Source: an uncultured Hyphomonadaceae bacterium (GTDB lineage Bacteria > Pseudomonadota > Alphaproteobacteria > Caulobacterales > Maricaulaceae). From it: DNA of 64,000 bases. The notes under the pieces were generated by a model. The model was not told where the DNA came from. It saw only the letters and a program-made list of their open reading frames with translations, and did no database searches. Shown here piece by piece: positions 1 to 64,000 of this stretch. Position numbers and translations under genes: made by a program. How positions within the stretch are numbered: position 1 is the stretch's first letter; each line of letters starts with the position of its first letter. Location: contig CAJXPX010000001.1 in assembly GCA_913058335.1 (NCBI GenBank), forward strand, positions 182,618 through 246,617, given 5' to 3'.

Positions 1-349
1 CGATAATGGCAGCACTCAGGAAAACCCAAATCATATACCCTATCGTCAAATAGCTCGCGAAATATTCCCATTTGGCATCATTAAGGGAACTGAAAATGAA
101 TATTTTCACAACAATGAAAGCAAGAAATGACGCGGCGATCCACAAGGGACCGATAAGCGTGCGATGAAATTTTCCTTTTAAGTCTTCAAGAGCAAAAATG
201 TAAGCTAACCGCCAGTCCCGGACACCATTCGCCAAATCGCGCCAAGCCAAAACTGATTTTTTTTCCGGACAGATAGTAACTTTCAAAGGGGCATCCCGAC
301 CTGAATGTATATAGGACTCATCGCTTTCCAAAATATTGACTTCAGACAT
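1..349 (-). CDS. wzm: ABC-2 type polysaccharide export permease (Wzm/RfbA-like), N-terminal part; runs off the left edge
   Basis: Not in the ORF track. My translation from ATG at 349 gives MSEVNILESD...WRDLANGVRDWRLAYIFALEDLKGKFHRTLIGPLWIAASFLAFIVVKIFIF..., the typical Wzm N-terminus (DL..ryrrs.lGp.W) followed by TM segments. It overlaps the stop of the upstream GT4. Confidence 0.8.
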   Translation of the reverse strand, partial: MSEVNILESDESYIHSGRDAPLKVTICPEKKSVLAWRDLANGVRDWRLAYIFALEDLKGKFHRTLIGPLWIAASFLAFIVVKIFIFSSLNDAKWEYFASYLTIGYMIWVFLSAAII

Positions 350-1574
350 TATCCCACGCCTTTAACATCCGGTGGCACACCTGTGCCCATAGAAACTTTT
401 CGCGCACCCGAATTTGAGCTAACTTGACTGTCTTATCGACAAGCTCTTCGTTGGACAACAGTAAGCGGCTTATAGTTTTTAGCCGCTGTCTTTTTTTAAG
501 CGGCGCGAAAAATCCGGTCTCTCCATCCAATAGAACATCCCGCATACCTCCGGTTCCTGACGATATAACCGGAATACCGGCGGCCATCGCCTCCAGCATC
601 ACAATACCAAACCCTTCTACACCGCCAGCGCGTGTAGTCTTGGACAACAATACGAATTGGTCCATCGCTTCAATCGCTTTCCACTTAGAAAACTCGTCAG
701 GAATAGGACGAAAGTGTACCCGTTCCTCTACGCCTAAATGGACGGCCAATTGCATCAACTCTCTATGGTGATGGCCATTTCCCGCAATTAGACCATGGAC
801 GCCGTCAGGGCTTGTTGAAATAAGATTGATTAGAGCTTCGATATTTTTATGCGGAACGAGTCTTCCTACCGTCCCAACAATTTGGACATTTTTAGGTAAG
901 TTCAAAATATCCCGCGCTTTCACACGCCGCTCAACCCGAGCAGGCGCAGAAATATCAGAGTATTCATCAATCGAATTTTGAGAAATACCACACCCAATTA
1001 CATGGGAGTATCCACGGGGTTTTATCCGTTTCACCAAAGATTGGGTAAACTGGCTATTGCAGAAAACAATATCACTTTTTTTGACAGTCTCAAAAACCGC
1101 CACCCGATGAGACGCACGTCGTTGAATGACCCGCTCATGTAGTGCTTGTTTAAGGTTAGGCCATCTCAAACAAGCAAAAAGTTCCAAACCGTGATATACG
1201 CTTCCAGTACTCGGAAAGGACCGCCCGTTTTTAGAAAAATGGGCTTTTAATTCCATCAAAGCCTGACCGTAATAATGGGGGTGTAAACTCAAAGCACGGG
1301 TGATCTGATGGTCCTCAACAATCCCTTCAAGCATTTTCATTGCTCTAGGGCCCTCTTCTAAATGCCAAGCTGGCCCGCTCATGATTTCAGGTCGTGCTTC
1401 ACGATCCTGAATATATGTGTATGGAGCCGCTTTAACTCTCTCGTCACCAGAAAAAGGGGAGAGCACGACTACGCGATGCCCGGCCTCAACGAGAGACACT
1501 GAAAGATTGTGAGTCATCGCAGCAATTCCTCCCATTTTAGGAAGAAAATCTGGCGATACGACAAGAATATTCAT
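342..1574 (-). CDS. Glycosyltransferase family 4 (GT-B)
   Basis: N-terminal ILVVSPDFLPKMGGIA; C-terminal VGRLVPHKN and EGFGIVMLEAMAAGIPVI motifs. Confidence 0.92.
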   Translation of the reverse strand: MNILVVSPDFLPKMGGIAAMTHNLSVSLVEAGHRVVVLSPFSGDERVKAAPYTYIQDREARPEIMSGPAWHLEEGPRAMKMLEGIVEDHQITRALSLHPHYYGQALMELKAHFSKNGRSFPSTGSVYHGLELFACLRWPNLKQALHERVIQRRASHRVAVFETVKKSDIVFCNSQFTQSLVKRIKPRGYSHVIGCGISQNSIDEYSDISAPARVERRVKARDILNLPKNVQIVGTVGRLVPHKNIEALINLISTSPDGVHGLIAGNGHHHRELMQLAVHLGVEERVHFRPIPDEFSKWKAIEAMDQFVLLSKTTRAGGVEGFGIVMLEAMAAGIPVISSGTGGMRDVLLDGETGFFAPLKKRQRLKTISRLLLSNEELVDKTVKLAQIRVREKFLWAQVCHRMLKAWDNV

Positions 1575-2021
1575 GGGTGAAAGGTCAAGAACAGAACTAA
1601 CAAATTACTTGGTTAAATTTGTTTTCCACAGCGGAAGTCGTATGTAATGCGATTAAGTAATTGAATAAAACCGTTCATTTACGTGCAACTTTCTCACTGT
1701 CCTACTTTGTTCTCTGGGCATAAATCAGACTACACTATTCGGCCCTAAACGAGTGTCTTACATAAACCTTGAGGTGTCGCCATCAATACAAAAAAGCATT
1801 GTCTAAGATTTTCAATCTAGAGAAGAAATACCTCAGATTATTATTATAAGTTGAATATTACCATATGGCCAGCGACGGCATTCTATATCCCTGCCTCGGC
1901 TCTTTCTTTATTTGCGATGAATTGGCGTAAGTGAGATTCGAATCATACACTTTTGTCGACATGACAGAGTTCGGGCATGTCTTCGCAGTATATAAGCATA
2001 GAATCGACGAAGCACGGATAT

Positions 2022-3293
2022 TTACCGTTCAAATCGCAGCGCGTTGGCCACGCCTTCGCGGTAGTGTCGCGCAGCGTCTAGGTAGAACACTATACTCAAA
2101 ACGTTGAACACCAAAATAGCTGTCAGTGCTCTTTGAATTGACCGAGCGCCTAACTCTTCCGCAAAGTAATCTGAAATCATTCCCAGAAGAACCGGTCCTA
2201 ACCCGATGCCGACGAGTGTCATAGATAACAGCATCACAGCGGCGGCCATAGCGCGCATCTGTACTGGCACGAGTTCCTGCATCGCCGTGTAAGAGATCGA
2301 AGCATAAAGCAGTCCGAATAAACCAGGTACAAAATAAACTAAATAAGCCGTTTGTTTGTCTGGGGCATAAAGAAACCAGATGATGAAAGGAAAAGCGAGA
2401 AGCCCTGTGGTTAGAATTGTCCAAGGACGCCAACGTAGGTCTTTTTGTGATAATTTATCACATATGGCTCCGACGGTAATTGCCCCGATGCCGCCCAAAC
2501 CGCCCATAAGAAGCCCAAGTGCTATACCAAGCTCTCCTATCGGGACTTCATGGACGCGGATGAGATAGAGAGGGATACCCACCAGAAAGGCATTGGCTGA
2601 AATACAGACAAAAACACCACCTAGAAGCAGGCTCACCATAGCCCGCTGAGACAGAAAAAATGCCATAGTTTCCTTAAGACTTGGCGTATCTCCCTCTTGT
2701 TGCCGCCCTTCGGACTGGCCACGCCTAGGCTCAGCCACTGTAAACATCAGGAGAAGCGCTAAGACGAGTCCCGGTACACCCGCGACAAAGAATGCCATAC
2801 GCCAACCATATTTTGCGGCAATTGCGCCGCCTAAAATAAACCCAATTAATATTCCAAGACTTATACCGGTCGTATAAATACCCAAAGCTAAAGCACGGCG
2901 TTTGGGGGGGAATACATCCGCGATCATCGCTGTTGCTGGCGGAGTGCCGCCAGCTTCCCCAATTCCAACGCCCATGCGCGCTATAGCTAATTGCCAGAAG
3001 CTTCCAGCAAAGCCGCTAAGAGCCGTCATCCCTGACCATATAGACAATGACAAAGCGACAATATTTCGCCGATTGCCTCGGTCAGCCCAAGCCGCAAAAG
3101 GTATACCAAGAACAGCATAGAAAAAGGCGAATACAATACCGGTTAGAAGTCCGATTTGCGTATCGCTCAATCCGAATTCTTGCTTTATGGGCTCCGACAA
3201 TATCACCATAATCTGTCGATCAACGTGATTAAGAGAGTAAACCAGCGTCAGAATAAGGAGAATATACCAGCGATTTGTTGAATGGGTTTTCAT
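2022..3293 (-). CDS. MFS transporter, spinster-like family
   Basis: LNHVDRQIMVIL, ADRGNRRNIV motif A, GIGEAGGTPP; about 12 hydrophobic segments. Confidence 0.92.
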   Translation of the reverse strand: MKTHSTNRWYILLILTLVYSLNHVDRQIMVILSEPIKQEFGLSDTQIGLLTGIVFAFFYAVLGIPFAAWADRGNRRNIVALSLSIWSGMTALSGFAGSFWQLAIARMGVGIGEAGGTPPATAMIADVFPPKRRALALGIYTTGISLGILIGFILGGAIAAKYGWRMAFFVAGVPGLVLALLLMFTVAEPRRGQSEGRQQEGDTPSLKETMAFFLSQRAMVSLLLGGVFVCISANAFLVGIPLYLIRVHEVPIGELGIALGLLMGGLGGIGAITVGAICDKLSQKDLRWRPWTILTTGLLAFPFIIWFLYAPDKQTAYLVYFVPGLFGLLYASISYTAMQELVPVQMRAMAAAVMLLSMTLVGIGLGPVLLGMISDYFAEELGARSIQRALTAILVFNVLSIVFYLDAARHYREGVANALRFER

Positions 3294-3295
3294 AG

Positions 3296-4216
3296 CTATT
3301 CCGCCCTCTCAAGAAACCCGCGAATGTCATGGGTAAGCTGTTCTGGTTTTTCTTCTTGCGGAATGTGGCCCGCATTTTCATAAAATTTCAGAGTTGCATT
3401 GGGGAGCGCCTCAAGGAATTGATTTGCCTGCGCCGAAGGAATCATTTTGTCCCCCTCGCCCCAAATAATGAGTGTCGGAGTTTTAATCTTTGCCAGATCA
3501 GACGTCGGGTCAGGCAGCGTGAATTTTTCTAAACGCCTTACAAAAGCCTCCCCGTTTCCAGGTTGTTGCATCATATCATAAAGGATATTGAGACGGCTTT
3601 CTGACAATTTCGTCGGATCTGAATAAAGAGCAGCGGTCGCTTGTTTCACGCCAGCCAAGGGGGCTTTTGTCAAATATAGCTTTAACATCACCGGCACTTC
3701 AACAGGGGTATCGGTGACGCCGTTAATTGAAAAACCACCCGGTGAGATCAAAACAAGTTTTGAAATTTTTTCCGGATATTGTTCAGCCAGACGCCATGAC
3801 ACTAAGCCGCCCAGTGAGTTTCCGATTAAAACCGAGTTCTCTACCTTTAAAGCATCAATAAATCCTCTTAGAATTGCAACAGTCTCTTGATTTGAATAGC
3901 GCTCTTGCGGGTCAGGCCCGGTTAACCCGTGTCCTGGAAGATCTAAACGAATGACCCGGTAATCCACCGAAAGGTCATCGGCTACCGTGTCCCACGTTTC
4001 CAATGAGGACGTAAAACCATGCACCATAATCAGGGTTTGAGCGTTTTTTGGCCCCTCATCTCGATAACGAATATCAAGACCGTCTACCTTGACAAGGTGA
4101 TCCGCTGCTTGGAAATAAGGACTTTCCAATCGTTTAGATGTCTCTTGCGGCTTTTCACTACAAGCCAGCATAGTCAGAGACAAGATACACGAAACGAGAA
4201 TGGCAAAAAATTTCAT
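3296..4216 (-). CDS. Alpha/beta hydrolase, probable lipoprotein
   Basis: HGFTSS oxyanion motif, GNSLG nucleophile elbow, AGHIPQEE His motif; N-terminal hydrophobic signal ending MLAC. Confidence 0.88.
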   Translation of the reverse strand: MKFFAILVSCILSLTMLACSEKPQETSKRLESPYFQAADHLVKVDGLDIRYRDEGPKNAQTLIMVHGFTSSLETWDTVADDLSVDYRVIRLDLPGHGLTGPDPQERYSNQETVAILRGFIDALKVENSVLIGNSLGGLVSWRLAEQYPEKISKLVLISPGGFSINGVTDTPVEVPVMLKLYLTKAPLAGVKQATAALYSDPTKLSESRLNILYDMMQQPGNGEAFVRRLEKFTLPDPTSDLAKIKTPTLIIWGEGDKMIPSAQANQFLEALPNATLKFYENAGHIPQEEKPEQLTHDIRGFLERAE

Positions 4217-5094
4217 TTGAATGTTTCCAAGAACGAGTCAATTGCCTTGAGACTTTGAGGTTCAGTCAAAATCGGCGCGTGCCCAATATCGGGGATAGTC
4301 ACAGCTTTAAAATCCGGGTGAGACCGCTCCATTGCGTTAAGGGTTTGCTCTGATAAAATATCGGAACGCTGCCCCCGAATAGTCATAACCGGGATGGAAT
4401 GGAGGCTCTCGAATAATGGCCACATATCTACAGGCGAAGAAACGGTTTCATCGTCTTTGAAGGGATTTGCCAATGCCGGATCATAAGCAAACTGAATTTT
4501 TCCGTCAGCCTTTTCAACGCAAGTTCGTTTGGCGAAAGCGAGCCAGTCATCGAAAGAATATAGTGGGAAAACGTCAGTCCCTTGTTGGGTTTTGATTGAT
4601 CTCGCAGCGTCTTCCCAAGATGCAAACTCGTGGGTCGCTCCGACATAGCCCTGAATACGTATGAGGCCAGCCGGGTCAATTTCTGGGCCAATGTCGTTAA
4701 TAATCGCCCCTCTGAATAGTCCCGGTTTTTCTGCAGCCATCATCATTATCATGATACCCCCCATTGAGGTGCCAATCACGACGACATTCTGAAGTTTTAA
4801 ATTCTCCAATAAAGCAAACACATCAGAGCAGTATATATCCGGACGATATTTGCTTGGATCTGGATCATTCTCTGATTTACCTCGCCCCCGTTGATCCACC
4901 GTAATAATTCGAAACCGCTCATTAAGATGCAAAGCCAGATCATGAAAATCAGCGGAATTGCGGGTTAGTCCATGCAGGCACAATAGGGCTGGCTTGTCCG
5001 TATTATTATCATAATCCCGAGCATAAAGCGTCAGCCCCTCGGCCGATTTGAAATAGATGTCCTTGTAAGATTCAGTCAAAAAAACGGCCTTCAT
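4213..5094 (-). CDS. Alpha/beta hydrolase
   Basis: HGLTRNSADF, DQRGRGKS, GTSMG nucleophile, IGHAPIL. Confidence 0.9.
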   Translation of the reverse strand: MKAVFLTESYKDIYFKSAEGLTLYARDYDNNTDKPALLCLHGLTRNSADFHDLALHLNERFRIITVDQRGRGKSENDPDPSKYRPDIYCSDVFALLENLKLQNVVVIGTSMGGIMIMMMAAEKPGLFRGAIINDIGPEIDPAGLIRIQGYVGATHEFASWEDAARSIKTQQGTDVFPLYSFDDWLAFAKRTCVEKADGKIQFAYDPALANPFKDDETVSSPVDMWPLFESLHSIPVMTIRGQRSDILSEQTLNAMERSHPDFKAVTIPDIGHAPILTEPQSLKAIDSFLETFK

Positions 5095-6631
5095 ATTTTT
5101 TGCGGAGTTCGCGTTTTAAAATCTTTCCGTTTGGATTACGCGGAATTTCGTCAATAATATGAACCCCCGTAATCCGCTGCTGCCTACCGACTTGTTTGTT
5201 CGTCCAGGCTTTCAGTCCATCTTGATCAATTGAGCCATTTCTCGCCGCCACTATTGCGAGCGGTGTTTCTCCCCATTTCTTACTTTTCACACCTATCACG
5301 GCGACATCTTTAACATCGTTATGAAGGATCATTATCGCCTCTATATCTTGAGGATAAACATTCTGGCCTCCCGACAGGATCATGTCCTTTTTCCGGTCAA
5401 CGATATAGAGAAAGCCTTTTTCATCTAGATAACCGATATCTCCTGTCCGGAGCCAATGAATGCCCTGTCCGTCGACCCATAAGGAGTCTCTGGTCGCATC
5501 TTCTTTGTTATAATATTCAGGCATGACGATGCGCCCGCAAGAAACAATCTCTCCCGCTTGCCCCGTCTCGCATTCCCTATCATCGTCACCCAATATTTTA
5601 AGGTCCGTTCCGAGGAGCGGAAGCCCCACAGAGGAAAGACGATCCATGGCGTCTTCCGGATCCAATGTTGTAATTACGCCCTCGGTAAGACCGTATAATT
5701 CGATTATTCCGCAATCAAAACGGTCAAATAGGGCCGCTTTAACAGACTCCCTTAAAGGAGAGCCTGCACTCATCATGCTCTGCATTGACGAAACATCATA
5801 ATTGCTATGGTCAAAATCCATCATCCGTTCATATAAGGTGGGCACCATGGACAGATGCGTAATTTTTTCCTGTTCAATTTTCTGCCATAAGTTTTCGGCG
5901 TCGAATTTTCCATTTATCAAAACGGTTCCGCCGGCAATCATCGTCGAGAGGAGTCCAACCCAAGTTATATTAGAGTAAAGACCTATCGTGACGAGAAAAC
6001 GCGCAGAACTATTATAGCGGAGCGTTAACGCCATATCATAGGCCCAGTCACGGCGACCCTGATGGGTATGAACAATGCCCTTAGGCTGTCCAGTTGTTCC
6101 AGAAGAATAGATTATGTTCAAATAATCATCAGGCTTAAGTTCAACTTCGGGACGGGTTTTCAGTTGAGCATCTCGCCATATTTCGAATTCTTTCCATCCT
6201 GACAGCCCTGCCCCCGAACAGATACGATTGTTAAAAGCAATTTTTGGTAACTTACTTTCTAACCCTTCAATACGAGAAGCATGTTCTGCGGATGCCAATA
6301 TTGCGGTCGCGCCGCTATCTATCACCATATTTAATATAGCGTCATCTGTCACGGAAACATTTAGTGGCGCCGAAACAAACCCCCCCGCCATAATCCCGAA
6401 TAACGCTTCCATCATAGGCAGTCCGTTGGACATAAGTACAATAACCCGGTCCCCCTTTTCGAGGCCCATTTCTATCAGCCCATTGGCCACCTGATAGGTC
6501 CGCTCATTAAAGCTCTTCCAGCTGAGAGTTTCATCCTCTGTAATGAGAGCAGGCTTTTCTGCGCGCCATTTTCCATGGAGGGCAAAGATATCCGGCAGTA
6601 AAGGATCAGTGGGAAGAATTATTTTAGGCAC
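5072..6631 (-). CDS. Acyl-CoA synthetase (class I adenylate-forming enzyme)
   Basis: YSSGTTGQPKG, YGLTEG, LRTGDIG, DRKKDMILSGGQNVYP, PRNPNGKILK. Confidence 0.93.
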   Translation of the reverse strand: MPKIILPTDPLLPDIFALHGKWRAEKPALITEDETLSWKSFNERTYQVANGLIEMGLEKGDRVIVLMSNGLPMMEALFGIMAGGFVSAPLNVSVTDDAILNMVIDSGATAILASAEHASRIEGLESKLPKIAFNNRICSGAGLSGWKEFEIWRDAQLKTRPEVELKPDDYLNIIYSSGTTGQPKGIVHTHQGRRDWAYDMALTLRYNSSARFLVTIGLYSNITWVGLLSTMIAGGTVLINGKFDAENLWQKIEQEKITHLSMVPTLYERMMDFDHSNYDVSSMQSMMSAGSPLRESVKAALFDRFDCGIIELYGLTEGVITTLDPEDAMDRLSSVGLPLLGTDLKILGDDDRECETGQAGEIVSCGRIVMPEYYNKEDATRDSLWVDGQGIHWLRTGDIGYLDEKGFLYIVDRKKDMILSGGQNVYPQDIEAIMILHNDVKDVAVIGVKSKKWGETPLAIVAARNGSIDQDGLKAWTNKQVGRQQRITGVHIIDEIPRNPNGKILKRELRKKYEGRFFD

Positions 6632-6710
6632 AATAAGACTCGTAAAGTTTGACCCGCTTTGTAGAGAGCATCATAATCGAATTAATTTTTTCACGGACCG
6701 GAGACATCAA

Positions 6711-7379
6711 TTGGCGAAACCTGCCGAAACCCCTGAGCAAAAGCCGTCGAGGAAAACACGAATTCTCGACGCAGCTGAGGCTTTGTTTGCGCAATATGGT
6801 TTTGACGCCGTTACCCTGCGCCAAATCACAAAGCTGGCGGGCGTAGATGTCGCCCTTGCTAACTACCATTTCGGTCCGAAACGTGATTTGTTTAATGCGG
6901 TTCTGGAGCGCCGCGCAGATGTTTTGAACAATGCCCGCCACACTGCCCTGGATGAATGTTTGGCCGCTGCCGGGGATGAGGCTCCGACTGTTGACGCCAT
7001 TATTGAGGCTTATCTTGGCCCTCTTGGAAAAATCCATAACTCCGCAGATGAAGGATGGCGGCATTATTTGGCACTGATCGCTTACGTCAACAACTCCCAT
7101 GAATATGGCGGCGAGTTCATGACCCAATTTTTTAACCCGCTGGTGAAGCGCTTTATCGAGGCGCTTCGGCTGGCTTTGCCGGAGGCCGATGAAAAAGCAA
7201 TTTACTGGTCGTATCATTATCTATCCGGAGCTCTCACATTGACATTTGCGGATACAGGGCGACTGGACGTCTTATCAGACGGCTCAACGTCCTCTTCCGA
7301 CACGAAGTTGGGTTATGCGCATATGAGCTCTTTTGTTACTGCCGGTATCAAAGCTATATGCGCACAGGAAACACCTTAA
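6711..7379 (+). CDS. TetR/AcrR family transcriptional regulator
   Basis: HTH RILDAAEALFAQYGFDAVTLRQITKLAGVDVALANYHFGPKRDLF. Start moved to TTG 6711, which follows a GGAGA RBS; the track start at 6543 overlaps the divergent ligase. Confidence 0.9.
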   Translation: MAKPAETPEQKPSRKTRILDAAEALFAQYGFDAVTLRQITKLAGVDVALANYHFGPKRDLFNAVLERRADVLNNARHTALDECLAAAGDEAPTVDAIIEAYLGPLGKIHNSADEGWRHYLALIAYVNNSHEYGGEFMTQFFNPLVKRFIEALRLALPEADEKAIYWSYHYLSGALTLTFADTGRLDVLSDGSTSSSDTKLGYAHMSSFVTAGIKAICAQETP

Positions 7380-9649
7380 TATTTAAAGCCTATGGATGCC
7401 GTGACAGTTGTCGGCGAGGTGTAGAAGGTTGAATAAGCACTATCTATTCCGAGCGGGGCCGGGTTGGCAAAATTGTACCCCGCGACTCGCGCGCGCTCAT
7501 CCGTCAAGTTCCGGCCATAGATGCCGAAGTCCCAACGCTCACTTTCACTCGTCCATTTTACACCCAGATCAAAGACCGTATATTTCTCTGGATCCAAAGC
7601 CGGACCGCCCTGTGGAAAACTCGGATTGGTTCCGGATGCAAATCCTGGATTAGCTGCGTTGAACAAGAAATACTCATCCCGGTAAGACGCTGACCCAGTA
7701 AATTTCAGGCTTCCCTTATTGTCGAGGTCATACTCATAGGCGAAGCCAAACCGCGTCGTAAACTCAGGGGTGTTCTGAGGCACATATTGTTCGGCAATAT
7801 TCCCCAATGCCGCATCAATTACTTCTGTGATTTCCGCATCTATATAGCCGATAACAGAGTTGAGCGTGAAATTATCGCTTAATCGAAGCGCGCCTTCAAA
7901 TTCAATGCCCTTATATTCCGACTTACCCGCATTCAAGACAGTAGAGGCAAAATCATTCGGAGTGCCCACCGAACCGGGCAAAGCTGGATTGTAAATCGCC
8001 GTTTGCACAGTAATTTGCTGATCTTTATAATCCGACATAAATCCTGCCAAAGCATAAGTTAGTCGGTTATCAAAAAGCGACCCTTTGGCGCCGATCTCAT
8101 AGCTATCCACGGTTTCCGGGCCAAACCCTGCGCGACTAATCCCTTGGTCAGCGGACGCGTTTGACCGAGGGTCAAAACCGCCGGCCTTGAAGCCTCTGGA
8201 ATAGGACGCGTAAACATTCATTTCCGGAGTAAGGGCATAATCTACAGCAATCCGAGGTGTAAATTCATCATCTTTACGCTCAATATCGGAGTAGCCTGTC
8301 AGTAGTGTTGGGCCGATTGAGCCTGTATTTGAGTCATCAAAACTGCCTGAGCCCACACCAAACCAAAGTTCCCGAGTTACATCTGCGATAGATTTGTCTT
8401 CAGTATAGCGGGCGCCTAAAGAAACATTCAAACGGTCCGTAAAGGCATAAGTGAAGTCCCCGTAAAATGAGAGATTCTTTTTTTGCTGCTCTCCCGCTAC
8501 GTAAACCGTCAGGCCAAGTCCGCCGAGGATCGTGTCAAAGGCGCCATCAGCTGTACCTTCTAGGTAATAGACCCCAGCAACACCGGAAAGGCGGTCCCCA
8601 GAGTACAAAACCTGAAATTCCTGGCTGAATTGATCGTCATTATAAAAGGCCGGAACATCAAAATCAGGTTGGGGTAAAGCATCAAAATCAATAGGAGTTA
8701 CTGTCTCACCCTCGCGATAAGCCGTGACCGACTTAAAGGTTAAACTATCTGTCGCCTCCCATGACGCCGTCAAGGAAGCCCCTTTTGTTTTGACTTCGTT
8801 ACGATCTCCTGCCCCGCCTCGCGTATCGTATTCATCCTCCGTTACAGCTATTGTTCCATCAAAACTCGGCAAGAGGCGATGGCCGTGTTTTGCGTTCGAA
8901 TCGTCTTGAGTTATATCTGCCGCGGCTCGAATATTGATCGTATCTGTTGGTTGCCATTCGGCGCTTAGGCGTCCTGCCAAAACATCTTTATTGTAATGAT
9001 CGGCCCCAGTGAAAAGATTCTGGCCAAATCCATCCCGACGGTAATGCGCAATCGCGCCGCCCACGGCAAAAGTGTCGCCAACAGGAATGGAGCCTGATGC
9101 AATTTGATCAAACTGGTTATAAGTGCCTACATTAATTCTTGCTTTTAGCTCCGGCTCTTCCATGTTTAAGCCCTTGGTGACGTATTTAATCGCGCCGCCA
9201 ATGGTGTTCCGGCCGTATAGCGTGCCTTGCGGACCGCGTAGGACTTCGACACGTTCTACATCGAAAATATCCAGAACTGCGCCTTGTGGACGGGCAATAT
9301 ACACATCATCGACATAAATCCCGACACCCGGCTCAAACCCCCAGACCGGATCCTGCTGACCCACACCCCGAATAAAAGCGATGAGCGTAGAGTTTGACCC
9401 GCGCGCAACTTCTATCGTCGCATTTGGCGTAACTTTTTGAACATCCGTAATATCAATTGCACCAATGTCCTGAAGAGCCTCTCCGGAAATAGCCGTGACA
9501 GAAACAGGAACATCTTTAAGGCTTTGTTCGCGGCGCTGAGCTGTGACAACGATTTCATCATTGTTTTGCGCGAAGGCCGGATCGGTAAATGCCATCGCAG
9601 ACAAGACTAATATGGACGACGACAATTTCAGTGCGAGACTGGTTTTCAT
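7376..9649 (-). CDS. TonB-dependent receptor
   Basis: Signal peptide, EIVVTAQRREQSL, plug motif VEVLRGPQGTLYGRNTIGGAI, C-terminal aromatic residue (GFKY). Confidence 0.95.
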   Translation of the reverse strand: MKTSLALKLSSSILVLSAMAFTDPAFAQNNDEIVVTAQRREQSLKDVPVSVTAISGEALQDIGAIDITDVQKVTPNATIEVARGSNSTLIAFIRGVGQQDPVWGFEPGVGIYVDDVYIARPQGAVLDIFDVERVEVLRGPQGTLYGRNTIGGAIKYVTKGLNMEEPELKARINVGTYNQFDQIASGSIPVGDTFAVGGAIAHYRRDGFGQNLFTGADHYNKDVLAGRLSAEWQPTDTINIRAAADITQDDSNAKHGHRLLPSFDGTIAVTEDEYDTRGGAGDRNEVKTKGASLTASWEATDSLTFKSVTAYREGETVTPIDFDALPQPDFDVPAFYNDDQFSQEFQVLYSGDRLSGVAGVYYLEGTADGAFDTILGGLGLTVYVAGEQQKKNLSFYGDFTYAFTDRLNVSLGARYTEDKSIADVTRELWFGVGSGSFDDSNTGSIGPTLLTGYSDIERKDDEFTPRIAVDYALTPEMNVYASYSRGFKAGGFDPRSNASADQGISRAGFGPETVDSYEIGAKGSLFDNRLTYALAGFMSDYKDQQITVQTAIYNPALPGSVGTPNDFASTVLNAGKSEYKGIEFEGALRLSDNFTLNSVIGYIDAEITEVIDAALGNIAEQYVPQNTPEFTTRFGFAYEYDLDNKGSLKFTGSASYRDEYFLFNAANPGFASGTNPSFPQGGPALDPEKYTVFDLGVKWTSESERWDFGIYGRNLTDERARVAGYNFANPAPLGIDSAYSTFYTSPTTVTASIGFKY

Positions 9650-9676
9650 AATTATTCCCCATGGAGCGACACTAAT

Positions 9677-9733
9677 TTCAACAAGTGTTCAATTTCAACG
9701 CTTGTTGAATAACAGGGGTTGTAAATTTGTCAA
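9677..9733 (-). promoter_or_regulatory. Sigma70-like promoter of the TonB receptor, with two tandem palindromic operator boxes
   Basis: Minus-strand TTGACA (9733-9728), 16 nt, then TATTCA. Boxes TTCAACAAGTGTTCAA (9677-9692) and TTCAACGCTTGTTGAA (9694-9709) overlap the -10/+1 region. Confidence 0.6.
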
Positions 9734-9939
9734 TACGGGTTTTTAAATGATTTAGACCTGTTGCAAATTTGCCGTCTTGATTGAAATATGCCACGCGAGA
9801 GAAGACAAAGAGAGTAACGCTTCTCAGGGCATGGTCCATTTTCGGCGATGGCAAGAGCTTGAGGGCATTTCATATTTCCGCTCAAGCGCTTTTCCCTGCT
9901 CGCAATCCAGTGCGGAGCGTCTTACGGCTTCCAAATGAA

Positions 9940-10231
9940 GGTGGACAGCCCGCAGAGCTTCGGCCTCTGCCGGAGACCGAATAAAATATGTGTTTCGCAA
10001 AAGCCAAAGCTCTGCGGCAGCGGTTGGAACCGAAGCGGCCTCTTACACGTCTCCCACAGTCACGCCGGTACGAAGCCGTTTGCAGCTTCTGGGCGCGGTA
10101 GGCAGGCTAACCCACTTTCGGTGACCCGGCACAGGCTTGCTGTCACACAAGCTGCTCAGTCCCGCTGTCCCCTGAACCAGAACCTGACGCGTTCCTGTCC
10201 GTGTCCAAGAGAACGAGGTTGAATATAGGGG
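9940..10231 (-). ncRNA. Candidate large structured non-coding RNA, family not recognised
   Basis: GC-rich intergenic block with many helices (15-bp 9950-9964/10003-10017; 7-bp 9943-9949/10164-10170; 7-bp 10072-10078/10083-10089; 5' hairpin 10181-10220). The three clear mismatches are C-A on plus, i.e. G-U on minus. CCCCTATAT -10-like motif just upstream on the minus strand. Confidence 0.55.
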
Positions 10232-10461
10232 CAAAATGCAAAGTCAGGATCATTCTCTCTATAATTTTGTAAGCGGTTGAGAATTATGAGGTTTCTAAAT
10301 CAAAACATGAGGACGGTGCTCGTCTGAACCTCTTTCCCCGACGAACGCAAAAGGATTTTTAGAAACATCTTTCCCTCTTACACTTTATCCAAAGCTTGCA
10401 ATTCGTAGGAAAAGAAACAATTCTCCTGCCATCCCTTTAAAATTCATCTTGAAAATATCCT

Positions 10462-11592
10462 ATGTCCCTTCCCCTCTCCGGCTATCGCCTCATTGAACTC
10501 GCCGGTCTCGGCCCGTGTCCTTATGCTGGAATGATCTTGGCAGATATGGGGGCGGAGATTATTTTGGTTGACCGTCCCGGAGGACTAACTTTCCCAGATA
10601 TTGCCCATCGCGGAAAACGCAGGCTCACACTCGATTTACAGACATCTGAAGGGGTAGCTGTACTAATGGACCTTATAAAAACGGCAGACGGTTTATTCGA
10701 AGGCCTGCGTCCTGGGGTCACAGAACGATTAGGTCTAGGGCCCAAAGACTGTCACGCCGTGAATGCAAAACTTGTTTACGGGCGCATGACCGGCTGGGGC
10801 CAAAACGGCCCTTGGGCGAAAAAGGCAGGCCATGATATCAACTATATTGGCCTGTCCGGCGCGCTTTATGCGATGGGTCAAGAGGAGGAAGTCCCACCCG
10901 TCCCGCTAAATTTGATTGGCGATTACGGCGGGGGTAGTCTTTTTCTTGTCGCAGGCATGCTGGCCGCTTTGCTACAGGCAGAAAAAACCGGAAAAGGAGA
11001 AATTATTGACACTGCCATGATTGACGGCGCTTCATCTCTCATGACGCTGTTTTATACTTTATCAGGACTTGGACAATGGACACCGAAACGCGGTCAAAAC
11101 CTATTGGACGGGGCGATGCCCTACTACCGGTGTTATAAAACATCCGACGGGCAGTTCATGGCAGTAGGATGTATCGAGCCACAATTTTTCGCTGAAATGC
11201 TGTCTCTTTTAAAAATCGAGGCAAAGGACTTTGGGGGACAGAATGAGACGGCGCGTCATACGGAGCAAAAGGCAAAATTAGAAAAAATATTTGCCTCCAA
11301 AACACGTGAAGAATGGTCGGAGGTATTTGATGGATCGGACGCCTGTGTCACGCCTGTATTGTCCTATGTCGAAGCCGCCGAGCACCCTCAAATGGCCGCG
11401 CGTGGCGGTCTAAGTCCCGTTGGCCCCTTTACTCACCCTCGAAGCGCGCCCGTCTTTGGAGAAATAACGGCGCATACGCCACCCGATATTAGACTGCCCA
11501 ATAAAGACGTCACAGACGTCTTTACAGAACTGGGTTATTCGCCGTCAAAAATTAACGAGTTAATCAGTCAAAAAATCACGCCTCAAACATAA
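10462..11592 (+). CDS. CaiB/BaiF family CoA transferase (alpha-methylacyl-CoA racemase-like)
   Basis: ELAGLGPCPYAGMILADMGAEII, EGLRPGVTERLGLGP, GHDINY, NLIGDYGGG. Confidence 0.92.
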   Translation: MSLPLSGYRLIELAGLGPCPYAGMILADMGAEIILVDRPGGLTFPDIAHRGKRRLTLDLQTSEGVAVLMDLIKTADGLFEGLRPGVTERLGLGPKDCHAVNAKLVYGRMTGWGQNGPWAKKAGHDINYIGLSGALYAMGQEEEVPPVPLNLIGDYGGGSLFLVAGMLAALLQAEKTGKGEIIDTAMIDGASSLMTLFYTLSGLGQWTPKRGQNLLDGAMPYYRCYKTSDGQFMAVGCIEPQFFAEMLSLLKIEAKDFGGQNETARHTEQKAKLEKIFASKTREEWSEVFDGSDACVTPVLSYVEAAEHPQMAARGGLSPVGPFTHPRSAPVFGEITAHTPPDIRLPNKDVTDVFTELGYSPSKINELISQKITPQT

Positions 11593-11598
11593 ACGTAT

Positions 11599-12489
11599 TT
11601 AAAGGGAGCCTTTGATAAGCTTCATCACGCCGGAAAAATCAAGTCCGTCTTTACCGGCCGATTCCATCAGAGCGTAAAGCGCTTCGGCCTGCGCGCCAAG
11701 CGGCGTTGCAGCGCGGGCGGTACTGGCCGCGTCCTGTGCCAGGCGTAAGTCCTTAAGCATCATACCGGCAGCAAAGCCTGGAGCGTAATCTTTGTTTGAA
11801 GGCGCCGTTGGAACGGGCCCGGGTGCCGGACAATAACTTGTCATCGACCAGTTCTGGCCAGAGGCTGTCGAGCTGATATCATAAAAAGTCTGGGCATCAA
11901 GTCCGAGCTTTTCCGCCAGATTGAACGCTTCGCAAGTACCAATCATATGGATACCGAGCAGCATATTATTACAAACTTTTGCGACTTGGCCATTGCCGGC
12001 TTCGCCCGCGTGGAAAACATTTTTACCCATATGGTCAAGAACCGGCTTGGCTTGGTCATAGGCCGTTTTTTTGCCGCCGCACATAAAAGTCAAAGTTCCG
12101 CCCGCGGCGCCGCCGACCCCGCCGGAGACGGGAGCATCAATCATGGAGAATCCCTTTTCTTCCGCTTGCGAAATAACGTCACGAGCGGTGGGAACATCAA
12201 TCGTAGAAGAATCAATAAAAAGAGCCCCCTTTTTTGCGTGGGCGAACACGCCATCTTCGCCCATATAGACAGTCCGGACATGCTTTCCGGCAGGGAGCAT
12301 GGTGACGACAATATCGGCTTCGCCAACCGCGTCTTTCGTAGTTTTTGCAGCCTTACATCCGGCTTTCACGGCATTGGCAACGGCGTCTTCCGAAAGGTCC
12401 ATAGCGCGAACGTCATAGCCCGCTTTGGCCAAATTTGTGGCCATACCAATGCCCATATTGCCGAGGCCGATAAATGCGATGGTTGTCAT
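11599..12489 (-). CDS. mmsB: 3-hydroxyisobutyrate dehydrogenase
   Basis: FIGLGNMG, DAPVSGGVGGA, AKVCNNMLLG, WSMTSYCPAPG; lies in the mms operon. Confidence 0.93.
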   Translation of the reverse strand: MTTIAFIGLGNMGIGMATNLAKAGYDVRAMDLSEDAVANAVKAGCKAAKTTKDAVGEADIVVTMLPAGKHVRTVYMGEDGVFAHAKKGALFIDSSTIDVPTARDVISQAEEKGFSMIDAPVSGGVGGAAGGTLTFMCGGKKTAYDQAKPVLDHMGKNVFHAGEAGNGQVAKVCNNMLLGIHMIGTCEAFNLAEKLGLDAQTFYDISSTASGQNWSMTSYCPAPGPVPTAPSNKDYAPGFAAGMMLKDLRLAQDAASTARAATPLGAQAEALYALMESAGKDGLDFSGVMKLIKGSL

Positions 12490-12521
12490 GTCTGTCTCCT
12501 TCGTGAGAACTTACTTAAAGT

Positions 12522-13568
12522 CTAGTTTAAAAATTTCAGAGGTGGGGTCGCCGTTGTTTTAAACAGCCTATCTACTTGCTCATCAGTGACCATATTCGCA
12601 GTTTCATGCGACCATTTTGGGTTCCGGTCTTTATCGATCAGCTGGGCACGAATGCCTTCGTAAAAATCTTGTGTTTTCAAGAAGTTCAGCGATAAGTTAA
12701 GCTCTTGCGTCATGGCCTCTTGAAAATCCAATTCAAGTCCGCGCTTGATGGCTTCAAAAGTGACAGAGAGAGCAAGAGGACTTTTCTTGCGCAAGGAGGC
12801 GGCTTGTTTTTGGGCCCACTCTCCGCTCATACCGTCAAGAGCGTTTAAAATACTTGGCACGTCTTCTTCATTGAAAGCTGTGAGAGCGGCAGGAAAGTCG
12901 GCATCCATGGGGCCGGGTTCCAAAAATTTATCCAGAATGTCTACAACCACCGCATCACTGCCGTCCAGTTTGGCTTCGCTGAGGGCTTTGATGAGCCACT
13001 CATGTTTATCTGATGGAATATAGCCATTTGCGACACCGATCTCGAGCGCCTCAGAGGTCTTAAGACGCGCGCCTGTCAAGCCTAGCCATTGCCCCACGTC
13101 TAACCCCAATCGCGGGAGGAAATAGGTGCCGCCAACATCGGGAAAATAGCCAATACCCGTTTCCGGCATGGCGAAGAGTGTATTATCTCCGGCAATACGG
13201 TGTTGTCCATGGACCGATAAACCGACGCCGCCGCCCATTACAAATCCGTCGATTAGACAAATATAAGGTTTGGAATATCGTTGAATAAGCTCGTTCAGCG
13301 CATATTCGCTGCGCCAGAAGTTTTCGGCGCGGTCATCGCCCGCTTTGCCACTGTCATGCAGGAGGATAACGTCTCCGCCCGCACAAAAGGCCCGGTCTCC
13401 CGCTCCGTCAATCAGAACAGCGCCAATCTTATCGTCTTTTTCCCACTCTAGAAGCAGCCGTGTGAGCTCCTCGCACATTTCCTGTGTCAACGCATTTAGC
13501 GCCTTGGGACGGTTTAAAGTAATATGACCGAGTTGCCCCCGGACTTTAGATATAATTTGGTCTGTCAT
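12522..13568 (-). CDS. Enoyl-CoA hydratase/isomerase, 3-hydroxyisobutyryl-CoA hydrolase type
   Basis: LNRPKALNAL, AFCAGGDV, MGGGVGLSVHG, FAMPETGIGYFPDVGG, DFYEGIRAQLIDKDRNPKW. Confidence 0.9.
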   Translation of the reverse strand: MTDQIISKVRGQLGHITLNRPKALNALTQEMCEELTRLLLEWEKDDKIGAVLIDGAGDRAFCAGGDVILLHDSGKAGDDRAENFWRSEYALNELIQRYSKPYICLIDGFVMGGGVGLSVHGQHRIAGDNTLFAMPETGIGYFPDVGGTYFLPRLGLDVGQWLGLTGARLKTSEALEIGVANGYIPSDKHEWLIKALSEAKLDGSDAVVVDILDKFLEPGPMDADFPAALTAFNEEDVPSILNALDGMSGEWAQKQAASLRKKSPLALSVTFEAIKRGLELDFQEAMTQELNLSLNFLKTQDFYEGIRAQLIDKDRNPKWSHETANMVTDEQVDRLFKTTATPPLKFLN

Positions 13569-13571
13569 AAT

Positions 13572-14711
13572 TTATTGTCTCAAGAGTGAACGGGACACGA
13601 TCATGCGCATGACCTGATTAGTCCCTTCAAGGATTTGATGAACGCGGAGGTCGCGCACGATCTGTTCAATCGGATAGTCTTTCAGATACCCATAACCGCC
13701 ATGAAGTTGCAGCGCATCATTGGCGATTTCGCTGCAATTATCCGTCGCAAAACGTTTTGCCATCGCGCAGGCTGACCCCGCATTAGGCAATTTCTTATCC
13801 AGCATATCCGCCGCGCGGTAAATCATCACGCGGGAGGCTTCCAGCTTCGTGGCCATATCCGCAAGCATGAATTGTGTATTCTGAAAGTCAGAAATACTTT
13901 TACCGAATTGCTTGCGATCTTTGGTATATTCCAATGTGGTGTCCAGCGCTTTTTGCGCGCCGCCAAGGGAGCAGCAGCCGATATTGATACGCCCGCCGTC
14001 TAGACCGCTCATGGCAAATTTAAACCCTTCGCCTTCGCCGCCAACGCGGTTTTCCGCCGGAATGCGGCAGTCTTCCATAATAACTTCTGCAGTGGGTTGA
14101 GCGTTCCAGCCCATTTTCTTTTCATTCGCGCCAAAAGACAGGCCGTCCATGCCCTTTTCAATAACGAAGGTTGAGACGCCGCGCGCGCCGTCATCTGAGG
14201 TTCGCGCCATGACAACATAAATATCTGACCACCCAGCGCCGGATATAAAGCTCTTCGTGCCGTTGAGGATATAATCATCCCCGTCTTTAACCGCTTTGGT
14301 TTTAAGCGAAGCGGCATCTGAGCCAGCGCCCGGCTCTGTCAGGCAATAGCTGGCGATCATCTCGCCGGCCGTTAGCTTGGGGACATATTTTGCGCGAAGC
14401 TCGTCGCTGCCATAGCGATCTATCATCCATGTCGCCATATTGTGGATTGTCAGCATGGCGGTATGAGAGACGTCTCCTCTGGCCAGTTGCTCAAATACAA
14501 TGGCGGAGTCTAACCGGGATAATGCTGTGCCGCCATATTCCTCGCCCGTGTAAATACCGCAAAACCCAAGCTCTGCCGCTTTTTTAAACACATCTCGATC
14601 GAGAAATTTTTCTTCGTCCCACATGGAGGAATGCGGCGCGAGCTCAACGTCAGAAAACTGACGCGCCATATCCTGAATCATTGTCTGTTCTTCAGTAAAT
14701 TGAAAATCCAT
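13572..14711 (-). CDS. Acyl-CoA dehydrogenase (isobutyryl-CoA dehydrogenase-like)
   Basis: YCLTEPGAGSDAASL, LNGTKSFISG, LHGGYGYLKDYPIEQIVRDLRVHQILEGTN. Confidence 0.93.
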   Translation of the reverse strand: MDFQFTEEQTMIQDMARQFSDVELAPHSSMWDEEKFLDRDVFKKAAELGFCGIYTGEEYGGTALSRLDSAIVFEQLARGDVSHTAMLTIHNMATWMIDRYGSDELRAKYVPKLTAGEMIASYCLTEPGAGSDAASLKTKAVKDGDDYILNGTKSFISGAGWSDIYVVMARTSDDGARGVSTFVIEKGMDGLSFGANEKKMGWNAQPTAEVIMEDCRIPAENRVGGEGEGFKFAMSGLDGGRINIGCCSLGGAQKALDTTLEYTKDRKQFGKSISDFQNTQFMLADMATKLEASRVMIYRAADMLDKKLPNAGSACAMAKRFATDNCSEIANDALQLHGGYGYLKDYPIEQIVRDLRVHQILEGTNQVMRMIVSRSLLRQ

Positions 14712-14723
14712 AAATTTAATCTT

Positions 14724-15224
14724 TCAGGTTTCAGCCAATCGTTCTCGTCGGGATCTGCCAAATGGCATGAGCAACAAAGAAAGTAAAATCCAGCCCAGGG
14801 AAAAGCCCCCTGCCGCATAGATCACTCCTTCAACAGTTACCGGCACGGCAGGTTTGAAAATCTCTGCCGTATCGCGGGTTAAGTCCGGATCCCTCTCCGT
14901 GATGAAAATCCAGACCCTTCCCAGCGCTGCGGCGGAATCGAGTCTGTTTTGATGTCCGGAGAGATATTCAAACCGATTGATTACCTCGCTCATCGACTTT
15001 CCCCGAAGGCTCAAAAAACTATCCCCGGAGGACACATAACGAGTTAATGCGTCCTCTCTGGACAAGCCAAACTCACCCGCATCCTGATCAAAGCGAACCA
15101 CAATTTTGGACAGTTCATTTACCGCGCCGGACAGTCTCTGCCGATATTGCTGTTCAAACTCCGGAAATTGCGAGGTCGCAACCCCGCAAAAGAGCGCAAA
15201 GATAAGTATAATGAATGCTTTCAT
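14724..15224 (-). CDS. DUF2937-like membrane protein
   Basis: SQFPEFEQQYRQRLSGAVNEL pattern; N- and C-terminal TM segments. Confidence 0.75.
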   Translation of the reverse strand: MKAFIILIFALFCGVATSQFPEFEQQYRQRLSGAVNELSKIVVRFDQDAGEFGLSREDALTRYVSSGDSFLSLRGKSMSEVINRFEYLSGHQNRLDSAAALGRVWIFITERDPDLTRDTAEIFKPAVPVTVEGVIYAAGGFSLGWILLSLLLMPFGRSRRERLAET

Positions 15225-15289
15225 ATCATTTCTATACTACATCTTTGCGGAGAGACTGACCTCTATAAACGGTAATACTGCTTATCTTG

Positions 15290-16789
15290 CTAGAACGTCG
15301 GAATCACGAATGCATTGTCATCATTCACTTCGGGTTCCGGCCAGCGTTGAGTCACTGTCTTCACCTTGGTGTAGAAACGCAGACCTTCCATTCCATATTG
15401 GTTCGCATCGCCAAAGGCAGAGCGTTTCCAGCCGCCAAAGCTATGATAAGCAACAGGGACCGGGATCGGCACGTTGATACCGACCATTCCGACTTCTACG
15501 CGGTCGGCAAATTCACGCGCAGCGCGGCCATTTTGCGTAAAGATCGCAACGCCATTTCCGTATTGGTGTTCAGATGGAAGTTTCAATGCATCTTCAAATG
15601 TCTCGGCGCGGACAATTTGCAGCACAGGACCAAAAATCTCATCCTTATAGGTTTCCATATCCGGCGTGACATTGTCGAGCAATGACGGCCCGATGAAGAA
15701 TCCGTCTTCATAACCTTGTAGTTTGAAATCTCGGCCATCGACCAAAAGAGTTGCGCCCTCTTTCACGGCTTTCGTCACATCCGCTTCAATGCTGTCACGA
15801 TGCGCCGATGTCACAACCGGGCCGTAATCGGCTTCGGGGTCTTCGGAAACGCCGACTTTCATTGCTTCAATGGCCGGGAGCATATGTTCAAGGAATTTCT
15901 CGGCTGTCCCTTCCCCAACAGGCACGACAACAGGCAAAGCCATACAGCGTTCACCCGCAGAACCGTAAGCCGCGCCAAGAATGTCCTTAACGGCTTGTTC
16001 CATATTGGCGTCCGGCATCAGAATGCCGTGGTTTTTCGCGCCGCCCATACATTGCGCGCGTTTGCCATTGGCTGTCGCCCGGGAATAGACATATTGCGCA
16101 ATATCAGAAGAACCGACAAAGCTGACAGCTTTAATCGTTTCATTATCGCAGATTGCATCGACGATCTCTTTGTCGCCATTAATGCACTGTAGAAGTCCAA
16201 CAGGCCCGCCGGCTTCGACAAATAACTCGGCCAATCGCATTGGGACAGAGGGGTCTTTTTCTGACGGCTTCAGGATAAAAGCATTGCCGGTCGAAATCGC
16301 CATACCGAACATCCACATCGGGATCATGGCCGGAAAGTTGAACGGTGTAATTCCCGCTACAACGCCTAATGGCTTTCTCATGGAGTAAACATCAATCTCG
16401 GGGCCAGCACCGTAAGTATGCTCGCCTTTTTGACCATGCGGTACGCCGCAGGCAAATTCAATGACGTCCACGCCGCGAATAACGTCGCCGCGACTATCAG
16501 CGATAACTTTCCCGTGCTCAGAGGACAACATAGATGCTAATTCGTCCATCTCGGCTTCAACAAGCTCTTTAAACTTAAATAAGATGCGAGACCGTTTTTG
16601 CGGGTTTGTGGCCGCCCATTTCACTTGGGCTTCCGCCGCCGTTTTGACAGCAGCGTCTAATTCGCTCGGCGTTGCCAAGGAAACCTTGGCCTGAACCTCT
16701 CCGGTATTTGGGTTGAAAATATCTTTCGTCCGGTCGCCTTTACCTGCAACGCGTTTCCCGTCAATAAAATGGCCAATTGTTTTCATCAA
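15290..16789 (-). CDS. mmsA: CoA-acylating methylmalonate-semialdehyde dehydrogenase
   Basis: GITPFNFPAMIP, LKPSEKDP, MGGAKNH, AYGSAGERCMA, EIFGPVL, GMVGINVPIPVP. Confidence 0.96.
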   Translation of the reverse strand: MMKTIGHFIDGKRVAGKGDRTKDIFNPNTGEVQAKVSLATPSELDAAVKTAAEAQVKWAATNPQKRSRILFKFKELVEAEMDELASMLSSEHGKVIADSRGDVIRGVDVIEFACGVPHGQKGEHTYGAGPEIDVYSMRKPLGVVAGITPFNFPAMIPMWMFGMAISTGNAFILKPSEKDPSVPMRLAELFVEAGGPVGLLQCINGDKEIVDAICDNETIKAVSFVGSSDIAQYVYSRATANGKRAQCMGGAKNHGILMPDANMEQAVKDILGAAYGSAGERCMALPVVVPVGEGTAEKFLEHMLPAIEAMKVGVSEDPEADYGPVVTSAHRDSIEADVTKAVKEGATLLVDGRDFKLQGYEDGFFIGPSLLDNVTPDMETYKDEIFGPVLQIVRAETFEDALKLPSEHQYGNGVAIFTQNGRAAREFADRVEVGMVGINVPIPVPVAYHSFGGWKRSAFGDANQYGMEGLRFYTKVKTVTQRWPEPEVNDDNAFVIPTF

Positions 16790-16877
16790 ATGTCTCCTTT
16801 GGATTTGCGGCTCAAATTATAGATTGCATTTATTGCCGTAAAGCCCCAATAATCCAATTTACCTTTACATTTTTGCA

Positions 16878-17750
16878 ATGGTTGACATGAACTGGGAAGA
16901 TTTAAAATATTTTGTATTTGTCGCCCGTGGGAAGACACTAGAACACGCGGCGCACGCGTTAAAAGTGGATAAAGCCACCATTTCACGCCGAATAAAACGG
17001 TTGGAAGACAGTCTCGGGAAAACTTTGTTTGAACGCAGCCGCAAAGGCTTCACCCTAACCCATCAAGGTGAGAAACTTTATAAAAGTGTTCAACAGGTAG
17101 ATTTTGAACTGAGTAAAATAGAAAATGATCAACCTGAAACTCCGGATTTCATAACCGGAAACATTCGTATCAGTGTTGCAGAAGGGTTCGGCGCCAGCCT
17201 GATGGTTGATGCCATTGCCGCCTTTCATAAAACAAACCCCTATATTGAAATTGATCTGGTTTCGGGCAGTGGTTTTCTTTCTTTATCCAGACGTGAGGCA
17301 GATATGGCTATTAGCCTTTCAAGGTCGAAGTCACGGCTCATTGATTCGAAGCCATTGGTAAATTACAGGCTTAGTTTGTTCGCTCATAAAAACTATCCAC
17401 GTTTGGCAGAGATTTCCGTTCTCTCAGATCTGTCCGATCACACCTTGATGAGCTACATTGATGATTTGGTTTATGCCCCAGAACTCAACTACTTTGAAAA
17501 CCTCTTTCCCAACTTTTCTGCGTCGATACGCTGCTCTTCCATTCTAGCGAAGCGGCAACTGGTTCTTCGGCAGACGGGTCTAGCCATTCTCCCCTCTTTT
17601 TTAGCGACGGAAGATCTGGTGGAGGTTTTACCAGAGGTCGTTTCTCTTGAGCGGACATTCTGGCTTCAAACACATAAAGCCTTTTTAAACACAGCCCGTT
17701 GCCGCCTTCTTACAAACCATTTGAATAATATGTTCAGCCACACGCTATAA
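16878..17750 (+). CDS. LysR family transcriptional regulator, divergent from the mms operon
   Basis: MNWEDLKYF...TISRRIKRLEDSLGKTLFER HTH; LSLSRREADMAI. Confidence 0.93.
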   Translation: MVDMNWEDLKYFVFVARGKTLEHAAHALKVDKATISRRIKRLEDSLGKTLFERSRKGFTLTHQGEKLYKSVQQVDFELSKIENDQPETPDFITGNIRISVAEGFGASLMVDAIAAFHKTNPYIEIDLVSGSGFLSLSRREADMAISLSRSKSRLIDSKPLVNYRLSLFAHKNYPRLAEISVLSDLSDHTLMSYIDDLVYAPELNYFENLFPNFSASIRCSSILAKRQLVLRQTGLAILPSFLATEDLVEVLPEVVSLERTFWLQTHKAFLNTARCRLLTNHLNNMFSHTL

Positions 17751-17901
17751 TAAAATATTAAGTATATTTTTGGCCTATTCCTTTGATTTTAATAGATAAT
17801 ATATTTCAATATACTTTTATTTCTACGCAAAAAATCTCTACTTTGTTTACGGGATATTGGGAGATTCCAAGTAGTTTTCATTGAAAGTTAGGTGGAAACG
17901 A

Positions 17902-19509
17902 ATGTCAGCAGAGATTAAAAAAACGAGTGCCGATACACGCGCGGCTCTCTCAGGCGTAGAATTATCCTCCGCTCTGGCCTTTGCACAGCTGGAGTATAAA
18001 GGGCGGGAAGGCGACGAAAAACGTAAAGGATCCAGCCCCCTTCCCTCCCACATGCCGGATCGGCGCCGACGCCGCAAATCCGTGTCCGACATCCATGTCC
18101 CGAAAAAACAGGTTAATATGAATGTCATGCGCTTCACTATGCGCAGTATTGATATCATCGCAGTTGTCACGATCATCACACTCGGAATTTGGAATGGATA
18201 TATAGGTGAGAATGATAATGGAATTATTGCGCCGATCACGGCGGCAATATTAGGCAGCTTCTTTTTTATAAGCCTTTTATTTATGAATAGAGCTCATAGC
18301 TTTCGGCCGACCGAAACCTTTATGAAGCATTTAAAAACTATTTTACTGGCGTCTGCCGGGGCGATCGGAGTTTGGCTCACCTTCGCGCTTATTTTACGGC
18401 CCGATAGTTTTTTGCCGGACGCATTAGCGAAGGCAGGACTGGCTGCCACCGCGCTTTTACTGGCCCTTCACAGTTTATATTATGCCGAAACGCGGCGCTT
18501 ACATGAAAAAGGCGCCCTCTCCCCAACGATTGTTATGCTGGGCGCAACCGAGTCTGCCCGCCGGATAATTGAAGAAAATGCTAAGACCAGAGAATTGAAT
18601 ATATTAGCAATTTTTGACGACCGTCTCACTCGCGCTCCCTTAAATATCCATGGCGTCCCTGTCGTTGGCCGAGTGGAAGATTTGCTCGCTTGGGACAAAC
18701 TTCCCTTTGTAAATCGAATTGTCGTCACCTTGCCCTCTATGGCAGAGGAGAGAAAAAGGGCCTTTGTCAATGAGGTCAGATTGCTCCCTAACCGTATTGC
18801 ATTTGTTGTCGATGAATTTGAAACCCTTAATCATGTCCAGCAACGTGTTTCCGAAATTGCTGAGATCTCGATGCGGGACGTTTCCGGCGCTGAGAAAAGC
18901 GGACATCACCTCGCAATCAAGCGGTGTGTAGATGTCCTTATAAGTTCAGTCGCCTTGATTTTAGGCGCCCCTATCCTTTTGATAATTGCCGCCCTTATAA
19001 AGCTGGATAGCCCGGGGCCCGTCATTTTTAATCAACCTCGTCATGGCTTCAATAATCGTGTGTTTAACGTTTATAAATTCCGCTCAATGACGACAGAGAA
19101 AGAGGATAAAGAGGCCGCCCAGCAAGTCACAAAAGGGGACAAGCGCGTGACTAAAATCGGCCGCATAATCCGCAAGACCAGCCTGGATGAGTTACCTCAG
19201 CTTTTTAACGTTTTAAAAGGCGAGATGTCCCTTGTCGGCCCTAGACCACACGCTGTCGGCATGCGAACCGCGGGGAAAGCCTCTATTGAACTCGTTGAGG
19301 AATATGCCCATAGACATAAAGTAAAACCAGGTATGACCGGCTGGGCCCAAATTAACGGGTCACGCGGGGCGCTTGAGAGCGGCGAAGATGTCGCCCGCCG
19401 GGTTCGTCTGGATGTTGACTATATTGAACGCGGCAATGTGTGGCTTGATTTATATATCATATTCATGACCCTCCCTGTTCTACTTGGTGACAAAAAGACA
19501 GTTCGGTAA
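17902..19509 (+). CDS. Polyprenyl glycosylphosphotransferase (initiating sugar transferase, HfsE/WcaJ-like)
   Basis: KRCVDV, DSPGPVIF.Q.R.G, YKFRSM, RKTSLDELPQLFNVLKGEMSLVGPRP; ATG 17902 chosen over the track TTG start. Confidence 0.92.
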   Translation: MSAEIKKTSADTRAALSGVELSSALAFAQLEYKGREGDEKRKGSSPLPSHMPDRRRRRKSVSDIHVPKKQVNMNVMRFTMRSIDIIAVVTIITLGIWNGYIGENDNGIIAPITAAILGSFFFISLLFMNRAHSFRPTETFMKHLKTILLASAGAIGVWLTFALILRPDSFLPDALAKAGLAATALLLALHSLYYAETRRLHEKGALSPTIVMLGATESARRIIEENAKTRELNILAIFDDRLTRAPLNIHGVPVVGRVEDLLAWDKLPFVNRIVVTLPSMAEERKRAFVNEVRLLPNRIAFVVDEFETLNHVQQRVSEIAEISMRDVSGAEKSGHHLAIKRCVDVLISSVALILGAPILLIIAALIKLDSPGPVIFNQPRHGFNNRVFNVYKFRSMTTEKEDKEAAQQVTKGDKRVTKIGRIIRKTSLDELPQLFNVLKGEMSLVGPRPHAVGMRTAGKASIELVEEYAHRHKVKPGMTGWAQINGSRGALESGEDVARRVRLDVDYIERGNVWLDLYIIFMTLPVLLGDKKTVR

Positions 19510-19546
19510 TGTATTCCCTTAATTTAAAAGTTGCGAGGATCGAACC

Positions 19547-21019
19547 ATGATGGGTCGTTCTATGCTCGCCTATATTCCAGTGAATATCGCAAACCTTTTT
19601 GTGAGCTTTGGCACAGTCGTCATTTTGACCCGTTTGCTTTCCGCCGAAGAATTTGGGCGATATGCAATTGCAGTTATCACAATGCAGTTCGCTCATATGT
19701 TGGTGTTCACTTGGATTGAAGCCTCTGCGGCGCGGTTCCAAGCGCGTGCTGATCGAGATGGAGAGACTGCCTCATATCTCAAAACCCTTTACACATTAGG
19801 GGTAGGTATGAGCCTTATTGCAAGCATCTTTTTTGCTGCTGTTCTTTTTTTGATGCCTGTATCCAGCGTCATGAAAACGGTCTTGGCATTTGCTATCGGG
19901 TCAACTTGTTTACAGGTGTTTTTCAATATCGGTATGGAAGTCCATAAAGCCGCCCATCGGATAAAACGCTATTCCCTCAGCTTTTCTACACAGACTCTCC
20001 TTAGTTTTTCTATCGGGGTTATTCTGATCTTAACAACTCCCCTGAAAGAATCCGGACCATTTGTCGGCATAATCATTGGCGTGATTATTGTCCTCACATG
20101 CGACCTTATTTTTATGTTGCCTCGAGTAAAAGGCGGTACTTTCGACCCTGAAAAGGTCAAGACATATGCGCGATACGGAGTCCCGATTAGCTTGTCCCTA
20201 ATCTTGGCTATCGCGCTCAGCTCAGCCGACATTTATTTGATCGCCGCTTTTATGGGGGAAGCATCTGCCGGAGAATACAATGCGGGATATAATCTGGCCA
20301 ATAGAAGTGTCGAAATGCTTTTTATCTGGCTTTCCATGGCCGTCACGCCCATGGCGATTACCGCCTTTGAAAAAAGCGGATCACAAGTTTCTGAAACGAT
20401 TATGCGCGATTACGGCGCTTCCTTGCTTTGGATAACTCTTCCGGCGGCCACGGGGATTGCCCTCGTCGCCAAAGATGCCGGATTTATTCTTGGCGAATCT
20501 GTGCGTCAAAACGCGGTTACAGTCATGCCCTGGATTGCCTTTGCCGGCGTGTTGAATGGATTTATCAACTATTACGTTCAACGCGCCTTTGTACTTTCGG
20601 GCGAAACAAAATCCTTTGTTTGGGTCTTACTCGCCCCTTTCGGCTTGAATATCGGCCTCAACCTATGGCTAATTCCGAAATATGGTTTACTGGGCGCGGT
20701 CTTTGCAACCATAGCAGCATATAGCCTTGGCGCCTTAATAGCGTTTGTCGTGGCCCGACGTTATTATCCTCTGCCTTTTCCTGTCAAAGCTTTCGCAAAA
20801 ATTTCATTTGCCTGTTTCTGCATGGCTATTTCGGTTCTTCTTATGCCTTTGCCTGAGGGCTGGCCAAGTGCAGCTCGACTTCTAGCCAAAGCCGGATGGG
20901 GCGCGAGCGTTTATATGACAGTCTGCTGGGTAATAAATGCTGCAAATTGCCGAAATGTTTTAGTGTTAATATTTACAAAATTCCGGCCAAGCCTGTCAGC
21001 GGAGATTATCCGTGACTGA
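19547..21019 (+). CDS. Wzx-type oligosaccharide flippase (HfsF-like)
   Basis: ILTRLLSAEEFGRYA, many TM segments, LNLWLIPKYGLLGAVFAT; position within the hfs-like cluster. Confidence 0.88.
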   Translation: MMGRSMLAYIPVNIANLFVSFGTVVILTRLLSAEEFGRYAIAVITMQFAHMLVFTWIEASAARFQARADRDGETASYLKTLYTLGVGMSLIASIFFAAVLFLMPVSSVMKTVLAFAIGSTCLQVFFNIGMEVHKAAHRIKRYSLSFSTQTLLSFSIGVILILTTPLKESGPFVGIIIGVIIVLTCDLIFMLPRVKGGTFDPEKVKTYARYGVPISLSLILAIALSSADIYLIAAFMGEASAGEYNAGYNLANRSVEMLFIWLSMAVTPMAITAFEKSGSQVSETIMRDYGASLLWITLPAATGIALVAKDAGFILGESVRQNAVTVMPWIAFAGVLNGFINYYVQRAFVLSGETKSFVWVLLAPFGLNIGLNLWLIPKYGLLGAVFATIAAYSLGALIAFVVARRYYPLPFPVKAFAKISFACFCMAISVLLMPLPEGWPSAARLLAKAGWGASVYMTVCWVINAANCRNVLVLIFTKFRPSLSAEIIRD

Positions 21020-21935
21020 TATTTTCACCAACCTGCCCTATGATAAAATGGCCCCTAAGCTTTCAGTGCTCATACCTTTTTTCAATGATGATGCCTCCGA
21101 CCTCATTAAAGACTTGGCCAGGCAAAAGTGTTCTGAGTCTATTGAGGTCGTCCTTGTGGATGACGGCTCGGAGCGACTAGATTTAACAAGCCGGCTCCAA
21201 AGCCTCATAACAAGTTTACCAATTGGAATTTGTCTTATTACTCTAAAACAGAATGAAGGACGAGCGGCAGCTCGAAACCATTTACAACAGGCAGCTCGAA
21301 GTGATTGGTTGTTGTTCTTAGACGCCGATATGCGGCCCGCTAGCCTGGATTTTTTACAAAGCTATCTCAATGAAATTAGCCGGAATGAATCAGACATAAT
21401 TTTCGGCGGATTTAATGTTGAAAGTGACACTCGGGATAAAGAGGGTGCTCTTCACAGAGCCCTTTCGGCGGTATCAGACTGCTTGTCGCTGACAGAAAGA
21501 CAAGCCGCCGGGCCGCAACATGTTGCCTCCTCAAACCTTTGTCTCCGTAAATCTATAATCAGGGCAGAACCGTTCGATAACGGATTTATTGGCTGGGGAT
21601 GGGAAGACAGCGAATGGGCTGCCAGAGTTTCCAAAAACTACAAATTAGTACATATAGACAATCCCGCACTACATCTTGGTCTGGAAAGTGATGACACACT
21701 TTTAAATCGGTTTAAAACGAGCGGGCCTAATTATGCAAGGTTTACTGAGAAGCATCCTGACCTCGCCAAGACCCTCACCCTTTATCGCCTCTCCAAAATT
21801 TTGAAAAAAGTTCCGGGACAGAAACTTGGACGGCCTCTATTGAAATGGCTGGTAAAGTCACCAGCCCCCATGCGCGCCCGGTTAATGGCCCTAAAGCTCT
21901 GGCGGGCGTCTTGGTATGCGGATGCAATTGAATGA
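21012..21935 (+). CDS. Glycosyltransferase family 2 (HfsG-like)
   Basis: LSVLIPFFN, VVLVDDGS, NEGRAAARN, LFLDADM, GWGWEDSEWA. Confidence 0.9.
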   Translation: MTDIFTNLPYDKMAPKLSVLIPFFNDDASDLIKDLARQKCSESIEVVLVDDGSERLDLTSRLQSLITSLPIGICLITLKQNEGRAAARNHLQQAARSDWLLFLDADMRPASLDFLQSYLNEISRNESDIIFGGFNVESDTRDKEGALHRALSAVSDCLSLTERQAAGPQHVASSNLCLRKSIIRAEPFDNGFIGWGWEDSEWAARVSKNYKLVHIDNPALHLGLESDDTLLNRFKTSGPNYARFTEKHPDLAKTLTLYRLSKILKKVPGQKLGRPLLKWLVKSPAPMRARLMALKLWRASWYADAIE

Positions 21936-22702
21936 GTACGCCGAACGAATATCCGGTTTTTGTTCCGTCGAAATCCCTTTCATCGCGAATTGGTCGGCGT
22001 CTTGTAAAATACCGCGCCCAAAGAATGATGCCCTTTAATTATGACAAATCTATTGTCAGCTTTTCATTTGATGATTGCCCCCGCTCTGTGATGGAAAATG
22101 CGCTTCCGGTTCTAGAAGACCGAAATTGGCGCGGGACGATTTATGCCGCGATGGGACTATGCGGTATAACCAATCATCTAGGCTTGCATATGAGTCGAAA
22201 CGATATGAGTGCCGTCCACGAAAAAGGACACCATATTGACGGGCACACCTTTTCTCACATAAGCGCTCGCTCCGTTCCTCTCGACATTTTCTTGTCGGAT
22301 ATTGAAAAAAATAAGGCGGCTTTTGCAGAGATCGGGCTCCCAATTCCCCGAACATTTGCTTATCCTTATGGCGAAGTATCTTTAGAGGCAAAAAAAGCCC
22401 TAAGTGAGATATACCCCCTGCTTCGCGGCATACATTCTCCAAATGGCCAGACCGCTTTGGATCTTAATCAGACCGCCTCACAACGCCTTTATTCCGGAGA
22501 GGATTTTAAGGCCTCTCTTAGCGCAGTTGATAGATTAAAAACCTCTCCGGCCTGGCTGATTTTGTTCACACATGACGTTCGGGAAAGCCCGAGTGAATAC
22601 GGGTGCACTCCTTCTGAGTTTAAGACAATTATTCAAGCCGTTGAACGCTCTGGCGCGGAAGTTTTACCCGTGGCAGAGGCGTTGGCTCGGCTTCAGGGAT
22701 AA
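21932..22702 (+). CDS. Polysaccharide deacetylase (CE4, HfsH-like)
   Basis: SFSFDDCP, GHTFSH, FAYPYGE, WLILFTHDV. Confidence 0.9.
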   Translation: MSTPNEYPVFVPSKSLSSRIGRRLVKYRAQRMMPFNYDKSIVSFSFDDCPRSVMENALPVLEDRNWRGTIYAAMGLCGITNHLGLHMSRNDMSAVHEKGHHIDGHTFSHISARSVPLDIFLSDIEKNKAAFAEIGLPIPRTFAYPYGEVSLEAKKALSEIYPLLRGIHSPNGQTALDLNQTASQRLYSGEDFKASLSAVDRLKTSPAWLILFTHDVRESPSEYGCTPSEFKTIIQAVERSGAEVLPVAEALARLQG

Positions 22703-22703
22703 T

Positions 22704-23636
22704 ATGATGAGTGGTACTTGGCAGGACATTGGGGTGTCTATCGTAATACCCACCTATAAACGTCCGGATGATGTGGTCCGGGCCCTGAGAAGTATTGAAA
22801 CTCAAGCCAAAGACCATAAGCTGTGCGAGATTGTGGTCGTGGATAATGATCCAGAGCATTCCGCCAAAGACGCCGTTGAGGCATTTATTCGACAAAGCTC
22901 TGCCCATATCACTTTTATTCATGAGCCTAACCCCGGCGTTTCAAATGCAAGAAATACAGCTCTTGAACATGCAAGAGGACGTTTTATCGCTTTTCTCGAC
23001 GATGATATGGAGGCTTGCCCCAAATGGTTATCCTACTCGCTACAAGCAGCAAATGACTATCAAGCCGGACTTGTTTTCGGCCCTGTCAAAGCCGTTATGC
23101 CGAAAGAGACTGATCCATATTACGAATATATGTCGGGAGCATTTGACCGTATTCCCTATGAGCAAGACGGTTATATTGACAGAGGTGTTGCAACGGGGGG
23201 ATGTCTCATAGACAGACAATGCGCCCCCTTTCCTACGCCGGTTTTCGACCCTTCTTTTAACCAGTCAGGCGGAGAAGACGATATGTTTTTCCGATACTTG
23301 CTGCGGCGCGGAGTCAAAGCCTATTGGACAACCGATGCCAAATGTTTGGAACATGTCCCTGCAAAACGGGCGACCTTGTCCTATGTCTGGAAAAGAAACT
23401 TTGCTTTCGGCCAAGGCCCCACACAAGAAGCATTTGATAAAGGCGTTCGCGGATTGCCAGGCATGATTTTTTGGATGATTGTCGGGGGCGCGCAAAGCCT
23501 GATATCTTTGCCCGGTTTAGCTTTCTATAGTTTGATCGGCTCTCCAAAACGCGCTCGGTCTTTGGTCAAATTTGCCCAAGGCATAGGCAAAATATTTTGG
23601 ATCAAAGCCTTCAATCCAAAATTATATGGAAATTAG
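22704..23636 (+). CDS. Glycosyltransferase family 2 (second GT2 of the cluster)
   Basis: SIVIPTYKRP, VVVDND, GVSNARN, AFLDDD, GGED; start moved to ATG 22704, just after the deacetylase stop. Confidence 0.88.
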   Translation: MMSGTWQDIGVSIVIPTYKRPDDVVRALRSIETQAKDHKLCEIVVVDNDPEHSAKDAVEAFIRQSSAHITFIHEPNPGVSNARNTALEHARGRFIAFLDDDMEACPKWLSYSLQAANDYQAGLVFGPVKAVMPKETDPYYEYMSGAFDRIPYEQDGYIDRGVATGGCLIDRQCAPFPTPVFDPSFNQSGGEDDMFFRYLLRRGVKAYWTTDAKCLEHVPAKRATLSYVWKRNFAFGQGPTQEAFDKGVRGLPGMIFWMIVGGAQSLISLPGLAFYSLIGSPKRARSLVKFAQGIGKIFWIKAFNPKLYGN

Positions 23637-23651
23637 CGCGCTTTTTGCAGC

Positions 23652-25664
23652 CTAGCTTGAATAGGGATTGTTGCCGTAAGGCTGCTGAGGCCCTTCGTCT
23701 TGCTGCTGCGGATGAGGCTCCGCATAAAAATTACCATTAGGATGATACCCCTGAGGCACTCCGCTCTGCGGATAGGCTGGTGCCGCATAAGTTTCCGCTG
23801 GCGGCACCCACTCGACGGGGCCATTTTGAGAAATCGGGTCATTTGGCGGGATAGGTGCAGTGTGTTGTACTGGCATAGTCTGGGCATAAGCTTCAGCCTG
23901 ATGCTCATAGGCTGTGTTTTGATACGGGTCGGCTGGGTAAGCTTCAGTCGCCGCGCTCTGATATCTCGCCCCGTTATCATATCTCTGCTGTGCATCCTCT
24001 GAAGCCGCATACTCATAAGGAACAGCCGCAGGATAAGGAGTAACTGGCTCTGGAATTTGCGCTCCGGGAGCGATGGAGGAGGGCTGCTCCTCCCGTCTGA
24101 GTCGGGCGGAGGCGCTTTTGCTCGTATAGAGCCGTGGATCAAGGAAGACCCGCGCCATCGCTATCATGAATAAAGTGAAGCCCCACCCAAGAACTGCCAG
24201 AGCAAACATGAGCATTCGTAAATTACGACCCTTTACAGCGTAACGCGCGCGGGAAATCTCCCGGACGTTTTCGTTATTTGACTCTGATTGTTTTTGATTG
24301 ATAAGCGCTTCCTGCTCTTTGGCATTATAAGTATTAAGGCGATCTGCCAGAGTGTCGCGTTCCCGCTGAAGATTTTGGTATTCGGGGTAAAGCTGGGTCA
24401 AACGGCGAACTTTTGCATCCGCGCTATTGAGCTGACGTTGAAGTGTATATTCTTTTTCCCGCAAGGAATCCGCGGTGGACTGTAAAGTATTTCGGCGTGT
24501 GGCAAGTTCTTGAAAAACCGGGTTTGGCCCGACACGTCGTCCGCCCGACGCCTGACCATTATAGCCTGATTGAACAGAGCGTAACTGCTCAAGCTCAGCT
24601 CTTTTCTGGCGAACCGGGTCGCTATTCGGCAAATATTTCGCCAAAAGCTGCCCAAGTTCAAGTTCCGCTTGGGCGATACGTTGCGAAGCCCGGTCATCTC
24701 GGTAGAGATCAATCGTCTGCGCCGTCAGACGTAGCTGATCTTCAACTTTAGCCAAGGCGGCTTCAGTTTCTGATATTTCGGCCCGGGTCAAATTCAAACT
24801 CGCCTTCAAATCTTCAGACCGCTTCTGAGCGCCCTCTTTTTCAGAATCGAAATCGGATATATTGTTTTTATCCAATAGCCCCGCAATCATACGCTCATTT
24901 TGATTTAGCTGTTGTTCTGTTGCGATCCGGCGTTGCGCAATAACGTCTCCTGACCCCTCAACGAACACACTTCGGCGAAACGTTTTATAAGTATCCATAA
25001 AGGCATTCAGCGTTTCGACGGCGATAGCAGGATCTTCATGCTTGTAAAAAAGTTGAATGATAGAGGATTTCGGCTGAGGCATAACCACAAAGGCCGATTC
25101 CACCCGCTTGCGGCGCTCCATCTGTGCTTCCCGAATTTTAGCTTGATTGTTACCTGCGTCTCGAAGGCTCTTTTCGGCCGCCTCATCAAAGCGAAGGCTT
25201 TCAGCGGGTGTCGAAGTCATTTGACCAATGACAGCATCTATGACTTCGGGGTTTTTAATAATGGCGAGTTCATTCAGCGTAATCGTATCTGAGGTGATTT
25301 GAAGATTATTTTGAGGGTTTTGCGATCCCACACCTTGATAAACATATTCATCCCCAAGCTGAACCATCAAGCTCCCATGGGCGGTGTAACTTCGTTTAAA
25401 GTCTTTCGTGACGAACCAGGCAATAATGACCCCGACGACAAACAACGGAATCACCCATCTGAGTTGTCGACCAAAAGACTTCACCGCTTCTGAAAGACGA
25501 ATGTTCGGAACACCTTGAGCGTAATCTGAAACTGTCAGATCTCCCTTTCGGACAGTCGCGCTCTGAGAGTCGGTTCGGCCTCTGCGGTCATAACCTGACG
25601 CATTCCCCGCGATCTCATCACGGTTCCTACGTTTTTTTCCAAGACCAAATACGGCCATATCCAT
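23652..25664 (-). CDS. Polysaccharide co-polymerase (HfsA/GumC/Wzc-N-like) with low-complexity C-terminal tail
   Basis: Two TM segments flanking a long coiled-coil periplasmic region (VQLGDEYVYQ); divergent from a Wza-like gene, as hfsA is from hfsD. Confidence 0.85.
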   Translation of the reverse strand: MDMAVFGLGKKRRNRDEIAGNASGYDRRGRTDSQSATVRKGDLTVSDYAQGVPNIRLSEAVKSFGRQLRWVIPLFVVGVIIAWFVTKDFKRSYTAHGSLMVQLGDEYVYQGVGSQNPQNNLQITSDTITLNELAIIKNPEVIDAVIGQMTSTPAESLRFDEAAEKSLRDAGNNQAKIREAQMERRKRVESAFVVMPQPKSSIIQLFYKHEDPAIAVETLNAFMDTYKTFRRSVFVEGSGDVIAQRRIATEQQLNQNERMIAGLLDKNNISDFDSEKEGAQKRSEDLKASLNLTRAEISETEAALAKVEDQLRLTAQTIDLYRDDRASQRIAQAELELGQLLAKYLPNSDPVRQKRAELEQLRSVQSGYNGQASGGRRVGPNPVFQELATRRNTLQSTADSLREKEYTLQRQLNSADAKVRRLTQLYPEYQNLQRERDTLADRLNTYNAKEQEALINQKQSESNNENVREISRARYAVKGRNLRMLMFALAVLGWGFTLFMIAMARVFLDPRLYTSKSASARLRREEQPSSIAPGAQIPEPVTPYPAAVPYEYAASEDAQQRYDNGARYQSAATEAYPADPYQNTAYEHQAEAYAQTMPVQHTAPIPPNDPISQNGPVEWVPPAETYAAPAYPQSGVPQGYHPNGNFYAEPHPQQQDEGPQQPYGNNPYSS

Positions 25665-25702
25665 CCTCAGTTTGATTCGTTAACTATAAAGCCTCCTAAA
25701 TT

Positions 25703-25717
25703 TTAATATTTCCTTAT
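25703..25717 (+). promoter_or_regulatory. Possible CtrA box in the hfsA/hfsD intergenic region
   Basis: TTAA-tatttcc-TTAT, one mismatch from TTAA-N7-TTAA; the region is AT-rich, so a chance match is possible. Confidence 0.35.
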
Positions 25718-25782
25718 CCATTCTTGTTAAGACTCGAAAAAATTGACCTAATAGCGTCTAAACCACAATTCGAGCCTTATTT

Positions 25783-26685
25783 ATGCAGAAGCCCTTGAAA
25801 TTCCTAAGCTTGATGCTGCTTGCCGGAACATTTCTAGGCGGCGTTTCGACCGAATCAGTGGCACAGTCCAGATACGGAAATTCAGTTCCGCAGGGGCAAA
25901 TGCATGGCGCTTACCATTCAAGCCCAGTACAAACAGGTCGTTATGGACACCTTCCGCCTAAAAAATATGGTGGATTGATGGCCCGGCTGCGCGGAGAAAA
26001 ACATCCCGCCTACCAAATACCCGCGCGACCGGCTCCGATCGGGTCGATGTTTCAACAATGGAGAGAATGGGAACCGGATTACCTAATACAACCTGAAGAC
26101 CAACTCGACATTGTCGTGTCTTCGGCGCCTGAGCTTTCCCGGACACTCACGGTTGGACCAGACGGCCGCATCGTGATGCCGATGAGCGAACCGGTAATGG
26201 CGGCCGGACGAAGTTTTGTTCACGTTCAGCACCTTTTGCGGGCTGAATTATCCAAACAATTACGCGATCCAACAGTCGCCGTGACCCCGCGCGCTTATGC
26301 CCCGCAGCAGATTTTTGTCGGCGGAGAAGTTGGGACGCCAGGGACATACACAATCCCAGGACAAATCGGCGCTTTGGAAGCTGTTTTAATGGCCGGCGGA
26401 ATGCGGCCAACAGCGAGAACCTCTCAAGTCGCCGTTCTAAGACGAGCCCCAAATGGCGGCATGATGATGCGGACAGTAAATATCAAAAATGGACTGTCTA
26501 ATATCCGAGAATATAATGACAACATGCAGTTACGTCGTGGCGATATAATTTACGTGCCACAATCCACCATTGCAGAGGTTGGAACATTCATGCAGAATTT
26601 CCGTAACGCACTGCCTGTCGGCGTCAATTTGAGCTATCAGTTCGGCAATAATGGAAATAACGGAACCACCGTAATTTCGCCTTAA
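25783..26685 (+). CDS. Polysaccharide export protein (Wza/HfsD-like)
   Basis: YLIQPEDQLDIVV, VGPDGRIVMP, IFVGGEVGTPG, LRRGDIIYVP (Poly_export plus SLBB pattern). Confidence 0.9.
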   Translation: MQKPLKFLSLMLLAGTFLGGVSTESVAQSRYGNSVPQGQMHGAYHSSPVQTGRYGHLPPKKYGGLMARLRGEKHPAYQIPARPAPIGSMFQQWREWEPDYLIQPEDQLDIVVSSAPELSRTLTVGPDGRIVMPMSEPVMAAGRSFVHVQHLLRAELSKQLRDPTVAVTPRAYAPQQIFVGGEVGTPGTYTIPGQIGALEAVLMAGGMRPTARTSQVAVLRRAPNGGMMMRTVNIKNGLSNIREYNDNMQLRRGDIIYVPQSTIAEVGTFMQNFRNALPVGVNLSYQFGNNGNNGTTVISP

Positions 26686-26725
26686 TTGTCTAAGTCTTCC
26701 TGACTAAGTAACAGACTCTTTCAAT

Positions 26726-26750
26726 TAGGCGGCAAACCCGCCTATTTTCT
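26726..26750 (+). terminator. Intrinsic terminator between the convergent hfsD-like and Sel1 genes
   Basis: TAGGCGG-caaac-CCGCCTA followed by TTTTCTT. Confidence 0.7.
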
Positions 26751-26764
26751 TATTTTATTCGCAG

Positions 26765-27061
26765 CTAAGCTGCTGTCGGAACCATCTGACGGTTTTCAGC
26801 CAGCCAGCCACGCGCGGCTTTGAGTGCGAGCGTTACATCCTGAGAACTCATCTCGTTTTTCAACTGAGACTGATACGCTTTAGCCGGGCTTGAGCCCATC
26901 ATGGCTGCCAAGCTGAACCATTTATGCGCCTCAACGAAGTCCGGACCCCGGTCCTCGACATCTGTTGAGTAAATCAGTCCCAAACGGAACATGTCATCTG
27001 AATTAGCTTGAACGGCGACAGCCTGTTCGGCTTCCTGTACTTCGAGTGTTGTAAAGGCCAT
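26765..27061 (-). CDS. Small Sel1-like repeat protein
   Basis: MFRLGLIYST...DFVEAHKWFSLAAMMG...A, a single Sel1 repeat pattern common in Alphaproteobacteria. Confidence 0.8.
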   Translation of the reverse strand: MAFTTLEVQEAEQAVAVQANSDDMFRLGLIYSTDVEDRGPDFVEAHKWFSLAAMMGSSPAKAYQSQLKNEMSSQDVTLALKAARGWLAENRQMVPTAA

Positions 27062-27190
27062 TTGACCCCCCTGTGTTTATCCATCTCACCTAATACCTTC
27101 GAGAGCCCTTGAGAGAGGTCTTTCGAGGCCGTCTTTCGCGCCGGATTTTTCCGTGTCACTCAAGGCGTGATCAGACTTTTGCCTGACAGG

Positions 27191-27233
27191 ATAAACATAG
27201 AGTTAATTTCAAACAGGGTTAATTGGGGTTTAT
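27191..27233. promoter_or_regulatory. Two CtrA-like boxes upstream of the Sel1 gene
   Basis: TTAA-ctctatg-TTTA (minus, 27206-27192) and TTAA-ttggggt-TTAT (plus, 27219-27233). Confidence 0.4.
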
Positions 27234-27435
27234 AGTTGTTAAATGAAGTAAATATGAGTTACTAATAAGTTATATTACAATTAAAACTCCCTTACACTTG
27301 GTAAAACTCAAGCATAGATGAATTATAGAGTCTGTAGAAGTCAAGCATACCAACTTTGAAAAAAATCGAAAAAAATGTTATATTTTTTAAAAATTCCTGT
27401 TTTAGGTCACTTTTTGGTGTCTTAAAAGTCGGATT

Positions 27436-28125
27436 TTAGTCATAAAATTTCGAAACGTCTTCCAGTTTTGCCCGGTCTGCATAGAGATCGTTGACAGGGT
27501 GATCCGGATTTCCATATCCAAGAGACATCCCCACTAGAACCTCTTGTTCGTCGGGCACATCCAAAAATGTTTCAATCAAATCCGGCCAATTACGCCACCA
27601 CCCTTGCGGCGCCGTATGCAGCCCGTGTTCTCTGGCAAGCAACATAATGGATTGAAGCAAGATGCCCACATCCATATATTGCGGCATGTTGAGGCGTTTA
27701 TCACCTGTAATAATGAGGCCCACAGGCGCTTCGAAGAATTTTATATTTTGTAAAAGCCACTTCAGACGGCCGGCCTTATTATCTTTTTCAATATCTAACA
27801 GGGCATACATATCTTCGCCCAATTTATAGCGCCAAGAACGGTGCGGCTCCCACAGCGGCGAAGGATAAGCAGGGTGGGTTGGCTCCTCTGTCTCGCCAGC
27901 CTTAGCCCGCCTCACGCCTTCTTCTGTTAGTTTTTGAAGCGTCTCGCCCCTCACCACATGAATATTCCACGGCTGAAGGTTTCCGCCGGACGGGCTTCGC
28001 ATTGCCTTTTTTAGAATTTCTCGCAACAGTTCATCCGGAACCGGCTTGTCCAGAAAATCCCGCGTTGTGATGCGTGTCTCTAGAGCCCTTGTAACAGTAG
28101 AGGATTTTCCCGTATCTAAACTCAT
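27436..28125 (-). CDS. Nitroreductase family protein
   Basis: RITTRDFLDKPVP, RSPSGGNLQPW, FFEAPV, GMSLGYG. Confidence 0.92.
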   Translation of the reverse strand: MSLDTGKSSTVTRALETRITTRDFLDKPVPDELLREILKKAMRSPSGGNLQPWNIHVVRGETLQKLTEEGVRRAKAGETEEPTHPAYPSPLWEPHRSWRYKLGEDMYALLDIEKDNKAGRLKWLLQNIKFFEAPVGLIITGDKRLNMPQYMDVGILLQSIMLLAREHGLHTAPQGWWRNWPDLIETFLDVPDEQEVLVGMSLGYGNPDHPVNDLYADRAKLEDVSKFYD

Positions 28126-28298
28126 TTATTTCGTTCCTTCAATTTCGCAACCCAAACAAGCACAAGATAGTCCAAGATTCCAACCCCTGCTCCGACCAGC
28201 AGGGCCAGAGCCAAGTTCTGGCTTTGTTGATAGAACAAAACGGCAAGTCCCGAGCCGATAATCAAAGCGCCAAAGGCTGGACCTTGTTGGATTTTCAT
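28122..28298 (-). CDS. Small 58-aa two-TM membrane protein (absent from the ORF track)
   Basis: My translation: MKIQQGPAFGALIIGSGLAVLFYQQSQNLALALLVGAGVGILDYLVLVWVAKLKERNK. ATGA overlaps with both neighbours; resembles the upstream 68-aa ORF. Confidence 0.75.
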   Translation of the reverse strand: MKIQQGPAFGALIIGSGLAVLFYQQSQNLALALLVGAGVGILDYLVLVWVAKLKERNK

Positions 28299-28501
28299 AA
28301 CCGATCTCGAGCTTTGAATGTTTTTGTCAAAACATAGCGCAAGGCCAAATAATCCGACACGCCAATCACGGCCCCTATTGCAGAAGAGGCAAGCGGCCCT
28401 AAATTTGTTAGCACAATTAGCGCGTAAGCTACGCCAATCGCAAAGATAAGTCCGCTAAAGGCCGCAATCGTAAAAGATATCAAATTCAGATTATTCTGCA
28501 A
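28295..28501 (-). CDS. Small 68-aa two-TM membrane protein
   Basis: Starts 1 nt after the gatB stop; two hydrophobic helices; AIGAVIGVSDYLALRYV. Confidence 0.72.
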   Translation of the reverse strand: MQNNLNLISFTIAAFSGLIFAIGVAYALIVLTNLGPLASSAIGAVIGVSDYLALRYVLTKTFKARDRL

Positions 28502-29995
28502 TTAGAGCCCCAACTTCTCCCGCAGCACTTTGTTTACCGCTTGAGGATTGGCTTTGCCTTGGCTAGCTTTCATGACCTGCCCGACGAAGAAACCGATAAG
28601 CTTCGGGTTTTCTTTGGCCGCTGCGGCTTGGTCTGGATTAGCGCTAATGACATCTTGTACCATCGTTTCGATGGCGCCCATATCCGTAACTTGCTTTAGG
28701 CCCTGAGCGTCAATAATTTCGTCTGCTGTGCCCTCGCCGTTAAACATGCGTTCAAACACTTCCTTGGCGATTTTACCTGAAATGGTGTCGTCGGCGATAC
28801 GGTCTAGCAACCCGCCCAGTTTATCGGCCGAGACCGGGCTGTCTTCCAGTTCTAGATCCGCTTTGTTCAGTGCGCCAAATAATTCCACCATTGTCCAGTT
28901 AGACGCGATTTTAGCGTCCCGGCCCTTGGCGACCGCTTCGTAAAACTCTGCTTTCGTTGCGTCAGCCGTGAGAATACGAGCGTCATATTCCGGTAAGCCG
29001 TAATCGCTCATAAACCTTGCCTTGCGGGCGTCCGGCATTTCCGGAAGTTTCGCTTTGATGCCATCCACGAAGCTTTGCTCAAGCTTGAGCGGCAGTAAAT
29101 CCGGATCCGGGAAGTAGCGGTAGTCATGCGCATCTTCTTTGGAGCGCATAGTCCGAGTTTCGCCCTTTACGCTGTCAAACAGACGCGTTTCCTGATCAAT
29201 CGTGCCGCCTGCTTCGATAATTTCAATGTGACGGCGAGCTTCGTAATTAATGGCCTGACGGATAAAGCGCATGGAGTTGACGTTTTTGATTTCACAGCGC
29301 GTGCCAAGCTCCCCGCCCGGTTTGCGAACGGAGACATTCACGTCAGCGCGCAGATTGCCTTTTTCCATATCTCCGTCACACGTGCCCAGCGCACGAACGA
29401 TGCCGCGTAACTTCTCTACATAAGCAGAGGCTTCCTCGGGGGAGCGCATATCGGGTTTTGAGACGATTTCCATCAGCGCAACGCCGCAGCGGTTTAAATC
29501 AACATAGGTTTCATCCGGCGAGAGGTCATGCACGGATTTTCCGGCGTCCTGTTCCAAGTGAAGCCGCTCAATTCCGACCGTAACTTCGTCGCCGACATTG
29601 CCGTCCGCATCAATCGGCAAAATGTCAATTTCGCCCTCGCCAACGACAGGAAATTCAAATTGAGAAATCTGGTATCCTTGCGGTAGATCGACATAGAAAT
29701 AATTTTTGCGGTCAAAACGCGAGAATAAATTGATCTTCGCGTTCAATCCCAAACCTGTCTTGACGGCCTGCTCTACGCAAAATTCGTTCACCACCGGCAA
29801 CATACCCGGCATCCCGGCATCGACGAGCGACACCTGACTGTTTGGTTCAGAGCCATAAGCGGTCGAAGACCCTGAAAAGAGCTTTGACTTGCTCGCCACT
29901 TGAGCATGGACTTCCAAGCCGATGATGATTTCCCAATCACCGCTCTCGCCCTTAATCCAGTCTTTTTTATCCGCAACGCGTTCTGCTGTGAACAT
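28502..29995 (-). CDS. gatB: Asp-tRNA(Asn)/Glu-tRNA(Gln) amidotransferase subunit B
   Basis: [52 protein letters not shown]; ATG 29995 follows a GGAG RBS. Confidence 0.98.
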
Positions 29996-29997
29996 TT

Positions 29998-31464
29998 CTA
30001 GCTCCACCAATTTGCAGGCTTGGTTTTAAAATCTGCTGCATCTTCCAAGGCACTCGCGGCTTTGAATAATGTTTCTTCGTCCAAAGCTCGTCCAATCAAC
30101 TGCAAACCTAAAGGCAATCCATTCTTATCCAATCCAGAGGGAACGGAAATGCCGGGCAGTCCGGCCAAATTGGTCGTCACCGTAAAAATGTCATTCAAAT
30201 ACATTTGCACCGGATCGCTGACTTTTCGTCCGACGGCGAACGCCGCGCTTGGCGCTGTCGGCGTTAAAATTGCGTCGCATTTCCGCCACGCATTTTCGAA
30301 ATCCTGGACAATACGGGTGCGGACTTTTTGCGCGCGGAGATAATAAGCGTCGTAATATCCGGCGGAGAGCACATAGGTGCCGATCATGATCCGACGGCGG
30401 ACTTCTTGGCCGAAGCCTTCTGTCCGGGTGCGTTCATAGGTATCGGCAAGGTCTTCGCCTTCGACGCGAAGACCATATCGCATTCCGTCATATCGCGCGA
30501 GATTGGACGACGCTTCGGCAGGCGCCACAACGTAATAGGCAGGGAGCGCGTATTTTGTATGCGGCAAGGAAATCGGGACGATCTCCGCACCTGCCGCTTT
30601 CATCCACTCTACACCTTGATCCCAGAGCGCTTGAATCTCTACGGGCATACCTTCAATTGTATATTCTTTCGGGATACCTATGCGCAGCCCTTTGACGGAT
30701 TGACCACAGGCATTAGACCATTTCGGCACATCAATATTCAAAGAAGTCGAATCTTTCGGATCGTAACCTGACATAGACTCCAGTAGAATTGCCGCGTCTT
30801 TGACTGTCTTGGCAATCGGCCCGGCCTGATCAAGAGAGCTGGCAAAAGCGACTGTTCCCCAACGGGAGCATCGGCCATAAGTCGGCTTGATCCCGACCGT
30901 ACCCGTAAAAGACGCGGGTTGACGGATAGAGCCGCCTGTATCGGTTGCGGTCGCGCCGAGGCACATATCCGCTGCCACGGCAGAAGCGGAACCACCTGAG
31001 GAACCGCCCGGAACCAGGTCTTCGTCTTTCCGCCAAGGGTTGATCACTGGCCCGTAAGCTGATGTTTCATTAGAAGAACCCATCGCGAATTCGTCGAGGT
31101 TCAACTTGCCGAGCATCACCATACCATCGGCTTTCATATTAGCCGTGACGGTGCTTTCATAAGTCGGCGCAAAATCCCCAAGAATTTTGGAGCCTGCACA
31201 GGTTTTTACCCCTTCGGTACAAAACAGATCTTTGACGGCCAGAGGCGCGCCTTCGAGAAGCCCGGCCTCACCTTTTGCGCGGCGTGCATCAGAGGCTTTC
31301 GCCTGCTCGCGGGCCAAATCATGAGTGTCCGAAATAAATGCGTTCAGCTTTTTGCCGCCTTCGCAGGCTTTGATGTGCGCCTCCGTTAGCTCTACCGAGC
31401 TGAAGTTTCCTTTCGACATACCGTCCAAAGCATCAAAGAGGGAAAGTTGTGTTAATTCGCTCAT
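29998..31464 (-). CDS. gatA: Asp-tRNA(Asn)/Glu-tRNA(Gln) amidotransferase subunit A
   Basis: [29 protein letters not shown] amidase signature; start moved to MSELTQ at 31464. Confidence 0.98.
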
Positions 31465-31468
31465 CGCC

Positions 31469-31771
31469 CTACTCCACACTTCTCGGGACGACGAAGAAAC
31501 CATCATCCTTTTTCGGGGCATTTTTCAAAATGTCTTCACGCTTGTCGCCATCGGAAACGGCGTCCTTACGCAGAGGCGCCGGCATATCGACAGCAGAGGT
31601 CATCGGCTCGACCCCGTCAACATCGACTTCATTCAACTGCTCAATCCACCCCAAAATGCCGTTCAGATCATCGGCCATAGGCTGAAGCTGATCGGCCTCG
31701 ACGTGAAGACGCGACAGTCTTGCAATTTTCTTGACGTCGTCTGCATTGACGCCGTTTTGAGGGTTAGCCAT
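31469..31771 (-). CDS. gatC: Asp-tRNA(Asn)/Glu-tRNA(Gln) amidotransferase subunit C
   Basis: [38 protein letters not shown]. Confidence 0.96.
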
Positions 31772-31921
31772 GTATGCCTCGATATTGGCCCGATTACGGG
31801 GGTTTAATTTAGTCTGGCGAGTTAGCAGGCACGTCCCCCTATCGCAAGACTTGTGATTGCGCTGCCTGTTCTTTTTCGGTATTCCGACTTAATTTTCACT
31901 CGCTTTCAACTGCCTGACCTC

Positions 31922-32518
31922 ATGGCTAAATTCGATAATGATATTGTATCGCCGAACACCCCACGCATGGGAAATGCTGTCACGCGAGGTATCGGGCAAC
32001 TGATTCTAGACGGTTTAGGCTGGAGGATTACCGGTAAACTTCCAAATGAGAGAAAAGTTATCCTTATAGGCGCGCCTCACACGTCAAATTGGGATTTGAT
32101 TGTTGCCATGGCCTGCGTTTTATCTGTCGGGCTAAAATTTAATTGGATGATGAAGAAAGAAGCCTTCTTTTGGCCGGTCGGCAAATTATGGCGGGCACTG
32201 GGCGGTATTCCAATTGACCGGAAACAGAAGAATGATGTGGTCGCGCAGATCACGGACTGGTTTCAAAAGGAAGACCAATTATGGCTCGGTATTACCCCCG
32301 AAGGCACACGGGCGAGAGTTGAGAGCTTTAAAAAAGGTTATCTACGCATCGCTTATGCGACTGGGGCGCCCATTTATACGATTGGAATAAATGCTGAAAC
32401 CAAGGAAATCGTTCTTGGCGGGGACTATCCGCTTTCATATGATATAGAAGAGGATAATCGCAAAATAAAAGCCTATTTCGAAACGAACTTTAAGGGTATC
32501 AGGCCCGAAAATGGCTAA
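31922..32518 (+). CDS. PlsC-like lysophospholipid acyltransferase, copy 1
   Basis: APHTSNWD (HxxxxD), FMKK-type block, LGGIPIDR, ITPEGTR; ATG 31922 preferred as start. Confidence 0.88.
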   Translation: MAKFDNDIVSPNTPRMGNAVTRGIGQLILDGLGWRITGKLPNERKVILIGAPHTSNWDLIVAMACVLSVGLKFNWMMKKEAFFWPVGKLWRALGGIPIDRKQKNDVVAQITDWFQKEDQLWLGITPEGTRARVESFKKGYLRIAYATGAPIYTIGINAETKEIVLGGDYPLSYDIEEDNRKIKAYFETNFKGIRPENG

Positions 32519-32521
32519 GCA

Positions 32522-33130
32522 TTGGATTCTAAATCAATGAAATATGATAACCCTCATATGAGCGAACATTCGCCTCGAATGGGCAATGCTGTCTCTCGCT
32601 GGATAGGCAGCGCAGGTTTAAAGTTGACGGGTTGGAAGCTGATTGGCCAAATGCCGGATGTACCAAAATTTGTCATCGTCGGCGTCCCGCATACCTCGAA
32701 TTGGGATGCGATAGTGGCCTCTCTCGCCATGCTTGCCTCAGGTTTCAAATATACATTCCTAATTAAGAAAGAATGGTTTTTCTGGCCGATGGGGCCGCTT
32801 TTCCGTGCGCTAGGTGGCTATCCCGTTGATCGCGGTAAAGGCAATAACGTCGTCGACCAAGTCGTCGAACTTTTTGAAAAAGAAGAAAAACTCTGTATCG
32901 GTTTCCCTCCTGAAGGCACCCGTTCAAAAGTGGCCAAATACAAGTCCGGCTATCTTCGGGCAGCTTATGCGGCCAATGTCCCGGTCTTTATATGCGCCTT
33001 TGACGGGCCTCATAAACAGGTTGTTCTGGACCGCCTGTTTCCGCTTTCAGGAGATTTGAAAAAGGATAATTCGGCACTTAAGGCTTATGTTGACGAAAAT
33101 TGGGTCGGCATAAACCCAGAACGTCAATAG
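32522..33130 (+). CDS. PlsC-like lysophospholipid acyltransferase, copy 2
   Basis: VPHTSNWD, LGGYPVDR, FPPEGTRS. Confidence 0.88.
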   Translation: MDSKSMKYDNPHMSEHSPRMGNAVSRWIGSAGLKLTGWKLIGQMPDVPKFVIVGVPHTSNWDAIVASLAMLASGFKYTFLIKKEWFFWPMGPLFRALGGYPVDRGKGNNVVDQVVELFEKEEKLCIGFPPEGTRSKVAKYKSGYLRAAYAANVPVFICAFDGPHKQVVLDRLFPLSGDLKKDNSALKAYVDENWVGINPERQ

Positions 33131-33368
33131 CCGCTCTCTAATCAGAGATTCCAGTCACCTTTATTCTATTGTGACCGCGCTCATTATTCCGAGTGGGTCA
33201 AGCGCGGCTGAGGCACTTAATGCGTTTGTCAGTTTCATCGGTCTGAGGCGACGGTTTCGCCAAGCTTTGGGTAAAAAACTCTTCTCGGTCTATCGGCTCT
33301 CTTTTATATCGCTTTTCAGCTCATGAGGAGTATGGCGTGACAACACCTTTCAGGCTAAGCGACCTTCT

Positions 33369-33821
33369 ATGCCTTTCATCACTCTCGAAGATTTAGCAAA
33401 TACCACTGGCGCGTTACTTGGCGTGGACCCGGGGACGAAAACCTTTGGCCTCTCAATCAGTGACCGCACGCGACTTATTTCCACCCCCCTTCTAACTATT
33501 CAGAGAACCAAATTTTCCGTTGATGCCGTGTCTCTTCTGAAAATTTTCAATGATAATGAATGCAAAGTTCTTGTTGTAGGATTACCAATTAACATGGACG
33601 GCAGTAGCGGGCCGAGAGTTCAATCCGTTCGCGATTTTTGTATCAATTTGATGAGAGTGGACGACATTCCTATATTTCTTTGGGACGAAAGGCTTTCAAC
33701 TATGGCAGTCACTCGGACTATGTTATCGGACGACATGTCCCGCGCAAAGCGGGCTAAAAATGTCGATAAATTGGCGTCGGCCTATATCTTACAAGGTGTT
33801 TTGGATCGCCTTAGGCGATGA
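33369..33821 (+). CDS. ruvX: YqgF/RuvX family nuclease (pre-16S rRNA processing)
   Basis: LGVDPGTKTFGLSISD, VVGLPINMDGS, WDERLST, VDKLASAYILQG. Confidence 0.95.
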   Translation: MPFITLEDLANTTGALLGVDPGTKTFGLSISDRTRLISTPLLTIQRTKFSVDAVSLLKIFNDNECKVLVVGLPINMDGSSGPRVQSVRDFCINLMRVDDIPIFLWDERLSTMAVTRTMLSDDMSRAKRAKNVDKLASAYILQGVLDRLRR

Positions 33822-33882
33822 GTTAGACTTTGACTCTTTTTTGAGCGCGCCGTAAGACCGCAAAAATCGTGAGAAGGGCTCT

Positions 33883-34881
33883 ATGTCTTTGGCCGCAGAC
33901 GACACAATTTTGGGACAGGCAACCCGCGACTATCCGTTTACAAAACGGCATTGTCTCTCCGTTTCCGACTTCCACCGCGTAGATATCGAAAATCTGTTAC
34001 GTCTTGGGGAGCATTATCTGAATTTAGAGGTTCAGAAATCTCCTGATCGATCTGTTTTATCTGGCAAAACACTTATCAATTTATTTTTCGAAAACTCTAC
34101 AAGGACGGAAAAAAGTTTCGAGTTGGCCGGTAAACGCCTTGGAGCAGATGTTATCTCAATGCAGGTTGCAAGCTCTTCAATCAAAAAAGGGGAAACTCTC
34201 CTCGATACAGCAGCAACACTCAACGCGATGAACCCAGATCTGCTGGTTATCCGCCATAGTGCCTCAGGTGCCCCGTCTCTTCTCGCGCAAAAGGTAGAAT
34301 GTTCTGTCATTAATGCCGGAGACGGAATGCATGCCCACCCCACTCAGGCTTTGCTGGACGCTCTTACCTTACGACAAGCTTTTCCCGAAGGTCTGGATGG
34401 TCTGCGAATCGCAATATGCGGTGACATCCTCCACTCCCGAGTTGCCCGCTCTGATGTGGCTTTGTTCAATATGCTCGGAGCTGAAGTTCGCCTGGTCGGC
34501 CCGCCTACGCTAGTGCCTCTAGATGCGGATATGTGGGGCGCAGAAGTGTTTCACGATATGAAGTCGGGACTTCAAGGTTGTGATGTCGTGATGATGCTTC
34601 GCCTCCAGCTTGAGCGCATGAGCGGGGCCTTCGTCCCCTCAAAACGAGAATATTTCCATTATTACGGATTGGATCGCAAAAAACTGGGGTTCGCAAAGCC
34701 TAATGCTTTTGTCATGCACCCTGGACCGATGAACCGCGGGGTCGAAATTAGTTCTGAAATTGCAGATGATCCGGATGTCAGCCTGATTACCCGGCAAGTC
34801 GAAACAGGCGTCGCCATGCGAATGGCTATTCTCCATGCTTTGGCAGAGGCCCAGTCTTCGAGCTCGGAGCAGAGCTCATGA
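33883..34881 (+). CDS. pyrB: Aspartate carbamoyltransferase, catalytic subunit
   Basis: [44 protein letters not shown]. Confidence 0.97.
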
Positions 34882-36143
34882 GCGTAGTTTCAATTGTCAA
34901 TGCGCGCCTCATCGACCCTGCTTCTGGACGGGATGAAGAAGGCGGCCTTATTTGTGAAGATGGATTAATCGTCGAGATAGGCAATATCGTCCCTCGCGGA
35001 GAAATCCATGATGCGCGAGGGCTTATCTTGGCACCCGGTTTGATTGATATGCGGGTTCGCACCGGAGAACCGGGACTGGAAAACCGAGAGACATTAGACA
35101 CCGCGTCGAGAGCGGCCGTGGCTGGAGGTGTGACCTCTGTTGTTTTGATGCCCGAAACCGATCCGGTGATAGATGATATTTCTTTGGTGGATTACCTTAT
35201 CCGCAAAGGGACAGATCTACCCATCGACATTCATATTGCCGGGGCTTTGACAAAGAAACTTGATGGGAAAAGCCTGACAGAAATTGGCTTAATGCGTGAA
35301 GCCGGGGCCGTTTTGTTTTCCAATGGATCGCAGCCAATTCGGGATGCGCAGACCATGCGCCGTCTCATGTCTTATGCCGCGAATTTCAATGCCCTGATTG
35401 CAAACCGCGCTGTGGAACCCACTTTATCAAAAGGAACCGTTGCTCACGAAAGCAATTTGTCCTCGCGCCTGGGCTTGAACGCGGCTCCGGCCATATCTGA
35501 ACGCATCATGGCCGAACGCGATATAGCGCTTGCTGAACTTACGGGCGGAAGAGTTTTAATTGACCTTATTTCCTCGAAAGCGGCCTTAGAGGCCGTCAAA
35601 ACAGCAAAAGCTAAAGATTTGGATGTCTATTCCTCTGTATCTATCAACCATCTCTGTCTCAACGAAGTCGATATCGGAGATTATCGCAGCTTTGCAAAAC
35701 TCAATCCGCCTCTACGCGAAGAGAGTGACAGGCTGGCTTTATTGGAGGGCGTTAATCAGGGTGAGATTGATGTTATTGTCTCTGATCATGACCCTCGGCC
35801 GGCCGGCGAAAAACGTCTGCCCTATTCCGAAGCGGCTTCAGGCGCCGTTGGACTCGAAATATTGTTAGCGGCCGGTCTGTCTCAAGTTGCAGAAGGATAT
35901 ATGGATCTGATGGCCTTTCTGGCCGCCGTCACATGTAACCCAGCCGATTTACTTGGTCTCGACACAGGTCGATTAAGCCTAGAAGCCCCAGCCAACCTCG
36001 TCCTGATCGACCCTAATAAACCCTGGATATGCGCAAGTAGTAACCTAAAGAGCCGTTCAAAGAACACTCCCTTTGACGGACGGCGCCTGACAGGACGGGC
36101 CGTTAAAACCTTTTACAAAGGACAGGAAGTATTTAGCCTCTAA
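34878..36143 (+). CDS. pyrC: Dihydroorotase (PyrB-associated long form)
   Basis: APGLIDMR (no HxH metal motif, so possibly the non-catalytic PyrC' type), [21 protein letters not shown]; coupled to pyrB. Confidence 0.88.
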
Positions 36144-36166
36144 TCTTCAGGTTATAATATGCAAAA

Positions 36167-36514
36167 TTATGACGACGTAGCCGTTGGTTTTGTTACGCCG
36201 GCTTTTTCGAGTTCTTTGGGCATTTGTCCCGTAAGGAAGCAGAAAAACATTTTAAAATCACTGACGAAAGACCAAACCGGATAGGTAAATGTCGCGGGCC
36301 GGTTTTTTTCCACCATAGCATGGCTCATCCAAGCAAAAAAATAACCAGCAACAAGCATGAGCGGTAGCATCCACCAACGCCCCGTGAATATGGCAAAAGC
36401 CAAAATACAAAGAGCAATGGCGGTTCCGAGATAATGCCAGCCGCGGGTTGCCGGTTTGGCATGCTCGCGTAGGTAAAAAGGCCAAAACTCCGAATAAGTC
36501 TTAATGGTTTTCAT
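36167..36514 (-). CDS. DUF962 (Mpo1-like) membrane protein
   Basis: FWPFYLREH.K...R.WHYLGT, GYFFAW.SH..VEKNRPATFTYP.WS..SDFKM. Confidence 0.88.
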   Translation of the reverse strand: MKTIKTYSEFWPFYLREHAKPATRGWHYLGTAIALCILAFAIFTGRWWMLPLMLVAGYFFAWMSHAMVEKNRPATFTYPVWSFVSDFKMFFCFLTGQMPKELEKAGVTKPTATSS

Positions 36515-36838
36515 ATTGTTTCCCCTTTATAAACCTAAAGTCACTTAGCATAAAATCCGTGATTTGGCCATTCTCAAGCTATGAAGTGAATCAAGACTAA
36601 ATTTTTTTAGCTTTTTTAACAAAATCTTTACCTTGGTCATTAATAAAGAGGACGTCTCCCACGAGACAACCCAATTTTCACCTAATACCTTCGGGAGCCT
36701 CTGCGCTCCTTTTTTTTTGCATAAAAGGAAATGGGAAGAAATATCAGCTCATATGATATTTCTCGCATTTTTATCAAAAATCAGACTTGTCTGTTGCCCC
36801 AATATACTGTTACAGAGCGCGCCTACCGAGACTGGTGA

Positions 36839-36914
36839 TCCGCAATAGCTCAGTTGGTAGAGCAGCTGACTGTTAATCAGCTTGTCGCAGGTTCGAGTCC
36901 TGCTTGCGGAGCCA
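36839..36914 (+). tRNA. tRNA-Asn (GTT)
   Basis: TCCGCAA/TTGCGGA acceptor stem, D-arm AGCTCAGTTGGTAGAGC, anticodon arm GCTGA-CTGTTAA-TCAGC, T-loop GGTTCGAGTCC, encoded CCA; 76 nt. Confidence 0.98.
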
Positions 36915-36958
36915 TCCTTTCCCAATACTCTCCTACCATCTAAATATCTGTTTTTTCC

Positions 36959-37270
36959 TTATGATTTAAGGATGGTTAGGCTCATCAAATTCGGGATTAC
37001 GTATTCTTCTGCCCTTTCCTCACAACCGGAGTGACTAGATCGGTCAGAAGATACTTTTATATTGGTGATGAATGATGCAATATTTTCGGGAAATACCGCC
37101 CTGTTGAAACCCCTCCAGCTGGCGCTTCGTAGAATACCAAGAGCCGGGGGACTAAGAGCTTCAGAGGCATTTGTGTTTTATGTTTCAGAAATTGTACATT
37201 TCATACTTAGGATAAGAAATATTTCACTCAGAGCATCTAACTTAATCGCCCATGGCATAGATTTCCGCCA
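36959..37270 (-). pseudogene. Possible decayed tyrosine integrase fragment
   Basis: One frame with an internal TAA (37180-37178) reads CTISET*NTNASEALSPPALGILRSASWRGFNRAVFPEN, resembling the integrase segment (i..tKn...h.vpLs..al.il......vFp); adjacent to the tRNA. Confidence 0.35.
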
Positions 37271-37360
37271 TTAGAGTGAGGGGGAGAAAAATTGCACGTC
37301 TAAAGGGGGAAGTTGCAAAGTCGCCACCAAATATTGTGAGAGTCAATATTTTAAGTTAAC

Positions 37361-38029
37361 TTAACGCCCTTTATCATAGCCTATATGAATCGGGGCTAAA
37401 GCCGCGATATCCAGAGCTTCCATAATAGCTTGTCGGCCGACTCCTAGCTTGATTACATTAGATAAGTGAACTCGGAACCCCGGCCCGAAACAATGAGAAG
37501 GTGTTATATCACATGCCATAGCCGCCAACTCTTTTATATGAGCCGCAACGTGCCCGGTTTCCCAAGGTATTGCACAATAGTTAAAAAATGCGACGAACAT
37601 ATCTGGAGAAAGATGAAGCATTGATTGGAGGAAACCTGGCAGCTCATTAGAGAAATTCTCCCAGAATTTATCGTTTCCGACGTGCTTGTCCCAAAGCATT
37701 TTCCTCTCCCTATCGAACTTTAGGTCTCGAGGAAGCAAACCCTTATCAGTAGCTACCCTTACAATCGTCGCACCACTCACCATTAAGCTGTGAGTTCCTA
37801 ATCCAGAGACAAGAGCAGCAATTTCTTGCACTTGCGCGACTGTCGCACCAGCTTTGAAAGCTTTCTCTATTGCGTCTTCGATCGTGCTAGGGTTTATGGA
37901 AGTGACACTCAAAATGGTCGCCAAGGAAATCAATGCTCTATCAAAACAAGGTAATGGCGGGCCCTCGCTTACTGAATGCGTGAGTTGTTCGGCCTGCATC
38001 CGTAATTCATTTAACGTAATAGACTTCAT
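37361..38029 (-). CDS. Carboxymuconolactone decarboxylase/AhpD-like protein (two-repeat form)
   Basis: Two CMD-like halves: ALISLAT...IEKAFKAGATVAQVQEI and IKELAAMACD...HLSNVIKLGVGRQAIMEAL. Confidence 0.75.
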   Translation of the reverse strand: MKSITLNELRMQAEQLTHSVSEGPPLPCFDRALISLATILSVTSINPSTIEDAIEKAFKAGATVAQVQEIAALVSGLGTHSLMVSGATIVRVATDKGLLPRDLKFDRERKMLWDKHVGNDKFWENFSNELPGFLQSMLHLSPDMFVAFFNYCAIPWETGHVAAHIKELAAMACDITPSHCFGPGFRVHLSNVIKLGVGRQAIMEALDIAALAPIHIGYDKGR

Positions 38030-38135
38030 AAATAGATGTGAAACATTAATTTTGATGAGCGCTTAATCTGTTAAACCTAAAGACGATTTATTGTCTTTAC
38101 TGTCCAATGACCATACTTCCACTACAGCTCCCCCT

Positions 38136-39278
38136 CTAATTCATATTTTCAATAAGCTCTTTCATGTGTGCATGGAAATGCTGTAAAGCGGGTTCGTTTG
38201 CGCCAAAGACAACTGTTTCATTAGGAATATGCGATAAATTTCCTTGAACCTGATGAGACATCTCCCAATCTTCATCGAAAACAGTTTCCTCAATAACAGT
38301 CCAATTTCTCTCCCACCTTGCCATCGTGCTTTCATTATATTGCGCCTTGGGAATCAGCATTTGAAATAAAACTTTGCATTTTCCAGGGGTTTCGCCGGGG
38401 TAAGCTGTCCAACATTCAAAATGGTCGCCTTGCCAAACAAGAATTGTGTTCGGGAATATTTGATAATTTACAGCCACGTGCTTAAGCAAATCGACCTCAT
38501 TAAAATCGCTTTCGAGAATTTTATCGAAAGACTTTCTTACTCCAATCATACGGCTGTTAATGCCAAATCCCTCAAACGGCGAATATGTCCCATGGAAATA
38601 AGGTGCAATCGAGTCAGCATGTAACGTGGCAAAATGATACGGCTCTAAAAAGCCGTCGAGGACAGACTTCCAGTTGATATCTGCTTCGAGTATTTTGATA
38701 GAATGAACTTCGCAGTTTGATATGTCATAACTAGCAATCTCATCATCTATTTCTCCAAGGTGAAGCGCCACATCAATAGGATTTGCCGGGTCAACTTGCA
38801 CCCAGATCAAACCGTGCCTCTCTTCGACTTGCAACTCCGTCAGATTTCCATCAGCAGGATCATAATTGGGAAATCCTAATTTTGGAACACCGCGAAGACG
38901 TCCATCCAAAGAATATGTCCAAGCATGATAGGGGCATACAAATCGCCGAGAATTACCCGTATTCTCTGTGCAAAGCCGCGCTCCACGGTGCGAACAAATA
39001 TTGAGAAAAGCTTTGACAGATCCATCCTTCTGACGAACCACCATGATGGGAATGCCAAGCAAAGTATGGGAGAGAAAATCTCCGGATTCTTTAATCTGAC
39101 TAGAATGACCGACAATGACCGGATATTTTTCCATCAGGCGCTTTTCACGCTCCATATGCTCGGGTTCAAAATATACATTTGCGGGAAATGGCAGCTCGGT
39201 CTCGGCAACTCTAGTTGTGTTGTCTTTATAATACCCCTTTATTTCCTGGAATATCTGCTTCTGTATTTCTTTTTGCAT
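38136..39278 (-). CDS. Rieske non-heme iron oxygenase, alpha subunit
   Basis: Rieske CSHRG and CPYHAW motifs; mononuclear Fe ligands EPYHFATLH and distal DED. Confidence 0.93.
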   Translation of the reverse strand: MQKEIQKQIFQEIKGYYKDNTTRVAETELPFPANVYFEPEHMEREKRLMEKYPVIVGHSSQIKESGDFLSHTLLGIPIMVVRQKDGSVKAFLNICSHRGARLCTENTGNSRRFVCPYHAWTYSLDGRLRGVPKLGFPNYDPADGNLTELQVEERHGLIWVQVDPANPIDVALHLGEIDDEIASYDISNCEVHSIKILEADINWKSVLDGFLEPYHFATLHADSIAPYFHGTYSPFEGFGINSRMIGVRKSFDKILESDFNEVDLLKHVAVNYQIFPNTILVWQGDHFECWTAYPGETPGKCKVLFQMLIPKAQYNESTMARWERNWTVIEETVFDEDWEMSHQVQGNLSHIPNETVVFGANEPALQHFHAHMKELIENMN

Positions 39279-39510
39279 TTTTTCCTCCGCGAAAATTATT
39301 GCACGATATCATCCTATCGGCCTGCCATTGCTTAACTTTTCAGATAGGATCAGGTTAAATTATTCTCATCCTTCCTCACTCTATTGGAATTGGACTTCAC
39401 AATACTTCTTTGAGCTTCTTGTCCAAATCCACGTAAGGATAGAATATATGCTTGTCTAAAACTCCATTTCATCAGGCCCTCACTGAAAATAATATACCTT
39501 TAATCTAACA

Positions 39511-39594
39511 GTCAACATTTGTGTTGATACACTTTAACAGATGGAAATGTCAACACACCTAAGCGACGAGCGATAAGTCAACATACATGTTGAC
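39511..39594. promoter_or_regulatory. Palindromic operators GTCAACA-N4-TGTTGAC (two copies plus a half-site)
   Basis: GTCAACATTTGTGTTGAT 39511-39528; half-site GTCAACA 39549-39555; GTCAACATACATGTTGAC 39577-39594. Confidence 0.75.
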
Positions 39595-39655
39595 TAACGT
39601 AAAAAATCGACCAATTATGTTTGTACTAAAAATTTTTATTTAGAGAGAGATAAAA

Positions 39656-41290
39656 TTGAACCATCTTGCTTCGACGCCATCCTTAACTCTAGCTAATATT
39701 TTGATTCAAAGCACAAGTGAATTTCCTCTGCGTAAGGCGTTTGTCATGCCAGACTTTGAAATGACCTATGAACAGCTTTTCAAAGACTCTTTAAAAGTTG
39801 CAAAAGGTATTGTGGCTCTGGGGGTGAAGCCTCGCTCTCATATAGGGGTTCTTGCCACAAATGGCGGCCCTTTAATGACTGCTATATTCGGGGCCGCTCT
39901 TGCTAATTGTGTAGCTGTGCCCTTAAGCGCACGGCACAAGGCTCACGAGCTCGGCTATATTATTGAAAATGCTGATATTGAATTAATCCTGACAAGTGCC
40001 GCAGATATGCGTGTACTGGATTTCCAAAAAACCCTTTCGGAAGTATTTCCTGATCTGAATAATCATAGACGAAATCAAACTCTATCATTAAAAAGCGCGC
40101 CTCGTTTGAAAAACATAGTTATTTTAGACGGCGAGGCCCAGGAGGGCTTCATGTCCCGGGATCATTATGATTTACTCGCCGATAAGATTAATAAGAGCCA
40201 GGTTGAGAGTAGATATCGGAGCTTAGCCCCCCATAAAACAGCGGTGATCATTTACACATCTGGAACGACTGCGAACCCAAAAGGCTGTCTCCTATCTCAT
40301 AGAGCACTGATATCAGGCCCTCTTGATCGCGCTGAGGGCCGCCTACGTGTCAATACGCATGATGTCACATGGGGAGGAGGTCCTCTCTATCATATTGGGT
40401 CGCTTGCCCCTTTTATTGGTTCGATTGCGACAGGAGGTACATATCTGACAGATGTAGTCTTTGATGCTGGACGTGCCCTTGAACTTATGGAACGCGAAAA
40501 TGTAACTGTTGCATGGCCTTGGTTCTCGGCGATCATTCAATCGCTTATAAATCATGATAGCTTTTCAGATAAAAGGTTATCGGATCTTAGAAAAATCATG
40601 CTCATTGGACCTGAAGTCTTAATCCGGCATACTCAAGAATCCCTTCCCCAAGCAGAATGTATACAAGCCTGTGGCATGACAGAAACAGCCGGAATATTTG
40701 CTATTTCGGACGAGGATGAAACTCTTGAAGAGAAAGCAACAAGTAATGGCAAAGCGGTGCCGGGAGTCGACCTAAGAATTATTGATCCCGAGACAGGCGG
40801 CGACTTACCAGACGGCAAGATTGGCGAAATTCTTGTCAAAGGGCCTTGTTTAATGGAGGGATATTACCGTTCACCCGATAAAACGAGGGAGGCATTAGAT
40901 CAAGAGGGCTGGCTACATACTGGCGATCTATATCTGAGAACAGAAAGAGGCGGCCTCACTTTCAAGGGCCGTATCAAAGACATGCTCAAAGTTGGCGGGG
41001 AAAATGTAGCCGCAATAGAAATCGAGAGTTTTTTATGTAACCATCCTGCCGTGAAAACATGCGAAGTCGTCGGACGACCGGATGATAGATTAGATGAAGT
41101 CCCCGTTGCTTTTGTCGAATTACACGAAGGCTATGAAGTGACTGAACAAACCCTCACCTCTTTTTGCAAGGGAAAAATTGCAAGCTATAAAATACCACGC
41201 GCCATAGTGTTTATGTCATCAGATGACTGGCCAATGTCTGAAACTAAAGTCAATAAAAGAAAGTTGCGATCATATTTTGAGCCAGCATAG
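39656..41290 (+). CDS. Acyl-CoA synthetase (AMP-binding)
   Basis: YTSGTTANPKG, CGMTET, LHTGDL, GRIKDMLKVGGENVAA.EIE; TTG start. Confidence 0.92.
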   Translation: MNHLASTPSLTLANILIQSTSEFPLRKAFVMPDFEMTYEQLFKDSLKVAKGIVALGVKPRSHIGVLATNGGPLMTAIFGAALANCVAVPLSARHKAHELGYIIENADIELILTSAADMRVLDFQKTLSEVFPDLNNHRRNQTLSLKSAPRLKNIVILDGEAQEGFMSRDHYDLLADKINKSQVESRYRSLAPHKTAVIIYTSGTTANPKGCLLSHRALISGPLDRAEGRLRVNTHDVTWGGGPLYHIGSLAPFIGSIATGGTYLTDVVFDAGRALELMERENVTVAWPWFSAIIQSLINHDSFSDKRLSDLRKIMLIGPEVLIRHTQESLPQAECIQACGMTETAGIFAISDEDETLEEKATSNGKAVPGVDLRIIDPETGGDLPDGKIGEILVKGPCLMEGYYRSPDKTREALDQEGWLHTGDLYLRTERGGLTFKGRIKDMLKVGGENVAAIEIESFLCNHPAVKTCEVVGRPDDRLDEVPVAFVELHEGYEVTEQTLTSFCKGKIASYKIPRAIVFMSSDDWPMSETKVNKRKLRSYFEPA

Positions 41291-41416
41291 ATTCACCCTC
41301 CCCTTTATAATTCAATGTTCCTTTTTGCCTCTTTAAATACTACGACCGAGCGCTAATATCGGTTCGGTTTTTCAGACGTAAAAATTATACAATAAATACC
41401 CGTTTTTTCAGCTCTA

Positions 41417-42070
41417 TTATTCAGAAGATGCCATACCTCCGAAAAATATTTTTACGAATGCATCTGAAACTTCTGAAGCCTTATATACTCCATCGGGATG
41501 ATACCACCGATGGGTCCAGTTCAACATTCCGAAAATCGCGTTAGCGGCCAAGCTCACAGGGACATCCTGACGAATTTTCCCACTTGATTTCAAGGAAGAT
41601 AATAATCCAAGGACGAGTTGTTGAAATTTTTGAGTTTGCGCGGATATTTCCTTGGCCCACGGACTGTTTTCGTTCGCGATTCGCTTCATTTCCTCTTGTA
41701 TGTAAACATACATATTTGGATAGTTCTCATCATAGGCTTTCATCAATTGCCTGATGATCGCTTCTAGTTTTTCTCTGTCTTCTAACCCCGTATCTTCGAA
41801 AATTTTTTCACATTCAATAATATTGGCCTTCACTCCGTGACGTAGACACTCTCTGAAAAGCTCTTCTTTACTGCCGAAATAATAATACATAGTCGCACGC
41901 TCAAGCCCGGCGTGCTGACTAATTTGAGAAAACGAAGTTGCCCGAAATCCATTATCTTTGAATTTTCTTGCAGCAATCGTGACGATTTCATCGCGCTTGG
42001 CAATATAATCTTCTTTTCCTTCAAGGAATGCCGACTGGCGGCGCTTAGACATGTTAGAGTTTTTCTGCAT
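41417..42070 (-). CDS. TetR family regulator, KstR2-like C-terminal domain
   Basis: HTH AARKFKDNGFRATSFSQISQHAGLERATMYYYFGSKEELF; C-terminal FGMLNWTHRWYHPDG. Confidence 0.9.
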   Translation of the reverse strand: MQKNSNMSKRRQSAFLEGKEDYIAKRDEIVTIAARKFKDNGFRATSFSQISQHAGLERATMYYYFGSKEELFRECLRHGVKANIIECEKIFEDTGLEDREKLEAIIRQLMKAYDENYPNMYVYIQEEMKRIANENSPWAKEISAQTQKFQQLVLGLLSSLKSSGKIRQDVPVSLAANAIFGMLNWTHRWYHPDGVYKASEVSDAFVKIFFGGMASSE

Positions 42071-42241
42071 GAAAACTTGTTACAGAAAGTTTTAGATAAA
42101 CGCCAGTAACCTTTCCCGGAATTGTTTCTAATCTGTGATAATTGGCTCTAGCCGCTTAGAAAAGGGGCTGGAAGCCTCAAACGTAAACCTAACCTAGTCA
42201 TATCTGAGAACCAGCTTCAATTTAATATTTAAATACATTCT

Positions 42242-43012
42242 TTAATAGCCAGTCCAACTTGGACGACGCCCTTCAGAAGCAGCCTTATCCCGTTCCTTTA
42301 CGTCTTCACTTTCAGCATATTTTTCGATTTCCTCAAAACGGGTCATTAAAGCCACGTCGAGAGGATATCCTAACCGACTGAGTGCAGCGGCCTTGGCCGC
42401 TTGGTTAGCTCTCGGAGCACACTTATTAACTTTATGAGCCCATTTAAGAGCTACTTCATCTAACTGTCCAAATTCAACGACCTCATTTACCAACCCATAT
42501 TGCAGAGCAGCGGCAGAATCGATTCGTTCCCCCGTGAGTATCATAGCCATGGCAATCCGATGAGGAAGCTGGCGCACAGCGCGATGCACGACGCCGCATT
42601 CACCGATAATTCCGTGACGCGTTTCAGGTAATCCAAATTGAGCATTATTTGCGGCCACAATTATATCAGAACACATAGCAAGCTCAAAGCCACCCCCTAC
42701 ACAAAAGCCTTGTACCGCCGAGATCAAAGGTTTTTGCAGTTTAACCATTGGGCCGCCAATGCCAGTTAAACCGCCGGCAAGTGCCATACGGGATTTCCGC
42801 TCGGGCCCATCGGAAATATCGGCCCCGATACAAAACGCTTTTTCGCCATCGGCAGACAGAACTGCGCACCAAATCTCGGGATTAGTATTAATCTCTTCCC
42901 AAGCTTCAAATAACAACTCGTCCATATGCCCCGAAATAGCGTTCATCTTGTCAGGCATATTCAATCTAACATGTGCTACATGGCCATCGATTTTGAATTC
43001 TACATCAGCCAT
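42242..43012 (-). CDS. Enoyl-CoA hydratase/isomerase
   Basis: AFCIGADI, VQGFCVGGGFELAMCSDI, FGLPE. Confidence 0.92.
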   Translation of the reverse strand: MADVEFKIDGHVAHVRLNMPDKMNAISGHMDELLFEAWEEINTNPEIWCAVLSADGEKAFCIGADISDGPERKSRMALAGGLTGIGGPMVKLQKPLISAVQGFCVGGGFELAMCSDIIVAANNAQFGLPETRHGIIGECGVVHRAVRQLPHRIAMAMILTGERIDSAAALQYGLVNEVVEFGQLDEVALKWAHKVNKCAPRANQAAKAAALSRLGYPLDVALMTRFEEIEKYAESEDVKERDKAASEGRRPSWTGY

Positions 43013-43013
43013 T

Positions 43014-43844
43014 TTATTCTATTCCTTTATATTTATCGAATATTTTTGTGGAGTTTAAGCCGCGAAACTCTTTTAAAACTGCTTTTAAACCTTCATCGCT
43101 GATACGCCGTCTCAGGTCTTGCACAGACGGTTCCAAATGGAGAATGGCGTCGCTTTCAGCAACAGCATTGATAGCTGTTAAAAAGCCAGCCGCCTCCATT
43201 GCCCTGTTAATGGATTGTTTTTTTACTGTTAAAACCTCAGCCGGGATCAAAGCTATCCTAGAAGCTAAATCTTCTGCGCAGGAAATCAAGTTTTTTACCG
43301 GCACAACGGCATTTGCCAATCCCCACTTTTCTGCTGTCCGGCCGTCAATATAATTTCCTGGTAAAAAAGCAAATTCCTTGGCCCGCTTTGGGCCAACCTG
43401 ACTTACCCAAGACGGGGCTATATACCCTCCTCCCAAGGGTAAACCCGGCTCTGAAATCAATGCGTCTTCCGCCACGATGACCAAATCGGAAAAGACAGGG
43501 ATATGAGCGGCTACACCCATACAAAATCCATGTATTGCAACTATCACCGGCTTGGGACATCTCCAAATGGCCAACCATCTATCAAGGTTTTGCCGGAGCC
43601 GCTGAACATCCTGAAGAGGAGTAGAAACAGCATTGTATTCTGTTAAATCAACGCCGGCGCTAAAGCCTTTCCCACTCCCCCGTATTCCAATAACGGGGGC
43701 ACCCTCTTTAGTCAGTAAATCCAGTGCCTCAGAGAAACTTTCTAGAAGCAAATGAGACAAGGCATTAGCAGCTTCTGGCCTATCAAAGACAATCCAGTCA
43801 ATCGCTTCGCCACGCTCAATCCTTAATGGGGCTTTCTCAGTCAC
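43014..43844 (-). CDS. Enoyl-CoA hydratase/isomerase family protein
   Basis: DRPEAANAL, FSAGVDL, CPKPVIVAIHGFCMG. Confidence 0.9.
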   Translation of the reverse strand: MTEKAPLRIERGEAIDWIVFDRPEAANALSHLLLESFSEALDLLTKEGAPVIGIRGSGKGFSAGVDLTEYNAVSTPLQDVQRLRQNLDRWLAIWRCPKPVIVAIHGFCMGVAAHIPVFSDLVIVAEDALISEPGLPLGGGYIAPSWVSQVGPKRAKEFAFLPGNYIDGRTAEKWGLANAVVPVKNLISCAEDLASRIALIPAEVLTVKKQSINRAMEAAGFLTAINAVAESDAILHLEPSVQDLRRRISDEGLKAVLKEFRGLNSTKIFDKYKGIE

Positions 43845-43846
43845 GA

Positions 43847-44314
43847 CTATGCGTTACGCCCAATCGGATTTGACGCCTTGACGTGGTAATCAGTTGTCAT
43901 TGTGGCGCGTAGCTCACGTTTCTTGAACTTCCATTTCCCGTCCACCTTTACAAGTGTATCATGATATTGGCCGTACAAAATCCCGTCGGGGCGTTCTTTG
44001 GTATAACGGTGAATAGCGAGGACGATAGTTCGAGTTGTGACCTCTGTCGAAGAGATGAAATCAATGACAGTGCCGCTATTATGGTGACTGGTTCCTTTGA
44101 AGAAAGTCCCAATTCCATCAAGAGTCTTCTTATATTCTTCAATTCCTTTTGCTCCAAAATTAGGAGCATAGCTAATCTCGCAATCTTCTACGAATAGCTC
44201 GACCATTTTATCAGGCATATTCATATCAAGAAAATATGCATAATCGGAAATTACGCGTTCAATTGCATGGCTTTCAACCACCTTCTCAATTTCTGTTAGG
44301 TTTATACCTGTCAT
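43847..44314 (-). CDS. NTF2/SnoaL-like protein (BaiE/LinA-type fold)
   Basis: IERVISDYAYFLD, TSHHNSG, GQYHDTLVKVDGKWKFKKR. Confidence 0.85.
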   Translation of the reverse strand: MTGINLTEIEKVVESHAIERVISDYAYFLDMNMPDKMVELFVEDCEISYAPNFGAKGIEEYKKTLDGIGTFFKGTSHHNSGTVIDFISSTEVTTRTIVLAIHRYTKERPDGILYGQYHDTLVKVDGKWKFKKRELRATMTTDYHVKASNPIGRNA

Positions 44315-44339
44315 ATGGGTTTCTCCATGGGTTTGATTT

Positions 44340-44753
44340 TTAAATTAAGTCTGAATCATTTAAATCGACCTGCGCGGTCAAAGTGAGAACATTCTCTCCT
44401 GAAACATGTGCTTTGCATGCGATAGTCGCTATTTTTGCCTCATCATCAATGTCTATGATTTCTCCAGAACATTCGACGCGGTCATTCTCAAAAATACTTC
44501 CAAGAAATCTAGCTTTGCTATATACAACGCGGTCAGCTCGGCCCAAATTTCGGGCAATCATCGTAAGTAAAAAACCAACCGCAACAGGGCCTTGCGTTAC
44601 TAGGCGTTCACCTAAACCCAAAGACTGTGAAGCCTTAGGATTAAAATGAATTGGATTAGGGTCATCCATTAATGCCGCGACGAGCCGCATGGTATCTCCC
44701 CTAACTTGCTCTACGACAAAAGGGTCGAGTTTCTGCCCGACTTCAAGCCGCAA
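44340..44753 (-). CDS. MaoC-like (R)-hydratase/dehydratase
   Basis: DDPNPIHFN...LVTQGP hydratase motif. Start reassigned to TTG 44753, behind a GAGGAG RBS, which removes most of the track overlap. Confidence 0.85.
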   Translation of the reverse strand: MRLEVGQKLDPFVVEQVRGDTMRLVAALMDDPNPIHFNPKASQSLGLGERLVTQGPVAVGFLLTMIARNLGRADRVVYSKARFLGSIFENDRVECSGEIIDIDDEAKIATIACKAHVSGENVLTLTAQVDLNDSDLI

Positions 44754-45174
44754 GGTTTGTCTCCTCAAATCGACGAATAATCCATGTCTGATTGACGAGA
44801 CTAACTTCCAGTCCGGCCTCTGCATCCTTGATAGTATAACCAAGTTTGACTCTATCAAATACGCCGGATTTCCGACCGGTTTTGCGTTCACTTCGTATAA
44901 GTCGCATTTTTACAAGATAAGGTGTTTGTAGTTTTAAGGGGCTGATAGACTTGATCGCAAGTTCACCAAATAACACATTTTTTGCATCTGTTTTTAAATG
45001 CGTCATAACTTCTGATATCGAAGCCCCAGCCCCGCGAAAGGCAATCATGACAGAAATTGAAGGTAATATTCCAACAATCTGATCCGCATTCACAGATTGC
45101 GACCAAAGGGTAGAGTGATGGGGCTGGAGGGTAAAATATCCATCCGGAAAGTCATAAGGCACCTGAATCGACAT
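44743..45174 (-). CDS. Hot-dog-fold partner protein (MaoC/FAS1-dehydratase-like), hypothetical
   Basis: Pattern PLKLQTPYLVKMRLIRSERKTGRKSGVFDRV; coupled on both sides within the operon. Confidence 0.65.
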   Translation of the reverse strand: MSIQVPYDFPDGYFTLQPHHSTLWSQSVNADQIVGILPSISVMIAFRGAGASISEVMTHLKTDAKNVLFGELAIKSISPLKLQTPYLVKMRLIRSERKTGRKSGVFDRVKLGYTIKDAEAGLEVSLVNQTWIIRRFEETNLAA

Positions 45175-46289
45175 TACTTTCTGTCCGCTTTTTTGGGGTG
45201 CGCATAAGCGTGCTCGCGAACATGCCTGCTGGCTAATTCGGGGCGACGAGTAAGAATATTATCCCAGAATCTATGGAGTTGGTCTTCTGCCGAATAGTCA
45301 AAGTCTTGCGGTCCTAGACGACCTTGTTTCCCGTCAACCTTTGGAGGGTTCTCAATCCAGAAACCAACGGTCTGTTTTATCCAGTCAACAGGATCAACCA
45401 CATCTTGATAACCTAATTCGTCACGAGCTTTAAGGTTACTCACCAATTGGTGACGGATTCGCCCGTCGGAGACATCGTCTTCACGTATCCAACTATATTC
45501 TCCCGCGAGAGGGACAGAGCTAGACCCCAAGGGGGCAATAGTGGCAGGAATATCAACGAAATCAAATTCCCAGTTTAATGTCGCCGCGATTAAAGAAATC
45601 CACTCCCTGTAACTAAACTGGCGGGATTCTGCGACATTGTAAATTTTTCCTGCAGACACATTTGGCTTATCTAGTGCCAAAAGCACGAATTCAGCAGCGT
45701 TCGGAGAAGCGCATCGCGTTGTCAAACCCAGGCCACCGGATTGCAGGGTCCAGCGTTTGCGTTTATCAAGAACACGTTGGATGACATGCCATTCTAAAGG
45801 CGCTACGGCATATGGACCGTAAACATAAGGGTAGCGGAGAACTGTGGAAGAAAAATCCCCACGCTCCCCTGCGGCGATTACAGAATCTTCTGTTTCAATA
45901 ATTTTTGGGATTAGCTTCTCCAGCCCTTTCGGAGCGTTTTCAGGGCTTTCCCTTGGGGTGAATTCGGTCGTTGGAACCCCGAGCTCAGCCCCTACAACCG
46001 GCATACCACTTATTGAAATAAAATGATTTGTATTACCCGCAAGGACTTCTGCAAGATAACGTACTCGCCCATAAGTCGCGACAACTACATCCCACTTTCT
46101 GCCCTTGAGATCTGCTTGAATATTTTCTTTATGATGAGGGTCGCCGTGAATATGCTCCAGATCCATGAGCTCTGGAACCTCATGTGTACCGCGATGATAA
46201 ATTGTTACTTCATAACCACGCTTTCTCAAACCGGCCACGATAGCAACCCCCGTTGCGGCCGTTCCTCCGATAACCAGTGCAGTTTTCAC
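45174..46289 (-). CDS. NAD-dependent epimerase/dehydratase (extended/atypical SDR)
   Basis: ALVIGGTAATG, YHRGTH, LRYPYVYGP. Confidence 0.82.
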   Translation of the reverse strand: MKTALVIGGTAATGVAIVAGLRKRGYEVTIYHRGTHEVPELMDLEHIHGDPHHKENIQADLKGRKWDVVVATYGRVRYLAEVLAGNTNHFISISGMPVVGAELGVPTTEFTPRESPENAPKGLEKLIPKIIETEDSVIAAGERGDFSSTVLRYPYVYGPYAVAPLEWHVIQRVLDKRKRWTLQSGGLGLTTRCASPNAAEFVLLALDKPNVSAGKIYNVAESRQFSYREWISLIAATLNWEFDFVDIPATIAPLGSSSVPLAGEYSWIREDDVSDGRIRHQLVSNLKARDELGYQDVVDPVDWIKQTVGFWIENPPKVDGKQGRLGPQDFDYSAEDQLHRFWDNILTRRPELASRHVREHAYAHPKKADRK

Positions 46290-46384
46290 CTAACAACTCC
46301 AAATTCTCGACGCATCCAAACTTATTTGTCTCCCGCCCGATATCTATTTAATTCGGACATAGTTTTAAAGGACTAGCTTAGAGT

Positions 46385-46426
46385 GTCAACATATATGTTG
46401 ACTATCGTTTTGTAGGAAAATATGTT
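46385..46426. promoter_or_regulatory. Operator palindrome carrying back-to-back -35 hexamers
   Basis: GTCAACATATATGTTGAC 46385-46402; plus-strand TTGACT-N17-TATGTT; minus-strand TTGACA at 46389-46384. Confidence 0.75.
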
Positions 46427-46469
46427 AGATTGAAATATATAATACGCCTCAAGGGGAGACTTCTTAACT

Positions 46470-48056
46470 ATGCCTGTCAATAAACCTATGACGAAAGCTG
46501 AATCGAATTCAGCTCAGCCAAATCTAGACATTCATTTTGAAGCTGCAATTCGCAACTATGCGGAACATACACCGCTGCGACCAGCAATTACATTTGGTGA
46601 CAGGACCATTAGCTATTCAGAATTTAACAGCCTTGCCAATCAACTTGCGAATGGATTTCTTAAACTTGGCTGCAAAGCAGGAGATCGAATTGCGGTAGTT
46701 TTGAAAAATTGCCAAGAAAGTTTCCTTACTCTTTTGGCGGCTCGTAAAATCGGGGCCGTTCAAGTTGCAATCAACTCACGTTATCGCCCCGCTGAAATTT
46801 CTTGGATTGTGAATGATTGCAAAGCCGATATTTTAGTCATCGAGAACGATTTGATCCCGGAAGCGCAAAAAATATCAGATTTGATTGCTCGCCCAATACA
46901 TATGTTTTCTTCCGGCTTGGGCAGTGAAAGCATACCTAACTTACAACAATGGGCTAAAGCATATTCCGAGGCTGAACACGACAGAGTCTCTCAGAGAGAG
47001 GATGTGGCAATTCAGCTTTACACATCTGGAACGACCGGCAATCCAAAGGGGGCGATGATTACGAATGCAAATCTAAGATCATTTTTTCTTAATTCCGCCG
47101 AAGCCATCCCCATGCGCCAGCACGGGAACCACCTTATCATGTTACCCCTTTTCCATGTTGCAGCGCTTATCTGGTCAATACGCGCTTTTGTTCATGGAGG
47201 ACACTGCATCGGGATAGGTGAATTCGACGCGAAGGCAGTTTTAGATATAATCCCAAAATATCAGATCAACGATTTCGCGACGGTAAATACTGTGCTTAAT
47301 ATGCTCGCACAAGAGGCTGGGCCAGAAGATGATTTTTCTAGCCTGGAGGCCATTATTGTTGGAGGCGGAGCTTTTGGCGAAAAGAACGCACGGCAAGCAA
47401 TAGAGCTTTTTGGATGCCCCCTTTACTCCATGTATGGCTCAACCGAGTTGACATTCGGCGTGACTGTTTTGAAAATGGATGAGTTGTTATTGCTTAAACC
47501 TGATTTACTGGAATCTTGCGGTAAACCCATGCGGGACATAGAGCTCGGAATATTCGGAGTTGAAAACCAGAAGCCTCTTAATGATGAGCAGGTTGGAGAG
47601 CTTTGGGTGAGAGGGGGGCAAAAGAGTTTAGGCTATTGGAACAACCCCGAAGGGACACGTCAGGCTTTTCGAAAAGATGGCTGGTTTAGAACAGGTGATA
47701 TTGGATATCTTAAAGACGGGTATTTATATATTAGTGACCGATTAAAGGATATGATTAAAAGTGGAGGAGAAAATGTATACCCGGCCGAAGTTGAGCGACG
47801 TCTAAATAATCATCCAGACATTGCGGAAGCAATTGTGATTGGCATTCCACATCCGAAGTGGGAAGAAACTGTCCACGCTTTGGTAATTTGCCGTAAAGAC
47901 GCCACGATTAATGAAGCAGAGGTTATAGAATATGCTAGAGAAAACATGGCTAAATTTAAATGCCCCCGCTCCGTGGAATTCGTAGAAGATGTCCCGCGCA
48001 CACCCTCCGGGAAGCCTAAAAAGAACGTGATTAGAGACCCTTACTGGGCCAATTAA
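46470..48056 (+). CDS. Long-chain-fatty-acid--CoA ligase-like enzyme
   Basis: YTSGTTGNPKG, YGSTE, FRTGDIG, DRLKDMIKSGGENVYPAEVE, PRTPSGK. Confidence 0.93.
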   Translation: MPVNKPMTKAESNSAQPNLDIHFEAAIRNYAEHTPLRPAITFGDRTISYSEFNSLANQLANGFLKLGCKAGDRIAVVLKNCQESFLTLLAARKIGAVQVAINSRYRPAEISWIVNDCKADILVIENDLIPEAQKISDLIARPIHMFSSGLGSESIPNLQQWAKAYSEAEHDRVSQREDVAIQLYTSGTTGNPKGAMITNANLRSFFLNSAEAIPMRQHGNHLIMLPLFHVAALIWSIRAFVHGGHCIGIGEFDAKAVLDIIPKYQINDFATVNTVLNMLAQEAGPEDDFSSLEAIIVGGGAFGEKNARQAIELFGCPLYSMYGSTELTFGVTVLKMDELLLLKPDLLESCGKPMRDIELGIFGVENQKPLNDEQVGELWVRGGQKSLGYWNNPEGTRQAFRKDGWFRTGDIGYLKDGYLYISDRLKDMIKSGGENVYPAEVERRLNNHPDIAEAIVIGIPHPKWEETVHALVICRKDATINEAEVIEYARENMAKFKCPRSVEFVEDVPRTPSGKPKKNVIRDPYWAN

Positions 48057-48197
48057 TAATAAGAACCATTTAATCGCATTCAGTTATTGTATAAATAATA
48101 CAATAGAGTCCCTAAACATATTCATTTTTTTGAGTTCTATGAAGTAAAAAATTTCTAAAAAACCGGATTCGGTTATTCAGTATAAAATGAGATAAGA

Positions 48198-48992
48198 TTA
48201 AGTGGCTTGATTAGCTGCATATTTTTGCATTCCTAATATCCATTTATCAATATCAGCAACTTTTCGCTCGGCGAATTTTTGAGTTTCCTCATGCGTCAAG
48301 ATTAAAAACTGTTCCTTTGCCAACGCTTCCACGACCTGCATGGCAACGTCTTCAGATTCCAACATGACACCCCCTGAGGTTACAGCGCTTCCCGCCCCAG
48401 TTTCTATTGCATCTTCTATCATTTTAGTTCTTACGACCTGAGGGCAAAGCGCGCTTACCTTAATACCTTGTAAGCCATAGGTAATCGAAAGCCATTCAGC
48501 AAAGGCTAAGGCCCCGTGCTTCGTCACCGCATAGGGCGCTGCTCCCACACTTGTAAGCATTCCAGCGGCAGAACATGTGTTTAACAAATATCCTTCTCCC
48601 CGTTCTAACATATCGGGTAATACTGCATTAGCGGCGTTGACGTGAGCCATGACGTTAACATCCCAAGCACGTTGCCATTCGGAAGTTGGGGTCGATTGGT
48701 CACCGGAAACAATAATGCCAGCATTCGAACAAAAAAGATCAATTTGGCCAAACTCTTTGATTGTTGAACTTACAACCACCTCTAGGTCTAAACGGTTAGC
48801 CACATCACATTTCATAAATCTGATGTTATTAAAGGTTTTGCCAATGTTTTGAGCAAGGCTTTCGACTCCTTTTTCATCTATGTCGCAAATTACCACCGCT
48901 TTCGCATTCAACATAGAAAAGCGTTTAGCCAATGCCGCGCCAATGCCATTCGCAGCCCCAGTAACGACTATAACTTTACCTTTAATTTCCAT
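48198..48992 (-). CDS. Short-chain dehydrogenase/reductase
   Basis: TGAANGIG, CSNAG, YAVTK catalytic motif. Confidence 0.93.
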   Translation of the reverse strand: MEIKGKVIVVTGAANGIGAALAKRFSMLNAKAVVICDIDEKGVESLAQNIGKTFNNIRFMKCDVANRLDLEVVVSSTIKEFGQIDLFCSNAGIIVSGDQSTPTSEWQRAWDVNVMAHVNAANAVLPDMLERGEGYLLNTCSAAGMLTSVGAAPYAVTKHGALAFAEWLSITYGLQGIKVSALCPQVVRTKMIEDAIETGAGSAVTSGGVMLESEDVAMQVVEALAKEQFLILTHEETQKFAERKVADIDKWILGMQKYAANQAT

Positions 48993-49005
48993 TTAATCTC
49001 TTTCT

Positions 49006-49046
49006 GTAAACACATGTGTTGACTAATGAATTTAATTAGCTATTAT
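49006..49046. promoter_or_regulatory. Operator palindrome (variant) and promoter between the SDR and the TonB receptor
   Basis: GTAAACACATGTGTTGAC 49006-49023; TTGACT-N16-TATTAT on the plus strand. Confidence 0.7.
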
Positions 49047-49126
49047 TCATAGAATAGCTGGTTAAGCAATAGAAATTGCGCCTAGCCATTATAAAGAAAT
49101 TAATTATGTCTAGGGGAGAATGTATT

Positions 49127-51646
49127 TTGTCTAAAACAAAACAAAATGTTATAAATCAAACTCGGAAGCTTTTATTGAGGAGCGTTGCCTCTTCAATATT
49201 TCTATTGCCTTATGTTGCACATGCACAAATTACGGCTAATGAAACACCACTTTCGACTTCTAACCCCGAGACCCAAGCCGACACTACTCAAGGCCAAGAT
49301 GAAATAGTTGTTACGGCCCGTCTTCGAAGTGAAAGTTTAATGGATGTTCCAGTCGCTGTGAACGCTATTTCCGCTGATACTTTAGACCAATATGCGATTG
49401 GAGACCTAACAGATATCGGTTCACTTGTGCCAAACGTCATTATTAGTGATTATAAAATTAATGGCGGAGGATCCCTGTCCATTCGGGGCATAAGCTCCCC
49501 TGCCACCCAAGTTGGTTTCGAGCAACCTGTATCTGTCTCTATGGACGGCGTACAAACGTCTGCCGGTCGAGTAGCAATGCTCGGGTTTTTCGATATGAAA
49601 AATGTTGAGGTCATGCGGGGGCCCCAAGCTCTCTTTTTCGGGAAAAACAGCCCTGCGGGTGTTATTTCTGTAGCAAGTAAAGGTCCAACGGATACGTTTG
49701 AGGCTGGAGGAAAGGTTGGCTATGAATTTGAAGGCCGCGAAATTTCGACTGAAGGTTACATTTCTGGCCCCCTAACCGAAAGTATAGGGGCAAGGCTTGC
49801 CGTTAAACATCGTGATCTTGGTGGATGGTTAAATAATAACGCAATGCCTATTGAAAATCCGTTTTTTGCTCCTGGCTTACCCCCAGAAACAGAATTTTTA
49901 CCGGGTCGGGCTACTGAAACCATTGGCGAAACAGAAACTTTAGCGCGCTTAACACTTGATTATGATGCAGGAGGAGCTCTCACTGCCGTTGCAAAATTAT
50001 TTCTAGCGCATGGAACCGGAGAGGGCGCGGGTGCTTTCGCGCAAAATATTGGCGCATGTGCCGAAGATGGACTCCCAAGATCTTATGGTTTTGCGGACCC
50101 CTTTGGAGATTGCAATGCCGATGATCAAACAAGCTATGGAGCCATCCCCGACGTGGTGGCACAAGCGCTGCCCCGTGGTGGCGACAGCGGCGAACCCCGT
50201 GATGAAATGGACGCTGTTATAGGGTCTCTAAACCTAAGTTATGATTTTGGGAATATGACCGCCACATCAATTAGTGGTTATGTAAAGCATGACTATTATT
50301 ATCTCTCCGCACTGGATCAAACAGTATATGGGGGTCTGATCGTTCTTGAAGACAACACGTTGGAGGCTATTAGTCAGGAAGTTCGTTTGGCCTCCGATTT
50401 TGATTCTCCCGTAAACTTTCTTCTGGGGGCTTATTTTCAAGACAGTACGGATGACCTTTATAATAATACATTGGTTACGCCTTACGTCTTTTTTGGCTTG
50501 GCGGGAAATGGGCGATATGATGCCTATGAAAAAGTAGCGGATCTCAAAAGTACTACTTACTCAGCTTTTGGACAATTGCTGTGGGATATAGCTGATGATT
50601 TAGAACTCGCGGGGGGGCTGCGCTATACGCATGAAAAACGCACCACCACCAATGAAAACTTATATGGGTTTGGGCCGTTTAATACAGGCACTACCGTATT
50701 TCCTGGATCCACTGACCAAACGCCCGGAATATTAGCTGGGGAATTCAATGATGATAATTTATCTCCTGAAGTCACCCTAACATATCGTCCTACTCAATCG
50801 CTGACTGCATGGGCAGGGTATAAAACAGGCTTTAAATCCGGCGGCTTTGCTTTAACAAGCCCGATGCAAACAACAGCCACTTTAGGTGATATTGATTTTG
50901 ATTCAGAAACAGTAAGCGGCGGTGAATTTGGATTGCGAGGCGATTATGGCCCCCTAGACTTTAGTGCAACAGCCTTTCTGTATGATTTCAAAGACCTTCA
51001 AGCGACTGTATATAACCCCGTAGATGTTCGCTATGTTATTAGTAATGCAGGCAAGCTTGAACAGCGCGGTATCGAATTTGATGCAAGTTATGATTTTTCT
51101 AACGGGTTAGAGGTTCACGGCGCCCTGGCCTATGTAGAAAACCGTTATCGCGATTATGTCGGTCAGTGCTATTTCTTTGCTTATGCAGGGGGGGCAGATC
51201 CTGCGACATCTGACCCGGCAGACGGCTGTAGATTCGTTGACCCCGGCGCCAGCCTCTTACTAGAACAAGATTATGAGGGGAAAGCGCCCGCGAGATCACC
51301 TGATTTAACCGGAAGTTTTGGCGGATCATACGAACAGGATATTAGTCCTAAACTCTATTTTCGGATCGCGGGAGATGCCTATTATTCCGATGATTATAAT
51401 GCGAGCGACGCTTTGTCCCCGGCAGCGCTTCAATCTGATTTCTGGAGGTTTAACGCCAGTGTCATGCTGGGTAAGATTGATGATAGCTGGCAGCTCTCTT
51501 TGATCGGAAAAAACCTGACAAATGAACATTACGTTTTGTTTGCCGCTGATCGAACAGGTGGCTCTACACGTCCGGGCATTGGGGAGCAACGCGGTGCTAT
51601 CGCAAGAGGTCGAGAAATCGCTTTGCAACTAGGGTTCAACTTTTAG
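49127..51646 (+). CDS. TonB-dependent receptor
   Basis: DEIVVTARLRSESLMDVP, VEVMRGPQALFFGKNSPAG, terminal LGFNF; TTG 49127 follows an AGGGGAG RBS. Confidence 0.94.
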   Translation: MSKTKQNVINQTRKLLLRSVASSIFLLPYVAHAQITANETPLSTSNPETQADTTQGQDEIVVTARLRSESLMDVPVAVNAISADTLDQYAIGDLTDIGSLVPNVIISDYKINGGGSLSIRGISSPATQVGFEQPVSVSMDGVQTSAGRVAMLGFFDMKNVEVMRGPQALFFGKNSPAGVISVASKGPTDTFEAGGKVGYEFEGREISTEGYISGPLTESIGARLAVKHRDLGGWLNNNAMPIENPFFAPGLPPETEFLPGRATETIGETETLARLTLDYDAGGALTAVAKLFLAHGTGEGAGAFAQNIGACAEDGLPRSYGFADPFGDCNADDQTSYGAIPDVVAQALPRGGDSGEPRDEMDAVIGSLNLSYDFGNMTATSISGYVKHDYYYLSALDQTVYGGLIVLEDNTLEAISQEVRLASDFDSPVNFLLGAYFQDSTDDLYNNTLVTPYVFFGLAGNGRYDAYEKVADLKSTTYSAFGQLLWDIADDLELAGGLRYTHEKRTTTNENLYGFGPFNTGTTVFPGSTDQTPGILAGEFNDDNLSPEVTLTYRPTQSLTAWAGYKTGFKSGGFALTSPMQTTATLGDIDFDSETVSGGEFGLRGDYGPLDFSATAFLYDFKDLQATVYNPVDVRYVISNAGKLEQRGIEFDASYDFSNGLEVHGALAYVENRYRDYVGQCYFFAYAGGADPATSDPADGCRFVDPGASLLLEQDYEGKAPARSPDLTGSFGGSYEQDISPKLYFRIAGDAYYSDDYNASDALSPAALQSDFWRFNASVMLGKIDDSWQLSLIGKNLTNEHYVLFAADRTGGSTRPGIGEQRGAIARGREIALQLGFNF

Positions 51647-51710
51647 GTTAAGTATTCCCAATCTGCATATCGAAAAACCGCATCATTAGCGTTTTAAAGA
51701 ATTAAATATT

Positions 51711-51740
51711 TCGGTGAGGATTTCTTTTTCACCGATTTTT
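51711..51740 (+). terminator. Possible intrinsic terminator after the TonB receptor
   Basis: TCGGTGA-N11-TCACCGA followed by TTTTT. Confidence 0.55.
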
Positions 51741-51787
51741 ATGAAAGCAAGGGAATTTCACCCTTGAAATTATTAGGAGTTCCCTTG

Positions 51788-53425
51788 ATGGGCAATTTAG
51801 AAAAAAAACCTGAAATAGATGCCATTGTGATTGGGGCGGGCATTACGGGTATTTATCAAACTTATTTGCTTAACAAGGCCGGTCTAAGTGTTGTGGGTAT
51901 TGATGCGGCCGAAGATGTCGGTGGAACCTGGCTTTGGAATAAGTATCCTGGATGTCGTCTCGATACAGAGAGTTACGCCTATGGATATTTTGCATTAAAT
52001 GGTATTATTCCGGAATGGAATTGGAGCGAAAACTTTGCGTCCCAGCCAGAAATGCTTCGCTATGTAAATTATGCCGCCGATAAGATGGAGGTCAGAAAAC
52101 ATTACAAGTTCAATACAACTGTTACTAAAGCGCATTATTCAGACGAAGACAGAATATGGAATGTGACTTTAGAGGGGGGGAACACTTTAACCTGTCGCTT
52201 TTTAATTTCTGCAACCGGACCACTTTCAGCGACTCGTCTGCCGGATATTGAAGGCATTGAAACTTTTAAAGGTGAATCTTATCATTCTTCGCGATGGCCA
52301 ACCAATCCAGATGGAAGCACCAAGAATGTTGATTTTACCGGCAAACGTGTGGGCATTATCGGCACCGGGGCAACCGGTGTTCAAATTATTCCTATCGCCT
52401 CTCAAACGGCAGATGATCTTTACGTCTTTCAAAGGTCGCCCAATTGGTGCACGCCATTAGGAAACTCCCCACTGTCCAAAGAAGATATGGACAACATTCG
52501 CAATCGACATCCCACTATACTTGAATACGTAAAATCAACAGACACTGCTTTTCCCTATCATAGAGACCGTCGCAAAGGCGTAAACGTCCCTAAAAAAGAA
52601 CGGGATGAATTTTTTGAAGGTCTTTATGATGAACCGGGTTATGGCATCTGGCTTAGCGGATTTCGTGACCTTCTACTCAGTAAAGAATCTAACAAGTTTC
52701 TTGCTGATTTTGTGGCTGACAAAATCAGAGAGCGTGTGGACGATCCGGAAGTTGCCGAAATGCTAATTCCCAAGGATCACCCTTTTGGCGGCAAACGCGT
52801 TCCGATGGAAACAAACTATTATGAGACTTATAATAAGGAAAATGTTCACCTCGTAAATATACGCCAAGCCCCTATTGAAAAAATTATTCCCGAAGGGATT
52901 CAGACTACAGATGGCTTCTATGACTTGGATGTCATTATTTATGCAACAGGTTTTGATGCCGTCACAGGTTCACTTGATCGAATGGACATTCGTGGCCGAA
53001 ACGGGTTGCGCTTGAAAGAAGCCTGGGCAGATGGTCCGTCAACCTTTCTTGGCCTACAAGCCCGTGGCTTCCCGAATTTCTTTACCCCAGTCGGCCCACA
53101 TAATGGCTCGGCCTTCTGTAATGTTGGCGTCTGCGGAGGTCTGCAGGCAGAGTGGATCACCCGAATGATAACTTATATGGATCATCATGGATTAGTTTAT
53201 TCAGAACCAACTGAAAAAGCTGAAGAGGAATGGACTGAAGAAATTTATAGAGACTTTTCTAGAACACTTCTGGCGGAAGCCAATGCTTGGTGGGTCAAAG
53301 TTACGGAGAAACCTGACGGCAGTGTTGTTCGCCGAACTCTAGTACATGTCGGAGGCGGGCCCGCCTATCGAAAGCGTTGTGAAGAAGTCGCCTATTCCGG
53401 ATATGAGGGATTTGAACTCGCGTAG
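51788..53425 (+). CDS. Type I Baeyer-Villiger monooxygenase
   Basis: GAGITG, GGTWLWNKYPGCRLD, fingerprint FKGESYHSSRWP, GTGATGVQ, ATGFDA; ATG 51788 follows AGGAG. Confidence 0.95.
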   Translation: MGNLEKKPEIDAIVIGAGITGIYQTYLLNKAGLSVVGIDAAEDVGGTWLWNKYPGCRLDTESYAYGYFALNGIIPEWNWSENFASQPEMLRYVNYAADKMEVRKHYKFNTTVTKAHYSDEDRIWNVTLEGGNTLTCRFLISATGPLSATRLPDIEGIETFKGESYHSSRWPTNPDGSTKNVDFTGKRVGIIGTGATGVQIIPIASQTADDLYVFQRSPNWCTPLGNSPLSKEDMDNIRNRHPTILEYVKSTDTAFPYHRDRRKGVNVPKKERDEFFEGLYDEPGYGIWLSGFRDLLLSKESNKFLADFVADKIRERVDDPEVAEMLIPKDHPFGGKRVPMETNYYETYNKENVHLVNIRQAPIEKIIPEGIQTTDGFYDLDVIIYATGFDAVTGSLDRMDIRGRNGLRLKEAWADGPSTFLGLQARGFPNFFTPVGPHNGSAFCNVGVCGGLQAEWITRMITYMDHHGLVYSEPTEKAEEEWTEEIYRDFSRTLLAEANAWWVKVTEKPDGSVVRRTLVHVGGGPAYRKRCEEVAYSGYEGFELA

Positions 53426-53649
53426 AGGTGAGAATGGGGTAAAATTAATCACTACTCACAAATTATTTCTCACCCTTCCAAACGAGAGCTTACATTCTAG
53501 ATACTGATGTCAGTATACTTCAAATACTGGCATCTTTTGGACCCTCATTTAAATTATCTCTCAAGCAACCGATCAATCTGTTCCCTATAAATCGGGGGGC
53601 GAACGACCACATGAGAAGGGGTCAATATCATTTCCGCACCTATCCGTGG

Positions 53650-53805
53650 GTGATATTTGGATACGCTTGGACGTCTCCCCTCCCCCTCGTTCAAGTAAAA
53701 ACCGAACACACTCACATATAAACGCGTCTAAAGGATCGTCTCACTTCACAGTGAGCAGATCAACACCTTACTCAAACCTGGCAGACGTACGAAGTAAGCT
53801 TGATC
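53650..53805 (+). pseudogene. Possible highly decayed serine recombinase relic
   Basis: GTG-IFGYAWTS resembles resolvase (M)IFGYARTS; SEQI and KLD follow downstream but in different frames. Confidence 0.25.
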
Positions 53806-54021
53806 CCATTTTGATTTAACTGAGTTACAAGCGCTAATTCACAATACGAAAACTGGATGAGTCAGTTACATAGGAAAGCGACAGAGTAAAAGATAAATTC
53901 GGGCAGAAACACCATAGAAAATAATTAGCTATGGTGGCACGAAATGCACAATTTCATGCGTGAATGCTATGGTCTCAACGGATTGAAACTGCCAAAGAGT
54001 ATAAAAGAATAAAGGGAAATC

Positions 54022-55248
54022 ATGAACCGTTCAGCAGGTTTTTCAACGAGCGAATTTTCAAATCGAAAACTATTGATTTTTGCTTCGGCCTTTGGACTTT
54101 CAACAGGTGTTACCGCGACTATGTTTTATAGTTTGGGCGCTTTTATTCCTTCCCTTGAGACGGAGTTTGGTTGGGAGCGTGGAAATATTTCTCTCGCTGT
54201 AACCTTTTTGACAATTGGATTATTTGTAGCGGGTCCTTTTGCTGGTAAGCTTTGCGATATATATGGCGCGGCAAAAATAGGTGCAATAAGTCTATTGGCC
54301 TATGCACTAATTATTGCGACATTGCCGCTATATGTTGAAACGCTCTCAGTCTTCTGGATCGTTTACTTTGCCGTAGCCGTTATCGGGGCAGGCTCGACAC
54401 CTATTGTCCTTGTAAGACCGATCAGTACATTGTTCAATCGTCGACGCGGATTGGCTTTAGGCATCGCCTTAACAGGCGCTGGTTTAGCTGGGTTTTGGGT
54501 ACCTAACCTTGTAGCCATGGTCGCCGCCGAAGCGGGCTGGCGCATTTCTTATATGGCCCTTGCCGCTACGGCTATAGTCGCAGCACCTATCGTTTGGTTC
54601 GGCTTCAGACATGTGGAGATAAATAATCAGACCTTACAAGCCCATACACAAGACGGCATAAGTGCAAAAGAAGCTAGAGCAAAGCCAGTTTATTGGATGA
54701 TGACCTTTATGGCCTTTACAATGGCCATTGGAATTGCAGGCGTCATCGTTCATCTTATTCCATTTTTTACAGATCTCGGCGCGGTTCCGGCGACAGCGGC
54801 GAAAGTGGCTTCTATCGTTGGCCTCTCAAGCGTCGTCGGACGTATTGTAGTAGGGATTATGCTGGACCGATACGGCGCGACGATTGTCTCTATGTCGATT
54901 TTATTTCTCGCTGCCATGGGGATTGTTATTCTTTGGCTCACAGGTTTAAAACTCTCATTACTAGCAGTGATTTTGCTCGGTCTTGCGGCTGGTGCTGAAA
55001 TCGATCTTTTGGCCTATCTTACGGCGCAGATATTTGGACGACGCGCCTATGGCGCCATCTATGGCTGGCAATATAGTGTGTTCGCCCTAGGATATGGCTT
55101 CAGCCCATTTTTAGTGGGGCATCTTCGCGATTATTTTGGATCCTATGACATCGCGTTTCTCGCAAGTGCCGTTTCGATGCTACTCTCTGCGGGATCTGCT
55201 ATAATGATAGGGAGACTTCGAAATAGAGAATTGTTGCAAAGTGCCTGA
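54022..55248 (+). CDS. MFS transporter
   Basis: 12-TM pattern, GKLCDIYG and GIMLDRYG motif A, LAAGAEIDLLAYL. Confidence 0.92.
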   Translation: MNRSAGFSTSEFSNRKLLIFASAFGLSTGVTATMFYSLGAFIPSLETEFGWERGNISLAVTFLTIGLFVAGPFAGKLCDIYGAAKIGAISLLAYALIIATLPLYVETLSVFWIVYFAVAVIGAGSTPIVLVRPISTLFNRRRGLALGIALTGAGLAGFWVPNLVAMVAAEAGWRISYMALAATAIVAAPIVWFGFRHVEINNQTLQAHTQDGISAKEARAKPVYWMMTFMAFTMAIGIAGVIVHLIPFFTDLGAVPATAAKVASIVGLSSVVGRIVVGIMLDRYGATIVSMSILFLAAMGIVILWLTGLKLSLLAVILLGLAAGAEIDLLAYLTAQIFGRRAYGAIYGWQYSVFALGYGFSPFLVGHLRDYFGSYDIAFLASAVSMLLSAGSAIMIGRLRNRELLQSA

Positions 55249-55368
55249 CTCCTCCCCTGTTTTTAAAATATAAAATTATCAATCTACTTGGTCACGAGGT
55301 TATTTGGTCGAGGTCTTTTGTACGATCATCGGCACATCTGACAGGGAAGGTTTTCGCGTCTAAAATTG

Positions 55369-56340
55369 TTAGTCCCATGCGCCTTTATTCAGGGCCGCTT
55401 CAGGAATTTTATGTTTGATTACAGCCTTGATATTTTCAATTGCCTTATCAAATAACGCTTCGAGATTCTCCTGCGTTCGGGCAATGTCATGTGAGGTAAG
55501 TATAACGTTATCAAGCGACCGTAACGGGCTTCCCTTCGGGAGAGGTTCCGTCTCAAAAACATCGAGCGCAATCGTTCGAAACCTTTTAGCTATTTCAGGT
55601 TTCGCCAATGCCTTTTCATCAATAACAGACCCTCTTGAAAGATTTACGAGAATGCTACCTTCTCGCATAGCTGATAGGCGCGCATGGTTGAGAATGTGAT
55701 AGGTGCTGTCGGTAAGCGGTACGAGAGGAACAACAATATCACTTTTCTCAATAAGTTCCTCAAGGCTAACAAAACGCCCTCCCAGGGCTAATTCACCGGA
55801 ACCTGACCGCGTATGCACCAGTACTGTAACATTCCAGCCCTGAAGGCGCTGATGTAGTTCACGGGCAATATTTCCATATCCTATGATACCTATCGTTTTC
55901 CCGCCAAGTGTGTATGGCTGCAAGCGAGCAAGCCCAGGAAAACTGTCAGGTCGTAAATTACGTTGAGCACCATCTACATCATACAAGGCCATCAAAATGA
56001 ATAGCATAACAGCTTCAGCGACAGACTGATAATTTTCTACGGCCTGACCATTGGCTACAAGTATCCCCCTTGCGGTTGCCGCTTCCACGTCAATCCCTTC
56101 GTACCCAAGAGACGGCGTGACTATAGCTTTTAACTGCTTGGATTTCTCCATATCCTCTTCTGAACAAGGCTTTGCATAAACAACAAGAACATCAGTATTT
56201 TTCCAATCCGGATGGTCTGAGACATTCGAAAGATCATAAGTTTCTGTCACCTTCACGCCTTCACGACGAACTTTTTCTGCAAGACGAAATGTGAAATCCT
56301 GCGTCTCCATAGGACCGGCCATCATAACATTTACAGACAT
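55369..56340 (-). CDS. D-isomer-specific 2-hydroxyacid dehydrogenase family
   Basis: GKTIGIIGYGNIA, VNLSRGSVIDE, ALDVFETEPL, LTSH. Confidence 0.9.
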   Translation of the reverse strand: MSVNVMMAGPMETQDFTFRLAEKVRREGVKVTETYDLSNVSDHPDWKNTDVLVVYAKPCSEEDMEKSKQLKAIVTPSLGYEGIDVEAATARGILVANGQAVENYQSVAEAVMLFILMALYDVDGAQRNLRPDSFPGLARLQPYTLGGKTIGIIGYGNIARELHQRLQGWNVTVLVHTRSGSGELALGGRFVSLEELIEKSDIVVPLVPLTDSTYHILNHARLSAMREGSILVNLSRGSVIDEKALAKPEIAKRFRTIALDVFETEPLPKGSPLRSLDNVILTSHDIARTQENLEALFDKAIENIKAVIKHKIPEAALNKGAWD

Positions 56341-56449
56341 AGGAGGCCCTTCTGGTTCAGCTTAATAAAGAAGTGGAGAAGCTCCACATGAAAGAACCAA
56401 CCTAATTTTAAGTTATATTTCTTCCCAGAAAGAAGTTGATGACCACGAG

Positions 56450-58819
56450 TCAGTAGGCGTAGCTTAATCGAACGCCATATGTGCGGGGAGCGCCTGGGAC
56501 ACGAAAAATCGTATCAATAATTGTATCAACATTCGTCCAATAATTTTCTTCCAAAAGGTTACGGGCATATAAATCTACAGACCAAGAATCATCCAAAGTA
56601 TGTATACCGATGACACCGTTGAGGATTGCATAATCGTCAATTTTAAAGTCCGTTTCATTCCCAATCGAACCTTGTGCTTTTGACTGATAGCTTGCACTCA
56701 AAACTGCATTGAAGCCTAGTTTATCTGTAATTGGCCTATCATATTGGACCTGTCCGTTTATGTGCCACTTCGGTGAATTCGGAAACTCCAATCCGGAAAA
56801 GTCTGCTTCTTGCCCAAGCCGATTAATACCAATGAATTCTGTTACTTCAGTATTAACATAAGAAACTCCTGTCTGAAGCCTAAGATGATCTGTAGGATTG
56901 ACCGCAAGTTCAGTTTCCATACCCCACACTCTTGATTTCGGGACATTTACGATGCGAGGTAGCGTGGTAAAAATAATGTCTTGAACATCACCATAAATTT
57001 GTTTGTCTTTGTAATCGTAATAATACCCACTGAAATTTGCCTGCGCCAAGCCGTTAAAAAGACCAGCCTTTATACCCGCTTCATAGGCCGTAACTTCCTC
57101 TTGAACCGCAGGAGAGAATTGGGTTTCAACATTGGCTGGCAAAACAGGGAAAGCACCGGACTTAAACCCTCTTGCTACTGATGCATAAAGTAAAGTCTCA
57201 GAATTTAATTCAAAATTAAGGCCAACCCTACCGGAAACATTGTTTTCATCTAACGTGGGTTGGGCAAGTACATTTTCTGAAAAGTCGGCGCTATAAGTCA
57301 AACATTCATTGGGCTGAACATTTGTGTTAGACCCTGCCAAAGCGGCAACAGCTGTATTCCAGACAGGAATTGTGTTCCCATTAAAATCGCGGGAGCAACC
57401 GGCGAAGCGGATCTTATCCTCGGTATATCGAATCCCGCCAACAAGTGTCCATTTATCAGCAAAGGCCCATTCTGCATTTGCGAGAATAGACGCCGACTCA
57501 TTATCTTGATCGGTAGAGTTTCGGAAATTCGCAAATCCTCCTGCGACTTGCTCCGCTGTATAATCTGTTTGAGGCACAGTTGCCCCGACAGCTCTCAAAA
57601 GTCGAACAGTAGAGTTCTCATCGTAATAGCCGATTTGATCGTCACTGACTTTATCTTGGGCATAAAATACGCCGATTAAATAGTCTAATTTATCAGTGCT
57701 TCCCACTAACCTAAATTCTTGTGAAAATGACTCTATATTGCCGTTTGACTCATAAGCCAGTAATTCGAAAGATGTACCGTCAAGATCATTAAAGTCCTTT
57801 CTCTTTACATTATTATAGCCCGTGAGAGAGACTAAGCTAAGGCTGTCAGAAAGGTCGTAATTCACACGCCCACTCAACGAATAGAAACGAGAGTCCATTT
57901 CAAAAGGCGGTTTACCATTCTCCGGCGCATCCCAATCGGCATCCCCAATCTCAAAATTAGATTGCGCGACATCCGTTAGTCCCGGAATAGCCGTTGCCGG
58001 TCGGGCAATATCCAAAGCATTTGCTTGAGGGGCTACAGTGTCGGACTGATCTTTCCACCATGAGGCACCAAGTAAGACTTGAAGTCGGTCAGTCGGTGTC
58101 CAATCAAGTGTGAAACGAGCCGCCAGCCTATCTTTCTGACCTAACTTATCGCCTGGGCGGGAAAGACTCTCCTGCCATCCCTCTCCACTATTCTCCTGAC
58201 GCATAGCAAATCGAAAGTTCAGATCATCCGTTACCGGGCCGCTGGCATAACCCTCTGTATTGACTGTTTCGTAATTACCAATTTCAATTGAAACGCCCCC
58301 TTCGTAGTAATCCGTCGGCTTAGCCGTAATGAAATTAATTAAGCCGCCCGTTGTGTTTCTGCCGTATAGTGTCCCCTGGGGTCCTTTCAAAACTTCGACA
58401 CGCTCTAAATCAAAAGTTGGTCCACTCGCGAAATAGGGATAAACATAGGCCACCTCATCTACATAAATACCGACGGGACTGGTAGAAGATAAATTAGGTG
58501 TTTGAAATCCAATCCCGCGAAGCGTATAAATTGGTGTATTCGCGCTAGACTTTGCATAATTAAATCCTGAAACGACCTGCGTCAGGTCAGAAGTCGTCTC
58601 TACCCCCGCATTTTTTAAGCCCTCACTACTGATTGCCTGCATGGTAAGCCCGACATCATTAATATCTTGAGATCGTTTTTGAGCTGTCACAACGACAACA
58701 TCCTGAATTCTGTCTGACGTTGCTTGCGGCGTATCATTTAGAGTTTGCGCATAAGCTGGAGCAAAAGTTGGCCCAACGATAGCCATACCTGTCACAAGCA
58801 ATTTATTGTGAATTTTCAT
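56450..58819 (-). CDS. TonB-dependent receptor
   Basis: VVVTAQKRSQDINDV, VEVLKGPQGTLYGRNTTGG, terminal RLSYAY; ATG 58819 preferred as start. Confidence 0.95.
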   Translation of the reverse strand: MKIHNKLLVTGMAIVGPTFAPAYAQTLNDTPQATSDRIQDVVVVTAQKRSQDINDVGLTMQAISSEGLKNAGVETTSDLTQVVSGFNYAKSSANTPIYTLRGIGFQTPNLSSTSPVGIYVDEVAYVYPYFASGPTFDLERVEVLKGPQGTLYGRNTTGGLINFITAKPTDYYEGGVSIEIGNYETVNTEGYASGPVTDDLNFRFAMRQENSGEGWQESLSRPGDKLGQKDRLAARFTLDWTPTDRLQVLLGASWWKDQSDTVAPQANALDIARPATAIPGLTDVAQSNFEIGDADWDAPENGKPPFEMDSRFYSLSGRVNYDLSDSLSLVSLTGYNNVKRKDFNDLDGTSFELLAYESNGNIESFSQEFRLVGSTDKLDYLIGVFYAQDKVSDDQIGYYDENSTVRLLRAVGATVPQTDYTAEQVAGGFANFRNSTDQDNESASILANAEWAFADKWTLVGGIRYTEDKIRFAGCSRDFNGNTIPVWNTAVAALAGSNTNVQPNECLTYSADFSENVLAQPTLDENNVSGRVGLNFELNSETLLYASVARGFKSGAFPVLPANVETQFSPAVQEEVTAYEAGIKAGLFNGLAQANFSGYYYDYKDKQIYGDVQDIIFTTLPRIVNVPKSRVWGMETELAVNPTDHLRLQTGVSYVNTEVTEFIGINRLGQEADFSGLEFPNSPKWHINGQVQYDRPITDKLGFNAVLSASYQSKAQGSIGNETDFKIDDYAILNGVIGIHTLDDSWSVDLYARNLLEENYWTNVDTIIDTIFRVPGAPRTYGVRLSYAY

Positions 58820-59088
58820 AATTTTCCCCAAGTAGCGAATTACCGCCAATATTTACTACTTTTATTTTACAGTAACTTGGTTGGGGCAACCATGTCTAAG
58901 AAAGACAAGCTATAACTATTCGTGCCATTTTTAGTTGGGTTATGAGGGCCCCAACGCAGCAATAGTAAGTAAAAAAATCAAACAGGCAGAGTAATTTTTT
59001 ACTATACGGTCTGGAAAGCTCGTTTAGAGGGCAACTGCTTTAGGGGCGGAACAGCTGCCTTCGAATTACCTTCTCGGCTCAAAATAGC

Positions 59089-60252
59089 TTAAAGAGCCTC
59101 TATGATCGTGACATTGGCTATTCCGCCGCCTTCACACATTGTTTGCAATCCGTATCTCAAATTTCGTGCCTCTAAGGCATTAATTAATGTTGCCATTAAC
59201 TTAGCTCCCGTTGCACCGAGAGGATGTCCTAGGGCAATAGCGCCTCCATTAACGTTAAGCTTGCTTGGATCAGCTCCAGTATGTTCTAACCACGCCATAG
59301 GTACTGGCGCAAAAGCTTCATTTACTTCGAACAGATCTATATCATTAATCGACAATCCAGCTCTTTTTAGGGCTTTTTCTGTCGCAAAGAGAGGCTCTTC
59401 CAACATTATAACGGGATCGCCCGCCGTAACGGTCAAATTAATAATTTGTGCCCGGGGGGTCAGATTGTGCTCTTTTAACGCTTTCTCGGAACAAATCAGA
59501 ACAGCGGAGCTCCCATCGCAGATTTGACTTGCATTAGCTGCCGATAAAATACCGTCTTCGGCCATAGGCTCCAACGCTCTCATGGACTTTAATGATGCGT
59601 CAAAGCGAACGCCTTGGTCTTGCTTATGCTTTACGGAGGTTCCGTCCGGCAAAACCACATCCACCGGTAGAATTTCATTGTCAAACGCACCAGCTTCAAT
59701 GGCCTGAACAGCTTTTTCGTGACTTTTTAATGAGAAAGCATCTACATCATCGCGCGAATATCCGTATTTTTTTGCCATCATTTCCGCTCCAACAAATTGG
59801 CTGAAACTCGGAACTCCAAATTTTTCTTTCGTCGCGTCACTAATCGGAGACGCGCCTGTGTCTTTCAGCATATTCGAAAACATGGGCGCGCGTGTCATGC
59901 TCTCAACCCCACCTGCAATTACCATGTCTTGTGTGCCGGACATAACCGCCTGAGCCGCAAAATGAATGCTTTGCTGTGAAGATCCACATTGGCGATCGAT
60001 TGAGACAGCCGGGACGCTCTGCGGTAAATTAGACGCCAAAACACAATTTCGGCCAATATGTAAAGATTGCTCGCCCGCTTGCGTCACACATCCGAAAATT
60101 ACGTCGTCCACAGCTTTAGGATTAAATTTATTTCTGGATAGCAAGCCATTAAGGCTAACTGCTCCAAGGTCTGTCGGATGAATACCGGCAAGGTTACCTT
60201 TACGACGCCCGCCAGCTGTTCGAACAGCATCTACTATATAAGCTTCTGACAT
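59089..60252 (-). CDS. Acetyl-CoA C-acyltransferase (thiolase)
   Basis: DRQCGSSQ, NEAFA, GGAIALGHPLGATG, MCEGGG. Confidence 0.95.
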   Translation of the reverse strand: MSEAYIVDAVRTAGGRRKGNLAGIHPTDLGAVSLNGLLSRNKFNPKAVDDVIFGCVTQAGEQSLHIGRNCVLASNLPQSVPAVSIDRQCGSSQQSIHFAAQAVMSGTQDMVIAGGVESMTRAPMFSNMLKDTGASPISDATKEKFGVPSFSQFVGAEMMAKKYGYSRDDVDAFSLKSHEKAVQAIEAGAFDNEILPVDVVLPDGTSVKHKQDQGVRFDASLKSMRALEPMAEDGILSAANASQICDGSSAVLICSEKALKEHNLTPRAQIINLTVTAGDPVIMLEEPLFATEKALKRAGLSINDIDLFEVNEAFAPVPMAWLEHTGADPSKLNVNGGAIALGHPLGATGAKLMATLINALEARNLRYGLQTMCEGGGIANVTIIEAL

Positions 60253-60319
60253 TGATTATTTCCCTAGATTACATTCGGCCTTTTGCCCTCGCTGACAAAG
60301 GCTCAAATTCAATATTTTA

Positions 60320-60643
60320 TCACTGCGCTTCCGGCGTCTTGACGGTAAGCCCGTCCAAACTTTTATCGAGTTTGATCTGACAGCCCAAGCGGGATGTCTC
60401 TTTTACATTTTCTGCAAAATCCAACATGCTAGCTTCCATGTCTTCTTTTGCAGGTAATTTATCAAACCAAGCCTCATGGACATAAACATGGCAAGTTGCA
60501 CACCCGCAGGCCCCACCGCATTCAGCATCAATGCCAGGAACCATATTGTCTATCGCAGCTTCCATAACCGTTTTACCTTCGGCCACCTCCACAACCCGTT
60601 CAGTCTCTTCGTGATCAATAAATTTAACTTTGAGCATTTTCAT
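60320..60643 (-). CDS. [2Fe-2S] ferredoxin, putidaredoxin/adrenodoxin type
   Basis: [14 protein letters not shown]...SRLGCQ. Confidence 0.95.
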
Positions 60644-60739
60644 AACTTTCTAAATTTACAGGCCACGATCCTACAAGGACTGCAATTATTCGAATTATAC
60701 TTTAATATATATCGCGTTTAATTTGAGATAATTTGCATC

Positions 60740-61513
60740 TTATCTGGGTTGCATCCGAATGCCGCCGTCTAGACGTATACATTCGCCATTTATGTAATCA
60801 TTCTCGACTATGAATTGTGATGTCATGGCGATTTCATCCGGTTGCCCAAGGCGTTGGGGATTCAGGACTGAAGCGGAAAGACCTTTAACAACATCATCAG
60901 GCAAGCCATCAAACATAGGCGTGTGAATGAGTCCCGGCACAATGGTATTGCAACGAATTCCGAGCTTTGCCAAATCTCTGGCAATCACGAGGTTCATCCC
61001 TACTACACCTCCTTTTGAAGCACTGTAAGCCACTTGACCAATTTGGCCTTCATAAGCTGCAACGGACGCTGTATTGACGATGACGCCCCGCTGTCCATCC
61101 TCTGTAGCCAGGTCATTTTTCGCCATAGCTTCTGCAGCGAGTCGAGTCACATTAAAGGTGCCGATTAGATTTATTTCGATGACCTTTTTAAATGTTTCTA
61201 AGGAGTGCGCCCCGGAGCGGGGGTCATAAGTTTTAGCGCCAACTGCAATGCCCGCATAATTGCAACAAATATGTAGCTCGCCAAAGTTCTCAACGCACGC
61301 CCCTATACTTTTTTGCACAGAGGATTCGTTTGTTACGTCTGTTTTACAAAAAATTGCGTTCCCGCCTAATTCATCCGCCAATTTATTACCTGCCTCTTCG
61401 TTGAGGTCAAAAATCGCAACCTTAACTCCAAGACCTACAAACCGTCGAACGGTTGCCTCCCCTAACCCTGAGGCGCCACCAGTAACTATTGCAACTTTGT
61501 CTTTGAGCTTCAT
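60740..61513 (-). CDS. SDR, type II 3-hydroxyacyl-CoA dehydrogenase (HSD17B10-like)
   Basis: TGGASGLG, GQRGVIVNTASVAAYEGQIGQVAYSASKGGV, RLDGGIRM. Confidence 0.92.
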   Translation of the reverse strand: MKLKDKVAIVTGGASGLGEATVRRFVGLGVKVAIFDLNEEAGNKLADELGGNAIFCKTDVTNESSVQKSIGACVENFGELHICCNYAGIAVGAKTYDPRSGAHSLETFKKVIEINLIGTFNVTRLAAEAMAKNDLATEDGQRGVIVNTASVAAYEGQIGQVAYSASKGGVVGMNLVIARDLAKLGIRCNTIVPGLIHTPMFDGLPDDVVKGLSASVLNPQRLGQPDEIAMTSQFIVENDYINGECIRLDGGIRMQPR

Positions 61514-61741
61514 ACTTTTAAATCCTTTGATTCCTAATTTTGTTAAATCTATTTCCCGTCATAAAGCCTAATAGTCGACCTAAAATCCCAATTGGCAAGA
61601 TTAGGAGCGAACAGGCGTAATTTAATATGAAAGAATGTTCCCAGAGTTATTTTTAAATTTTAACTAGTCTGCAACAACATCTCGAACAATAGCTGAAAAA
61701 GTCTGAATTGAGCCATTCGCGCCAAGTAGTAGCGCTAAGGC

Positions 61742-62938
61742 TTAACGCTTACGCCTGCTCAAAAACTCTAATGAAATAGCGCATATCCCAGCTATAATGG
61801 CAATCGGTATAACGCCAATCAAAACACTAGAAGTACTACCAAGAGACGAGATGAGAAGCGCCCCAAGCAATGGACCGGATATCGACCCTATTCTTCCAGA
61901 GGCCACGGCCGCGCCGACTCCAATGCCCCTTCCCTGAGGTGGATAAAGAGTTGGAGCCAAAGCATAAAGAAAGGATTGTGTGAGATAGACCGAACCACCC
62001 AATGCCATTGCAACCAAAATAGCCATAACATCGGAGTTTATGAGACTAGCAAAATAAAGTATCACGGGGATTGCAGAAAACCCGCCCAGGGCAACAATCC
62101 AATTCTTTCGCCCATCAAGCAAAAACGCCGTAGAATAACAAATTAGGAATCCCCCCAGATTAAACAATAATTGGGCATAAAAAGAAAATTGCTTTGTAAC
62201 CCCTATGCTTGTTAATAAGGTAGGGAGCCAATTTAACACCAAGTATAAAATAACCAGAGTAGAAAAGAAACTAAGCCAGACTAATATACTTATAATTGCG
62301 CGGCCTTCGCCAAATAATGCCGAGCGAGTAGTTAGATTCTCGCGTACCGTTTCCAACCCCTTCTGATTTTTGGGAATATACTTTATTATAACCCAAGCAA
62401 AAAATACGGGTATAATTCCCCCAATCAATATCGGCATTCGCCAGTTATCAGCCATAGCCGCGCCTATCAGGCTCACAAGGCCGCCGCCAATAGGAACACC
62501 ACTGTAGAGCAATGCCAAGGCCCGCTTTTCCTTTCCAGGAGTTGCATTTTCTGCGGTCATAGCCAGTAAAGCTGGCAGCGCGCCTCCTAATCCAAAACCC
62601 GTTAAACCACGACTAATTATTAGCATTGAAGTATTGACTGAAACCGCTGTGAAGACTGAAGCCAACCCAAAGGCTAGAACTGATCCCGCCAACACGGAAA
62701 CTCGAGAATGCTTATCGCAAAGTTTACCGCCCAAGATCGCGCCGAAAAACAAACCGATCGTGCTTGCGCTAAAAAACCACCCTAACAAATTTGTCGAGAG
62801 CTCAAAACGGGCAACAAGGTTTTGCGCCACAATACCCGCCACCTGAAGGTCATAACCTTCAAAAACAGCGATCATAAAACATATCGAAGCCGTGAGCACT
62901 GGAGAGTGGCTCAACCCAACATTTGGTTTTGAAGTCAT
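61742..62938 (-). CDS. MFS aromatic acid transporter (MhpT/AAHS-like)
   Basis: FEGYDLQVAGIVA, GLGGALPALLA, LYPPQGRGIGVGAAVASGRIGS. Confidence 0.85.
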   Translation of the reverse strand: MTSKPNVGLSHSPVLTASICFMIAVFEGYDLQVAGIVAQNLVARFELSTNLLGWFFSASTIGLFFGAILGGKLCDKHSRVSVLAGSVLAFGLASVFTAVSVNTSMLIISRGLTGFGLGGALPALLAMTAENATPGKEKRALALLYSGVPIGGGLVSLIGAAMADNWRMPILIGGIIPVFFAWVIIKYIPKNQKGLETVRENLTTRSALFGEGRAIISILVWLSFFSTLVILYLVLNWLPTLLTSIGVTKQFSFYAQLLFNLGGFLICYSTAFLLDGRKNWIVALGGFSAIPVILYFASLINSDVMAILVAMALGGSVYLTQSFLYALAPTLYPPQGRGIGVGAAVASGRIGSISGPLLGALLISSLGSTSSVLIGVIPIAIIAGICAISLEFLSRRKR

Positions 62939-62968
62939 TTTGTTTAAGAGTACTTTTCCTCAGAAGAA

Positions 62969-63322
62969 TTATAAAATCTTCTCTTCGGTTAATATAAACG
63001 TCGTGCAATTGTCCAAATCAACAAATCTTGCTTCATCAGGCTGAACATTCTCTAAATAATCAGGCTCTGCGAAAGCCGTCTCCATTGCCTCTTTGTTTTT
63101 GAACTTCAGTATGGTGATTCCATCATACTCGCCGGACGATCCAAATAATTCCGCCAATCCATGTCTCTCTTCGTCGTGATGATATTGAATATAGGATTCT
63201 ATGTGACGATTAAAATTTGAGCACTTTTGAATAAGTCCGGCATGATGGCCCTTCCAGTGGTCCGAAAACTCCTTGCGTGTAAGTTTCGGCAATCTCTTAA
63301 CGCCGACGACCATATTTATCAT
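62969..63322 (-). CDS. EthD domain protein
   Basis: KRLPKLTRKEF..HW...H, YDGI..L.F, F..PDY...V.PDE..FVD. Confidence 0.85.
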   Translation of the reverse strand: MINMVVGVKRLPKLTRKEFSDHWKGHHAGLIQKCSNFNRHIESYIQYHHDEERHGLAELFGSSGEYDGITILKFKNKEAMETAFAEPDYLENVQPDEARFVDLDNCTTFILTEEKIL

Positions 63323-64000
63323 GATTTTCTTCCCGTAATCCGATTAGGGTGTTTTGGCATATCAATATCATCAAACATACCAGCATAGCCCAATGTCATA
63401 GGCATCTCCCAATGGAGCATGGAATAGGGATGTCCACGGTCAAATGCGCTGACCTCGTCAAGTCTCTCTAAAACTTCAGACGGCAGTTCTAACGTCATGG
63501 CCGCTAAATTATCTTTCATCTGAGAAACTTTTGTCGCGCCTGCAATCGGAATCACATTTTGGCTCATAACCCATGCCAACGCAATTTGAGCCGGCGTAGC
63601 GTCCAAGGACTTGGCAATGTCTGCCAACGCAATCGCAATCGCTTTATTTCTGTCATCTAGCGGCTGTAATTGCATTGAATCCAACCTTTTTGGTCCATCT
63701 TGGAATTCACCCGAAGTGTATTTGCCGCTCAAAATGCCTCCGGCAAGCGGCGACCATCCTGTAATAGAAATATCATGCGTATGCGCGAGTGGAATATGTT
63801 CGCGCTCAATAGATCTTTGCACCAGACTATACTCTAACTGTATGCAAGATATAGGGGCGAGACCCCGTAAATCATGGAAAGTTTGCGCACGTGATACGAC
63901 CCATGCCGGTACATCCGACAATCCGATATGGAGAATTTTACCCGAAGATATTGCATCATCCAATGCGCGCTGGACTTCTTCTACCGGTGTAGAAAAATCC
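63319..64000 (-). CDS. Aldo/keto reductase, C-terminal part; N-terminus lies beyond the window
   Basis: Frame is open to the edge (DFSTPVEEVQRALDD...), GKILHIGLSD, QLEYSL, WSPLAGGILSGKY, PAQIALAW, IPIAGA. Confidence 0.92.
   Translation of the reverse strand, partial: DFSTPVEEVQRALDDAISSGKILHIGLSDVPAWVVSRAQTFHDLRGLAPISCIQLEYSLVQRSIEREHIPLAHTHDISITGWSPLAGGILSGKYTSGEFQDGPKRLDSMQLQPLDDRNKAIAIALADIAKSLDATPAQIALAWVMSQNVIPIAGATKVSQMKDNLAAMTLELPSEVLERLDEVSAFDRGHPYSMLHWEMPMTLGYAGMFDDIDMPKHPNRITGRKS

Follow-up and report, generated by a model that had tools for sequence, protein, structure and literature searches.

A previously undescribed, multi-copy structured RNA family in Litorimonas and its close relatives

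The described systems that come closest to the element reported here are the HEARO-type RNAs, the mosaic intergenic repeats and the multi-copy small RNAs of Alphaproteobacteria. HEARO and the IscB-type omega RNAs, which are transposon-borne guide RNAs (RF02033, IS605-orfB), are structured, about 300 nt long, dispersed and carried on mobile DNA, and in these systems some copies stand without a protein gene. The REP/BIME, RIME, ERIC, Correia and BOX elements are dispersed, intergenic and mosaic; they form hairpins, cluster with other repeats, break assemblies and vary in presence or absence. The alphaproteobacterial sRNAs CcsR/'cuckoo' and AbcR have several paralogs per genome with promoters of their own, and the RpoE-dependent sRNA Pos19 has a TGATCC -35 hexamer (PMC5036791). 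CcsR/'cuckoo', AbcR and Pos19 are 60-220 nt long, consist of simple hairpins with short seed motifs, and are represented in Rfam.

The element described below, found in a window of 64,000 nt (the whole stretch of DNA that was analysed), shares the traits just listed, yet it fails the tests that define HEARO-type RNAs, mosaic repeats and multi-copy alphaproteobacterial sRNAs, its closest analogies. Unlike HEARO and the omega RNAs, it has no IscB/TnpB-like ORF at about 15 loci and no variable, flank-derived guide. Compared with the mosaic repeats it is longer, with 12 helices, a near-invariant junction of 110 nt, strand-specific structure and no terminal inverted repeats. Compared with CcsR, AbcR and Pos19 it is multi-branched, about 290 nt long, without a match in Rfam and present in more copies; its upstream box has a -35 hexamer like that of Pos19, but a -10 that differs from CGTA. 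The RNA family to which the element belongs is real, previously undescribed and narrowly distributed. In the reading that we favour with moderate confidence, positions 9931-10215 of the window (minus strand) are one gene of a family of structured non-coding RNAs, about 290 nt long, that is restricted to one lineage and occurs in multiple copies per genome; the gene lies outside the control region of either neighbour, and its RNA presumably acts in trans.

That the element could belong to an undescribed class had already been suggested in the first-pass annotation, and Rfam 15 indeed has no match to it. At gathering thresholds, the only match in the whole window is a tRNA at 36839-36911, and scans of three copies at E<=10 returned only microRNA-type noise far below threshold, with no match to the HEARO and IS605-orfB RNA models even at that level.

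The setting of the element is an 812-bp spacer (9650-10461) between two divergent genes:
7376-9649, minus strand: TonB-dependent receptor gene, with Plug and beta-barrel domains.
10462-11592, plus strand: family III CoA-transferase gene, divergent from the receptor gene.

The nearest relatives of the receptor come from Litorimonas and Hyphomonadaceae genomes (68-75% identity), and the gene order HIBADH, CoA-transferase, receptor, TetR, AMP-ligase is kept in three syntenic Litorimonas genomes (L001-L003). The spacer between the CoA-transferase and receptor genes measures about 205 bp in these three genomes, as against 812 bp in the window, and only about 110 bp next to the receptor gene can be aligned, a block that contains a TTGACA box and two palindromes, TTCAACAAGCGTTGAA and TTGAACACTTGTTGAA. 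Because the syntenic spacers are this short and share only the receptor-proximal block, about 600 bp are extra in the window, and the window copy has, by this synteny comparison, been inserted in its own lineage between the divergently oriented genes for the CoA-transferase and the TonB receptor. The G+C content is 0.54-0.62 within the element island and 0.34-0.45 in the surrounding spacer.

The position of the element, 291 nt upstream of the receptor gene and on the same strand, invites its interpretation as a cis-regulatory leader or riboswitch of that gene, a long leader being one of the two readings suggested in the first-pass annotation. Receptor orthologs in the three Litorimonas genomes, however, do without the element and still keep the TTGACA promoter and the palindromic operator. 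In the window this conserved control region occupies 9650-9760, downstream of the element and between it and the receptor gene, which removes the long-leader reading. In addition, the genes downstream of other copies include those for an ABC-F ATPase, alanine racemase, AccD and RNase R, PpdK and other neighbours are on the opposite strand, and the metatranscriptome introduced below (X20) covers the element while the receptor gene has a depth of 0. A receptor leader is therefore extremely unlikely, and the window element is not part of the control region of either neighbour gene.

The element is a multi-copy dispersed repeat, an aspect that is absent from the first-pass annotation. In the DNA run that holds the window genome (X1) the flanks have a depth of about 25, whereas 9895-10282 stands at 49-340, and the assembly breaks at the element into short contigs that continue into other flanks. 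The same is seen in a 2.9-Mb isolate-like run (X16), with the receptor gene and flank at depth 209 and the element (9899-10258) at 400-2977, and here the TonB/CoA-transferase spacer itself is empty of the element; two further runs (X18 and X19) repeat this pattern, including one contig that skips the insertion. At least seven copies are assembled in each of two MAGs, and depth ratios suggest up to about 14 per genome. Exact-pattern scans with strings from the central domain retrieved 20 copies besides that of the window, from three Litorimonas-clade genomes and three metagenome contigs, and several of these copies lie at contig ends. The only genomes found to have copies are L. haliclonae CIP111178T (among them L006, L007 and L049), Litorimonas sp. 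PW5 and a Hyphomonadaceae MAG. Some insertion sites are orthologous across genomes (L006/L008; L007/L009/L010; L030/L049; L053/L042; L050/L047) and others are not.

Beyond this, no second copy was found elsewhere in the 64-kb window, an exact 23-mer from the region of the supposed acceptor stem (see below) has no match in 185,579 species genomes, BLASTN of a 601-nt region against plasmids and phages gave none either, and a scan of viral contigs gave chance matches only. Two loci (L011 and L043) and most metagenome pattern matches were likewise set aside as chance matches. Among the genomes and metagenomes scanned, the family is thus seen in one narrow clade only. The copies have housekeeping genes that are unrelated to one another as neighbours, and of 13 downstream genes, 10 point in the same direction as the element.

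What is repeated extends beyond the RNA itself. Homology between non-orthologous copies extends from about 10297-10343 down to about 9848-9890, with fuzzy outer ends, and includes sequences upstream and downstream of a conserved core that runs from about 10214 to 9943 on the minus strand, close to the limits that had been proposed for the structured RNA from the window alone. The parts of the unit outside the folded core are the following:
9872-10332 (approximate), minus strand: the repeat unit in full, made up of the upstream boxes, the RNA core and the 3' module, within the lineage-specific insertion of about 600 bp.
10222-10252, minus strand: upstream box TGATCC-N17-CCTATATT, conserved, a putative promoter.
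10252-10247, minus strand: -35-like TGATCC of the upstream box.
10227-10222, minus strand: -10-like TATATT of the upstream box.
9931-9949, minus strand: 3' tail (GCUGUCC, then a U-rich stretch), which 21 copies keep in the form GGGCWGUCC with a run rich in U after it.
9872-9930, minus strand: 3' module common to most copies, with a bulged hairpin CUCCGCA/UGCGAG (9917-9899) and the end GGGA(G)GAAAAGCG.

The -10-like motif CCCCTATAT, which had been reported at 10231-10223, is present there. The upstream box, with the consensus (T)GATCC-NN-ACTTTGC-N-TTTTG-SSSS-TATATT, stands ahead of each of the 16 copies whose 5' end is complete. In four loci (L007, L009, L010 and L044) a segment of 105 nt separates box and core, the box being found about 105 nt farther upstream, and a second, similar ATCCGCACTTATCC box lies about 85 nt upstream of the first. 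The box is not a general promoter motif in the window, where its sole other exact match is inside a coding region, and a consensus scan gave neither a sigma-70 promoter nor an intrinsic terminator at the element. We infer that the box may serve as the promoter of the RNA gene. ECF promoters of the RpoE/ChrR type have TGATCC as their -35 element (PMC5036791, PMC5507510), but the -10 of the box (CCTAT/GGTAT as against CGTA) and its spacing fit ECF promoters poorly (PMC5507510); control by an ECF sigma factor, or stress induction, is possibly involved and is offered as a lead only. The 3' module is found in the window copy and in L030, L007, L008, L053, L049 and others, and a second variant of it, CUGACCC/GGGCAG, leaves the shape unchanged. 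Other small repeats surround the copies; the host genomes contain many short hairpin-forming repeats, and these are clustered in the spacers where the copies lie.

The core folds into three domains:
10168-10212, minus strand: 5' hairpin H0+H1 of 11 and 5 bp, with an internal loop that carries an invariant GGACAG (10200-10195).
10018-10167, minus strand: central multi-branch domain closed by CAGCGR/YCGCUG (10167-10162 with 10023-10018), containing P3, H2, P4, P5, P6 and P7.
10152-10135, minus strand: variable hairpin H2 of the central domain, with the loop GUGACA; 6 of its 7 pairs covary.
10089-10072, minus strand: P7 of the central domain, GAAGCUG-YAAA-CGGCUUC, nearly invariant.
9950-10017, minus strand: long 3' hairpin H5, with an outer GC-rich stem, an inner YUUGC/GCARG stem and the inverted repeat I1.

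This fold was obtained with RNAalifold from 16 full copies and comprises 84 pairs in 12 helices. Across these copies, 98.7% of the cells are paired and double-sided changes occur in 26 pairs (108 cells). None of 500 shuffled controls reaches the observed values of pairing and covariation, and when partners are slid against each other, pairing falls to 38-48%. The 5' hairpin is paired in 100% of cells and shows double-sided changes in 6 pairs, with exchanges such as GGAAC/GUUCU for GGUGA/UCACU or GGUAG/CUACC. In the central domain the covarying pairs are 63/206, 65/105, 112/196 and 114/194 (63/206, for example, is A-U in 11 copies and G-C in 5). In H5, the outer and inner stems contain double-sided changes in 10 pairs, next to an invariant 3' bulge, GGUCUCCGG (9980-9972), and a hypervariable AU-rich apical loop. 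Whole hairpin arms are swapped between copies with pairing kept, and the combinations of arms point to recombination between paralogs. The main proposal of the first-pass annotation, namely a structured RNA on the minus strand, probably stand-alone, at nearly these coordinates, is supported by the homologous covarying copies (n=16), and the search for homologs and covariation that it called for yielded the 20 further copies and the 26 covarying pairs among 84.

The individual helices that had been read from the single copy fared less uniformly. All quoted motifs are at the quoted positions (GGACAGC at 10170-10164 and GCTGTCC at 9949-9943, GGAGAC/GTCTCC, and the small hairpins), and the arms of a 15-bp helix (10017-10003 and 9964-9950) are present, with 86% complementarity over 21 nt. 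Compensatory changes back this helix in its outer 8 bp, but its likening to a T-arm is not supported. Among the inner hairpins, GCUUG/CAAGC covaries and GAAGCUG-YAAA-CGGCUUC is retained as a nearly invariant helix, whereas GCCGG/CCGGC and CGGU/ACCG, both invariant across the 16 copies, clash with covarying helices. A 40-nt hairpin at the 5' end gives way to the hairpin at 10212-10168 with its 6 covarying pairs, and a suggested pseudoknot finds no backing, given that its middle A-U pair exists in only 4 of 16 copies, with no compensation.

Another of the earlier suggestions was a tRNA-like RNA with an acceptor-like stem, a discriminator A followed by CC, and possible maturation by RNase P or the CCA-adding enzyme. 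It is true that GGACAGC and GCUGUCC can pair in the window copy and are followed there by ACC. However, none of the 7 pairs of this stem covaries, uncompensated mismatches occur in 3-4 of the 16 copies (column pair 59/293 is unpaired in 4, column pair 55/297 in 3), 7 of 21 copies overall read GCAGUCC in place of GCUGUCC, and the 5' half of the stem is taken up by covarying helices. The ACC is not conserved either, other copies having UAUUUU, UUUUUU, UACAUU, UCC, GCC or ACU in its place. ARAGORN finds no tRNA or tmRNA in 9500-10600, and Rfam has no match to either at the element. With the stem and the ACC both failing the comparative test, the suggested maturation by RNase P or CCA addition is left without a basis, and we regard a tRNA-like RNA as very improbable. 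The resemblance to tmRNA and to Y RNA/YrlA, which consists in a possible closing stem that joins the 5' and 3' regions, is limited to the window copy; an acceptor stem, a 3' ACC(A) and a T-arm are not conserved in the element. Similarly, the fold first proposed recalls the msr-msd RNA of retrons, in which terminal complementary segments enclose small hairpins and a long 3' hairpin, but retrons are single-copy, and the element has no adjacent reverse transcriptase gene and no comparative support for its terminal pairing.

The structure is specific to one strand, as the first-pass annotation had claimed on the strength of a few mismatches. The minus strand of 9940-10231 in the window folds at -124.3 kcal/mol (z = -3.46; none of 200 shuffles is as good), while the plus strand folds in an ordinary way (z = -0.66). 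The consensus energy is -109.4 kcal/mol for the minus strand and -72.3 kcal/mol for its complement, and across the family the consensus helices contain 205 G-U/U-G cells against 2 A-C cells. This asymmetry of energy and of tolerated mismatches argues that the functional form is single-stranded and of minus sense. Constraint is concentrated in the central 110 nt (columns 103-211), with a mean identity of 93.7% between copies (minimum 88%), compared with about 71-74% for the peripheral hairpins and with 70-83% DNA identity, in the same pairs of species, for the genes of the receptor, the CoA-transferase and TetR. Part of the high identity in the central domain may be due to gene conversion or to a recent spread of the element, and not to selection.

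A further rival reading is a small protein gene, either a 95-aa ORF on the plus strand (9935-10222) or a 63-aa ORF on the minus strand, and one antisense frame is indeed open or nearly open in most copies. This frame, however, shifts register across indels between copies, and substitutions are compensatory in helices rather than codon-wise. The ORFs of the element contain no Pfam domain, and a search with the antisense 95-aa ORF among 5.8 billion proteins returned one weak match. The simplest explanation for the frequent open frame would be base composition, a T-poor plus strand having few stop codons; it is suggested by an AT skew that is positive in several windows and points to a shortage of T on the plus strand in some parts of the element. 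A protein-coding function is accordingly highly implausible.

Family members are transcribed. The RNA evidence consists of assembler contigs of paralogs that share only parts with the window copy, taken from a metatranscriptome of the same sample as X1 (X20) and from an unrelated RNA-Seq run (X22). Contigs of X20 cover 9938-10186 at depth 22-29, with depth 0 in 9640-9891, in 10228-10395 and over the receptor gene, and nearby mRNAs at 6-13; in X22, 10032-10163 is covered at depth 16-18 and the flanks are empty. The signal in X20 is not DNA contamination, because much of the window has an RNA depth of 0 where the DNA depth is about 25. The contigs match an L028-like, an L030-like and one more diverged paralog, which have the central domain in common with the window copy, and the particular set of hairpins of the window copy is not covered in full by any RNA contig. 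Relative to the number of DNA copies, the RNA does not exceed ordinary mRNAs in abundance.

With regard to the extent of the transcript, a 418-nt RNA contig (an insert of about 367 nt after adapter letters), aligned with L007, covers a paralog; it begins about 80 nt before the core and reaches 12 nt beyond GCUGUCC. In X20, RNA coverage of a paralog stops at this distance from GCUGUCC (about 9931 in the window), where the X1 DNA of that paralog runs on. Adapters at both contig ends are no proof of discrete RNA ends, since they cap many mRNA contigs too. Adapter-bounded ends are common in X20 and adapter orientation is unrelated to gene strand, so that a contig end marks only where coverage stops and gives neither a firm RNA end nor a strand. 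The transcript is thus presumed to be of minus sense, and its exact ends are putative; with respect to the minus-strand transcript that the first-pass annotation expected, the metatranscriptome contigs show coverage of the core.

These data bear on the view that the element is inert palindromic repeat DNA of the REP/BIME kind, transcribed incidentally. The abundance of small hairpin repeats in the host genomes and in the same spacers would suit such a view, as would the unremarkable amount of RNA per copy. Inert DNA would not, on the other hand, be expected to have a core of 270 nt with 12 helices and strand-specific G-U pairing, a central domain more conserved than the neighbouring protein genes, or RNA coverage that is limited to the element with empty flanks, and for these reasons we consider it improbable.

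The main rival to a trans-acting RNA gene is a non-autonomous mobile element, MITE- or PATE-like, whose fold would serve its own propagation: it could act as single-stranded DNA, or its RNA could be the cofactor or template of an enzyme whose gene lies elsewhere in the genome, the transcripts being part of that cycle or by-products of it. Much of what is described above can be read in this way: (i) the unit is dispersed, with at least seven assembled copies per genome (up to about 14 by depth) and differences in presence between species, (ii) the copies lie among other small repeats and break assemblies, (iii) they are mosaics of hairpin modules shuffled between copies, and (iv) the repeated unit exceeds the RNA and includes the upstream box. 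The co-orientation of 10 out of 13 downstream genes could stem from strand-biased insertion, and transposition through a single strand also predicts strand-specific structure.

Several observations nevertheless weigh against mobility. Inverted-repeat scans of three units found internal hairpins only and no terminal inverted repeats. No target duplication is recognisable, where the unit ends are fuzzy and all species with empty sites have spacers that have diverged too far for the junctions to be located. No transposase, TnpB/IscB, recombinase, reverse transcriptase or nuclease gene lies within 3.5 kb of about 15 independent loci, and the models of HEARO and IS605-orfB RNA are without a match, as noted above. 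The variable segments have no excess complementarity to their own flanks: a guide-RNA function was considered and rejected, as matches of H1, H2 and the H5 loop to their own flanks are no longer than those to the flanks of other copies. The copies are long-lived, because several sites are orthologous across three genomes, and an invariant multi-helix junction of 110 nt would be unusual for transposon ends. A mobile element of this type is thus a possible explanation, if not a likely one.

Returning to the favoured reading of a trans-acting RNA gene, the following scheme would accommodate the data. The gene travels in an intergenic repeat unit of about 400-460 bp with its own upstream box, which would act as promoter, possibly for an ECF-type sigma factor; the unit ends in a GC-rich hairpin, then GCUGUCC, then a U-rich tail, and in Litorimonas and its near relatives it has been copied to at least seven assembled sites between genes in each genome. 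Some paralogs carry a 5' extension of 105 nt, giving an assembled RNA of about 370 nt. The RNA would act in trans, with the invariant central four-helix junction as its working part, most likely a platform for binding a conserved partner, whether a protein or another molecule. H0/H1, H2 and H5, the hairpins at the periphery, would then form a scaffold in which compensatory changes accumulate and whose parts recombination or gene conversion exchanges between paralogs. A further reading, which we regard as unlikely, would make the RNA the non-coding part of an unrecognised mobile or defence-type system, where a trans-encoded enzyme binds the central junction, the RNA gene spreads with or through that activity, and the shuffled hairpins or the H5 loop provide copy specificity.

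If the favoured reading is true, the element represents a new family of mid-sized structured RNA, well backed by comparison between copies, in the alga-associated marine Alphaproteobacteria, for which, to our knowledge, there is almost no RNA biology. The annotation of these genomes would profit from a covariance model, since the element fragments assemblies made from short reads and gives rise to spurious ORFs. The family combines features in an unusual way, namely a near-invariant multi-helix core, exchanged peripheral hairpins, at least seven box-bearing copies (putative promoters) per 3-Mb genome and no neighbouring protein gene. This mix places it between classical sRNA genes and mobile repeats, and would make it a natural place to seek a new RNA-protein partnership.

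The element is a multi-copy structured RNA repeat on the minus strand of the window. In X1, the DNA run that holds the genome of the window, its 5′ hairpin has, in the 3′ half (10166-10202), a far greater depth than the central domain (308 versus 53-76), and in X16, a 2.9-Mb isolate-like run, the corresponding depths are 2977 versus ~1100-1650. This half-hairpin module may also be present outside full-length copies of the element. At the other end, the 3′ module hairpin (9872-9930 and its equivalents) occurs in two forms, CUC-C-GCA/UGC-GAG or CUG-A-CCC/GGG-CAG, which differ in sequence and share the same shape; the RNA coverage of a paralog ends before this hairpin.

A 273-nt RNA contig from X20, the metatranscriptome of the same sample as X1, runs in element sense from window position 10186 to 10015, continues with 71 nt of the 3′ hairpin of another copy and then flips strand, reading 10157-10186 in the opposite sense. 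A strand-switching contig of this kind was not seen in the DNA run, and the RNA contig is therefore possibly a snap-back cDNA.

The surroundings of the element and of its copies at other loci (L-numbers; Litorimonas-clade genomes and metagenome contigs) contain several further features.

Features in the window and at other loci
9650-9760, minus strand: control region of the TonB receptor gene
9935-10222, plus strand: 95-aa open reading frame, antisense across the entire element
L008, L053, L041, L045, L049, L006, L028: GC-rich hairpin that precedes the first ATCC box by 5-15 nt
L007:437-537, equivalents in L009, L010 and L044: extra segment of ~105 nt
L045:505-619, L007:895, L044:7585, L052:2853, L053:7281: copies of a second small repeat

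The short GC-rich hairpin precedes nearly every copy and differs in sequence (e.g. CCCCGTAAACGGGG or CTTCTCCCCACGGGAGAAG); such hairpins could be terminators of the upstream genes, or a favoured insertion context. In four copies the extra segment, with two hairpins, lies between the promoter-like upstream box and the core, and an X20 RNA contig starts within a segment of this kind. The second repeat family (terminal inverted repeats CCTGTCATTCCGC...GCGGAATGACAGG, about 115-150 bp) is absent from the window, and in related genomes it often follows the RNA element at a distance of ~90 nt.

Downstream of the element, the control region carries a TTGACA box (9733-9728) followed by the palindromes TTCAACAAGCGTTGAA and TTGAACACTTGTTGAA, and is near-identical across three Litorimonas genomes, whereas the coding sequences are only ~70% identical. 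Since a TetR-family gene (6543-7379) directly follows the receptor gene, this palindromic block is probably its operator. A 90-nt direct repeat with 71% identity (9177-9266 and 58326-58415) lies partly inside the receptor gene, and the second arm of the repeat is probably a sign that a paralogous receptor gene is present near 58.3 kb.

Open frames similar to the 95-aa antisense frame exist in most copies of the element. The simplest reading of this frame is that it is an artefact of plus-strand base composition, one that could be mis-annotated as a gene.
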